Shown here piece by piece: positions 1 to 64,000 of a stretch of DNA of 64,000 nt. Position 1 is the first letter of the stretch. Each line of letters starts with the position of its first letter. Made by a program: the position numbers and the translations under genes. Source of the DNA: Marsupella aquatica (lineage: Eukaryota; Plantae; Marchantiophyta); assembly GCA_973895155.1 (NCBI GenBank), contig OZ316893.1, positions 24,479,520 through 24,543,519 on the forward strand. The letters run 5' to 3'. The notes under the pieces are model-generated. The model saw only the letters and a list, made by a program, of their open reading frames with translations. It had not been told where the DNA came from and searched no databases.

Positions 1-126
1 CCACAAAGCGACAACCTTCCTGACCAAGTTACTATCTACCTTGCTACGTTATTTGGCTGATACACATATACATGAATCGTTAGAGAAGAAATGTAAATCG
101 AATCATTCATTTTAGAGATCCTGCAG

Positions 127-3100
127 GTGGACTTGGTTGGAGGCTACTACGACGCTGGTGATAATGTGAAGTTCGGGGTACCCATGGCATTCACAGCTAC
201 ACTATTGTCGTGGGGAATAATCGAGTATGGGCAGCAGCTGAAGGATGCAGGTCAGCTTGACTATGCCATGGAGGCTCTAAAGTGGATTCTAGACTATCTG
301 CTCAAGGCCGTAGCCGGCCCCACGCAGATTTGGGTGCAGGTGGGCGATGCTGCAGCCGACCACGCCTGCTGGGAACGCCCTGAGGACATGGATACATCAC
401 GACTATCACACCAGGTCAACGAGGGGCATCCTGGATCAGAGCCGGCTGCTGAAACTGCTGCAGCCCTGTCTGCAGGCTACATCGCCTTCAAGATCGTTGA
501 TGCTGATTATGCGAACTTACTACTAGAGAAAGCAGAAATGGTGCGTTGTATCGTTTCAGCAAAGGTTGCACGTAATTATAAGGGTTTTCGGGCAGAACCT
601 GACATTCCTTTGTTAGCAAGTTTGCGTGCCTCCAAACGTCAGTCGAATTCTCGTCGTTTGAGTGGGGTCATGATGTAGTCAAGACGCCTCACGACATGTC
701 TATCAGACTCTCTAATCGGACCATTTGTCTTTAATAGACAAAACGCTCATGCATCAGTCTAGATAAGAGATGTATCAATAAGTTCTCTGTCAGATGTCAC
801 TCTCAGTATTCAACTAGTCGATGCTTGTCTATGTTATGTTCATGCTTGTTTAGGGACATATGACATGAATCTATTTGATAATTATCTAATCGATTCGTGA
901 TTTGATGATATGAACTGAGACGTACCCAATGCTTCGATTCTACCGAACCTTCTTTGAGTTGACAATCAGGAAAGTGTGATATGAGCTGCCAGGATCGAAC
1001 TGAGTAGATCTTGTACGTATATATGTTGCGCAGGCTTTCACTTTTGCAGATACTTACCGAGGATCCTTCGGTGACGCGTGCCCTTACTACTGCTCCTTCT
1101 CAGGCTATTACGTAAGCGCAGTCGGCCACATGAACTTAAATTTGAAGCTGCTTCGTTCGGTTCAGATTTTGGTTTCTAGGCTCATATAATTTCCATTAAA
1201 GATGTCAGTACCAAAATGGTATCGATGCTTCATATGAATTAACTACTATTTTGTGCGCGACTGGTGAACAATGCATAGATCCCACTTGAGATGTCTTAAG
1301 CGAGTTCATTGCCCCACTCAACGAGTTATTTTCTTAGCCTTATTTTGGTAGCGCATAATTTGTCCTTAATTCTGAGAAATTAATCTGAGAATACTATTTG
1401 AAGCCTAAAGTCATAACTAAAGTTAAGACTTGATTACTCATGGTTCCTACCCAATACTGGAAGCCTTGATCCCTTCTCCTTCGGAGTTAGGAGACCAGAG
1501 TGGCAAGCCCCTGACCCCCATTTTTTTTGGATCGACTGAGCCTGAACTGCTTTCTGGACAAACTTAGATCATAAATGAATCCCTTTTCCCTTCGTCATAT
1601 CTCGTTGACATCATTGAAACTCACGTCTCGGTATATCGTTGCTCACATACGACTGTTATTGCAGGATGAGCTGCTGTGGGGCGCAGCTTGGTTGTACAGA
1701 GCAACCAGAAGCGACACGTACTTGAGCTACGTCCAAAATAACGTAGGATGGAGCTATAGTATGGACGAATTCTTGTGGGACAACAAGTTCGCTGGCGTCC
1801 AGGTTCTCCTATCCAAGGTTCGTCGATGACAGTTCTAGAGATTTAAAGCAAAACATCTATTGATTGTGAGTACAGCAAACGATGCAAAGATATACCCCCA
1901 GCCAATTTTCCATAGATGTAAAGGTGGACAGAGAAGTAAAGTACAGCTGGCTTAATCTTACTAGTTTAATTTGTGGACCGTTCTGCAGTTTGATTTAGAG
2001 GGTATCGAGGGATTGTCGACCTACAGGGCTCAAGCAGATGATTTCATGTGTACGACTCTTCCTGCAAGCTCACAAAGAACAAACACCATCACGCCAGGTA
2101 TCTCCACTTAACTGAGTTTTCAGACGTCGGGTGGCAAGCTCTTCACATCTTGATTGATTCAACTAATGAGACTAATTTTTTCTCCTCGAAACCACTTGGT
2201 CCACTTATTTGAACTGATGTGGAATAATCCTGAATTACGAGCCAGGGGGTTTGCTCTATGTCTCGGATGACAACAACATGCAGTATGTGACAACAGCCGC
2301 CTTCCTCATGGCCATTCACTCCGACTACCTTAATAAATACGGAGAAACTGTCACTTGCGGTAGCGACACCTTCCAGCCTTCAGATTTGTACACATTTTCC
2401 AAGACCCAGGTGCGTAAACGCCTGTACGTTGAAGAAAGTCCTAGTAGCTTCGATCAGTGAAGAGAAAATGCTCCTAAAGTAATAAATGGAATTTGCAATA
2501 TTGATCTGTTGAATGAAAGCATCTCAAATACACACTTGACTACCTAGCTTCCCTTTGCAAAATGCTGTGTGTCGATGGTGATCTGATGAAACCTAATTTT
2601 TTAGATTTCCTACAGTACCAATGTTTGAAAATAAGCGCTCTGATCTCAGACTATTTCTTCTATCACCACATTCTCGCAAAATTATACATGTCTCATAATG
2701 GTACACGGTGTAGCACCCTGAGCTGAACTCAAGACATCCAAAACACTTAAACTAGTGTTACTGGTCCTAAGCCCAGCCTTTGAGAGGTTTGAGGATATTT
2801 TAGACGTTATGGGTTCTCATTGACCTCGACCCCTGCTTGATTGTAACTTGAGGTTAACATTGAAGTTCTTAATGTAACATATTCAAACTGGAATTGTTTT
2901 TTTACAGACGGATTACATTCTGGGCGAAAATCCTTTAGGCATGTCATACATGGCTGGTTTCGGAAGCAAATATCCCCAACAGGTGCATCACAGGGGTGCG
3001 TCTATTGTATCCTATCTTGTGGACTCCACCCCAATCAGCTGCACAGACGGCTACAACAACTGGTATACCAAGGATGCACCCAACCCAAATGTGCACATTG

Positions 3101-3237
3101 GAGCTATTGTTGGAGGACCCGACAATAACGACGGATTCATAGATTCGAGAAGCAACTGGAATCACCTAGAGGCAATGACCTATATCAATGCTCCCATGTG
3201 CTCACTGTTGGCCAAGATCCATGCCACGAATTCATAG
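127..3237 (+). CDS. Glycoside hydrolase family 9 endo-1,4-beta-glucanase, 5' end outside the window; exons 127-540, 1034-1111, 1665-1817, 1989-2097, 2246-2409, 2908-3237
   Basis: GH9 motifs [68 protein letters not shown] and D-x-R-x-N...E-x-x-TYINAP. All five introns are GT..AG and phases join (0,0,0,1,0). No C-terminal CBM49. Confidence 0.95.
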
Positions 3238-3399
3238 GACGATACTTTCTTCCTTAATACTTCCTAATGGAAGAGTCATGGCAAAGGAGTTCAGCGCTCC
3301 TGACGTTTCTTTTAGAAGGTTCTTTCATAGCTCAAGTGATTGTTTGACCAGAACTCTCACAGACGAAATGCTTAGCTAGAAGCCCAAAATAATGACCAG

Positions 3400-5100
3400 A
3401 TTGAAGCACGGTTTATGTGCCCAACCAGCGAAGCATTGAGAGGGTTCCCACTTATTTGACTGTAAACCGTGATTTTGTTTACGAATCGTTTTCTCGATTC
3501 GCCAAATTGCATGCACCTTTTGAAAGGGCTGCAAAACTGAAATAAAGTTGGCTTCGGCAAAATTGAGTTGCTTTTAATCCTAGCCTCCTTCATGTGGCTG
3601 CCTTCCCGATTAGATAGTCTCATGTCTTTCACAATGGCTACTACAAAACAAATCATGGAGAAACAAGGGCTTTTTGGAATTTGAATCCAGGAAAAGCCCA
3701 TTTTCCATTTCAACCAAAAAAACAGAAAGAAGACACAAAGCATTGACAGAAGTCACAAGGACCGATTGAAGTAGAAGAAGCATTGGCGCCAAATTCAACT
3801 GAGTATTACCTTCGGTCTGAGCTTTGGAGAGTCCATGGGAATTCTAGCAATGAAATAGAGCATCACTTGCTTGCACCACATGCAAGAGACCTTCAAAGAC
3901 GAGCTAGAAACTATCCAGAGTGACATTCAAGTACAGGTTTTATGGCATCCCAATCCAATCAACCACCCACTGGTTGGTACTTTCCGTGTGTTCAATTGCT
4001 AGATGCCTTGGATATATCTGTTGATACACTCTCGCAGCCAACTGGAAGCAAACGTTGTCTGAAGACCAAAAGTCAGAGCATCTTCTAGGTAAGTTCCATG
4101 GACTGAGCTCAAAGCTCAGACGGCGGGCTGTCTTTAGAAAAAAGGTACCGGAACAGGTGGGAAATGGAGAAGGTATGCCACCATTACCAGGTCACAAACC
4201 AGGGCCTATTCTGCAGCTTGTTTCTCTGCATCAATGTTTACATATGCAACTCGCCAACCGTAGGACGGAGTGAGCGATGGTGAAAGAGCAAATCACCGGT
4301 ACAGGAAAAAAGCAGAACGTCCGTAGAATTGCATGGCTTGAGGACAACAGTTGGCAATCGTCTTCCTCCTAGCGGCAAAGGTGTCAGGTTCACAACACGC
4401 AGGTGCCCCAAAATTAAACTCTCATGGATGAATAGTGGACAGTTTCTTTGTACTATGAGTACCTATCGGAGTACTTGAGGAAAATTTATCATTTTAGTAT
4501 GGTGAAACAGGGGATTCTCTCATGTACAGATTGTACTCTCTCCACACCCCAAAAATCCGGTTGGCGAATGCGCAGGTTGTGATTGACCCAGGATCGACAA
4601 CGCTCAAGTAATTTCTAGTCAGAATGCTTACAACAAGACCGTAGTTGGCAGGTTGGTTTTGCGATAGGCTCTTTAAGTCAAATGATTCCAAGGAAACAGG
4701 CAGCTTACAAAGATCGCCAAAACAGAGAAGGTCATACGGGAAGCTACCCTCATATCCAAACTACAGTCGCTTTCATAGTTTTCGTTCCCGCTTCCGATCT
4801 CTGTGATCTATACTACGAGCTGAGGAGAAGATACTAGTAATTGATGGCCAAAACACGAGAAGAGAGCATGCCCAACAATTCCAATCCTCCTCTTCAAAAC
4901 TACTGTTGTCCTATTTCATCGCTCCCCGTTCCAATCTCTGTTATCTACAGTCGGAGCAGAGGAGAAGAGAACAGTCACTGAAAGCCAAATCAGGAGAAGG
5001 AAGCTTGCATCCCTACAACTACTCTTGTTTCGGCAACCTTCCCACTCCATACGACAGTAGCTTCCCTTCCCATCTCCGTGATCTACAGTAGGAGCTACGA
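3400..5100 (-). mobile_element. Heavily decayed Helitron Rep-like coding relic
   Basis: Broken minus-strand peptides occur in the order expected for Helitron Rep: C-x2-C..RW.GE...SGKV zinc finger (~5095-5030, partly repeated ~4957-4921), P.NYG..CCK, REYN, SSVHGTY.DAL, GLSKAQTEGNT, DLFCSSHC...ETI. Many stops and frameshifts. Confidence 0.4.
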
Positions 5101-5759
5101 GCAGACCACAATAGTCAATGCAATTCCTTGGGCTTGGGCCGGCTACCCCAGCCACCACAGATAACTGCGCAAGCACCCAACTCCGTCATCAAAAGGTAGC
5201 GAGATGCTCCCCATGAGCTGGCTGCTGCCCATCCTATCCGCCTAGCTACCTCACCAACAGTTCGCTAGAGCAGTGTTGCGCCGTCGGCGAGATTGACTCA
5301 CGTAATGAAACTTGGTCCACCACCAGCACAAAGTCCACGACAAACCAGCAATCCGGCATCCTCCCCAAATCCTCGATCCCCATATCCCGTCCCTAGCGGG
5401 GTGGGCTTTGACCCCCCGAACCCTCCTTCATTTGCGCTGCCTCCCGACCCACGCACGCACTCTCTCCCAGTCGTCTCCGTCTCCCCCTCCCTCCCCCGAT
5501 TTTCATGCACGTTCTCTGAATCTCTTCGTCGAAAAGACGAAAAGCCCACAATGGGTCCAGAATCGACGGATCAAATGATCAAGTACCAAATCTTCCAGCG
5601 TAATTTAAGGGTCTCTAGTGTGTCACGACTCACGACTCACGAATGTCCCCTTCTGGCCTTGTGTGACAGTGTGAGGGAGAAAATGTGGAGGGGACTGGCT
5701 CCAAGGGAGTCCTGGGAGGTACTCATTGTAATCATTAGGGAGTTTCAAAGCGCAGGAGT

Positions 5760-6195
5760 CACTAGAGCTAGTTGGTCATAAGGACTGAGTTATGGGAACG
5801 GCCATAAAAGTTATGGGTGGCCAAAATCGGCTTCCCTAAGAAAGTGTCGCGGTTGCTGACCAAAACTTTGTAACTTTAACTTTCAGACTTTGAATTTGTG
5901 TCATCATAACATAGAGTCAGCACAACATTGCGTCATTCTACTCAAACTACATGCCAGTCACTATTATTATTAAAATGTTTGTCAAGGTAATAGGTTGGGG
6001 CTTGTTAGACAAGGACGGGCCAAAAACACTTACTCGGAGAGGGAGTACCCATAAGTCATCCCTTATGGCAACGGTTAATGCGTACCCCCCCTGCAATAAA
6101 TGGCCCGTAAAGTCTGGTCATTAGGTGTTTTATGGGCACAACTTGTGTCATGTAACTTTTCCTTGCAGCCCTGCTTTGAGACTCCCTATTAAGGT
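5760..6195 (+). repeat. Dispersed CCATAA/TTATGG-rich repeat, copy 1 (internally deleted), starting with CACTAGAG
   Basis: Aligns by eye to 25790-26400 (e.g. ataaggactgagtt, ggcttccctaagaaagtg, cacaacattgcgtcat, ttatgggcacaact) but lacks about 180 bp present in copy 2. Confidence 0.75.
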
Positions 6196-6279
6196 TTTTC
6201 CTTATTAGCAAATGTTAGTGTTGTGAAGGAAAAGTTGTTAGGAATAAAAAATTATATGAAGTTCACAAATTATTTTTGA

Positions 6280-7490
6280 CCATTAGATCTCCTTCTATTT
6301 TAATTTTAGGATGACAGTTAGATCTGGCTAATGGGGCTGTGATTAGGTGGAAAACTGGCTAATGTGACATAGAAAAGCTAGGGAATATCTGGCCAAAAGT
6401 GAGGAATACTTTTGGAGAGTTGGAATCTAGCACCTAAAGACATGCTTGATGTAATTTCCAAGGGCAATGAACCTGGCGGGTTAGAGCCAGGGTCCCTAGC
6501 TGCCATGGATTCACAAGCCAAATCCCCAAGTGCAATTTTAATTTATTCTAACCTGAAAATTGCACCCAAAACATGGTAAGCCCTCATGGCTAACCAAAGC
6601 AGCCAAATCCTACACAGGCCAGGCTCACAAGGGGGTAATAGGGCATCTCAAAAGTCAGGTTTGGAGGTCACTATACGCCGCCATGGGGGAAAATGTTCAA
6701 AGGTAACACTTATGCACTGCGTTCCCAACTGCGTTTTAGGCTGTCCATAACTTTTGTACAAACTAACAGTTTTTCTGTGCTCCTGGGGAGTTACTTTTGA
6801 ACCGTTTTGAGACGCCTCAATTGTTCATTACAACCCATAGCAATACACAGAACAAAGTACACGAGGGGTTTACGTTAGGAATACTCTTATTTTCCTAGAT
6901 TCCTCACTGACCCCCTCCGTTAGCTTACATAGAATGCTATGTCATTTCCTCTAGCTAATGGGGTTTACTTGAGAAACTAGCTATAGTAATTGTTGAAGGC
7001 TAGCCAATTACTTCTCAGAAAAGTGGAATCTAGAGAATGTTCGCCCATTAAAAAGTAACTGAAACAATCATCCAAATACAACAAAGTCATAAGGCATGCT
7101 CTACAGCAGAGATATCCCTTCCTTCCACCGCCAAGCTTTGTCCGCTTGTGGGGGCCACTTTACATGCCCTCAGCCCCGACATGATTTTTAAGGGTTTGCC
7201 TTGCTGGGCACGGGTTGCTAATAGCCTTGTGCTAACGACAACATCTAGCATATTCATATCTACTGTAGTTTCCTGGATTAATTTTTTACCATCAGATCTC
7301 CCTAGATTTAAGGACTGTCGGTAGATTCTGACTAATGGGGTCTATGTTAGGTGGGAAACTGATTGATAGAAGACAGAAAACCTAGCTAATGTTGACTAAT
7401 GGTGTCTAGGACTAGGTGGGAAACAGGCTAATGGAAACCCACCTAATTTTTGTAAATAGTGAGAAGATTTTGCAGAGGAGTGGAATCTAG
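6280..7490. repeat. Cluster of small related TIR-type elements ending GGAATCTAG; one complete unit 6895-7033 (CTAGATTCC...GGAATCTAG)
   Basis: 6280-6430 and 7285-7490 are mutually similar and both end in tggaatctag. 6895-7033 carries a 9-bp inverted repeat at both ends. Confidence 0.5.
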
Positions 7491-10400
7491 CTAAGTTTTG
7501 CCACTAGAAGAAACACTGCTCGACCCCACTTATGAAGTCTATCTCCGTAGCCTAAACCTTCCCATTAGCTTTGGAAATGAAGTGATGAGACAATTGAAAC
7601 TCAGGCCCCATTTAAAGTACCACCCGTCGATATGATATCTTCTTTAGGGTCAAGGCTCGAGCCTCCTTTATTGTGACAAAAAAAAGCACGCAAAACTTTG
7701 TAAAGGCCAGACAAGATCTTACGAGGATGAGGTTTGAGATGTTGTATAGTGAGCTTTTCCCCTTCAACATTAGACAGACTTTTGGGGCAGAGGTGTGGGC
7801 CTGAGGAGGAGGTCCTTACGAGAACAAGCAAACAAATACTGCTAGGTCACTTGTGTTTTACCGTACCTGAGCCACAGTCCATGTTTTGTGTCTCATGACC
7901 AAAACATTTCTCAATATATCATATTGTACTTAACAGAATTAGAAGAGACTGAGAGGTCCTGGCAAAATAGGTGCCCTAAATTATTACCCGAGACTAGAAC
8001 GAGAAAAGACCAAGAGGCGGCCTAAACTACAGAACGGGAAAGTACCAAAAGGAGGTCTAAACTTTGGCCAAAAGTACATCGTCCTTGGAGTGAGCATTTT
8101 TGGGGATTCACTAGTAGGATTTAGGAAGTTTCTTGTACAAATGACCTATCATCAATTTCACTTAAAGTCAAGCTTCTCACTTGAGAGGAAGGGTTAAATC
8201 AACTTACCCCAAAACCTCACGGGGTAAGTTGGGAAGCAAACTATGGTTTTGGGTCCATCAAACATATACCTTGTTTTTGTTCTCTAGTGTAGTTATTGTC
8301 AAGGCCCCTCTTGCATTATGAAACAAGGCCCTGAGTTGAGTTTGAGTTGACTATCTCCGCTCCTTTGGGCAGGCTCTGAGCCCAGCAGTCCTGCACACTA
8401 TACTTAGTGGGAGGGTGTTAATTGCATCCCAGTTAATTGCACATCAAAATGACAATATACGGAGTACTATGTCCCTCCATCATGATAAACCTATGTGTTC
8501 TGTTATTCTAAATACACATCTAGGTGTTGGTTTTGGATGTGCAATTACCAGGAGGAGTGCTAATTTTGAACCTTGAAGAGCAAGGCCTTGGGAAGAAGGC
8601 TCATGAAATGTTGGGAATGACATTTCACTTTTGTGAAGAACACCCTCATTAGTTCAGGCTGGAGTAACAAATTGCCACTTTTGCTGAGTGATGGCAGCCC
8701 TGAGGAGTTAGGGCCTGAGCAGCTAAGATAGCTTCATCCTTGCTGTTCTGTTGCGGCAGACTTACTCAAGATGCCATTCTGTAACAAGTACACTATTACA
8801 CAACAGCAACACTAAACTTTGTTCTCACAAAGATTGCCATGAACAAAAAATCTCTCCTTCCAGCACCAGCAACGGATACTACACTAGACTGGTTTGACCA
8901 TTTGCATGTCACATTTGATCCAAGAGTGTAAAAGGGTAGCATTAGGGTGTTTCAAAGCTTCAGAGTTGCTGATGATTGCCACATGGTATAGCTTTTTCTG
9001 AGGGTTAAGTAATAGTCTTTTCTGTGTTTTTTTTCCTCTAATCTCTACATTGACTTGTGGTGCATGTGAATATGACCAATCTTTATGGTAAAAAATTGTC
9101 TGACTGTAAATTTGGTAGTCCATAACTTTCTCTTTCCTTAACCTTAACTTTGTTTGATGTTTGAGACCCCCTATTGGAGTATATTTTGGCGTTTTTGAGC
9201 AAATCCATCCCAACTTGCAATCAACATAAGTTCATCTAAGCTACTGGGACTCAGGGTGGCTTTATAAGAAGTTTCTGGGGAACTGGGGGTGCCAAAAATT
9301 GCTTTTGAGACAAAAAGAGAAAAAGTACTGGGAACGCCAGCCACCGTCGGTGCGGACCCACCACCTGACCAGAGGCCGGACCGCAGGAGGGAAGGTGAAG
9401 CTGGGTGGGGGCGTTCGGTTGGGGTGTGGCCCCCATGGCCCCATGCATGGCCGGGTGGAGTCGAGTGGCCTGGTCCGGTCGTCGTGTACGCATGATGCAG
9501 GAACGCTGCTACGTCGACCGATCTCATCAATCGATGGTTGTCCAGTGACCCGGGCCTGCCGGCACGGCACGGGCCGGGCCGTCGGGGCCGGGCGCCAGGG
9601 CTGGGCTGGGCTGCGCTTTTGCAGGGGCCGCAGGGCTGGTCTTTCATCATTCGCTTTGTTCGTTAGTTCGCTCGCATCATGTCTGTTGATTCGTGCCAAT
9701 CCCTCGAAGTCAAAAGGAGCCATGCGAAAGAGCGATCGGGGGAAAAAAAGCTGGGATTCTGCAGTCGTTTCGTTGGATTGTTGTGAGTACGGTGATCACT
9801 CCTTTGCGCACTGATTATATCACATCCAGCTTTTTCTCCCACTTTAATATTCCTTTGGCTCGAAAGCACTTTGGTTGCATTTGACATAGGCGTAATAAGA
9901 ATGATAGTTTACTGTTTGCTTTGGTGGTGGATCGGCATCATCACTGGACTCAGAACTGACAGGATTGCTTGCTTGCCCCTACTGCACTGACAGGAGTAGT
10001 AGAGTAGGCGAGGAGGGATTTGGGCATTGTGCCCACTTCTAAAAAATCTAAAGTGAATAGAGTATCGATTCCTGGGCCCACCCTGATGAGAATGAATACT
10101 GCACGGTGAAAATAATGGACGCCAAGGAGGCCGTTGGCATCCCATAAGTTCATTCCCGACCTGAACACATTTTTACTGAGGGGTTTGGCAGGAAATTCAA
10201 TGGGGGGCAAATGAATTAGATGTGTGGACTGTGGAGTACATGGGGAAACTCTGATGCTCAGGACTGTAGCAATTCTGCCATTGGTTGCATGATGGGGCAA
10301 ACAGGAGCAAAGATTCTCCAAGAATTTGTGTGCGTATGGCCGACAAGTACGTTAAAACTAGTATGGACACTTCTCGATAAATTTATCGTAAACAAGGATG

Positions 10401-11224
10401 CAAAAGTCATGTGAGTGAGCAAATTAAACGTGAAGAAAAGTGGTCAGAATTGTTCACCAAGACGATCCAAGTCTCCAAGAGGTCAAACTGTCCTCTTAGC
10501 CTCCTGGTACTTTTTCCATGCAAATTAAAATATCCTTTTCATTTCAGATCGAAAGAGCAAAGAGATCAAACCTTGAAAAACAATTGCAATAGAAGTCAAA
10601 GGCATGCAATGGCCCTAATGGAAAAGGATGGAAACTTCACTCATAGTCCCATCAAGGGAGTGCAATAAAATGCTCTCGGTATCCCACCTACTGTGAGCAA
10701 AAGATTAGGATCTACTTGGAATGGTCATTAGACTTGGGGCTACTTGGGATTAAGATTGACTTGGAATGGTCATCAGACTAGGGGCGTCTTGGTTCATTGC
10801 ACTCATTGCAGCTCTTGTGGGTATCATTTGTGCTCATATATAGACATCAGTTTCAGGAGTGTGAGACTGAGAGGGAGAGAAGAAGATTGGCATACAACAA
10901 CTTGCAAGCTTGCCAGGCTATGGCAAATGAATTGGGATTGACATTATAATTCCTCTCTTGGCAATGGGCATAGCAGGGACGGTGTGACCCACGTCTTTGT
11001 GAGGTGTTGTGCAAATACTATCCCAACACCTCCTCGGAATGTACAATACCTGCCCTGACATCCTGTACCCTTTAAAAAAAATGCAAGAATCTACACTTTG
11101 ACAAATGCATCAACAATTATCAATAAGTTTAGGGTAAACACCCTAAACCTCTAAGCATTTAAAGTGCAATTTTTTGCAAACTGCAGTAGTAGGGGAAAAA
11201 GGGAAAATCATCAGCTAGTAGTAA

Positions 11225-11690
11225 GCCAGATTTTGCAATTCTGGAGGGTGCACTTAGGCAGAGAATGACTTCTCATAATCTACAAAGTTGGGCAGCCTTG
11301 AGTTTATGACAATTTTTTTGCACTTATGCATTTTTTCACATTGGAAACCTTGAAAGTCTTATAAGGAGGTTGTAGGAAAACATTGAAGAGTAATTGGCCC
11401 TGCTCAAGCCAGATTTTGCACTTATAGAGGGTGAACTATACCAGAGTGGACTTCTTAAGAAAAGGAAGAATGATCAGCCGTGCAGTAAACCATATTTTGC
11501 ATCTATGGAGGGTGCACTTGGGCAGAATGGACCTACCAACAAAAGGGAAGAATGATCAGCCTTGCAGCTAAACCATTTTTGCATTTATCTCGGTGCTCCT
11601 AGGTAAAGTGACTCCAAAGAAAAGGTAATATCGGCCTTCCAGTAAACCAGGTTTTGCAGATGTAGAGGGTGCACTTATGCAGGGTGAACG
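11225..11690. repeat. Degenerate ~80-bp tandem repeat
   Basis: Recurrent (a)ccagattttgca..(g)agggtgcactt core at ~11225, 11408, 11488, 11570 and 11644. Confidence 0.7.
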
Positions 11691-14600
11691 GTACTCCATA
11701 TCAAAAACAATTATAACAGATAACGATTCTGGGGATAGCGTGTTGTACGGGAATTTCATTCGTTTGTGTGGCCTAATGTCAATAATCTGTCTTGGGACCC
11801 GGACTGGGGATGGGATGGGATGGCTTGGAGAGTAAAAAACTTAGAGGAATGATCTCTCTCTCAATCCATTTTGATAGATGAGGAGACATTCACGGGCTGC
11901 CAAACGTTGACAAAGCTTGGGACCATTTACAGTATTCATGACGCCAACTCAGCCATATGAAACACTGACGAGTTGGAGCTCAAAATGGTGTACCCACGTC
12001 ATAAGCGTGCAAGGGTTGAATTTGCCCACAGGTGAAATTAATGGAGAAGGCGCCATCCATAAAGAGTAGGATCTCTGGTGACTGTACATTGCTCATCCGT
12101 AGTAATGTAGAGTTTAGACATTAATTGTCAATGAACAAACAAATGTTTTTTAATGGCAGCCGCCTTTGAGCATTATCACCTTTTAAAGCTTTGGATTGGA
12201 GAAGAAACCGTTCTTGTTATACAGTCCCCTGATTGAGGGGGCCCGTATGCCTAAAATATCTGTGAATGAAATAAATTCTGGTCTTCAAGGGAGCCAATAC
12301 TTCTTAATATGCCATCAAATCCTATAAGGGAAACGTCAAGAAATACACCTGAAAACCCTCAGTTTTTGTATTGAATTGAAAATTGAACTACCGGTAGCAG
12401 TGGCCTGTGGCCAAGTCCATTGGCAATAGAAGAGTATTATGGTTAGAGTTGAGTTTAGTTTAGTTTAAAGATTGGTGTGACGGGCTCTCCAAACCTCAAT
12501 TTTCTGTTCCCAAACTCTGTATGATTTCTCTAAAAACAACAAAAATGCATCCTTCAAATCTGATTGGTTTTAATGGGCTACATCCGAACAAGTCCAAGTT
12601 TTCTGGATGTAGCAATCTTAGGTGTCCATTTTGGGGTCTTATCTAGGCCAAAAATATATATTGTTCAGATAGAAGAAAGTGATGCTCCCATGGGCGCCTT
12701 GAACCATACAATCTTCATTCAGATCGTGACACCTTTTATACCTTCACTCATGGACACCCCTTCGCATTCCCAAAAGTCTTTTAACAACAAAAGTTTGACC
12801 TTCAGTTTCTCCCTAGCTTTCTATCCAGTGGAATTGGCTCTTTGTGGGTTCGTTAGTAGCAGCTTGGAATCATCTTTCCAAACTCTAATATCTTTAGTTT
12901 TCATGAAGTATTAAGAGAGTTATGAATTTATAGAGATCACTGCATCACTTGCTGTCCATACTTTAAGCTTCCTAATGGTTTCAGCAATTAACTTTTAAAT
13001 TCATATCCTTCAATATTCAGTGGATTCTTATTTTCTTGGGTTTGTCTATAGACAGGTTTCTTGTGATTTACAAAATGTAGAAACATTACCGCTAACTATC
13101 TTTTCTTTCCTAGAGATAGTGTTGGTAGTAGCTGCAAGAGAAAGACTCTTCTATTGGAAAGAGAAATAGGAAAATGAGTCTAACAACAAGAGACACGCTG
13201 TCTGTGTCTTTACTCGTCTTCAGTCAGCCAATCAGAGAGGGAATAGATTTTTATTTATCTTTCAACGGGAAAGGAGGAAGGGCGTTTTTCAGGTCAGTCC
13301 TCCCCAAGCTAAAGAACCTGCACTGGTTGTGCCTTCCCCAAGGTGATCCAGACCCTACATGCCATCCAATCTCTCAAAGCTCTGGATGTTAGTAGCCGCA
13401 GTGAAAAATAGAGGCCTGGTTGTGAGAGTTCTCATGTGAATGCTGGAGCAAGTGCTAGAGTTTGGATATCAAATTTGGTGAAATTATTTATATAAGAAAA
13501 ATTGCATCCCTTCAAAATGCATTTTATTTTTTATTTACCCTGAGTGCATTTTTCAGCCATTTAATAATTTATTTTATTAATTCATTCAAAGGTGTATTAT
13601 AAAAATATTTAGTTTTATTATATTTATTTTTCTTTTTTAGTTTCAACTATTCAAATAGCAATTTTCTTTCACTCAATCTAAGTTTTGTGCATTTTCGTTT
13701 TTTTGTGTATATGCATTGAAAATAATTTAAACACTTGAACAACATTAATTTGAAAATAACGTAAATAGGAATTTTCCTAGAATTTTATTCCATGGTCCCT
13801 ATTCCTCCCCATGGAGTGCGTAAAGTAATTAGCAAGTTTGCACAGGAATTTATGCCACATGGGAGCTGAAGTGTTTTAAATGGAACTAAGAGTCATGAAT
13901 CTTTGCTCCACTAAAAAAAAAGACAAAAGTTATCAATTTTGGGACCAAAAATGAATATGTTTTTTGAATGGTCTGCCCTCACTCCCCTTAGGAATTTGTG
14001 TAGATTTGTTTAATGTTCTTCTTGTTAATTATGATAGGATAGGAAGGATTCTTATTCACCTGCCATTGGGGGCGCTTTCTTCTCTTGCAAGCTGTTTCAC
14101 CACTCTGTGGTTGTTGAGAGCTGTTTCGATTGTGGTGTTGCCTTCAAGGACTAGGGTGGCTTTAGAAGAAGTTTGGATCCAGCCAAAGTTTGCAAATGTT
14201 TCTACCATCTTTGGAGGTGGTCTTTGACCAAAGACAACAAGTGAACATCAACACACACTTGAGCTGCCTATTGCCATGTAGGATTGGTAGATAGTATAGT
14301 TACCTGAATGGACCCTAGTTCTTGAAAAGCCAACTGCAGCCGTTTGCTCACAAAAGACTGAACTCATGTATGTTTGATAATACATATCAAACATAGATAT
14401 CTAGGTGCATGAGCACCTAGCTAGGGGGTCACTAAGTTGGGTCCTCTTATTGACCCAAAACCCCCATGGACCACATTTCTCAAAATCAGAGCTTAATTGT
14501 AATAACGTGGTGTTTCTTAAATTCTAATATTTTTTGGATTTTCCATGAAACCACCGGAGCACTGTGTCTAACCTGGAGGTCCAACCAAGCTTCACTTTCG

Positions 14601-17600
14601 AAAAACTTTAAAATCTCTCTGGTAGGGAAGAATTGAAATGGCCACCCACGAATGACTTTTTCACTGTTACCAAGTTACCACTACGGTACCGTAGCTACAG
14701 AAGCCTGTACTTGCTCAAACAGTATCACTGAACTCCCTGGACGTTCTGAAGACACAGATTCATTTTCAGCAGCTTCCCGGATGGAGACCAGCATGTGGCA
14801 ACGGCAGACCTACTGTCCTCTTTTGTCCTGTACTTTCACTGTACTGCTCTCCAGCCATCCAGGACGGTACGGCGCCCCCTACCAATGGGGGCGCAGAAAA
14901 GCCTGGATGATCTGACCGTCCAGCGCCACGTACGATCTGTACCCTCGAAATGCATATGGTATGGTGGTTTTGGTCAATATATCCCGCATAGTGAGGAGTC
15001 GTTTAATCTCGGCCTTCCATTTTCGTGACGAACGGCCCAGCCTTTCCCTTTGTAAATGCACAGTCTGTACACTGGGAGTATGTTTGTTCGCTGCCTCGGA
15101 ATACATCAGGGACGGTAGTTTTTGGTAAATGTTTCGATGGGTTTGAGCGAAACACACCGAAACAACCCACAATTTAACAATTTGCGCATATTTTGTCATT
15201 AGATGGGACACAATGTAGCAAAATGTGACAACATTTGCTAAATTACATATGTTATGGAAGGCCCTTGCCCAAGATGTGTAGTGGAAAATTGGTTCATCGA
15301 TCAGCCTATTAAGACACTCAAGATTTATTTGAGGAGTCCTTTTGTATCTTGGTTCCAAATGAAATATGGCTTGTAAGGGTTAAGGAGGATTACCCATCAT
15401 AGACTTAATGCAAAATATATTTGTTTTGAATTATTCTGTGAGGGAGTGTGGGAGACTCGGAGTCTTCTCTTTTGTCATAGGTGCTAGTAAAGTCAAGAAT
15501 TCAACTAAATTTCTTGATTATTCTTTTCTATTTGGTCATGAAATGTTGCGCTTTTCATTCTGTTATTATTCACATTTGAAAGTTCTTTCCTTCACTTTAA
15601 CTTTAAAAGTAGCTTAGTTAGGGTTCCCGCTCATTGCCATCTATTTTCTTACTATTCGCTCTCTTATGAAATCACATTTTCTACTTTTCAGCTAAAAACG
15701 TTGATGTTTGTGTCTTTTCATTCTAACTCTAATTTTTTCCTGTCTTTGGCTCACTCCAAGAATATTAAAAACCAGATCCGTTTTTTTGGCAATATTTTGT
15801 AATTGTGCGAAGTCAGATGGCAGTACGGTATTTCCTTGTGTATTGATTGTAGTTGTATTATTCATGACTACACTTACTTTGGGATATAGGCTGGAGTTTT
15901 GGGATCTCATCACTGTTGACTTCACTTTGTTCAATCCATAACATTTGAAATAGTATTTGTGAATTTCATGATGAATCCAGCACCTTCTCAAATGTTGGTT
16001 TTATGGGAGCTATGCTTTTGCAAGATGTTGATTACATTATACAATGTCATATATGATTAACCTTATCTTAACTAAGTTTTTAATTGTGATTAATTTAATT
16101 ATTGTAATCTATGAATCACAAGACTAAGAGCAATCCTAAACACTTCCAGCTTCCTTGGCTCATCACCCTACTACTCTTCTCTTTGGCTTACAACCAAGAA
16201 ATACAATCTTCCTTCTTCGTTTCCTTGCCCTTCTTTGGGCTATCTCATCTTTAAAGATCAACAAATTATTTCTTTTCTAACATATATAGTTTAGGGACAT
16301 CTGTGCAGTTATCCAGGTATGGAGGGTGCTGCACTTCAATTGACAACGCTCCTTTTCTATAAAATCCTTGCACTTATCCTTACATTGCAAACATCAAGAT
16401 TTCACTTAAAATGTCTTTGTTTAAGGTAATGGCAGGGAATGTGTAAATTACACTAATGTGAGCTCAAAAGCCAGAAACTGAGGCTCCCACACAACCTTTT
16501 GACCAAGTGTTACTTTGAATAGACTATTGAAATCCATGGATTGTTTGAAAGATATTTCCTACTGAAATGAGTGTTGATTATTTTGTGTGGCAAAAAATGC
16601 ATTTTCTTTGGGAGTCCTCGCGTCAAGGATGTGCTTTATAGCATTACCTGCATATAAGAGTAGAGGCAATTCTTTCTTCCCTTCTCTAGTAAAGGGGAGG
16701 TGGGCTGGTTAGCCAGTAAATGGCCAACAAGTGAAGCACATTATCTCTTTAGCCAAAGTTGATGCTTGGATGGACTACAACATTTGATCCCAGGGTTCCC
16801 AAGGGCCAAACAGTTTTTAATACCTCCAAAGCGATTAAAGGAGAACGCTACTTTTTTATCAACAGTTTTTGGTCATCCATCTCCCATTTGAATGTAAAAA
16901 AAGGTGTTGTCTCAGTAAAAAATTACATTTAAAACAGTCCCTCAAGTTTCGGTAGTATCTGTGAGCATCTTGTCAAACATTGCACTCTTAAGGAGAAGTG
17001 TAGCAAAGCCAGTAAGTGTTGTGATATACAATTTACTGTGGTAAGTGCAGGCTCCCTGGAAGACACCCCTAGCCTGCGCTTATCCACCCTTATGCACTTG
17101 ACAGATATCATTAATGCACTTCTCCACATTTACATGCTGCACTATCAATAAGTGCATATGAAATGACTTCTGCACTTTCTCATAGGTGTCCTCAGGTCTC
17201 ACACATTGGACACCTCACAACCTTAAACCCTCACACTGCACAATTCAACTGGATAAGTGCATGAAATTATTGTATGTAGTTAAACATTGCACTCATCAAT
17301 AAACGCTTCTAGCATATGCTTTGAGCACTGATATAGATGGAAATGCATTTATGTATATATCATGCTGAAACGCAGACTTGCACTTACAGATCGGTGCATT
17401 TTTTGGACATTTACAAAGGAGCACTCTAATATCAGGGGACTACGAAAACCATCCTGCACTAACCCACTGAATGCACTTAGACATGGTGTGCACGGTAAAC
17501 GGAACGTCTATTGGTCTGACTTTTTCGTGTTGAGTAAAGATTTCTTTCCAGGTCAAGATGAGGAGACACCGAGAGAGGGACGGATGGAAGGGGAAGGTGC

Positions 17601-18427
17601 AAGAGTAGACAAGACAATCATCACAATAAATTTGGCAATCTTTTTGCTCTGACTTTTTCCCAGCCCAGTAAAGATGTCTTTCAAGGTCAATAAAGAGAGA
17701 GCGAGAGTGAACAGGGGGGGCTAGTGGAAAAGTGGAGAGGAGGAGACAAGACATGACAATCCAGCGACAAAAAGCAAGCAAGCAAGCAAATCAACGTAGG
17801 TGCAAGGACAAATGGACAGCACGCAGTAAAGGCAGTCTGATTCCATCCCACTTGCGTTGAAAATGTTGTACCCAAAAGGAGAGAAGGGATGGAGGACTAG
17901 ACTACTACTACTACTACAACAACAGCAACAGCAGTGCAGTTGGGAGAGGGGCACAATGCGCACTTGGCGGGTCAAAGGGCATGTTGCATCATCGAGCAGC
18001 TGCGCTGCATGATTGTGTGGATTAATTTTAGTCTCCCTTGGGACCCGGAGGATGTGGGGAGGCTGCTGATGAGTACAGTACTTGTCCTTTTTCTGTTTAT
18101 TCCGGAGACTGCTCTTTCTACTGCTACTGTGCTAATCTACTACTGTAGAACTGATGACCTGCCTTTGGGCCTTTGGAAGGGAAGAGAGGCAGGAGAGTTG
18201 GAGAGGAGAGGAGAGGAGAGGAGCACCTACGGGACGGATCTAGTGTAGGAGCTGGGGTTTCGCCTTCCATGCAGCTCTGTCTAGCTCCGTGTAGGGATTA
18301 GGATTTTGTTTGCTTGGGCAATGGAGGTGGGACTCTACAGTAGAGCATCAAGTGGTAAACATTGTACGAGACGGTGGATCGCTTTTCACCAGCTCGTGAA
18401 TTTCTTCTTCGGGAAGACTGTTGAGGT

Positions 18428-18462
18428 GTGAGGTGAGGTGAGGTGAGGTGAGGTGAGGTGAG
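18428..18462 (+). repeat. (GTGAG)7 microsatellite in the putative leader of the LRR-RLK
   Basis: Seven perfect copies read directly. Confidence 0.95.
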
Positions 18463-19431
18463 GAGATGCTAAAGACTTTTTAAGAAGCGTGAGAGAGATT
18501 GCAGCTTGCTACTACTACTCACACACAGGAAGGAAGTGCCTAGTGAGTACTGATTGACCAGAACGAGGGACTTGCCATGGGAGGGGTCAGTGTGGTGGTG
18601 TGGGAGATTGTACAGCTCTGACTCTCAGCATCATTCTGCCTTGGAGGTGGAGGTTTAATGTGAAGAGAGGAGACACTAGCAGTACGACGAGCTCCGATAG
18701 ATTTCCTGGATGGGTGTTCGCATTGCCTGTGTAGAGCAACGGTGATCATTGTGCAAAGATTGGATTTTGTTCAGGTTCAGTCAAGATGGGGGACTTTGAG
18801 ATGTCGGACGGAGGATGACAGGAAGTGTTGTTGGGTCGACAGTTTTAGGCCCAAATTCTTCTAGTTCCTCGAGACTCTGAGGTTTCATGTCTAGCAGCTT
18901 TGCCGGTTGGAATCCTTGACGGCGATTTGGCGACAGGAGTAGTCGTCAGCTACGATCCAAGCTCCACCTCTGGCTCGCTCGGCGATAGGAGGTTGCAGTG
19001 ACTCTTCTGATTCACATGGGTGGGTGCAATCAATCGCAGGTGATATGGAGACGGATGTATCCACAGGGACTTTTGTAAACATTATGAAGTTTTCCGCAAA
19101 TTCCGGTGTATGGGGGAGAAAGTGGAGGCCAGGTGTATGCTGTAAGGCGGGTGGAGAGGCCCGTTCCGTGAGTATTTTTGCGAAACGGTGAAGCGTATGG
19201 AAAGATGCGCCCTTTTGGGATGACACGGGAGACGGTGGGCACGCTCCTAACTGTGGTCCTTGTGCTTTTGTGTTGATAGATTCTTGTGGGGTTGGAAGGG
19301 AACATTAGTGTCTTTTAGAACTGGAGGGTAGGGAATGCTTTCCCTGGACTGCCTGGATTGGTCGTTTCTCATGGTTCAGGACGGGAAGTGACCATCCAGT
19401 GAAGGATTGGAAGGTATTACCGAAACGAAAG

Positions 19432-22400
19432 ATGCACGATGGATCCAGACGGGCTGTCCTTGTCCAAGTTACCCTTGTCATTGTATTGTTGCTTTCGATC
19501 TTTGGAGCGTCCAGCCAGTTGGGATCCAACGTAGCAACCGCCATCCCCTCCCCGGGAAGCCTGGGATGCTATCTAGACGACCGATGCACTCTGCTGACCT
19601 TCAAGAAGGGGCTGTTGAAAGAGGGTGAACCCACATTGGCGAGCTGGAATAGTGCGGATGTGAGTCAGTGGAAAGGAGTGTCGTGGAAAACAGCGGCGGA
19701 TGGAACTTCTTATGCTGAGAAGTTGGAGCTCGGGGACTTGAAGCTCAATGGGACAGGCATTGCTCCTCTTCTGCAAAACGGCCTTACCTATCTGACCACT
19801 CTCAACATATCTGGCAATTTTATCTCAGCTACACTGCCAGACCCTTTGAGGATATGCCCTGCGCTACTTGTTCTCGATATCAGCAACAACAGCTTCGTTG
19901 GCAGACTTCCTCAGCTTCTCAGCTGCGATGACACGGTTAACGGCTCTGCTCCTCTTAATCAGGTTGCATTCGCTTCCACTAATTTGCGAGTGCTCAACAT
20001 CAGCAGGAATAACTTTTCGGGTGAGGTTCCCGGCTCTCTTTTTTCATCTCTTTTTTCTGGAGCAGGAGGTGGCAGCTTGGGCAATCTGACTTCTCTCGTG
20101 TTGGAGCATAACTCTTTGGAAGGGAGCTTTCCTTCCTCTATCGGCAATTGTACTGACCTGGTGGAGTTGAAGCTTTCGTTCAACAAGTTTTCAGGGCCCT
20201 TTCCCTTTGATGCCCTTCAAAAGCTTCAAAAACTCGAAATTGTGGAGGCTACGATGAACACCATCACGGGCGATATACAAATCCCAAATGATGGCAGAAG
20301 CTTTGGGCAGCTGAAATCTCTCAGTCTGAGCTACAATTCTCTTACCGGAAACATACCTGAGAGTCTTGGTAATTCTTCGAATCTGGAAACTCTCGAGCTC
20401 AAGTACAACAACCTCTCGGGTGCCATTCCGAAAACTCTGGGAAAGTTGTCCAAGCTGAAGATTTTGAGCCTCCAAAGGAACAATTTGAACGGGAGCATTC
20501 CGGAAGAGTTCTCCCAGCTGAGTAACTTGGCGAGCTTGAGCTTGAATCACAATAAGCTTAGAGGATCTCTCTCGCCTAATCTCAGCAACTGCACTAATCT
20601 TAAAAGCATCTGGTTGAATGAAAACTCTCTCTCTGGTGTTATTCCTCCTCAGTTGGGGAATCTCCCCAACCTCGTGGTGCTTTCTTTGTACGGCAATTAT
20701 TTCAATCAAAGTATCCCTAAAGAGCTGGGTCGATTGAGGACCCTAGTAGCTTTTGATCTCAGCTACAACAATTTGGATGGGAATATTCCGGATGAGCTCT
20801 GCGAGCTGTTCCAATTGCAGGTACTGCTCCTGGACTACAATCGTCTCACGGGTTTGATTCCCAACTGTTTTGGGAACTACACCTACATCCGACTTTTGGA
20901 CTTGTCAAACAATTTACTGACTGGTTATTTCCCTAATGATCTCAGTAACCTCTCGATGAATGTGCAGTCATTGGCTAAAGCTCCGGCTGAGCTTAGCTCT
21001 GCCACTTACATCCAGGAACTCAATGGTCAAGATCTTGTCTTTCAGTTCAGCCAGTCACCCATTTCCTACTACTTCTTCAATAACTTTCTCTCTGGACAAA
21101 TTCCATCAACTTTGGGTGGCATTCAAAACGTGCAGCAGTTGAGGCTTGAGAACAACAGTCTCTCTGGTTCTATTCCTGCGGCCCTTGGGAATGCATCTTC
21201 TCTCCTTGTATTGGATCTCTCTTATAATAATCTTAGCGGCGTTATTCCCCCCAGTCTTACCGGACTCCATTTTTTGTCTGAGCTGAATTTCTCTTACAAC
21301 AATCTGTCTGGGCAAATTCCGCAAGCCTCTCAGTTTCTGACCTTCAGCAAGTCTTCCTTCGTTGGAAACCCATATTTGTGTGGATTTCCTCTGGTGCAGT
21401 GTTCTCCCCCTGGTTCCCCAACTTCCGGTTCACAGGAAAGTTACGGTCGATCCATGGCCAAGAAATTACTGCCCCTGTACATCACGCTGGGGAGTGCATT
21501 TTTATGTGTATGCTTTCTAGGGGCCCTGGTTGCCTGGAGCTGGATGAGGGGATCTTCACGGAGGAACAGTTCCCTGGTTTCCAATGACGGTGATATTTAT
21601 GAGAACAAGGATGATCTACAGTACTATCAGGTGACCATTTCTAGTGTGCTGCCAGCCCTCCATCCGAAGGATCTGATACTGGCCACGGAGAACTATAACG
21701 AGAACAACATTATTGGAGATGGAGGATTTGGCTTAGTGTACAAAGCTGTGCTATGCTGTGGCTCGGTAGTGGCTGTGAAGAAGCTCCTGGAGGATGGTGC
21801 ACAAGGGCAGAATGAGTTTCTGGCCGAAATGCGGACCTTAGGGAAGATAAAGCACAAGAATCTTGTCACCTTGCTGGGTTACTGTGCATATGGCAAGGAG
21901 AGGATACTTGTGTATGAGTACATGAAGAATGGGAGTCTGGACACCTGGCTCCATTGTCGAGATGACGGGATGGCAAGTTTAGACTGGAGAACACGGTTGA
22001 AGGTGGCTAGGGGAGCTGCGGAGGGGCTGGCGTTTTTGCACCATGATTCTGATCCGACCATCATACATCGTGACATCAAGGCCAGCAACATCCTCCTTGA
22101 CTGCAATTTTGAAGCTCGATTGGCAGATTTCGGGCTAGCCAGGTCTACTAGAGCTTTTGAGAGTCACGTGAGCACTGACTTCGCAGGGACAGCAGGGTAC
22201 ATTCCCCCAGAATATAGCCAAGCGACAGCAGCAACCACGAAAGGTGACGTGTATAGTTTTGGTGTAGTTCTTCTAGAGATCCTTACTGGCAGACGACCTA
22301 CAGATCCTTTCTTCAAGAAGAACGAAATGTCTCATGTGGCTACCTGGATTTTAGATATTTCCTTGGAGTCTATCGAGAAGTCGTTCGATATGACTTCCGC

Positions 22401-22590
22401 AGCTTCAACTGATGAAATGTTGGAGATGATGAGAATTGCCCGCCTCTGTTGTCAGGATGTTCCTTCCAAGAGACCCAGTATGGGTGACGTAGTGATGATG
22501 TTGGATGCTCTTGAGAGGCAGCAGAGTCCTTCGAGGAGCCCGAGTGTTGTACTATATGATGATGCCATGTCCTCGCCAAGGTGTCGTTAG
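19432..22590 (+). CDS. Intronless LRR receptor-like kinase, LRR-X group (PSKR/EMS1/BRI1-related), ~1052 aa
   Basis: Hydrophobic signal segment, LRR N-cap (LLTFKKGL..LASW...W.GV), >20 LxxLxLxxNxLsGxIP repeats, island at 20953-21060, C-cap GNPYLCG, TM helix. RD kinase with IGDGGFG, VAVKKL, HRDIKASN, DFGLAR, GTAGYIPPEY, GDVYSFGV. First in-frame ATG is 19432; the track start at 19399 is GTG. Confidence 0.95.
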   Translation: MHDGSRRAVLVQVTLVIVLLLSIFGASSQLGSNVATAIPSPGSLGCYLDDRCTLLTFKKGLLKEGEPTLASWNSADVSQWKGVSWKTAADGTSYAEKLELGDLKLNGTGIAPLLQNGLTYLTTLNISGNFISATLPDPLRICPALLVLDISNNSFVGRLPQLLSCDDTVNGSAPLNQVAFASTNLRVLNISRNNFSGEVPGSLFSSLFSGAGGGSLGNLTSLVLEHNSLEGSFPSSIGNCTDLVELKLSFNKFSGPFPFDALQKLQKLEIVEATMNTITGDIQIPNDGRSFGQLKSLSLSYNSLTGNIPESLGNSSNLETLELKYNNLSGAIPKTLGKLSKLKILSLQRNNLNGSIPEEFSQLSNLASLSLNHNKLRGSLSPNLSNCTNLKSIWLNENSLSGVIPPQLGNLPNLVVLSLYGNYFNQSIPKELGRLRTLVAFDLSYNNLDGNIPDELCELFQLQVLLLDYNRLTGLIPNCFGNYTYIRLLDLSNNLLTGYFPNDLSNLSMNVQSLAKAPAELSSATYIQELNGQDLVFQFSQSPISYYFFNNFLSGQIPSTLGGIQNVQQLRLENNSLSGSIPAALGNASSLLVLDLSYNNLSGVIPPSLTGLHFLSELNFSYNNLSGQIPQASQFLTFSKSSFVGNPYLCGFPLVQCSPPGSPTSGSQESYGRSMAKKLLPLYITLGSAFLCVCFLGALVAWSWMRGSSRRNSSLVSNDGDIYENKDDLQYYQVTISSVLPALHPKDLILATENYNENNIIGDGGFGLVYKAVLCCGSVVAVKKLLEDGAQGQNEFLAEMRTLGKIKHKNLVTLLGYCAYGKERILVYEYMKNGSLDTWLHCRDDGMASLDWRTRLKVARGAAEGLAFLHHDSDPTIIHRDIKASNILLDCNFEARLADFGLARSTRAFESHVSTDFAGTAGYIPPEYSQATAATTKGDVYSFGVVLLEILTGRRPTDPFFKKNEMSHVATWILDISLESIEKSFDMTSAASTDEMLEMMRIARLCCQDVPSKRPSMGDVVMMLDALERQQSPSRSPSVVLYDDAMSSPRCR

Positions 22591-23715
22591 CAGGCAGTGT
22601 AGTTGAGGATATATTTATACATGAACTAATCTTTTCAAAGATTTAGTTGAATTCTTTATAGTGGTACTTTTTCACGCACGTTTCTGATGTCTTCTCTGAG
22701 TGTCTTCCTCCCTTTTGTCCCATGTATGTTCAATGTGACACCTAGCTATTGTTTTTTCGGGGAGACCTTACCCTCCCTGTTGGATAGGAAGCATGGGACA
22801 GGGATTCACTTGCATGCGACAGGGATTTCTCAATTGTAGGTTGTTGCTCTTGTGTCCAACTCGTCCTCGTACGAGACTTTCTCTCTGGATCCCTCTGTTT
22901 TGTCCTGTATATCCTCATCTAATGATCTGTAGGTGCTCTGTCTTCTGTTGTCATGAATTCCTTCCGCAGCGTCGCATGTGAAATTTTAGCCGGAACTCCT
23001 ACATGTTCAGGTTGGCCGCAAGGTTTGATCGTTGTTTATCTTATTAGCAAGAAATGTCCTTGGAAAGGTACTCCCTACGGTTAAGTTGGAATTCCTCTCA
23101 ACCAGGTGTCCATGAGGATTTCTTTATTTCAGGGAGGAAATCGTGTACTCTGTGCTGTCTTCCTGAGTTCGGACATTACGGTTTTTCATTTGGTGGTAAG
23201 CAGGGTCGCCACTCTCTGGATTGTGACGTGGGTGCTGTCTCAGGTTGCAAATGGGATACGCTCTTTGTTTCGGAACCGATAAAAGAGGCAAATTGTCATC
23301 CAGTGGTGAATTTTCCTTCACTATGACAGTGTTTAATCACAAGGTACTATCCTGAGTGATTAATCTGGGTAATCCGTATTGAAACATGTCACGTATGTTA
23401 TGAAAAATGAGCAAACCAACCAAGAGAATCAGAGTAGCTAGTTATCATCGCTAGCAGCTTGTGTTCGCTAATGCTTTTCGAAAAGGGCTACATCAACTCA
23501 GAAAATAAGCCCTCACTCGCTAAATGTACAGACTAAGAATAGATATGCTTTCCACCATGAACTTACTGATAAATTTATTCCGAGTCCTTACTAACCAAAA
23601 CAATTGCCCTTGACGGAAATGAAATTGAATACTTTCGATTACAAATGCTTTACAGAAAAGTTTGAATGGTTGCCACCTACTTACTGTAGTTGAACCTCAT
23701 AAATGGGAAATTTCC

Positions 23716-23900
23716 GACATCTTGAGATGCGGAGCAAGTCATCCTCGATCACCACTCCTAAGAGCATCTTGAGCAAGTCGTTCTCGATCACCGAGGTCAG
23801 AAGAGCATCTTGAGATGCACTACAAGTCATTCTTGATCACCGAGTTCATAAGAGCATCTTTAGATGCACTACTAGTCATTCCCGATCAAGCAGTTCATCT
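23716..23900. repeat. ~40-48-bp minisatellite, about 4 copies
   Basis: Repeated (aagag)catcttgagatgc...aagtcattctcgatcaccg units. Confidence 0.85.
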
Positions 23901-25779
23901 GAGCTTTGCCATTAGGACCAGAAATGTTATAGCACACCGACGAACCGTACCCATGGATCGAGGTTAATAGGGGGTGATCATACTAAACCGGTCCGGATCT
24001 CCAAGTTTAACGGTGAAGGTAAACCATTTCCGGGTGCAGCTGAAAGACAGACGGCCCAGACGGCCCAGACTGCCCTAAGCATGCAAATATGCCTTGATTG
24101 ATGCACTAAGTGCTCCGGCATATGGAAGAGGGGCACACATCATCATCCCATGGCTCCAAGCCACAGACTCTCTCCTGTTCTTTCGACATTTTATTCGATG
24201 CGCCTCGTGTTTTTTTATGGTCCTGGTCTGTGTTCCCAACTGCCCGTCAAGGGTTCTCTTCATACTCATGAGCTTTGCTTGAGACCTGCTCTAACGTGAT
24301 CACAATCATGATTGAGCTCGAAGAAATGGCATGCTTTGACCAATCCTAATTTCAATGCTGCTTAGCTCAAGTTGGATAAACTGGCCATAGATCTCATCTT
24401 GTGGCTACAAACCATTAAGATTCTGCCGCATAGTTTCGCAACAGAATGTCGTTACTTTAGACCCCAAAATGTGGCATTCTAAACCGTTCGGTCATTACGG
24501 TCCATAGTGTCATTTTGAGATACTGACCTGCAGAAGAATGGCAACTGGCATTGCAACCACAATGCTGCCTCTGATAGTCACTCCAGATCGCAGCAGGAGC
24601 TCTATGCAACCTCTGGGGAGTGCAGAGTAGCATGAAGAGTGTCCTGCATCACTTGCCAAACCGCTCTCCCCCGCTCAAGGGATGGTGCCCAGAAACATTT
24701 TTTTCATCGTCATGGGCTGCAAAAATCGAGACTGCATTAGTATCAAGCAGCATCTGAACGCCTCCCTCACTTTCTATTGATGCGCTTTGAGATTCAAGAA
24801 ACTGGGGTCTAATACCCCTCGCATTAAAACCCCATTAATGTCCTCTGTTTTAGGAAACGGTATTCATACCTTTGGGAGTGGGAGCTCCACACGAAATCCG
24901 TGGACATCTGGGTCGCTAGTAAAGCTGCGAACTGATTATACGACCTCTTCTTCTGCAGCACTTCACCTCAAAAGAAGCAATTCACCATCTCTTTTCTTCT
25001 CACCCACATTCTTTGCTGAATCCGTGCAACCACTACTAAATTCATTTATTAGTTGGTAATGACACCCTCCCCATGCGCTTACTCTTGCCTTGTGTGTCTC
25101 AGTCACCTTGACTGCCCTCCTCTCAAACTGCCCTCCACTGTTTTCGCACAGATGATATCAGCTTTGTGCACCCAGAGGATTTCAAAACATTTCGGCAAAT
25201 CAGAGGCGCAAATAAACTAGAGTAGTAGAGCCCTCACCCTAAAGAGTCCCCTTAACTTTAATTACAAATCTCCAAGACATACAACGTACATATAAATTAG
25301 TGTTGCAAATATACTCCACAACACCTAAAAGAGAACAAAATAGCTTGGCAGCACTTGCCCTTTCATTGTAACAACTTGATGTACATAAATTCAAATATTT
25401 TTTAGCTTTGAGCATATGGTACAGGAGTAGGTAAGCTAAACTTCCATCAAAATGACAGTGAATTTTTGGCCATTTTGGTTGAGTTATTCATTATGGAATG
25501 TAAAGGGTTAGATTCTATTAAATCAATTTTCATTGTGTTAATATGGAATATTAGGGCTTGGATTGTTAAGCCATGGAACCCTAGGCCAGCTTGGCCTGGA
25601 GAGTCTGAAATTTGAATGAGAAATAGAGTAAAGTGCAAGTAACAAATAGTGACAGATGAGACTTTTCTTGTGTAAAACTGAATTGAATGGTTCCAAAAAA
25701 CTCACTCAGGCTTTATGCTTGATAACCCATCCCCACTTGGCAATATAGTGTGTCTCAAAGCATGGCCCTAACAAGTTAC

Positions 25780-26810
25780 AAGTTGGCCATATAAGGACTG
25801 AGTTGCCATAAGGACTGAGTTACATGAACGACCATAAAAGTTGCAAGAGGCAAAAATTGGCTTCCCTAAGAAAGTGCCGCAGCCATTGACCAAAACCCGT
25901 AACTTTAACTCTGAAACTTTGAATTCAGGTCATCACAACATAGAGTCATCACAACATTGCGTCATCCAGGGACAGAAACGAGATGCCAGTTATTGTGTAT
26001 TATTAGAATGCTGTCATGACCACTTGTCAAGACAATAGACTTGGTCTTCCCCAATAGGGATGGGCAAAAAGCACTTACTCTGAGCGGGAGTACCCATAAT
26101 TCATCCCTTATGGCACGGGTCAATGCATGTCCCCCTGTAACCAATAGGGAGTGTCAAAGTTCTCAACCAAAGTGTTATGGCTTTAATTTTTTGGACCTAT
26201 CACCCTTATGGGGTACTATTTTGGTAGCCCATAGCCATTTTGTCTTGGCCATAACAGCTTTTTATGTCCTGAACCGTAACTGAGTTACAACTATGCTTTG
26301 ACACACCATAATGGTCCATAATTTCTGGTCATAAGGTATTTTATGGGCACAACTGGTGTCCCGTAACTTTCCTTATGGCCTTGCTTTGAGACTTCCTAAT
26401 AGGTAGTCTCAAAGCTGAGTCATTAGTGAAAGTTACGGAATTGTGGTATATCCCATAACTCCTATTATGGGACCCAATTATGGAATAGTAAAAATGGGGG
26501 GAGGTAGCATTGACCCACCCCATAAGGCAGGAGTTATGGCATCACCCGTCTCATGGCCTGTGTTCTTTTTTCCTCCATTCTTGATCAGCCGCTACCTCCA
26601 ATGCAACAGACATTGCCATGTCAGGACGGTGCAAAGCCCAGGTGCCAGCAATTGCGGCTTTCCAGAGTTCTAGAGTCCTGGATTTGTGGATTTGCACCTA
26701 AAGTCGCGGGAAATTTACAGATCAAGTGTTAAGCCCGCAGGCTTTCCCTACGGTAGCTAAAGATCGGCTCCCATAACAGCTCCCATAACTTTTACCGAAG
26801 TTCCCGTGGG
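25780..26810 (+). repeat. CCATAA/TTATGG-rich repeat, copy 2 (longer), probable non-autonomous DNA transposon
   Basis: Homologous to 5760-6195, with dense ccataa/ttatgg motifs on both strands. Confidence 0.7.
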
Positions 26811-26812
26811 AG

Positions 26813-26952
26813 TGAATTATCTTGTAGTTACGGTAGTGCCTTACGTTGTTAACGCCAGGCTTTGAGAGGCCTTAATGGTGTAGAATTCTCTTGTAGTTAT
26901 GGGAGTGCCTTATGTTGTTAAGGCCAGGCTTTGAGAGGCCCTAAATGGTGTA
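26813..26952. repeat. 69-bp tandem duplication
   Basis: cttgtagtta(c/t)g(g)...gccaggctttgagaggcc..aatggtgta occurs at 26821 and 26890. Confidence 0.85.
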
Positions 26953-28060
26953 ATCCCCTTGGGCTCGGCGTATTACCTACTCTTGGGGGTTACCTTACAC
27001 CTTTACACTAGAGTACTGTATAACGGAGAAGAGAGAGAGAGAGAGAGCATTCTGAGATGGTTGCTGTTGGCAGTTGACAGTTATGTATATTGCTCTTGAA
27101 TCTCATCCCCCTGGAATCGCCACCCACAGAGAGCGAGAAAGAGAACGGGAGAAGAATGCATTCTTTGAAGTTTTCTCTGGCAGTCTTGGCTCTCGATTCT
27201 CAACTACTCGGAATGCCCGGGTCGGAATTGCGTGATTGCATATTCATTTTTTAGAACTTGTTCATCCTTCTTCCACACTCTGATCTGTCATTGTGCTCTA
27301 CTGGGTCGGAATCGGGAATGGCTTGATTGAATTCATTCCAGTGTGCTCACTGTTCTTCTTCCATTGTTCTGCTCTGTTGTGCTCCTCAAGGTCATGATCA
27401 GAATGGCGTGATTGGGCTCAAATTGGGTCATTCCCAGTGTTCGTGGATGGAGGCACACAGTATCGGCAGTGTCCCAGGCTGCGAGAATAGATATTGTCGA
27501 ACAGACGATTTGTTGAGGCGGAGGATTGGCTGCTCTGATTCTCGCCGCCCTCCTCCTTCTGTCTCTTCCTCTCAATTCATAAAAGAGTTCTCTCCCTCTC
27601 GATCTATGTATCGGCCGTCATTCATCCCGTCTCGTCTGTTGAAGAGGAGACTCTGCATTGGGACGAATTTGATTGATGGCGTATCGTTTTTTGACATGGA
27701 GCGAGAGGGTTCCACGCATGGGGAGAGAAACGTCTGCTTAGAAATGAGAGACCGTGAGGTACGACATTCTTTTATGAATTGAGAGAGTAAGAGGGACTTT
27801 TATTGATGGATACTTGGAGCAGGACATAATACATTTATGAATTGAATCGGTGATAGTCGTGAAGGTAGAGGAGACATGGTGTTGTAGAATTATGTCCTGA
27901 TTTATTTACTTTCGTCCTGGCCCGCAGGAGGCAGAGTCATGTTACCTCCGGAGATGTGTCTGTGTTGTGCACTGCAAGCTTAGTGCTACTGCTGCTCATC
28001 AGCAGTTGTCTGTGCTGACGTTTGAGGGAAGTTGAAATCGAATTTACTGGAGACAGTGGC

Positions 28061-29536
28061 ATGGCGATCCGGAGGGCAGGGTCTGTCCTTGCACGGAGGT
28101 TGATAGCCGTGGCGGAGCAGTCGAGGAGCGGAGTGAGCGAATTGAATGCAACACGAAGTTCTTTGGTCACATCGGCATGGAGCGTTCCTTATCAAGAAGA
28201 GTATGTCGAGCCCGGATTGTTGGCGTCGGTGTCAGCCCAGGCGTATCGTCATCCATTTCCTGAGTGGACGTTTCCGTGGGCCTTGCAAGGATTTCAGAAG
28301 CCACGACAAATATTGTTGCCATCCTCTGCTGAAGAGCGAAGGGAGTCAATGCTTCGGGACGACGATGACGAAGGAGATGATGAAGCGGAGGAGCCCGCGA
28401 AGGATTTGGTGCTGAATGTTGCAGAAACGAGAAAGATTGTACAACAGGTGAATGCAGTTGCGTTGAAGAACAGACTAAAAGCTGACCCCCGGGATAGTTT
28501 TAGTTACCGAGATCTACTTGACTTTATCAAAGAAGCAGGAGTGGCTTCAACTAATGAAGAGGCGATGCGGTTCGCTCGCATTCTCGACGAGGCCGGAATT
28601 GTGCTTATTTTCCGGGACAATGTCTATATCCATCCGGAGAGGGTGAGTCCTCTGCCAGCACTTCGTTTCTTTTGATTCTTCTGCTGTAGGTAGTTTCCTA
28701 CTTTTATCATCAACACTTTCTTAGTTTCCTACTTTGTGTTCGAGGACTAGTACATTTTACTATTTTCTGTGAATTCAATGCTCTTAGTATTTTCTGTCCA
28801 ATTCGTTTCAAAATTGGCCCCACACTCTGAGGACACTCTTCGAAAAGTTGGAGAGCTTGGCCATTTCAATGCCCCCTGTCTTCTTCGAATCGTTCGGTGT
28901 GGGAAACATAATGATTTCTGCCCCTTGCAATTCTTCATATTCTCCATCCAACCTTATCATTTGAATGAGAATGGTAATCGCAGAATGTCAGCCTCCCGCT
29001 GCTCGTCCGAATTTCGTTTAGGGGGTTTCTTTTCTTTTCGTCGGCCGAGGAGTCGTCATCAAACGAAGATGTTTTGACTATTGTTCTCTATGTGATAAAA
29101 GGTTGCAAAGCTCGTGGCACATGCACTTCCCTTTGCCGTCGTCCCAATGGATGATCCCCGTCGAGCGGAGCTCATGCAGCTGGAGCAGCAGAAGATCGAA
29201 GTAGATGCCATTGCCCGCAAGCAAGTGCGGAGATACTTGTGGACGGGGTTATTAGCACTTACCTTCCAAGCAGCGCTCTTCTTCCGGCTGACCTTTTGGG
29301 AACTGTCATGGGATGTGATGGAGCCCATCGCTTTCTTCGTTGGCTCAGCTGGACTCATCGTTGGCTACACCTTTTTCCTCTTCACTGCGAAAGACCCCAC
29401 TTACAAAGATTTTATGGAGAGGCTCTTCCGCTCGAGGCAGATGAAGCTTCTCAAGAATAAAAATTTTGACCACTCAAGGTATGAGCTTCTCAGGAGGCAA
29501 TGCCAATGTCTCGACCTTGATGAGAAACATTCGTGA
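28061..29536 (+). CDS. MCU: Mitochondrial calcium uniporter (MCU/DUF607) family protein, 338 aa; exons 28061-28642 and 29102-29536; probable 5'UTR intron 27759-27927
   Basis: Arg/Ala-rich N-terminal presequence MAIRRAGSVLARRL, conserved LDEAGIVLIFRDNVYIHPE, two TM helices around the pore motif FWELSWDVMEPIAFF. Phase-0 GT..AG intron 28643-29101. Confidence 0.93.
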
Positions 29537-30378
29537 CCTACGCCCTTTGGCCATTCTCTTGTTGACAACTCGGGAGCGCTTCCGCTCGTCTATCACATTC
29601 TTTCACTGTCGGCATCCTCTGCAGTACTGTACTTTAAGGTACAAAATTATGACTCTACTGCCAAAACATAAATGGCGGAGCCTGTCTCAAGATCGGGGAG
29701 ATAGTCCTTGACAAAACGTTTGTGGGCCCGAGCTAATTTCTTGGTGGATTACAGCGGTGTGGTTTGTAAACCAACGGCCACAGCCTCAAATCAAGCAAAG
29801 CTTAGCAGAGGCCATCTAGATTACCATTATTTTTGTTCCGATCTAGATAAGAAGACTTGGACAGGAGTTTGCGATGCTTCGCTTCACTGCCCAAAAATTT
29901 GAGACAAGACTGCGATGGCGAATCTCAGCAGGCAATTACGCAACACAGCATAATCTTGTTTCTTCTCTCTTACCTGTACGCGATCATCGAATTACATTCA
30001 CAATTGATGTATCCAGTAAGAGATGAAACGTTGGATGTTGAAGAAGAACCTCGCCTTCCATTTTGTGGCCCCGGTTGACAAGAGCAACTTTGCAAGATGG
30101 GGATTTTCTGCTGCAAAGAAGACTGTTGGAAACTCTTTGAACATCGCCAATCACAGAGGATTGTACATTGCATAGCTGAAAGCAATTTCAGACCACCAGT
30201 CCAGTGATTGACTGCAAAATGAATCTCTTCAACTCTCAGTTTCTAGGAGCACTCTTAACACGAACGTCAGCCAATTTGGACAAGCTTTGGTGACCAATCC
30301 ACAAGGGATACTGAAATCCACAATGGATACTGGGCTGCAAAGGATTCAGGATTTGCTTTGGGGACAGTGGCATGCTAC

Positions 30379-30743
30379 GAGCATCTCCAACAGTAGGATC
30401 AAATGCACCATGGGCTGAATTTGGAGGAGTGGCTTCCCCACCTAGGGAGCCTAGTCCTAAATAAATGGCAGGCAGTCTAAATTTTCACACCCTTACCTCC
30501 ATATTTGGTAAAAATGGCAGAGAGACCTCTATTCTGAGATTCTATCACATGTCACAAGATCCTGGATATGATCTTGTACCTAGTTATGCCAATACATCAT
30601 TTTGGAAGGATAGGGGTCAAAGAAAGAGGTGAACTGCCGGTGATTGAATTCAATATGGATGCTATTCTAATTTTTAGGCCTTCAAATGATGGGCTATATT
30701 TTGAGTTTAGAGGTCATTGACCCCTAAACCATTGGAGATGCTC
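30379..30743. mobile_element. Tourist/PIF-Harbinger-type MITE, 365 bp
   Basis: TIRs GAGCATCTCCAA / TTGGAGATGCTC. Flanks TAC / TAA fit a 3-bp TWA target duplication with one mismatch. Confidence 0.85.
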
Positions 30744-32039
30744 TAAGATCCTCCTTGTAAGGTCCATGTGTGCAATATCTTCAATGATAGAGTATATTTC
30801 ATCCTAAATTATAATTCTCACTAGCTCAATGTTCATGCAACTCAAAATTGCAACTTCATCTTCTTTGTTTTGACCAAAGTCATTTCTAAGAATTTTTTTC
30901 CTGAAAACGTGATGTGAGTAGGTTTTAGTGGGGGCTCTGTTCACAGGTGGTTCTTGTTATTTCTCACTAAGTGATGGGCTAGGCAAGGCCCAAGGGTATA
31001 AACTCTAGATTAAGCAAATATGACTTATAATATTAATACACTAAAACAGATTTAAAAGCACCTTCATTTGTACGAATCCTTTTCCTTAGTTTATTACATA
31101 AGGAGGGGCCCCAAGGCCAAGTCCACCATAATATCTACTCCCACCAGTGCCATTTCATGGTCAGTTTACAAATTTGAAAGGGAAAACAAAATCTAGCAAT
31201 CACATGCTTCCAAAGATGTATTTGCCAGTGTTGGATTGTCTGTAATAGGGTGCCCAAGGAGGGGTCAATGGAATGATGGGCGGGAGGACGGAACAACAAT
31301 TAGTGTAAGACTGATTCATGCATAGAGCCCGCTCTCGAATTAGTGAGAATAACACTAATGAGGACTATCAGTGTAGATTTCATGCAACCCAACATGTTCT
31401 CAAGGATACTCTTTCCATAATGACACACTTTTGTGCTAACAAAAATTCCACAGCTACAACTAAGATGCAACAGCTGTGTGATTCAGGTAAAGTTTTTGTC
31501 ATGATAGTGACTGAGAGAGCACAATTTTCAGCATGGTAGCTGAGGACAAGGTAGATACTTCAAGGAGGCTTATATGGCAAGCTTTTGCTAAAGTGGTGTT
31601 GTAGGGGTAATGAGAGTGATTCTTTTTTGAGAGTGTTGTGGATGGGAAATTTTGAGCTTCTATATTTTGAATGCACTTTTCAGATTCTGTCTTATTCATA
31701 ATTTTTTTTTCATGTGTTTTTATTTCAATGTGCCTTATCAAGGGGCATCCTTTGTATTATATAGATTTTAATGAATTTTTGTGCCCCTTTAATTTTTGGT
31801 ATCTTAGAGAATTTTGATCTCATTTGGCAGCCCGGCCTCTTACTCTTTAACCCCAATGACTTTAATTTCTACCATGAGATAGAAAAATGATTCTAAATAA
31901 ACATGAACACATGGTATCTTAAGTTCCCCTCATGACTTTCTTCCCTAAGTTTATGGTTTTTGTTGAATCGAGTATCATTAATAACTAAGGCACACTGAAT
32001 TAAGTGCACACATCATAGGCCTTTGTGTCATAACCTGAG

Positions 32040-32325
32040 CTTAGGGGCCTCAATCCAACGGGTGTTGCATATCACGCTCAAAGTTTTGGGGGAATAAACG
32101 CCCTAAAACTTAAGTCAATAAAGTTTTTTTGAGAATTTTTTTCCCCTAACTTCTAAAGTTGGTTTTAAAAAACCCTATGATTCTTATAATTCTCAAAACT
32201 GGATTAAAAACAACTCTAATGTTCTTCAACAAATTTTTAAAAGTCTTTCAGTAAACCCAATAAAAAAACTGTATACTTATTCGTGTGTGATGGGTTGGAA
32301 GAAAAGAAGACTTGGGGACCACTTA
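32040..32325 (+). mobile_element. Older degenerate relative of the 8-bp-TSD MITE family (48444, 49329)
   Basis: Shares ccctaaaa, ttcttataa(g)tctcaaaa(c/t)tggatt, aatgttcttc and ccaataaaa blocks in the same order. Confidence 0.6.
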
Positions 32326-33007
32326 ATTACATATCACTACAAGACAAAATATCAAGCATGCATGTTCCAGGATGAGCATGCATGCTATATGGACTGGAAG
32401 AAAATGGGGCCGGAGAGCAAGCGAGCAAATGACAGAGCAACATGCTATATGGACTGGAAAAAAATGAGAGCAAGCCAGCAAATGACAGAGCTGCTTGTCA
32501 ACTTTGCTTATTGATTTGCAGAAATAACAAGTGGGCTGAACAGGTCAGACAAATAAGTGGGAGTTAATCTGAGACCAATTCTGTTGGGCAGATCATGCAA
32601 ACTCAGCCTCAGCAAATGGATTGTTTCATAGTAATTGTACATGGTTAACTTGACCCCTGAGCAAAATAGTGGCAATCTACTAAACCAAAAAAGGTGGCTA
32701 ATTACTAATTTTGCCAAAAAGGGGTGGCAATGTACTATTCTCAGTGTCATTTTATATCATCAACAACTATATTACCCAATCTCTTTTCTATCATTGTTGT
32801 CAGCCATGAAATGCACTTTGGGCAGGATTAATGAACTGTGGCTGTCTGATCAAAATGCCTTTTTCTTTTTGACCTTCAATCACCCAAAAGTAGCCCCATG
32901 CACACACAAGCAAACAGGGTCCAGAGTGGCAGAACCCCTAATACATATATGAGGGAACTGATTTTTTTTGGAAGACGATCAGGAGTGGATCTGGTTGATG
33001 GCCAGGG

Positions 33008-33185
33008 GAGTACGCAATCATGGTCATAGAAATGAGTGTCCAACTCCAATGAGTGACTCCTGTGAGTATGTCAATCACGGCCATAGAAATGAGTGTCCAT
33101 TCAACTCCAATGAGTGACTCCTGTGAGTATGTCAATCACAGCCATAGAAATGAGTGTCCAACTCCAATGAGTGACTCCCGTGACC
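33008..33185. repeat. ~57-61-bp tandem repeat, 3 copies
   Basis: catagaaatgagtgtcca..actccaatgagtgactcc occurs three times. Confidence 0.9.
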
Positions 33186-35499
33186 ACCTGTAGAGTGAAA
33201 TGACCATTACTCATAAGACAACATGATTGCACATAAGCAACATCCACCAAATACACAAATAGTTGATACAAGTAATATGGTTCACCTCACTAGAGGCCAT
33301 GTCCACAAAGAGCTCTACTGAACTCTAAGCGCGTCAGTCATACCAAGTCTTCATAAGCCAAGCTCTTTTTATCTTCTAATGGGCTCCGTAACAATGAGCC
33401 TAAATTTCACCCACTAACTAAGTCTTGCTACTGTAGTGTAAATAGTAGTTGCACATCTAACCGTAACTAAGCACTTGACTATGGCTCGACTAATTGCGGT
33501 TACATAGTTACTCTAGACGGAAGAGTGAATGCATAACACCATCAACCAAATCACGAACGTTGCCATTGGCAAGGATGTTTTCTTGATCAAGTGAGGATAT
33601 CGTCACTGGCAATGGTGCACTTTCCAGGATCTTGGAGCCCATCACCTCTTGAGAGCTAGAAATGAATGAAGGGCCAACAACAAACAGAAGGTTTTGCGTA
33701 GAAAGATCTATAAGTCTTGCTACACTCTTGATTCCTACAGTCAATCATGAGACGTTCCAAATGAATCACAACTTGATTAATTAATACTCCAAACTATTGA
33801 CAACAATAAGACCTTCCAAGCAGATGGGTTGTGGATCATCTCCCATGCTTGTGGAGAGATTTGGGCCCCAAATTAGAGGGCATAATGTAAACTGGGGACA
33901 GGCAGAACACCAACCATATTTAAAAGGGGACTTCCTAGCTTCCGCTCTGGAGAGGTGATGGGCTCCACAATTTTGAAAAGTGAAAAGTGCAGACTGCCCC
34001 AAGTGCCAGAACATAAACCCAAGGTAGATGCTGCAAAGTTGATCAGGCCGGAGCACGTGACAAAATGTTAGAGTCTTGGTTTATGTTTTGGCAAACTCGG
34101 GCCGGAGCTGGCAGCAACATCGGGGACTAGGACGGACAGTGTATGGGCCCCAGGAAAATGCGAGAACATTAACTTGTTGTAGATTTAATGCATGGTCTTG
34201 CCTGGGGACAGTAATTGTCAGTGGCAACATGCAAACTAGAAACGTGAAACGACACACGCTACTCTACATAGGATCTCTGCTAAAAGAAAAAAACAAATGA
34301 AGAGCTCACAAATCGACACTGCAGAGACAAACTGAAGATGAGAGCAATCGATCAAGTGAACAACTCGAATGGCAAAATGGCTTGCTGGGAAGGCTGCAAA
34401 CACGAGCTCGTGTGTAGAAAATTTTCGGCCAGAACAGGAGTTGGAGAGCAAAAGTGAATTGCAGGTAGAACATGAGAGAAGAATTGCAGAAAGGCTTGAC
34501 GAGAGAGAAACGACAACGACCGAAGCTGAAAATGGGGCAGTACACAGTATCAGGGTTCAGAACCTGAAGGCATGTTGCAATTGAAATGGACTGATACTTG
34601 TTGCAAGGACAGCAACTGACATTTACAAGACTCGATTAGGAAGGACGCATTGGAACCTCGGTGGAACTCGTGACAGGCAAGGTACATGACCCCAAGAAAG
34701 CTGGGGAGCCTTAACTAGGGGTTGTTTTAACTCGCTCTGCAAATTGCACAGACCAATTCAATTAGTGTTGTAAGCTGCTGTACATGACGATCAGTAAAAT
34801 TCGTTGGGACATCAGAGACAATAGTAGTTGATGATCAGTACATTAAGTTGGGACATGACTCACAGTAGTACTATCAATTAGTTGTAGATGATCAATACAA
34901 GTAGTTGGGACATGACAGACAATAATCAATTAGTTGGACACCATGGACAATCGGAAACATTAGATAGATCAGTCTGAAGCAAGGCTCTTCAGTCATTAAT
35001 GTCCACTGCTTTTCCACTGTCCTGCATAACATGGCAACATCTAACATCCAAACGATAATTAGAGAAAGTCACTTTCAGGTTTCAGGAAAGGCGGATATGA
35101 ATGTCGTCTTCATAAAACATCTGACGAATTGGAGGAGACGTCATCACAGCGAGGGCTCAATTCTTGGGAAGCTGTTTGATCAGCTCAACTATATGGAAGG
35201 TTGAGATTGGCCTCGACTGCTGGGACACCAAGATTGAGCGTTGGTCGTTCGCAATGGAAGCAAGGACAGTATTGCATTCTGGAGCCAGAAATCGTAACCT
35301 CGACACAGCTTTGCAGTCAAAGAGAGAGCATGCCGGGATGCCACCGCAGGACGTTCTTAAGAGTCCTGCCCACCTGTTAAGATGTACAGGCTCTAAGGCG
35401 CACTAATAACGAAAAGGGACTCGAGCAGAGCAATGAACACATAAGCTTCTAAAGAAAACCTGAGCACTGCACAGCTGTAGACGATGACAACCAGAGCTT

Positions 35500-37090
35500 C
35501 TAAAGAAAACCTGTTGCACTGCACAGCTGTAGAGGATGAAGGAAATTATGCAAAATTATCCAGGATAAGAGTGGACTGATCAAGAGAGCCATGGTAATAA
35601 CCATTTGATCTTCGCAATATGAGAAAAAGGAAGACAAGAGTGGGATTCCACATATAGAGAACGCACACAAACGAATTGCTAACTGTTCCAGCAGTTGTGA
35701 AAATAATCTTTCCAGACGATGCTGTAGACCAATGATTCGAGACATCGAGGCACTTTTCCCTGGTCCACGGGGTGAGACCAAAGTCCGCAACATTTCCAAA
35801 ATTCAGATTTACGTGAGCTCTGTAGGCACCATCCCTAGGGGATGCTAATCGAAGGGCTAACAAGGCAGTCGTCCAACGTTCAATGAATGGCGCAGTGTGC
35901 TTGACATGAAAGGTTAGACGAAACCTTTATCGAAAGTGGAAGAACAGTAATCATATCCATTGCGCATCTCGTGACTTCAAATCTACAGTGGCTCTTCCGT
36001 CGTAACAACATTATTATTCTTCATTATTGATATTTTATTCCAATCAATACCTGCCAGAGACTTGCCTTGCTTCAGAAGTATTAGACTACCAGCATGTTCA
36101 TCTAAGGTGGGGGAGGACAGTTGCATGAGCCGAGCTACATGCAGTGCACCGAAAGTCGTGTCAATCAGTCGGTGATAAACAGTCATGATGGTCATCTGCC
36201 GTGCCAATTTATCTCTATTCGTGCATCAGTCCAGTAGACAGATAATCGTAATACCAGTAATAATTGCAATAAGGCAAACAAGAAGTCTATGAACAAGTTG
36301 CATTTACCGTAACACCAAACTATCTGAGCTTCTCCTTTCTCGGGTGCTCAATCAGATATGCAGCTGACATTACTCGTGATCATTGAATGACTCTTACAAA
36401 AGATACTTAGTTTGTGGGTAAGCGAATTTTCCTGCTTGATGCTGTGGAGACGTACGATGAGGGGCAGTCAATTCTGAACCGCGACCTTGGTTCATCACAA
36501 TCAATCTCCCTACCAAATCTCTCTCTTGCACTCTGAGGCGAGGAACTTGCCGAATTTCCTTGTTCAAATTGTCATTTTCACTGCCATTCACATTTCTTAC
36601 CAGAATCAACAGGGATGTTGAGAGTACCTTCTACCTTCTTCGCCCCTGTCACAACATTGCATCCAAAGTTGTGATCCGGATCAAATGAATTGGATGCCAG
36701 AGACAAGGTTAGGGCACGATGAGCATCAGCAGATTGGCATATTTTTCAGTGTCGTCAGGACTAATTAAGCTCACAGCAGGCACGACCTGCAATGCCAAGT
36801 TCCCAGACGAAGATCGGGTCAATTTGCGCCAAGATACATCCTACAATGAGGCAAATTTGGGCTCAGGAAAAAAACACGACTGAGATTGTTCAGGTGTTGG
36901 GACTGTTCACTTCCTTGTCAATAGATCTTAAAGCGAGAAACCTTTTGTCTTCAGAAAGTAATCTCTGAAGGAGTATTATATTGGATGCGGGGAGAGTTTC
37001 TGTGGCTACTCACAACGTCCCATACATGTGACCGTTGTTGAACTTTTGTGCACTAGTGGAATTCAATGGAATCTTTCCCTTCGTGTACAA
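35500..37090 (-). pseudogene. Highly eroded LRR-RLK remnant
   Basis: Minus-strand fragments GKIPLN (~37070), YLGAN..SGNL (~36820), TLSLASNSF (36709-36683), then kinase-like VADFGL (~35790) and AGT, in ectodomain-to-kinase order with no open frame. Confidence 0.4.
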
Positions 37091-37762
37091 GGTACTGTAG
37101 CCGCTTCTCGTCTTAAGACACTAGAATTAAGTATTCACCACTAGAAGTAGACGCCAGCTATATAGAACTATTCTCAAGGTACGTAGTACGCACTCGGCCT
37201 AGTGCGTAGTAGGTAGGAAACTTGTGGACTATCACCGGGTACTTTACTTGCTTTTGGCCTCCGGGAAATTCCACCAGATTGAAGAGCCGTTCATCTCAGG
37301 CACGCTGCAGCCTGAGCTCAGATCTATAGAAAACGTGTATAGGAAAGAAGGGAAGTAGAAATCTGTTACATCAATTCACCTGAGAAGACTCGTGTCAGAC
37401 TTTGCAGTCAGCCCGGGAGATCTGTGAAAAGGTAACCTTTCTCATGAGAAATTGGCCGGGGCTGTGATGCGGTGCAGAGACGACGCCTCACTCAATAATC
37501 AGGACTCTCCCAGGCTTGGTACACCAGTAGCTGACCGGCGACAGATATCTACGCGTTTTGAAACCCACCCCCTCCCCCTCCGGCGCCATCATCACCACCA
37601 CAGTTCCCTGGCTGGGATTCGAATTAATAATGTGACTTGAATGCAACATTGAGCTTGAAAATTACGACTTCCAAAGCAATCCTTTAAAAGTGAATCAAAT
37701 AACCAAGTGAACGAGAGCTTGGCGAAAAAACCAGTTGGACCTGAGAAGGGGTGAGCTAGGGG

Positions 37763-38288
37763 GACTCTCAAAAGTACTAGTAACCTGCCCGGCCCGAAAT
37801 CTGCCAGTCGAGCTTCAAAATTGCAGTCAAAGAGGATGTTGCTGGCCTTGATATCACGATGAACGATGGTCAGATCTGAACCGTGACCAGTGCAAAAATG
37901 CCAGTCCTTAAACCCTAAACCCCTGGCTACCCCCCTTCAAGCGTGTTCTCCAGTCTAAACTTGCCATCGCTTCATCTAGCTCTTTGATGGAGTAAAGTGT
38001 CCTCACCCCCATTCTTCATGACTGTACTCATAAAGAAGTACTCTTCCCTTGCAATCAGCACAGTAACAAAGCAAGGCAACAAGATTCTCGTGCTTTACCC
38101 CCTAAAATACGCATTTCGACAAGAAACTCATTCTGCCCTTGTGCCACATCCTCCATTAACTACCGAGCGCCGTACAGCTGAGCACAGCTTTGTACACCCA
38201 GCCAAATTCTCCATCTGAAGATCCCTGATCCAGCTCCAGGCAAACGGGCCCCCCAGGAAACGCACTCCCCAGCGTGATGTACAGGAGC
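37763..38288 (-). pseudogene. Inverted partial copy of the TM and kinase region of the LRR-RLK (source 21471-22165) with an internal deletion
   Basis: The reverse complement matches the source directly, e.g. catcgtga(c/t)atcaaggccagcaacatcctc(c/t)ttgactgcaattttgaagctcga, gatggcaagtttagactggagaacac, ctgtacatcacgctggggagtgc. Source 21559-21717 is absent and there are many indels. Confidence 0.92.
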
Positions 38289-41200
38289 GGTAGATGCCTA
38301 TCTGCCACTACTACCATCATTTGAGATCCGGGGCAGCAGGGACAATCTGGAATTGTTGCAAATGTCCTCTAACTTGGAACTCGGTCACAAAGTCGCTCCT
38401 AGCCCGGCTTTGTGGAAATAAGGCCGGATTTGGGCTGATATCACATGTTCGCAGACATCTCGCAAGGGTTCATGTATTTCCTCGTCTCCAGTTCACTCGC
38501 TGCTGAACACTGACATACCCTGCTAGGCTTGCTTCAAACCAAAGTACGGAGTAACCTTTAAAGTATTACTTACTAAGGCTATTCGCAGGCTCGAAACTTG
38601 AAAAATATCCCAAATTAAACTAACAGATACCTGTGCGATCGATGAAATTGAGAATACGGAATCAGTGAAAACCAGATGTCGTAACGCCACTGACAGCATT
38701 AAGAATTTAAGAAACTGTGTGTTGAACGAGTTTTGCATAATCCATTGTACTTGTAATATATTGGCGGGCCCGAAACTACAGAATAAGGACAAGTCTTTGG
38801 GGAAACGATGACATTATTGAGAATCTGAGGTTTTCGGGGTTGCATTGCCTCTTTTTAGTTTGTCCTCTTTGGACCTCTTTCCCTTCATAGTACTTTCTTT
38901 GTTTCTTTTAGTATAAAGTATGGTTTTTCGTGTTTGGATCCGAATGAAGCTCTTAATAAACAAACAGGTTCCGCGCGCTGTGAATGGAATTGAGAATCGG
39001 GCCGAAACAAATATATAGATTGAAGTATCTTCTTGGAATTTGGTCACGGAAGTCAGCTGCTAGATAGGCTTTACGGAGATATTCCCTCATCTGAGCTAAC
39101 CGTCTAGTGGATACAGTCCAGTGATAGTACTGTAGCTACTGTTACATACGTGATTCACTAGGTGTGAACTTCCTGGCTCCATCGATTCCAGGGCCCCAAG
39201 ACGCCGATTGCTACTATGACAATCAGTTTCAATATAGTTTAAGCCAATGAACTAGTAGTACACGCCTGAACGCAGCTAGTCAGCCTCTTGCATTTTTGTA
39301 CCAACTACTCCGCTGACTAACTCCCTCACTCTCTCTCATGCTTCATCTTTCACCCCTCCCCTAGCTACCCACCCTCGACAATCTTCCTCGCGAATTAGCC
39401 TTCAGGATTTGGGCTGCTTGACTTCTCGGACTTGCAAGACGCTTCGAACGAAGAACTTACGACGCCAGAAATTGACACAAAGGATGTTTAGCATCATGGG
39501 ACGGTAGTTCGAAACCCGTCTGCTCCTAAACCCAATGCAGATAATGATTTATGAGGATGGCCTCGATCTTGACTACTGTGTCAGCTTCAATGATGTGCAG
39601 AAGCTGCCAGCTCCATACAATGTAGAACGCGGACAATCCAAAAGCTTTTATCCCAAAATTGAAGCTCAAAAGGTTAGAGAAATTCTCCAGAAGTATGTCG
39701 TTTTAAACATCACGATAATAGGGACATCATTATTCTCTTCGTCTCTTTATTCATTGATTTGCTTGAGCTGAGAACAGCTTGATCGGGATTCATTGATGTA
39801 CAAGGATCAAAGAAATTGCAGTACTGAGAGGAAGCGCTTGCGGATATGATCAATATTCCCTTCTTTAGCACGAATACTACCCGTTTCTCCATTGCAGCCG
39901 GTGGCCTGCGAAAAGGAAAAATCAAGAGCATAAAAACCATTGAGTGACGACCGTAAGTTAGTGATAGAAGTTTCAACATAAACGCTACACCTTACCGAAC
40001 TGCAAATGGACTAATGCTGTCAAATCAGACTGGGTAGAGAGAGAATGGAGCGATGAGCTGCATAGTATCTATCGACAAACTTTGGAGGAAACTATAAATG
40101 GCCTCTTTCATCAGAAAAGACGTATTCTTGCACTATCGAAACACGCGGCAGGAATAAAAACAGAGAGTAGACAACGTAGAGGCTCTGGTCTAGAAGGGTT
40201 GACAAAGCTGGTTTGCATGTTTCCATCCGGGATAAACCTCCAGGCAAAGCACAGCTAGAGTTCGCTGCTTTAGAACCTCAGTTGGCATGCAACCACGCTG
40301 GTCGTCCACATATTAAATGGGATCAGGATACTTTGTCCTTTGTGAACAACCAGCGGGATCAGGTAAATTAATCATCATGACAGCAATCTAAAGCCAACCC
40401 CGGGATCAACGCTGACAACATCCCTAGTATATCATCCAAATTTGTCATTGAGAGCAATCAACGGATATATAATTGCAAGTCAACCCTGTCAACTTCCCTT
40501 TGATGATCATGTCTCTGCTTCCACATATTCAGGTGTCAGTATGATCTCAAAGTATCTCTAGATATACTACCTGCAATGCTTAAACTACATTAGAATCCTA
40601 GTCCTGTGAATACCAACCTATTATAAACAATCTGCGTCCATGATAACGATCTCACGCAAAAACAGGAAATGCGCGTCTCTATTTTCGTACTTATATCAGT
40701 TGGCACAGTCATGGTGGTCATTCACGAGCGAAACCCTCGCAGTTCTGTACAATCACCAAACAAATTGAATGGTAACAATCACTGAAATGCAAGTCCCCTT
40801 CGGTGCTTATGTAACTCCTAGTCTCCGCCTTTCTACCGTCTGGATGATCTCAGAGTATGTCTACACATATTTACCTGCAATGTTTACACAAAACTATCAA
40901 CAGAATCTCCTCGACCTGTGTAGAACGAATACAAGCCTAGCTACTTCAATCTTCGTCCCTCCTGATGATTTTACGTAAAACTAAAGCAATGCGCATCGCT
41001 CTTTTCGTACTTACGTGCGCCGAGATGAATAGCGGTTGTCCAAGTTGTGTCCAGATCTATGCGAGCACCGGAATTGTGTTATTCCCCACTGTCCAGACAA
41101 TGTCAACTCATACTAGAGCTATTGACGCTGGCTCCAAGACTTCAAGCAGGTTATGCAAACACACATATATATATGACTTTCAGATTCGCGAGTCCGCCCC

Positions 41201-41399
41201 GTGGCTGACTGGACTGGAGACAACATCAATATCATGGAAGCGAACAATCATTTGCTTGAATGCAACTTTGAAAACAATGACTCATATCTGTGTGCAAAGG
41301 TTGAACTTTGTACTTCCGAGTGCTTCCATAGCTTCCAAGCTCAGATCCTCGCTGCTGCGTAGCGACCACCCAAGAGGTGAAATGATGTCAACGTTAAAA

Positions 41400-43000
41400 A
41401 CAAAAGCCTATTAAGCCATGGGCTCCTCCAATTCCCGACTGGAAAGTGAGAAAGAACATTACGAAGGATATAACAATTCCAAGTCAAGGTTCCCAAGCTG
41501 GACTCCTCCTTCAGTTGACACTACTTGACACAACCGGCCCCTCCGTCAGCAGATATTAATATTCACCAAGTGTGATCACGCAGCCTCACTTACGCTGACG
41601 TGGACTGGAGGTAGAACTGGTTCCAAACTTGGTACCGTCTTCTCTGAGTGGAGTAGCTAATCTACAGAATGGCGCGCATTGATTAAAGTCCCGCTAGTGG
41701 AGCAAAAAGGTTCTTCGCAATCAACATTTCAATTATACCTCCCACAAGCAAGCTCCCGTTCCTCTCACAAGCAGTACGTTCAAGAGAAGCCAAGGTTCTA
41801 GCTAGCCCTCTCTTGCTCAAGGTCAACATGCCAATGAAATTCTCAAGAAAATTGAATGGAAAACAATCTCCCAACCCATACTATTCCTTTCTTTGCAGGG
41901 CAAACATCCAATGTAGGTCCAACAGTAATGCAGATCCAGACTTCGCAATGCAACCGAAGTTTGAGACACTATCTTCAACACACAATTCTCATGATGACTT
42001 TCCATGATGACTATCCTTACTGGACAAGGACGAATTTGAACGTCTGATCAAGCCCTTAAGAATCAATAGCCTTCGGTGAGTATTTGAGACTTACTGACAT
42101 TCTCGTTCGTATTTTGAAGAAAACAAATCGGCATCGTAGCGTATTGCAAGTCTCCAACAGTCTCTATAGAATCATCTATACACTGTTGGAGCAGTGAAAA
42201 ATCGTGGAACGAACTCAGAGCAATGCCCGGATCTACTGGCCGCAGTCATCCTATCGATCTGATTAAATATACTTCTTGCATGATTTGGAGGTTCCGGGAG
42301 GTTGGCTGCAGATCACCTTTGATGAACAAACATGGCCTTCGGCGTCCGTGGATCAGAATCAACCAGAGTCACACGGTAGTCATTATCAGCAAAACCTAAC
42401 GAGACGTTCACTGAAAACAACGTCCAGTCTTGGAGACAACTTCAAACCAGTTTTGCTTAGTCATCTTTGACTCGATCCATCGTTAAGATGCAAGAAAATC
42501 GTTTTGGGCCCTTTACTCTTCAATGTCCCAAGCTCGACAAAGACTTCGAAGTGGTAATCAGCTTGGATCTGTGACTATTAAATTCGTTCCCATCCGAACT
42601 GGATTTCATGCCGGCGATGAAGTAGCTGCAGCGCCACCAGTCAGAGTTCAGCTTCAGATTCTAATGTAACTTCTGAAGTGTGTTTCAAGTCCTATTCAGA
42701 AAGAGGAGATCGACCCAGCAATGTTAATTTGTTAGACCGAAGTTACCTTCTCAGCATATATGTCATGCAACAAGCCCCGTTGTCCAAGCTAGGCGTGATG
42801 AAGAAATCGCACCCAAACATTGACAATCTGGACGATAGACAAGATCAATGTACATAGATGCCCATGGACTCTTGTGGAAGTGGATACTTCTTCTTCTCCT
42901 ACACAAGACTTCCAAGATCGAAGATTATTGGTCGCACGATCTTGATATCGGAAGCCTTTGAGGGAGAGGAAGAAGGAACGGACCACGAAATAGATTTGCC
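41400..43000 (-). pseudogene. Possible eroded LRR ectodomain remnant
   Basis: The 42789-42986 ORF reads FFLSLKGF...NNLRSWKSC, resembling an LRR N-cap. It is followed by LRR-like scraps (LRSNKLT, DGNEF). Confidence 0.3.
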
Positions 43001-46000
43001 CATGCCATCAGGAACATTCTCTAAATATCATAGAAGCCTCCTGGATGGATTGTAGCTGGCCTCTCACATTTCCCTTGCGCAGAACTTCAGTAACACTGAA
43101 CCACCCATGATCACCGACGAAACCTCTAACGTGATTGAAAACTGGTTAACAATCGTTCGAGTTCGGAACGGCAGTGCATTGCGTACATTAGGGCATCGAT
43201 TAAATAAACAACCCCCTATATACTAGCCTTTTTTACAGCTCACTTCCAGAAGACTTCAGAAACCTGCCATCGAGAAGTCTACGAACTTACCAGCAAAGGA
43301 GCGGCAAAACTGGTGCACGATGTGCGAGAAGCACCCGGGGAAGCACCGTAAACAATGATCCCAGAAGTCTCGTCGATACACGCAGCCTTACCTAAATCGT
43401 TAGTACTTTCGTGGGATCCCGTACTTTCCTGCACATCCTTCCAAATGGCCTTCGAGGTTAGGTCCCAAAGTCAAACCACAGGAACTTTTTAACCCAGCAA
43501 CAGGTCAAGGGTTCTCGTCCAATCTTTGCTGGAGAGAGTCACGAGCAAATACGTCATAAGTTGGAGATGTCTCGAGTGTCTGTGCCTAGCTAGAGGTAGT
43601 CATTTGACCAGAAAATTCTCTCACGACCCCTTTGTAACGCAGCAATCATATCGATGGCAGGAGCTACAGGTCAACATGTTTGCATCAGACTTCAAGCTAT
43701 GAACTCGTTCAGTTTGCACAGCTATTCTGAGCTAAGACCCCATTGGATAAGCGCAAGTTACAGTCAGGATACATTCTAGCTTTCAACCTCACATGAATTA
43801 CAGATAAGAAAATGGAGAAAAAATCGTGTACGCTGACACTATGACATCCACATAGATTGGGTTGTGGAATCCTCGACTTCTACCTGTGGTTTGGAGCATG
43901 ATGGGAATGATGGGAATGATGGTACGGCTAGAGGGGATAGACCTAATACCTATTCGTAAGTAATACCTGAAACCTTGAGATTCAAATTTGAGGGATACGC
44001 AGACGAATTTGTCCCTCCCTTCCCCGTGACTTTCGTACAGTACTAACGACTGTCGAAATTCGAAGCTGTGGAAAACTTGGTGAACGGATGCCCTTGAGAT
44101 GTAAGGAACCCCAAACGGCCGCTACGCATACTTCTTACTAAGACTTGGATTTAGTTCTGAGCAACAAATGTTAATATGGGATCTGAGAAGAAAGCATGAA
44201 AATCATAATTCCTATGCAAAGGTTCGCTGCCTTTGGCGATTCTTTGGTATCAACATACTAGCTGCACGCAGGACACACATCTCTGACAGTCAGGGTGAGA
44301 TTCGGAGAGGGTGAAGAAATGACGTACGAAGGATAGCTCGATCATTCTTTCCCGTAACGCAAGTTCTTGAAGCCCGGCCAGTATTTCAAGAAAAAGATAT
44401 ACTGTAGGTTCCGTTCCCAAATCGACGACGCTCAACGATGCAAACCCGTGTCACTAAAGAAGATTTCACGGTGATCCTTTCAGCCGTACTCACGGAACCC
44501 ACACACCACGGTACTCAGTGTCAAAAGCGTGAGTGACGTCTCATCATCAAAAGTAAAGTTCCCACCATGGAAGTGCATGTCGTAGGCTTTTGTGGTTGAG
44601 TATTTCAACGGCCATCTGTCTGCCGCAGTAACATTCTCGCGACTTAAAAACAAAGACTGGTCACTTTGAGCCATACATCCGAAGGGATTAGAAAATGCTC
44701 GGAGGATAATTCGTCTGTGAACCCGTTAACTCCATATATACTAGTGTGCGCACTGTAGAACCCATTTCTCCGTGGGACGTGGGCATACAGTAGACCCTTC
44801 CAGAATCCAGATTCTGCATGTCCTGACGATCATCATTGCGAGCAAGATGAAAGACTCATCATCATCACCTTTCAAAGGCAGAAGATCGTCAGGTCGTCAC
44901 GTTAAAACCACAACCCGTAAGGTGGTGGCTGGTCCATGGAACGGTCACTAAGTCTCCGGAGTATGGAGAGGACTGCTGCGATACACCTTTGTAGAGAACC
45001 ATGATTATTGGAAGTTCTGACGGTCAGAAGCAGCGTTATTAACCGCAGGCGCCATCATCATAATCATCATCACCGTTCCAAATTCTAACGCAATAGATCG
45101 ACACTAGCTGCGAGCGTCAACGCGGTGACACCGTAAGGCGATGCTCCCTTGGCGGAGTTCGCGCCAATGATACCGCAGCCAAGCAGTCCAGATTGCTCTG
45201 ACATGCATCAGAATGATGATCACTCCTACTTCAGAATGGTGCTGCAGTCCCGTACTTCCGGACCAGAGACTCCGAGAGACTGGGGAGGAGCTCTGCAAGT
45301 CATAATTTTATAGGGGATGCATTCTGGCCCTACTGGTACGGTGTACTCAGACCCAAGCACTCACTCATCACTCCTAGTCTTCTCTCTCTCCAGTCTTCTC
45401 CAGGTTCTCTCTCTCTCACACATGTCACAGGCAAACAAACGATCGAGGGACTGTCCGTCTACTAAACACACCCGCGCATTTCGGCTCTCGTGGTAATCCC
45501 AATTCAGCCAGTAATTCACCAAAGCCAGCCACCTACTGTACCCAAGTTCCTGATGAGAAATCATAGCTTCCTTGAAGAGTGGAGGTAGGCATCGAGGAAG
45601 ACGGATTGCTTTTGACCCGCTCGCACAAGTGGGACCCTTTTCAAGCAAGCCCCGCAAGGCAGGGCAAGAAAGAATCAGCTCTACAGTGGCAAAGCAGTAA
45701 ATCCTTATTATTATGCTGCAGCCAGTACTGTCTTGAATTCACGCTCAAGCCATCTGAAGTCCACTTTCATTGATTCTTTTTCATGATGGCCTAGACCAGA
45801 TGCGCCCCAGAAATCTGTCATAAGCTGGTGCCAAAGCCCAAAGCCACCGAGTCACCGACTTCGACAGTAAAAATTTGTTATTGAAGGCCAAGAAGAAGAG
45901 GGACTTCGAGATCAGCCTTCAGCCACACGAGATACAGGTGATCATGGCATTGTGAGAATAATATCTCACAATATCGTATCCATCCTTTACGGTATTTTAC

Positions 46001-46426
46001 AATACTTCAGTACTTGTGAAACTCTAGGCGATAATTGGCCGCACTCATGTTCGAAAATATTTGGATTTATCATGCACCGACATCCTGCACCATATATTGT
46101 CATTTTCATGTGTAATTATGGGATGTATTTGCTTAATCTATCCCCAAAATGAAACTTGTTACTTGATCAACCTTTGAGGTCTAGTTTATATGCTATTTTG
46201 GTTAGTCTTTGCCTCATCTTTATTTTTTGTCCAATCTTCATTCAGTTTGTCTTTATTGAGAGTCAATGTCACTTTTGTCCATATTCATTTAAAATGTCAA
46301 CTTTATTGAATCTAATTATCAGTTTTGTCTCTTTTGGAAGTTATGGTCTAAAGGTTTCACTCTAGACCTAGGCCCTTAAGAGTAGACTTTAAGTTATAGT
46401 AAGATGCAAACTCCAGTACTCCTTTA

Positions 46427-46700
46427 GAGCATCTCCAACAGTTTAGGGGTGGAACATTGCTAAACCCAGTGAATGACTAAACCCAAGACTAAACCCAAAT
46501 TTTAGATTATCATTGGAGGACTGGCAATTAGCAAAGCCCCATCTTAGATTTAGTCACCATCCTTTAGTGGATCTCCAACACTTTAGGGGTGAATCATTGC
46601 TAAACCTAGTCATTACTGCTAGACCCTAGGCTAAACCCAAAATTTAGAATTATCACTGGACGAGTGGAAATTAGCAAAGCCTGGCTTGGATTTAGTCAAT
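46427..46700 (+). mobile_element. Left part of a GAGCATCTCCAA-type Tourist MITE, tandemly duplicated (~140-bp unit)
   Basis: TTA followed by GAGCATCTCCAACAGT at 46427. A second copy, ttagtggatctccaacactttaggggtg, lies at ~46564. No clean right TIR was seen. Confidence 0.65.
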
Positions 46701-47199
46701 CGGCTGTTCCCCTGCAACTTCACTAGCGGTTCTGAGAAAAGCCAAGCAAAAGCCCAAACACCCACAAAGCCCTCACATAAATTAATAGGGCTTAACAGCT
46801 AGATACTTATATTGGGGCAAAATTTCATCTTAGTTAATTTTTGCACTTTATCCAAGCCAGGGCATTTGGAGATTTATCCTCTACATGTCTCTTGGTAAGG
46901 AAACTAGATCTGAACTGACAAGAGATAGGGATTATAAAATTGGAGTAAACAATCTTTCAAGGAATAAATTAAGACTATCACATTGTTGCTACTAGGGCAT
47001 TGGACAGTAATAGTCTCTCACAACTTGAATTAATTAAAGCTCTCGTTGTGGAGGCAGTGCAGCCAACAATGCTCAGAAAACAAGGGTTGCTATATATGTA
47101 TGCGTCCCAATTCCCAACTCACAAACCTTTCCCAAAATGAAAAAAAAAGTGCCTGCAAAATGTTGACTGTTGACTTGATTTATCAGCATAGTGTAGAGT

Positions 47200-47331
47200 A
47201 TGAAACAGAGGTACATTAAATAACCTGATGATGATTACTTCCCTAGACTCAAAGCAGCACCCATCATGAGACAGAGGTACATTAAATAAACTGATGATGA
47301 TTACTTCCCTAGACTCAAAGCACCACCCGTC
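47200..47331. repeat. 66-bp tandem duplication
   Basis: 47200-47265 and 47266-47331 are nearly identical. Confidence 0.92.
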
Positions 47332-48443
47332 AGTAAGTTAGCAGCAGGGGGCTAGGACTGTAACTCGGTGTGAGGCATAAACTCTTAGGATTACAACTAC
47401 GACTGTAACTTAACAGTAGTTGAGGCCCCGGTTGAGGCTAACCTGAGTCAAAGACTTGGTTATGTTAGTTATGTTGCACAATATATTCCCAGGCAATGTC
47501 ATTGTTACTGAGTCAGTTGAGAGATAGAGAGAACTTATATTACAAAAACTTGATATGGTCAGGATATGCCCCAGTCATGGGCCCACAGTGGAGTAAAGCT
47601 CTCATGTGTTCCCATAGATGTAGCCTAGGCTGAAGTGAACCACATATCTCCCTATGTCGACTACTTGTGCGTTGGATGATCACAGGCTTGTCGGTGTGAA
47701 TGTCATTTTTTCTCAACATGTGGTACCCTACATGAGATGTCAAGAAGAATGCCCCATCAAGGTCCATCATTGACAATCGATGGCCCTAGGAATTGCCTCA
47801 TTTTTAGGGGTCAAGTGTGCAAAGCCAGTCCCTACATTCTTGGAACCTAGAACAATAATTGGTGTGTGGAAGGAGCCAAGAACGCGAGCTTTTGGATATG
47901 AAAGTCAATGGTGCACATATTTCCCGTGATATTGCCTACAACCATGATGGTATTGATGAGGTATTGTTGCTTCACAACTCATTGGATGTCTATTAATTCC
48001 ATGGTCCCTTGCCGCACATCATTCTCGGAGGTTTTATCCACAACTTCAATCAGGGAAAGTTTGCAAATCTATATGTATGGTCATGGGGTCCTCACTTATT
48101 CCTTCTTACTCATCACATGCAAATAAGTATATTTATATTTAGGGCTTTTTTATTAGGTTTTGTGGAACCTTTTAGCTTTTTAAATTTAATTTTGAAAACA
48201 TGTTGTTTTTCAAGCTAATTCTGTGAATATATTATTATATTTCCCAAAAATAGATTAACAGTTATTAAACATTTTTTTCTTTTCTAGAATGTTATTATTT
48301 AAAATGCTCTGCATGATTGAGAAAAATATGATTGGTTTTCTCAAGGATTTTGTTTCAAAGATACATAAATGTACAAAAGTCTTTTAGACTAAAGCAGAAA
48401 TTGCAAGTCTCTATTGCATAATCATATATAAGTCTATTATACC

Positions 48444-48727
48444 CTTGGGGGTCTCACTATATGGATTTCTCCCCATCACATGCGACGTTTTTAGGACTCT
48501 GACCCCCTAAAATGTAAGAAAAAAAATCTTTTTCAACCCCTATAATGTTGAAATATTCCCAAAATTTGGTTATAAGGACCCTAATGTTCTTATAAGTCTC
48601 AAAATTGGATTTAAAAGACTCTATTGTTCTTCTCAGAAAATCCTTAAGTCTTCCCTTCAAACCAATAAAATGACTCTATACTTCATCGCACGTGATATGT
48701 CATTTTTGTGGAAGTGAAACCCCCGAG
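48444..48727 (+). mobile_element. MITE with 15-bp TIRs and 8-bp TSD ATTATACC
   Basis: TIRs CTTGGGGGTCTCACT / AGTGAAACCCCCGAG. ATTATACC at 48436-48443 and 48728-48735. Confidence 0.92.
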
Positions 48728-49328
48728 ATTATACCAACTTCAAAAAATCCACTAGCTATAAAATGCCAAAATTTCCACATGTGGTCACAAATCCAAGTCA
48801 CAAACTTCACTCATGTGATGGAAATTTTCACAATTATTCTATATTGTATAATAAGCTATTGTATGAATGATAATATTGTTACATAGATATGAGCATAAAT
48901 TCTAGAAACCAAGGAAAAAACAATTGAAATAGATTCTAAGAAATTCAAGATTGCATAGGCTACAAGAATTGATAAAATGCTTTGATAGATCATAGAAATC
49001 CAGAAGTAAGATCAACTATAAAAATTCCTTTCACTTAATAGAGAGTAAAAATATTTTATAATGTGTAATTATGCTCACCATTTTGAGTGTCAAATAGCAG
49101 CTTGGTCTAGTCATCAAGATCCCAATTGAAAGTCAAATTTTGCGATCATTACGGACCCCACTAGAGGTTCCTTCCAAAATTCCTGGCACCACAGCGTGCC
49201 ATGTCAGCAACAACCGCAACAAACAAGAATGGTCATGTTTGCGCAACGAATAAACTCCTCTCCATCTTGTTTACGTCGCTTTTTGTGTAATTTTATGGAC
49301 GCCGTGCCGTCAAAACATAATGTAAAAG

Positions 49329-49625
49329 CTCAGGGGTCTCACTATATGGGGACCTCCCCATCGCCTGCGACGTTTTTAGGCCTCGGACCCCCTAAAATGT
49401 AAGAAAAAAAAATTATTTATTAACCCCTATAAAGTTGGAATATTCTTGGAATATTCTAAAAATTGGATTAAAAGGACCCTAATGTTCTTATAAGTCTCAA
49501 AATTGAATTTAAAAGACCCTATTGTTCTTCTACAAAAATTCTTAAGTCTTCCCTTAGAACCAATAAAATGACCCTATCTTTCGTCGCACGTGATATGCCA
49601 TTTTTGTGGAAGTGAAACCCCCGAG
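49329..49625 (+). mobile_element. Second copy of the same MITE with 8-bp TSD TGTAAAAG
   Basis: TIRs CTCAGGGGTCTCACT / AGTGAAACCCCCGAG. TGTAAAAG at 49321-49328 and 49626-49633. Confidence 0.92.
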
Positions 49626-52600
49626 TGTAAAAGTAATTAAAAGTAGTTCATCCAAATCTATTGATACAAAGGGCGAGATTAAAAACATTCACCAATATTC
49701 TCTTTACTTAAATTTATAAATGTTTTTTTATAAAAGTAAATAGTGTTCAACGTAAACAGTAACCGTATTCCTGTGTAACTGCCGAAATAAAACCATCAGA
49801 ACAAAAGAAGCACATCAACATTTTGAAAGGGAAGAAGGCTTTTGATGAAAGTAATGAAAAGAGGAAAGCTCGAAAGGAGTTTCGCCTCTCAAAGTGCAAA
49901 GTAAAGAGGAATGCTGGAGAAACAAAATCAAAAAAGATCAGAAGCCGAATGGAGAAAGCAAAAATGAGAACTGATTGAGGACAGAAAAGAGGCGCAACAC
50001 ATCTTAATCAGAAACAAATAGATCGAGCAGAAAGAAGGAGAAGCAAAGGGAATCGATAAGGACATTGACAAGATTGATAAGGACTGATCGACCTCAACTA
50101 CTCTAGCAGATCACTGAAGCTCAACGTAGTAGTCCACTACAATCCATCCCGCCCCCAATCCACACTGCAAGGAGCGCACCTCCGCGCCACAACCTCTGTA
50201 CGCGCTCTCATTGTTGATTTTGATTGTTGATTTTGATCGAAGCTGCCCCATCAAAGATTGTTAACAAACAAACGATCAAATCAGGAAGAGAACGACTGCA
50301 ATTTGAACCAAAAGAGGCCATGGCGAAGTGAAAGCGATACAAAAGGGCGAGATACAAAAGGAAGAGATACAAAAGGGCGAGAGAGACTAACACAACGCCC
50401 CGATGATCCAGAGAACAACAGAAAATTGAAAGAGTAAATTCCGTCTGCATACGACAATGCTTGCTAGTTGCTACCCAGGCTGGATCATGATTGATTGATT
50501 GATTGCTGCCCCAGTTGCTACGCGACTAGCAACGAATGCAGGACAGAACTCTAATCTAGCCATACACGACAGGAGAGGACAGTAGCCATGCACGACAGGG
50601 GAGGTAATTGCTTACGCAGGGCATGGCCTGGTGACGCATTTTAGCAGTAGATTCACCTTTGTGAAGCTTTTTGTGTAAGTTGGAGTTCCCTCTCGGCAGC
50701 GTGTTGGTGGCTCTTAACTTTACTGCGCCTTGAGATTTCCCACCATGTTTTTCCAGATAGATTTTTTTGTTCGAGTGGGCCATACACGATCGGGGCAGAG
50801 AAGAGCTGTAAGGCAGCGACCTGAGCAGAAGAAAAAGGCAAAAGCAGATCGATCGAACAAGGTCACTTTCTTATGAGCACCTCCTTGTCAAACACACTGA
50901 GTAATTAATTGTCATTCTCGGGCGAGAACTGTAAACATGTGGAGTCAAGTTAGGAACGGATTTGTCCTCAGCATGGAGTCAGTGCTCAATAATAGACTCT
51001 TCACCCTTGGGGACTGTAATATCATGTGCTTTCAGGAATTGAAGTCAGCAACATACACTTTCGCAGTCATTTATAGCCAAACTTGCTAACGACGTCCACT
51101 TGGCAATTGCAATGCTGTCCCTAAACTGGCACCTCAAAATTCATGTTCAGTGTCAAGTAGTTTGGCCAAGACTTGCACCAAAGCGCCTATGATTAGGGCA
51201 TTCACCATTTTTTCCTTCACGAGCAAGGAAACTAACTTATACTATACATCAAATAGCTACAGTTGAAATGCCTCCATGTATTGAGATTCTATAGCCTCGA
51301 ACTTAGCGACTTCCCACAAGCCGATCTTGAAAGGATAGCAAATGAACAATCGTCTTGATTAAGCTGGCCCAAAAAAGTCAGTTGTTTCCATGATGTAGTA
51401 CAAGTTTCATTTTTCAGAACAATGTGGTGTATCATGCAAAAACAAATTATGACGAGTCCCAATAAAAATAGTCATTGCCGGAAACATATTTATCTATATC
51501 AAAAATAACTATCTACTTTTTAACACATTTTTTATCTGTATCAATAACTATCCAATTTTCAATCTCAATCGAATAAAAACAGGTGGGGGTCCACGAACTA
51601 ATTCAAAATGAGAAAGTGAAGAAAATTAGGAAAAATCTCTATTAGCCAAATTGAAAAAAAAACTTTAATCAATGAAATAGTTAACATCAGAACCATGTTT
51701 CACATTAATAACACTTCATGATTTTGTCATTTTTTTCCTCCTTGTTGGTTTCCAGACTGCCAACGTTTTTGCAAATGTCAATATTTTCATGACATTGACA
51801 CTAATCCACAAGTGAACAACACATCATCTAATATGTTGGATGCCTAGGATCCCAATTAGGATTAACTCAAAATGCCAATGCAAGGGATTTAGCTTGCATT
51901 AGTACAATAGTCAGTGTATTTAACACCTGTTTTCTGCTTGTGTGCATAATCTCTGCCTAATTGCTACCCCATCTACTCACATGTGTTAGAGGTCAGTTCA
52001 CTAGCGGGTTCACTAGCAATATAGAAAAAACAATTCAGTTGGGCCTCAACCCCATCCAAAATGCCATCTCTGGAGAACATGTTTTCTTTTGATTCCTGGC
52101 CCATGAGTCTCTCAGGTTTTAACTAAAAAAATTGATAAAAATATTTTTCTTGTTGTCTTGTAGTTTGTTATCAAGAAACTTTTAGTGGACAAATGAGTCC
52201 CTTAATTAATTAATGATACTATGTTTTAAGTAAAATCTTCTTAGGGGAGATTTGTCCTAAATTAAGATCCAAGAGCTTACATTCTTGAACATGATCTCCT
52301 AAGAAGAAGATCATTAACTTACTTAAGGCCCTTCAAAAAAACCTATTAATATGGAACAAATTTATTTTCTGGGGTTTGCCCTTATTGTTTAAAAACTATA
52401 GTTAGAACATTCCCTAAATTGGCTGTAAAACACTGCAATTTGTTGTTAGTACTAACCTTGGATTTAGAAACCCTAATATTCTTCCACAAAAATTTATGTG
52501 TATTCTTAGCAAACCCAATAAAACCCCATACACAGTTGCACATGATGGTTGGGGAGTAACAACTAAACAAGTTAGATGGACCACTCTAACTTGGATGGAA

Positions 52601-53025
52601 GTTTTTCAATTTTGGGAAGATTTAGATAGTGTCTTTCACTGAAAAAGTAGTCATATTCAGTTGTGCCATGCAATGGTCATTCTTTTTGTCTAGCACACTT
52701 GAAATTTCTTGTGTTTTGTATTATAGTATGCTATAAAAATTGTGGTCTTGTATGGGAAATTTTTGCATGATATTAATTACTGGAGTGACTGCATGTGGTT
52801 TGGTTTGTAAGACAAATTGTGATGTACCGTTGTTGACAGAATTACAGGGTAACTTTAATTGGTTGACAATACCAAAGTTTTTTCCTCATTTCAAATGATA
52901 AACTAATTATATCAGGTTTTTGATCAAAATTTTAGGATGTGTGCATCAGAGATATCCGCAAGCCAGGAAAAGCTTTATTTTTGAAGTACAAATAATTTAT
53001 ATTGTTTGCAAAGTCATGAATCCAA

Positions 53026-53159
53026 TGGTCTCCATGGTATATAATGTCAACAATCATTGTTGCATAAATGCAGTGGTCTTCATAGTATGTGATGTCAAAA
53101 TTCATTGTTACATAAATGCAGTGGTCTTCATAGTATATAATGTCAAAAATCATTGTTCC
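53026..53159. repeat. 48-bp tandem repeat, ~2.8 copies
   Basis: tggtct(c/t)cat(g/a)gtat.t.atgtcaa.a.tcattgtt.cataaatgcag units. Confidence 0.9.
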
Positions 53160-53969
53160 ATGAGGACGACAACTTTGGCAAAAGATTTTTGTGGGTTATT
53201 CCAAGAATCTTTAAAGACTAATTTTAAACATCTTTATAGAATATTTTAGGTCTTTGCCGGGGTCTTTGTGGAATACTCAAAGACTATTGCAAAGTGTTTC
53301 ACCAACTGAGTGCACCTCAAGTTAGATGCCAACTAACCTCCCCTACGCTCCTCTTCAATTATGCATGAATGTTCTTGTGCTACTCTCTATCCTTGGGCAT
53401 AGGAGTAGCAAAGGATCTCAACTGGTCATGTGTAACAAATGGCTTGAATGTGATGGCGCTTATATCATGCATGATTCGCCTTCTACATGCTTATGGGGAC
53501 CTGCCACCCCAAGACTACCTCTGGTTCAATGTTTCTGGCTCCCAGCTAGCTAGCCTCCTGGCTAGCCTGAGTCTAGTCGGGATCATACAAGGCCACGATG
53601 TCCAATTCTTGGGTTTGTTAACAATGGTACACATGACATTGCAATCAGTACATGTGAGAGCTCATGATAGTGCTACAAGTAACCACTCATGACCCTGGAC
53701 CTTCCTTACGATGCAGCCTTGTTGGACTTATAGGGTATTGTAATGGGTCTACAACTTACAATTTTTTTCTTTCAATTGCTAAGATTTAAATAAACCGATG
53801 GTCAAAATACACTGACAGCTTTTCATTGTGTATCTCTCATTTAGTGGGTTGGTCACTTATAGTTGGGGAGGTAAATTTAGGGTAGTTAGTGTTTTTATTA
53901 TAGACCCCCGTGAGAAGTGCCTTTCAAAATTCTTGGCTCCACGTGCCACCAGCACTACTACATATTTGC

Positions 53970-54510
53970 CAATTTTGCGAAGGCGTTTTACAAGAGGAAG
54001 AAAGCTTTGCAAGATTAATCTCATCGCTAAACTTGCGATCCGATACGCATCGCACTTAGCGCATCTACACACATCGCAACACATAATTGCGAAACTTAGA
54101 CCATCGCAACATTTTACGACACTTCAGGTATCGCAAAACATTTCCGAAGCAATTACCATTGAACAAGTTAGCGATCTTTACCGCTTCGCAAATTCATTGA
54201 GATGCGCCGGAAAACTAAATGGTTGCGAATATTTAAGCATCTCAAAATATTTTGCGAGTCTTATTGTCTCGCAAATGAGAGATGTTTGTGGAATATATGG
54301 CTAACTTGCGATAGTAATAGGCTCGCAAATCCTGTGCCTGTCTAGGGTCTCATTTTGTGAATGTTTTGGTTTTGCAACTTTGAGATGGTGGTATCTTCGG
54401 AAGTTTGCGATGAGGGAATGATGGCAATTAGGGAGCAGTTAAGTATCGCAAATGTAGCGATGAGTTTGCGGGTGTAGGGGTTTCGCAAGATGTTTCGCAA
54501 AATATTATGA
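53970..54510. repeat. Subterminal repeat array (TCGCAA/TTGCGA core)
   Basis: Many copies in both orientations immediately inside the CACTA terminus. Confidence 0.85.
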
Positions 54511-55307
54511 GCGCTTCAAAGAGGTGGAAAAGGAATGGGATTGGGGAGGGAGGGTAAAGGAGGGTGGATACATGTAATTTTTAGGGAGGGACAATGAAAA
54601 GGAGGAGGAAGGGAATGGGGCTAGGAGGGACAAGGAACGGAGGGATCCAAGAGGGAGGATACAGGTTTAGGGGGCACAAGGAAATGAGGGAGGAGGAAGG
54701 GTATGTAGATATAGTTTTAGGGAGGGTTTGGATTTAGGGAGTGAAAATAAAAAGGAGGGAGTTTAGGGTTTAGAGAGGGACAAGGAAAGGAGGGAGGGTA
54801 TTGGTTTAGAGAGGGACAAGGAAATGAGGGAGGTTTAAGGGTATAGGTTTAGGAGGGAGGAGAGAAGCTAGGTTGTATAGGTAAGAGTGGGGGACAGGGG
54901 TGGAAAGTAAGGAAAGTATAGGGTTGAAATAGAAAGCCAGGGGTTGGGACAAGGAGAGGAAGGAGGAAGGAGGGTTTAATAAGAGGGACAGACAATGAAA
55001 GAAAGGAGGAGGGAGGTGGGTACAAGTAATAAGGAGAACAGCTAGGGGGGGATTAGGAAAGCATGGAGGATAGAGGACTACAAGCAACATGAGTTTTCTT
55101 TGCATAAAGTCTACCAAAAGGTGTGGTGAGTATGGGGTAGGGATGGGAGATATAGAAAACAACATTTGAAAATGATATACTTACAAAACATAAGTTTATT
55201 GATAATTGAGAAGCACATATTTCTCCATTCTACCGAGAAGAGAAATCTTCATATCATCAAATCTAACTATATATCCGTGTAGCTATATATCCACAAACAC
55301 AGACCCC

Positions 55308-58300
55308 TCAAACTTGGTCCTCATCATCTTCAGGTTGGGACACAACCAGAATATCAGGCTTTTCCCCAACGATTGAACAAGACCGTGGCACATATGTGAT
55401 GACAAGTGACCATTCCTCTGGGTTTGGGGGGTATGGAATATAGAAACATTGTTCCACATGACTTGGAAAAGTGAACGGCTCTGATGTTTGCCAATGAGAT
55501 GGCTGGAAACTAGTGGCAGACGTCTTCAGTCGTGTAAATCCACACTCATCTTGAACCACAGTAGGATTGTTACCTGCAAGGTTCACTTTGAACCACTTGC
55601 ACTTGAAGACATACTCTTCAAACTTTGATTGTGCATCATAAGATATCACTAGAATCTCTTCTACCTTTTCATAATGTGACACAACATCTCGAATAATATT
55701 TGTGTCATGGCGACTGCTGCGGGAATCTTGAGAGAATTGTCCTTGAACTCCACAATCAAAGGTACGACCCCTCTTCTCATCAAGGGAAGAAATCCTAAAA
55801 TCCATCAAACCATAAGGATATGTTACACAAAAATAGACACAAACATATTCCAATTAATTGAACACACCAAGAATCTGCCTCTTCAATATATGTGCTTGTA
55901 TTACAAATGAATTAAATTAAACCAAGTGATTCAAATCAAAGGTTACTACGGTAGATGGAGATCACCTGAAATGTCTTCCTTGTGTCCACATTGCTGTCCT
56001 TGTTGTAACCACTCTCAAGGGACCATGAACAATGGTACGAACATCATCTGTGATAGCCGGAAAATGTAATACACTCTCTCCCCTGACCACCATGTCATCC
56101 ACCTCAACTAACTTCTCCTTCATATAGTCAAGGTACTTTGGAAAAATCCTTGGTCTTGTGCTGTTACTTTTGGCATCCTCATAGAAATCCCTCCATTCTT
56201 CCATGATAGTGCTGTTACTCAACATGAATGTGGTCAGTTGTTTCACCTCCACTGGTGTCAACATGCGAGTTTTCCTAGCACCTGTTAAACGATCCTCTTC
56301 ATCTTCCCTCTCCTCTACCCAAGTACGGGGAGAGGTACAATCAATTGTGGCCAATATGTTACTACAATAGAACATACTCTCAGCTGCTAAGTATCCTGTA
56401 GCCATGCTTCCCTCAACCCGTGCACGGTTACGTACATAACCTTTTAACACTGCCATGTATCGTTCTAGCCAATACATCCACCGACAATGCACAGGACCTG
56501 CAATGGCCACCTCATGAACAAGATGAACAAGTAAATGCACTTGACAGTCAAAAAAGGAAGGAGGAAGGGCCTTCTCCAACTTGCATACCACCTCTGCTGC
56601 CAAAACCTCCATCCCAGGGATCTCATCAGTATATATCTCCTTAGAGCATACCCATCTCAATAGTTTTCCCAATGACCAAAGGGCATCTTGCACTTCTTCA
56701 CTTGCCAAACCTATTATGGCCACAGGCAATATGTGCTGCAATAACCTATGGTAGTCATGTGTCTTGAGATACCTTGGCCACTTATGATTGTCCTCCATCC
56801 CAAAGGCCTTTCGGAGATTGGCACCATAACCAGTAGGAAACCGCATGTCTCCTATGCGATTCTGAAACTCCCTTCTCTGGCCAATAGGAAGCACCCATGG
56901 AGCTGAAGGTCGATGCTCGATCCCTGTGATAGGATCACTTATGACCCACACGTCTGGATGCATCTCAAGATCCTCACAAGCCTCCCTGAAGTTAGTGTCT
57001 TTCTCTCCATAGAAAGCCTTTATCAAAGCCTTTCCCACATTTCCCTCAATGTGCATGGGGTCTAATAGATGGCGGATCTTCAACTCACCCCAATAGGGCA
57101 AAGTGGTTAATATACTCCACCTTGTCAAGCCACTACCGTCAAATTGCATGGGATCCTCTGGGTCTGCCACTCTTGCAGCCATGTCTTTCCAGTGTGTAAA
57201 AGTTGTTGGCTCAGGTACATCACGCTCGTCACCAAAGGGCATATCAATAGAGGAAAATAGTAGTGGGTCACGCCTCATCTGATGTCCCATTGGAAGAAAC
57301 TTTGTATGCCCAAGATAAACAATCTTGCGAAGATGTGATGAATACTTGGCTACATCACCAAGGCTTGGGCCACAAGTGGAGCAAGCCTTGTAGCCTTGGG
57401 TTTGCAACCCACTCACAAAGCCAAATCCTGGTCATATAAACACACATTATGTTAGGATTAGCACATGGAAATGAGGGGATACCATGCATTAGAATATGAT
57501 GCATTTAAACAACAAAGTTCTTACCTGGGTAGTCATGCATGGTCCACATACAAACCCCTTTGAGTTTGAAAACCCGTGGGGTACCCCCTGTAGTCTTTCA
57601 ACCATCATATGCCCATACTCCTTCCCATAATTTCTGGAGTTCCTGAACCAGTAATGTCAAATAGGTGTCCATGTTCTTCACCTTCTTTGGCCCTGGGATA
57701 ATCAAAGATGGCAACAAAAAACCCTTTTTCATGGACAACCATGGTGGAAGGTTGTAATTCATGAGAACCACAGGCCAAACCGATGTAGGTCTCCCCTTCC
57801 CTCCAAGTGAATGAGGGCTAACTCCATCTGATGCCAACCCCAGTCGCACATGCCGAGGGTCACGCTCAAAATCTGGCCATGTTGATTCCACATGTTTATG
57901 AGCAGGAGAGTCAACTGGTAATCGCATGACACCGGGCTCCGAACGATGTTTCTTGTGCCATACCATCAACTCGGCCAAGTCAGAACATCTATACATGTGC
58001 AACAAGCGAGGAATTATGGGGAACCAACAAACTGCTTTCCTTGGTACCTTCTGGGTTAGCATGTTTGGCTCATACCGTGGCTCATGACACACTGTGCATT
58101 CTGTGATATGGGCTATATCCCCGTGAAATAACATGCAATCATTCACACAGGCATGAATAATATGGTAATCCATACCAATGGATGAGAGAACCTTCTTTGT
58201 ATCCTTCCAGGTCCCTGGCAACACATTCTCCGAGGGTAACATCAAGTCATGACAATATTCAAATATGTCTGATAACATAGAATTGCTTGTCTTGTGTTTG

Positions 58301-60078
58301 GCTTGAATATTCAAGAGCCCCAATATGGCAGAAAGACGGCTCAACCGAGCACCCTCAAAAATAGGTGTTCGAGCATGTTCCTCTGCCTCTTTCCATTGTT
58401 GTTGTCCCTCTGGAGTATGTTGTGGCCGTGGGTCATTTGAAGGGCCAACCTCATGACCAATGTGAGGCACATCATCCTCAACATCGGCACCAAACCAATC
58501 AACCATGAAGTCATCCATGGCTCTATCTTGATCATGCATGACCTGGTCATCAGTCCGAGGTGCGGCTTCCTCATCAGCACCACCTACATCATTACTTGAT
58601 GAGGAATCACCCTCTGATGGTTCTCCCTCTTCTGGCATACCCATCTCCCGATATGTTGCTCTCAACCTTCGTGGTAACATTTGTTGAGATGGTTGCGCAT
58701 TCTATGCACATTACAACCAAAAAACCTCCTCATGTATATTTGACCAAGTACAACAAATTAAAATAGACTTAACACCATTCATTCAAGACATTAAGAATTA
58801 AAGTAAATGCATGGGCTAAAACCTTATTACTCCAAAATGAGCCCAAAGGCCATATATATAATAGTAAATGGGAAGTCCAAAATAGGTGCAAGAGGATAAA
58901 GGACATGATTTCCTAATCCCACTCATAGTGTGTGAATAACTCATCTCCTGCTCTAATGGTCCTAGTAGCAAGAACTAAGCAATGGTCCTTATGATATGTC
59001 GTGCCATATGGTGCCGGCATTGGACCATCAGTAAAAACCCACTCACAATTGGCCCTATGCTTGGGCCGAGTCCCCACAGTACTATTTATGAAACCAGCAA
59101 TATTCCCATTACGTATGGGATCACCATCTATCACCCGCTGCTCACTATACCTTCTAGTGCTACCATCAAAGTATCCATCTCTAGAGCATATGTTTTCCAC
59201 TCAGGATGTTGTGCAAGGATCATGTTCCAATGTCTTCTCTTGTAGATGGGTCCACCGTATGGGAACAAAGTAGGACCCTCTCTACCACGAACACTTGACC
59301 CACCCTCCTCATCCATGATGATATCCTCACAAGCAAATACTCCATATCCATGTCTCTGTCCAAGTGTGGAAGTTTTCACAATCCAACGTCTACCCCAAAC
59401 CACAATCTCCTCATCAAAATCTGTAAAATAAGGCAAGCCAAGAGTGATAGGTTCCCAATCCTTGATGATAGAGGCACACTTGCCAGTGAATGAAAAAACA
59501 CCCCACCTACCCTGAACTAGTGTTCTGGATGGGTCATTGGGTGCTCGTGGCCTCCTGTTGGATTGGGGCCTGGACCAGGGTCTTCGTGTCTCAGTGGGCA
59601 CATGAGGGTGTTCCCCTTCTGTCCCATGACTGGTACTAATTCCCAAACCCAAGGCTTGTGAAAGTGCATTGCCTATAGCATCTAAAACTCCTTGTGATGG
59701 GACATAGGGTGGTGGTGTCACCAATCTACGCATACTGGATCCCTATTCCATGCAAACACCCACAAACAACCAAATGTGTAAACCATATGTGTAAACATTG
59801 ATTCACCTCTAAAAATAACAGTAAAGAACGGCAATCAATTGAAACAAACTTACCATATGGGATGAAGAAGCCCCGGGAGTAAGACCTCTATGACGTCCAT
59901 ATCTCTCAATATGTTGAGCACACACATAAGATTTTTGAGAAATTTGGCCCACACATCTGGTGCAGTCACAAAGTCTTCGGGGTGGACCACGAGGACCGGT
60001 AACCTCGGGCTGAGGAGGAGGGGGTATATCATCATCAGAGGAGTACTCACTACTGGATAGTTCAGAGGAAGAGGACAT
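55308..60078 (-). pseudogene. CACTA TnpD/TNP2 transposase (~1116 aa spliced); exons 60078-59854, 58701-57525, 57427-55966, 55794-55308; one in-frame TGA at 57600-57598
   Basis: Transposase_21 motifs IHACVNDCMLF, FPIIPRL, RHVRLGLASDGVSP, SVWPVVLMNYNLPPW, LIIPGPK, HDYPG..SG..GYKACSTC, HLLDPMHIEGNV. DUF4218-type KTHDYHRLLQ and RWMYWLERY; DUF4216-type FKCKWF and EPFTFPSHVEQCFY. Introns are GT..AG and the exon sum of 3351 nt is divisible by 3. Confidence 0.9.
58913..59742 (-). CDS. SET-domain exon (lysine-methyltransferase-like) nested in transposase intron 1; 1-nt frameshift at 59168-59170
   Basis: SET motif I GYGVFA (59349-59332), motif II PYGG, IDGDP..GNIAGFINS (motif III, 59095-59081), ANC, and ATRTIRAGDELFTHY (motif IV, GDELFTHY at 58948-58925). 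Track ORFs 59131-59733 and 58913-59200 join if one T is added (MDT-FDG). Confidence 0.85.
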
Positions 60079-60184
60079 ATCCACTGCCACATTACATTGC
60101 ATGTAGGGCATGATTAGGAAAAATTAGGCCATATATAAAGCGATTTTTAAAAAAGTGAACTAAAAAAACAATTAGGTTGGTTTA

Positions 60185-61250
60185 TACATGGGGTTTTATT
60201 ACCCTTTTATATTTGTTAGCATGAAACCCAAATTAAGGTGAGTGTCATGCAAGAAGAAACCACATTATAACCTTTGGGAAAATTGTAATACCCTATGTCC
60301 TAAGTGAGGTTAGATTATTACCTGAATGAGACCCAGGCTCAACAGTGCCTATAGGTCACGTGGCTTTTGGAACATTTGCCAAATCTAGAAGTAGGAGGAA
60401 AATACTGGAAACAAAATGTAAGTTTGGATGGTAATTAGCAGCCGTCAAGTTGTGGAATCTTAGACATTTACCCACATATATCATGGCACAACAAAGAAGG
60501 GCAAGCATAAAAATCTGTACTAACAACATTGACTGTATACATGATGTTATACCTTTTAGATGCCCGGGTTCCCACAATGCATATGCATTAGACAAAAGTT
60601 GAGGTAGTAGTGTTGGCCCTGCGTTGTATCATGATTACATGGGTTTTCCCCTCAATTGTTAGCATAAAACCCTAAACCCTAAACCCTAAACCCTTATCCC
60701 CCCTCGAGTGAAAGGTGAGTGTCATGCAATAAAAACCCACCCTAGACCCCTGGGAAAACTCTAAAGGCCTAAGCCCAGAATGAAGTTGGACAATAATTAC
60801 CTGAATGAGATCCGGACTCAATAGTGCCTGTAGGTCGTGTGGCTCATTGAACATGAGCTGAATCTAGAAGCACGAGAAAAATACTGGAAACAAAAAAGTA
60901 AGTTTGGATAGCCATTAGCTTCTCTCAAGTTGTAGACCCCCAAACATGTGCATATAGATATTCTTGCACAACAAAGAAGGGCAAGGTTTATGAACAATCT
61001 CTTTATCAAACCCTGCTAACATACATGTTTAAATATACCTTTTAGATGTCCGGGTTCCCACAATGCATATGCATTAGACAAAAGTTGAGGAAGCAGTGAT
61101 GGTCCTGCACTGGATCATGATTACATGGGATTTCCCTCAATTGTTAGCATAAAAACCAAAACCTCATCCCGCTTCAAGTGAAAGGTGAGTGTCATGCAAT
61201 AAAAACCCACCATAGACCCTTGGGAACTCTAAAAGCGTAAGCCAATGAAG
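60185..61250. repeat. ~450-490-bp tandem repeat (~2.3 units) between the divergent genes, including (AAACCCT)4 at 60667-60694
   Basis: tacatggg...ttgttagcat...aaggtgagtgtcatgcaa recurs at ~60186, ~60636 and ~61122. Confidence 0.85.
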
Positions 61251-61936
61251 TTAGCAAAAACCTAAATGGTCAATTCCCTTCAACCATCCTATGCTTCTCT
61301 CTACCATAATTATATGCCACCCCTCTTGGTTACCCTCCTAAGATACCATAAAAGTAACCCAAGATACTATAAAACTGAAACCTCTCTTTCAAACCCTCCT
61401 AAGTTGGCCTAAACCCCAAAACCCAAAACATAAAACCCCTCCTAGCTCTTACCCTCCAATACATATAACCCCAACCTTCATAAATAAAACCCCCTGCAAA
61501 CCCAAAACATAAAACCCCTCGTATCTAAGCCAATCTAAGCCCAACCTTCACAAAAGAAACCCTCCCCTAACCAGGCCAAACCCCCTCCTCTTACCCTGCA
61601 ATATAACTCCTTCAATTTTCTAACCCCCCCAATCCTTATCTCATCACATCCCACTAAAATGCAACATAATCCTCTACATCTACCCCATTTAATGTTCATA
61701 AGCCCCCTTAGTATCCCTAACAATACATCAAATACGCATGCGAGACGGGGGTTATGGCAAAACCAAATAGCGAAGGCTTTTGCGAATCTTGAAGCTTCGC
61801 AAAGATGCATCGCAAATTGCGATGCGAAACGAATTGCAAAGCCCAATATTTTGAATCCTTATGGATTGCCGAGCGCGGACAAGGCAGATTCAGTTCATTC
61901 AGGCCTGAGGAGAGCAACGAGGGCAAGGGCGGAGCG

Positions 61937-64000
61937 ATGGCGAGCAAAGAGGGGACTGGTGGTGATGGAGGAGCTTCTGGCAGCAGCGGAGGCAACCGAG
62001 GGGGGGGGATCGATTGAAGGCGATTGTGGATGAGCATTTTTCGGTTGCACAGTTGAGTCAAATTGATTTCACCAGTCCAGCAGGGCTGGCATCATTGAGT
62101 GCCCTTCTGGGCCAAGCCTTGCAAGCAGGTCTCATTGCAGGGCAAGCAGCAGTGGAGGAGGATGCAAGGAAGGCAGCAGAGTAGGCGGCTGCTGAGAGGA
62201 AGCGAAAGAGGGACGAGAGAGCTCAGGCTGGAGTGCTCTCGCCTCAAGCATTGGAAAAGAAGAGGAGGAAAGATGAGAGAGACCTGATCAGGAAACAGAG
62301 GGAGGAGCAAAGAAAGAAGGAGGCAGCAAGGAGGAAGCTGCCTCTGATTACTTTAGAGGATGAGGGGATTCCCACCGAGCTTGCTTACAATGGGGCCAAG
62401 AGCACAATCAGGCACATTGTATCCACAAATTTTGCAAGAGGAGTCGAGTGGGGCACTCGCTCAAAGGCAGAGCAGAAGCGAGTCATCAATCAGGTGAAAG
62501 ATGCATTTCGAAATGGAGGAGAGATGGATTCACAGTGGCTTGCTGACAAAATTTCAAACTCCATGTCACAAGCTAGATACCATGATAGAATGAAGATCAG
62601 GTCTCACCTTAGAGATTTGGAGGAGTATAGGAATTTGCAGAGGCCGCTGCAATTCTCATAAGATATCTGGCAGGCCTTCTACCAGACAGAGGTGAAGTTG
62701 AAAGCAGCCAGGCTCCTCAATGATTTCACAGAGAAGCTGGCAAAGGCTCGAAGGGCAAAGGAGGCCGGGAAGTCTGATCGGGACCTGAAGGTGATGGAGC
62801 AGAAGGTAGCCCAGCTCCAGCAGGTTGTAGCAGAAGTAGGCGATCCACCCAACAAGTTCCTGAAGGCAGCTGAGCGAGTCCGAGACAAGCCCAACATCAC
62901 CCACAGGCTGGGTCAAGGTGGCCTCCCCGGCCTCAAAGCAGCATTCGTGAGTGCACCTCCCTCTCCTCCCTTGACTTCTTGCTACTCCAATTCCTATTCC
63001 AACACACCTGCAATGAGCCAACTCTTTCTTGCATTTCCACCAAGTAGTTACAATTAGACTTGTTGTGTCAAATTAGGTCACGTACAATTGCTTCCCTCTT
63101 GGGTTTTTGCCATGACAGAGTTTGCGATACATTTGCGATGCGGGTAGCTTCGCAAATCCTTCGCAAACCTTATTATGCCCTTTTTTTGCTTACGTTTGCG
63201 AAGGCGTTGCGAAGACGTTCGCATCGCAACCAGCTTCGCAAACGTAATTGTCCTTATGATTGCGAAGCTGGCGCCTTCGCAAAATTTCAAAAATTTGAAT
63301 TTTTAAATTTTCCGATCGTTTAAGTGTTCTTTGAGGGTCTTCCCCATATATGCCACCCTCCATAACCCCAAAACCTTGATGCACCACCCCACCAGCCCCA
63401 ACAAACCCCCTAATTTTTAGAAGCCATGTGAATCGGGTTATGGGTTGGTGTTAACCCAATTGTGCTGGTTTTGTTTTGGCTTAGTACAAGAGGTACAAGA
63501 GGAAGATTACGGCGGCTGAGATGGAGGTGGGCCAGAAACATGGGAAGGAGCATCTCTTTCAGCAAGTTGATGAATTATTGGTGAGAATTTTTAGGTTATT
63601 ACATTCATTGCAATTTTGAATGAATATCTCTTTTGTTCACACTTGTAAAGAATATGAGACTAACAGACACCCTGGTTTGCTAATGGAAGCAGGGAGGGGA
63701 GGATGGTGACTCCCATACCGAGGGTGGCATCGATAGTAGTGATGAGGATGTGGAGGGGACAGGGGAGGGGAGCACAGCTCCTGCTACTCAAGCCAGGCCA
63801 ACTAGCACTGGAGACCAGTCATTTGCATCAGCACGTTCCAGTGGTGCTGGGGGTGGTAGCGCGGCAAGCCAGGGCGGTGGAGGTGGGGATGAGGATGAGG
63901 ATGAGGATGAGGGTGACCCCAAGGGTGACCAAGAGGAGGAGGAAGTCCAGGTTGCACCCCCCCAAGAGCACACAAGGGCAAGGAGAAGGCCAAGGGGAAG
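61937..64000 (+). pseudogene. TnpA/PTTA-like (Transposase_24-type) second ORF of the CACTA element; exons 61937-62946, 63485-63580, 63667 to beyond 64000
   Basis: Basic NLS-like stretches, RP......IW..F and the PTTA-type R.K...HRLGQGG motif. GT..AG introns 62947-63484 and 63581-63666. Disrupted by TAG at 62182, TAA at 62659 and homopolymer frameshifts. Confidence 0.7.

What the first reader, a model, noticed from the sequence alone, without database searches (positions are those of the whole stretch)
58702..60078. CACTA transposon encodes a SET-domain protein as an apparent alternative splice product of its transposase gene
Seen in sequence: exon 1 (60078-59854; acidic/Pro-rich, then CDCTRC-x10-C-x2-H) ends at a phase-0 donor (ATG|GTAAGT). 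Two downstream acceptors are both in frame with it. TAG|GGA at 59742 opens a terminal exon with all four SET motifs (~351-aa product after fixing one frameshift). TAG|AAT at 58701 opens the TNP2 transposase (~1116 aa). The SET exon therefore lies wholly inside the 1152-nt transposase intron. Established: maize En/Spm makes TnpA and TnpD by alternative splicing; SET domains are protein/histone lysine methyltransferases; VANDAL MULEs encode VANC anti-silencing proteins; SETMAR is a host SET-mariner fusion. Inference: this family carries its own chromatin-modifying module on the same Zn-binding N-terminus as the transposase, possibly an anti-silencing or self-regulation system. I do not know SET cargo as a standard CACTA component.
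Basis: partly seen in the sequence, partly recalled or inferred. Interest (0 to 1): 0.92.

Follow-up and report, generated by a model that had tools for sequence, protein, structure and literature searches.

The report
Bryophyte transposon carrying a SET methyltransferase
A cut-and-paste transposon family of mosses and liverworts carries, inside the first intron of its transposase gene, a conserved exon for a SET-fold protein that is likely a lysine methyltransferase and is likely spliced to the same first exon as the transposase; the copy in this window is broken.

Summary
The SET exon is real: Pfam SET on its C-half (E 2e-5), and a confident model of an 83%-identical relative matches histone lysine methyltransferases. 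It is no private accident. The order exon 1, SET exon, TNP2 recurs in 22 of 39 peat-metagenome loci. Donor and both acceptors keep their phase in three families, the SET core has dN/dS about 0.27, and relatives occur in Sphagnum, Calypogeia and Riccia. Exon 1 resembles the usual N-terminal Cys/His domain of CACTA transposases, so the transposase owns it and SET likely borrows it. No RNA could be tested, and a Met behind each acceptor leaves an internal start open. Activity, substrate and anti-silencing are inferred. SET cargo is published for other DNA transposons, including red-algal Plavaka (EnSpm); I found no report for land-plant CACTA or for a shared exon. This scan noted the same system before in peat moss (unchecked notes).

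The parts
59854..60078 (-). Exon 1: Ser/acidic/Pro-rich start, then C-x-C-x2-C-x13-H-I-x3-G, similar to the transposase-associated domain (PF13963) of TNP2; phase-0 donor
59743..59853 (-). Short intron to acceptor A (111 nt; about 117 nt in Sphagnum-type loci, 111 nt in L016)
58913..59742 (-). Terminal SET exon: variable linker, then about 200-aa SET core ending GDELFTHYEWD-stop; one base missing near 59167 in this copy
58702..59853 (-). Long intron to acceptor B (1152 nt) that contains the whole SET exon
57525..58701 (-). TNP2 exon 2 (Transposase_21; LASDG and MHDYP motifs); premature TGA at 57600-57598 in this copy
55966..57427 (-). TNP2 exon 3 (CxxC, HLLDPMH, DUF4218, WLERY)
55308..55794 (-). 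TNP2 exon 4 (DUF4216)
53953..54520 (.). Element end: CACTACTAC terminus at 53953 and subterminal TTTGCGA/TCGCAAA-type repeats; the other end lies beyond the window
60235..61230 (.). About 480-bp unit in three diverged copies between the two divergent genes (presumed promoter region)
61937..64000 (+). Divergent second gene of the element, broken in this copy, conserved in relatives; no Pfam family; TnpA-like by position only

Best explanation
This is a decayed copy of a bryophyte CACTA/EnSpm family that carries a conserved SET-domain exon inside the first transposase intron, and one transcript likely yields either a Zn-finger-transposase or a Zn-finger-SET protein by choice of 3' acceptor, the latter predicted to be a SAM-dependent lysine methyltransferase that would act for the element, most likely on chromatin. 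Shown: layout, splice-site and phase conservation, purifying selection, SET fold. Inferred: exon 1 to transposase splicing (about 0.9); exon 1 to SET splicing (about 0.75); catalytic activity (about 0.7); histone substrate at the element's own copies as counter-silencing or self-regulation (about 0.35-0.4). Because the SET exon ends in a stop, use of the near acceptor would exclude transposase from that transcript, which makes a built-in switch.
For: Layout: 22 of 39 peat-metagenome loci have TNP2 exon 2 just behind the SET exon; 14 of 39 end within 228 nt of the SET match; the 3 of 39 without TNP2 have truncated SET matches. Donor at the same phase in 16 of 16 loci with exon 1, acceptor A in 23 of 24, acceptor B in 21 of 22, plus the end of L016. 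Selection: SET core dN/dS 0.26-0.30 against 4 loci (bootstrap upper bound 0.46), exon-1 Cys/His part 0.14, transposase 0.13. Fold: model pLDDT 93.2; Foldseek SET8 E 1.3e-7; Z 12.1, rmsd 2.5, 124 aligned to Set1/COMPASS. Catalytic-site residues kept in 59 aligned relatives: GxG 55 of 58 and 58 of 59, motif III Asn 52 of 59, final Tyr 47 of 51. Exon 1 matches TNP2 N-termini: HHalign 82.6%, E 9.7e-6; 8.6 bits against 0 of 200 shuffles. Public gene models of Sphagnum jensenii, S. troendelagicum and Calypogeia fissa join exon 1 to SET at the same junction. P0123, called on a 2141-bp Logan contig, has the Cys/His motif and SET in one 423-aa protein.
Against: No junction seen in RNA here. The public exon 1-SET proteins are gene predictions of unknown support. 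An in-frame Met lies within 8 codons behind both acceptors, so either exon could start internally. No annotated full exon 1-transposase protein among 13 hits of exon 1. Motif III His is replaced (Ser in 56 of 59) and there is no post-SET Cys cluster. The fold matches are tied across H3K4, H3K27, H4K20 and non-histone enzymes, so the substrate is open. The 39 loci are nearly all one Sphagnum-type family, so only three families were compared at DNA level. Only 5 of 19 loci with a full-length SET exon region are intact.
Confidence: 0.55

Rival explanations
1. The SET exon is a separate nested gene with its own start inside the intron (Met 3-6 codons behind acceptor A); exon 1 belongs to the transposase alone.
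Against: TAG|G at phase 0, 111-117 nt behind the donor, is kept in three families separated by dS 0.4-0.6; P0123 has Cys/His motif and SET in one protein; Riccia gene models at 37-45% core identity also join them.
Confidence: 0.2
2. The protein is an active methyltransferase but acts on a non-histone target, such as the transposase or the divergent protein, to tune transposition.
For: No reader or pre/post-SET domains; equal similarity to SET7/9 and other classes; shares its N-terminus with the transposase.
Against: Closest sequence match in the PDB is a bacterial minimal SET (E 6.6e-5) that is reported to methylate H3K14 (search listing).
Confidence: 0.15
3. The SET fold is catalytically dead and works as a binding module or as a splice decoy that limits transposase output.
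For: NH changed to NS in 56 of 59; motif II Tyr is Phe in 15 of 59; dN/dS twice that of the transposase.
Against: SAM-site glycines, Asn and the final Tyr are nearly invariant down to about 25-35% identity; the bacterial match also lacks the His (NF); a pure decoy would not need protein-level conservation.
Confidence: 0.1
4. A host SET fragment was captured by chance and is decaying neutrally (Pack-CACTA type).
For: This copy and 14 of 19 metagenome copies are broken.
Against: dN/dS about 0.27 with intervals below 0.51; 110 clusters at 50% identity form their own family, and no host SET class was named among them; same position in front of TNP2 in Riccia lineages.
Confidence: 0.02

Closest known systems
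Maize En/Spm and Arabidopsis ATENSPM3 (TnpA and TnpD by alternative splicing; PMC13547354 and 10.64898/2026.08.24.746577, passages read)
   Same: CACTA terminus, TNP2/TnpD transposase, two products predicted from one gene by alternative splicing; TnpA of Spm3 is reported to cause hypomethylation of its own copies.
   Different: Here the alternative product is a SET-fold enzyme, not TnpA; it sits in the transposase's intron and shares a coding Cys/His exon; a further gene lies on the opposite strand, head to head.
Red-algal Plavaka (EnSpm superfamily) accessory gene PAG2 (10.1101/2025.02.11.637652, passages read)
   Same: An EnSpm-superfamily element carrying a SET domain proposed to modulate its own chromatin.
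   Different: PAG2 is a separate gene fused to an adenine DNA methylase in 17-19 kb elements; no shared exon is described in the passages read; homology of the two SET domains was not tested.
HarbingerS, oomycete MuDR and proto-Helentron SET cargo (PMC12730594 and PMC4067079, passages read; the Repbase Reports cited there not seen)
   Same: DNA transposons that carry SET genes.
   Different: Other superfamilies, in oomycetes; the proto-Helentron SET is 50% similar to Clr4, whereas this one fits no host class.
VANDAL VANC anti-silencing proteins (mentioned)
   Same: Proposed role: an element-encoded factor that counters silencing of its own family.
   Different: VANC is a sequence-specific regulator encoded by a separate gene of a Mutator-like element; no SET domain; here no such activity is shown.
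Minimal SET enzymes: SET8/KMT5A, Set1, Legionella LegAS4/RomA
   Same: Same fold and motif order; LegAS4 also lacks the motif III His.
   Different: Only 17-28% identity; extra N-terminal hairpin and insertions; no substrate can be transferred.
SETMAR (recalled; its SET domain appears at Z 8.2, rmsd 3.1, 132 aligned)
   Same: SET and transposase sequence in one locus.
   Different: SETMAR is a domesticated host fusion with both domains in one protein; here the two are predicted to be mutually exclusive products of a mobile multi-copy element.

Membership tests
CACTA/EnSpm transposon | TNP2 transposase domains (PF02992, PF13960, PF13952) | tested here: met
   E 1.9e-32, 4.6e-34, 3e-8
CACTA/EnSpm transposon | D-D-E motifs with C(2)C and H(3-4)H between | tested here: met
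   LASDG 364, MHDYP 463, ACSTC 482, HLLDPMH 587, WLERY 787; their assignment as catalytic motifs is recalled, the C(2)C/H(3-4)H rule is from PMC12730594
CACTA/EnSpm transposon | CACTA termini with subterminal repeats | tested here: met
   one end at 53953; the matching other end CACTACAAC seen in L001, L004, L037
CACTA/EnSpm transposon | 3-bp target site duplication | not testable with these tools
   the other end is beyond 64000, no genome is held, and no locus was seen to hold both ends
CACTA/EnSpm transposon | TnpA-type accessory protein | tested here: inconclusive
   divergent gene has no Pfam match and no match to the one PF03004 protein at hand
SET-domain fold | Profile match and knot-type beta fold | tested here: met
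   PF00856 above cut-off; model pLDDT 93.2; SET8 E 1.3e-7; Z 12.1, rmsd 2.5, 124 aligned
SET lysine methyltransferase | Motifs I (GxG), II (YxG) and IV (EL-x3-Y) | tested here: met
   window GYG, PYGG, ELFTHY; family counts
SET lysine methyltransferase | Motif III NH | tested here: not met
   NS in 56 of 59, no His among the listed residues; the LegAS4 match has NF, so this does not exclude activity
SET lysine methyltransferase | SAM-dependent methyl transfer to lysine | not testable with these tools
   needs an assay
Host plant SET classes (E(z), ASH1, TRX, SUV, ATXR5/6) | Class-specific flanking domains and close SET similarity | tested here: not met
   no pre-SET, post-SET, AWS or PHD in Pfam scans of 40 relatives; best PDB sequence E-values for host classes 0.007 or weaker
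Transposase-associated domain PF13963 (exon 1) | Profile match above cut-off | tested here: inconclusive
   no Pfam hit for window exon 1; E 0.031 below cut-off for relative P0152; HHalign 82.6% over 32 columns to 28 angiosperm N-termini chosen by a Cys/His pattern
Alternatively spliced two-product CACTA gene | Both junctions present in transcripts | not testable with these tools
   no RNA run was available to lay; splice sites conserved

The most novel reading that the evidence does not exclude
Bryophyte CACTA elements run a splice switch that puts one Zn-finger either on the transposase or on their own histone lysine methyltransferase, which writes a mark on element chromatin to escape host silencing: the first land-plant transposon with its own histone writer, spread across mosses and liverworts partly by horizontal transfer.
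Probability: 0.33. Interest if true: 0.9.

Novelty: new variant of a known kind. Interest (0 to 1): 0.7.

Why it matters
Known plant anti-silencing factors of transposons (VANC, TnpA) are DNA-binding regulators. A transposon-encoded histone writer in land plants would be a different strategy, in a group where PRC2 also represses transposons (10.1101/2022.10.24.513474, abstract). The protein is small, folds confidently and has intact natural copies, so its substrate can be assayed directly. A shared first exon would couple transposase output to the enzyme. It also defines an unclassified SET family of at least 110 clusters, and explains many unnamed 'SET domain-containing' gene models in Sphagnum, Calypogeia and Riccia as transposon parts.

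Tried and rejected
No RNA holder was listed for the region, and the joints do not coincide with either predicted junction; neither is evidence on expression. No whole genome is held, so copy number and target site duplication could not be counted. The first structure run on 18 close sequences failed (pLDDT 35.1), and the PDB sequence search with that alignment found nothing. A complex prediction of SET core with the divergent protein gave no answer (score 0.00). Pattern scans of prokaryote genomes and viral contigs gave no relative (0 of 30 and 0 of 24 candidate stretches); this is a narrow test. The lower dS of the SET core (0.54, interval 0.38-0.74) than of the transposase (0.91, 0.77-1.10) did not hold up at fourfold sites (22 of 64 against 122 of 289), and no other reading frame is open over the core, so I draw nothing from it. 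No donor stronger than the exon-1 donor is kept in the long intron across families by a simple consensus score; weaker sites inside the SET exon recur and were not excluded. TnpA identity of the divergent gene was not confirmed, and the Atlas gave no answer for it. The HarbingerS paper search returned only unrelated papers. The SET tree is a quick search without bootstrap (60 of 62 rows).

Full report
1. Observation. The coordinates are right. On the minus strand, exon 1 (60078-59854) encodes 75 aa and ends ATG|GTAAGT. AATAG|GGA at 59742 and GCATAG|AAT at 58701 both continue its frame. The near exon gives 351 aa with X at one break near 59167, and the long intron is 1152 nt. Pfam finds SET on the C-half of the near exon (E 2e-5, above cut-off) and the three TNP2 domains downstream. 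The element ends at CACTACTAC (53953) with subterminal repeats; the other end is outside the window. Flanking genes are ordinary plant genes. The host is probably a bryophyte: the nearest named relatives are from Calypogeia fissa and Sphagnum. That is inferred, not shown.

2. This copy is dead, its family is not. Contigs of five public runs cover the element. In run X1 the dominant contigs carry the base missing at 59167 and read through the stop at 57600. There the flank contig has depth 20.6 and element contigs 506-631, which suggests some 25-30 near-identical copies; contig depth is only a rough guide.

3. The layout is conserved. A metagenome scan gave 39 loci. TNP2 exon 2 follows the SET exon in 22; 14 end too early; the 3 without it have truncated SET matches. 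The donor is in phase in 16 of 16 loci with exon 1, acceptor A in 23 of 24 and acceptor B in 21 of 22; the two misses are AG-to-AA changes. Most loci are one Sphagnum-type family (L005 and L018 match a S. jensenii protein at 96-97%). L016 is a third family with the same donor, acceptor A and, at its last bases, acceptor B. A profile search found 110 clusters at 50% identity. Of 29 SET representatives looked up, 9 carry an organism: Riccia sorocarpa or Calypogeia fissa. Seven of the 105 new representatives are gene models that run from SET into TNP2 exon-2 sequence (weakest E 0.018), two of them named from Riccia. So the adjacency also holds in distant lineages (Riccia SET cores 37-45% identical to the window's).

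4. Selection. Window against four loci: SET core dN 0.15-0.17, dS 0.54-0.56, ratio 0.26-0.30, bootstrap intervals 0.16-0.46. L016 against L005: 0.32. Exon-1 Cys/His part: 0.14. Transposase: 0.13 (Nei-Gojobori counts, my own script). Individual copies decay: 5 of 19 loci with the full exon region are intact.

5. The protein. A model of P0015 (83% identical to the window core), built on 59 sequences, has pLDDT 93.2 and pTM 0.87. Foldseek ranks SET8 first (E 1.3e-7). The wide search ties Set1 (Z 12.1, rmsd 2.5, 124 aligned), EZH2 (11.8), SET8 (11.7) and SET7/9 (11.6), so no class or substrate can be read off. The Atlas also returns SET clusters for the C-half (0.97; recognition value below its mark). 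In the family, GxG, (Y/F)xG, motif III Asn, the later Asn and the final Tyr are nearly invariant, but motif III His is Ser. The best PDB sequence match, LegAS4, has Phe there and is reported as an H3K14 methyltransferase (10.64898/2026.05.29.728679, search listing). The position two before the final Tyr is small or aliphatic in 48 of 51. By the recalled Tyr/Phe-switch rule this would allow di- or trimethylation; that is inference.

6. Who owns exon 1. A profile of 28 angiosperm TNP2 N-termini scores window exon 1 at 8.6 bits against 0 of 200 shuffles, and the two profiles align at 82.6% probability, E 9.7e-6. The motif sits at residue 37, against 16-47 in 26 of 27 angiosperm proteins. The segments were chosen by a Cys/His pattern, so this is support, not proof. 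It makes exon 1 the natural first exon of the transposase, with the SET exon an insertion into its intron (inferred). For the exon 1-SET join the evidence is the conserved acceptor, public gene models with the same junction, and P0123, which has both parts in one protein on a 2141-bp contig. I could not test RNA.

7. Mechanism. Most likely one promoter region drives a divergent accessory gene one way and exon 1 the other. The near acceptor gives a 351-aa Zn-finger-SET protein and ends the frame; the far acceptor skips the SET exon and gives the transposase. The shared finger would bring both products to the same place or partner, and the SET core would methylate a lysine there. I put histones at the element's own copies first (about 0.35-0.4), a transposition protein second, and a dead scaffold third. 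Only layout, conservation and fold are shown.

8. What is known. SET cargo is published for HarbingerS and oomycete MuDR (PMC12730594, passages), proto-Helentrons (PMC4067079, passages) and red-algal Plavaka of the EnSpm superfamily (10.1101/2025.02.11.637652, passages). Two products by splicing, and self-directed hypomethylation by TnpA, are published for Spm (PMC13547354 and 10.64898/2026.08.24.746577, abstract and passages). Searches for CACTA or EnSpm with SET domain, and for bryophyte or Sphagnum terms, listed no paper on a land-plant CACTA SET exon. Passages of PMC12513842, PMC12477816, PMC4158355 and 10.1101/2024.09.22.614159 did not describe it either. Repbase and subscription journals are not covered, and preprint supplements were not seen. 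This scan noted the same system in a peat-moss genome (e1-7364156, e1-7364157); those are AI notes, not independent evidence.

9. Verdict. A real, conserved and selected feature; a new variant of a known kind (SET-carrying DNA transposons, alternatively spliced CACTA genes). Interest 0.7; the anti-silencing histone-writer reading has probability about 0.33.

Noticed in passing
window 55308-59742 against L005, L010, L016, L018: Window and Sphagnum-type elements differ by dS of only 0.5-1.0. Sphagnum and Calypogeia SET cores are 77% identical (152 of 198), while Riccia cores are 37-45% to the window, and the quick tree groups moss with Calypogeia and the window (SH-aLRT 98). Horizontal transfer between peat mosses and leafy liverworts is a lead; no host-gene control was available.
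   Followed up: partly
window 61937-64000 (+); L022:470-1243: A divergent gene of the element with dN/dS 0.09, a basic coiled region, a conserved HRLGQGG motif and an acidic tail; no Pfam family; broken in this copy.
   Followed up: partly
window 60235-61230: An about 480-bp unit present three times at 75-91% identity between the two divergent genes; L026 has a shorter repeated unit in the like region.
   Followed up: no
window 61779-61843 and 63132-63284: The subterminal TTTGCGA/TCGCAAA repeat recurs in clusters at both sides of the main coding block of the divergent gene, possible binding sites for an element protein.
   Followed up: no
P0177, P0178 (Calypogeia fissa), P0175, P0196, P0150, P0181: A deep branch of the same SET family (about 33% core identity for P0177 and P0178) with other N-termini; link to a transposase unknown, could be domesticated or on other elements.
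   Followed up: no
window 19309-22590 (+), 28019-29536 (+), 97-678 (+): Host genes: a single-ORF LRR receptor kinase, a mitochondrial calcium uniporter and a GH9 glucanase exon.
   Followed up: no
window 53015-53161: Three tandem copies of a 48-bp unit outside the element.
   Followed up: no
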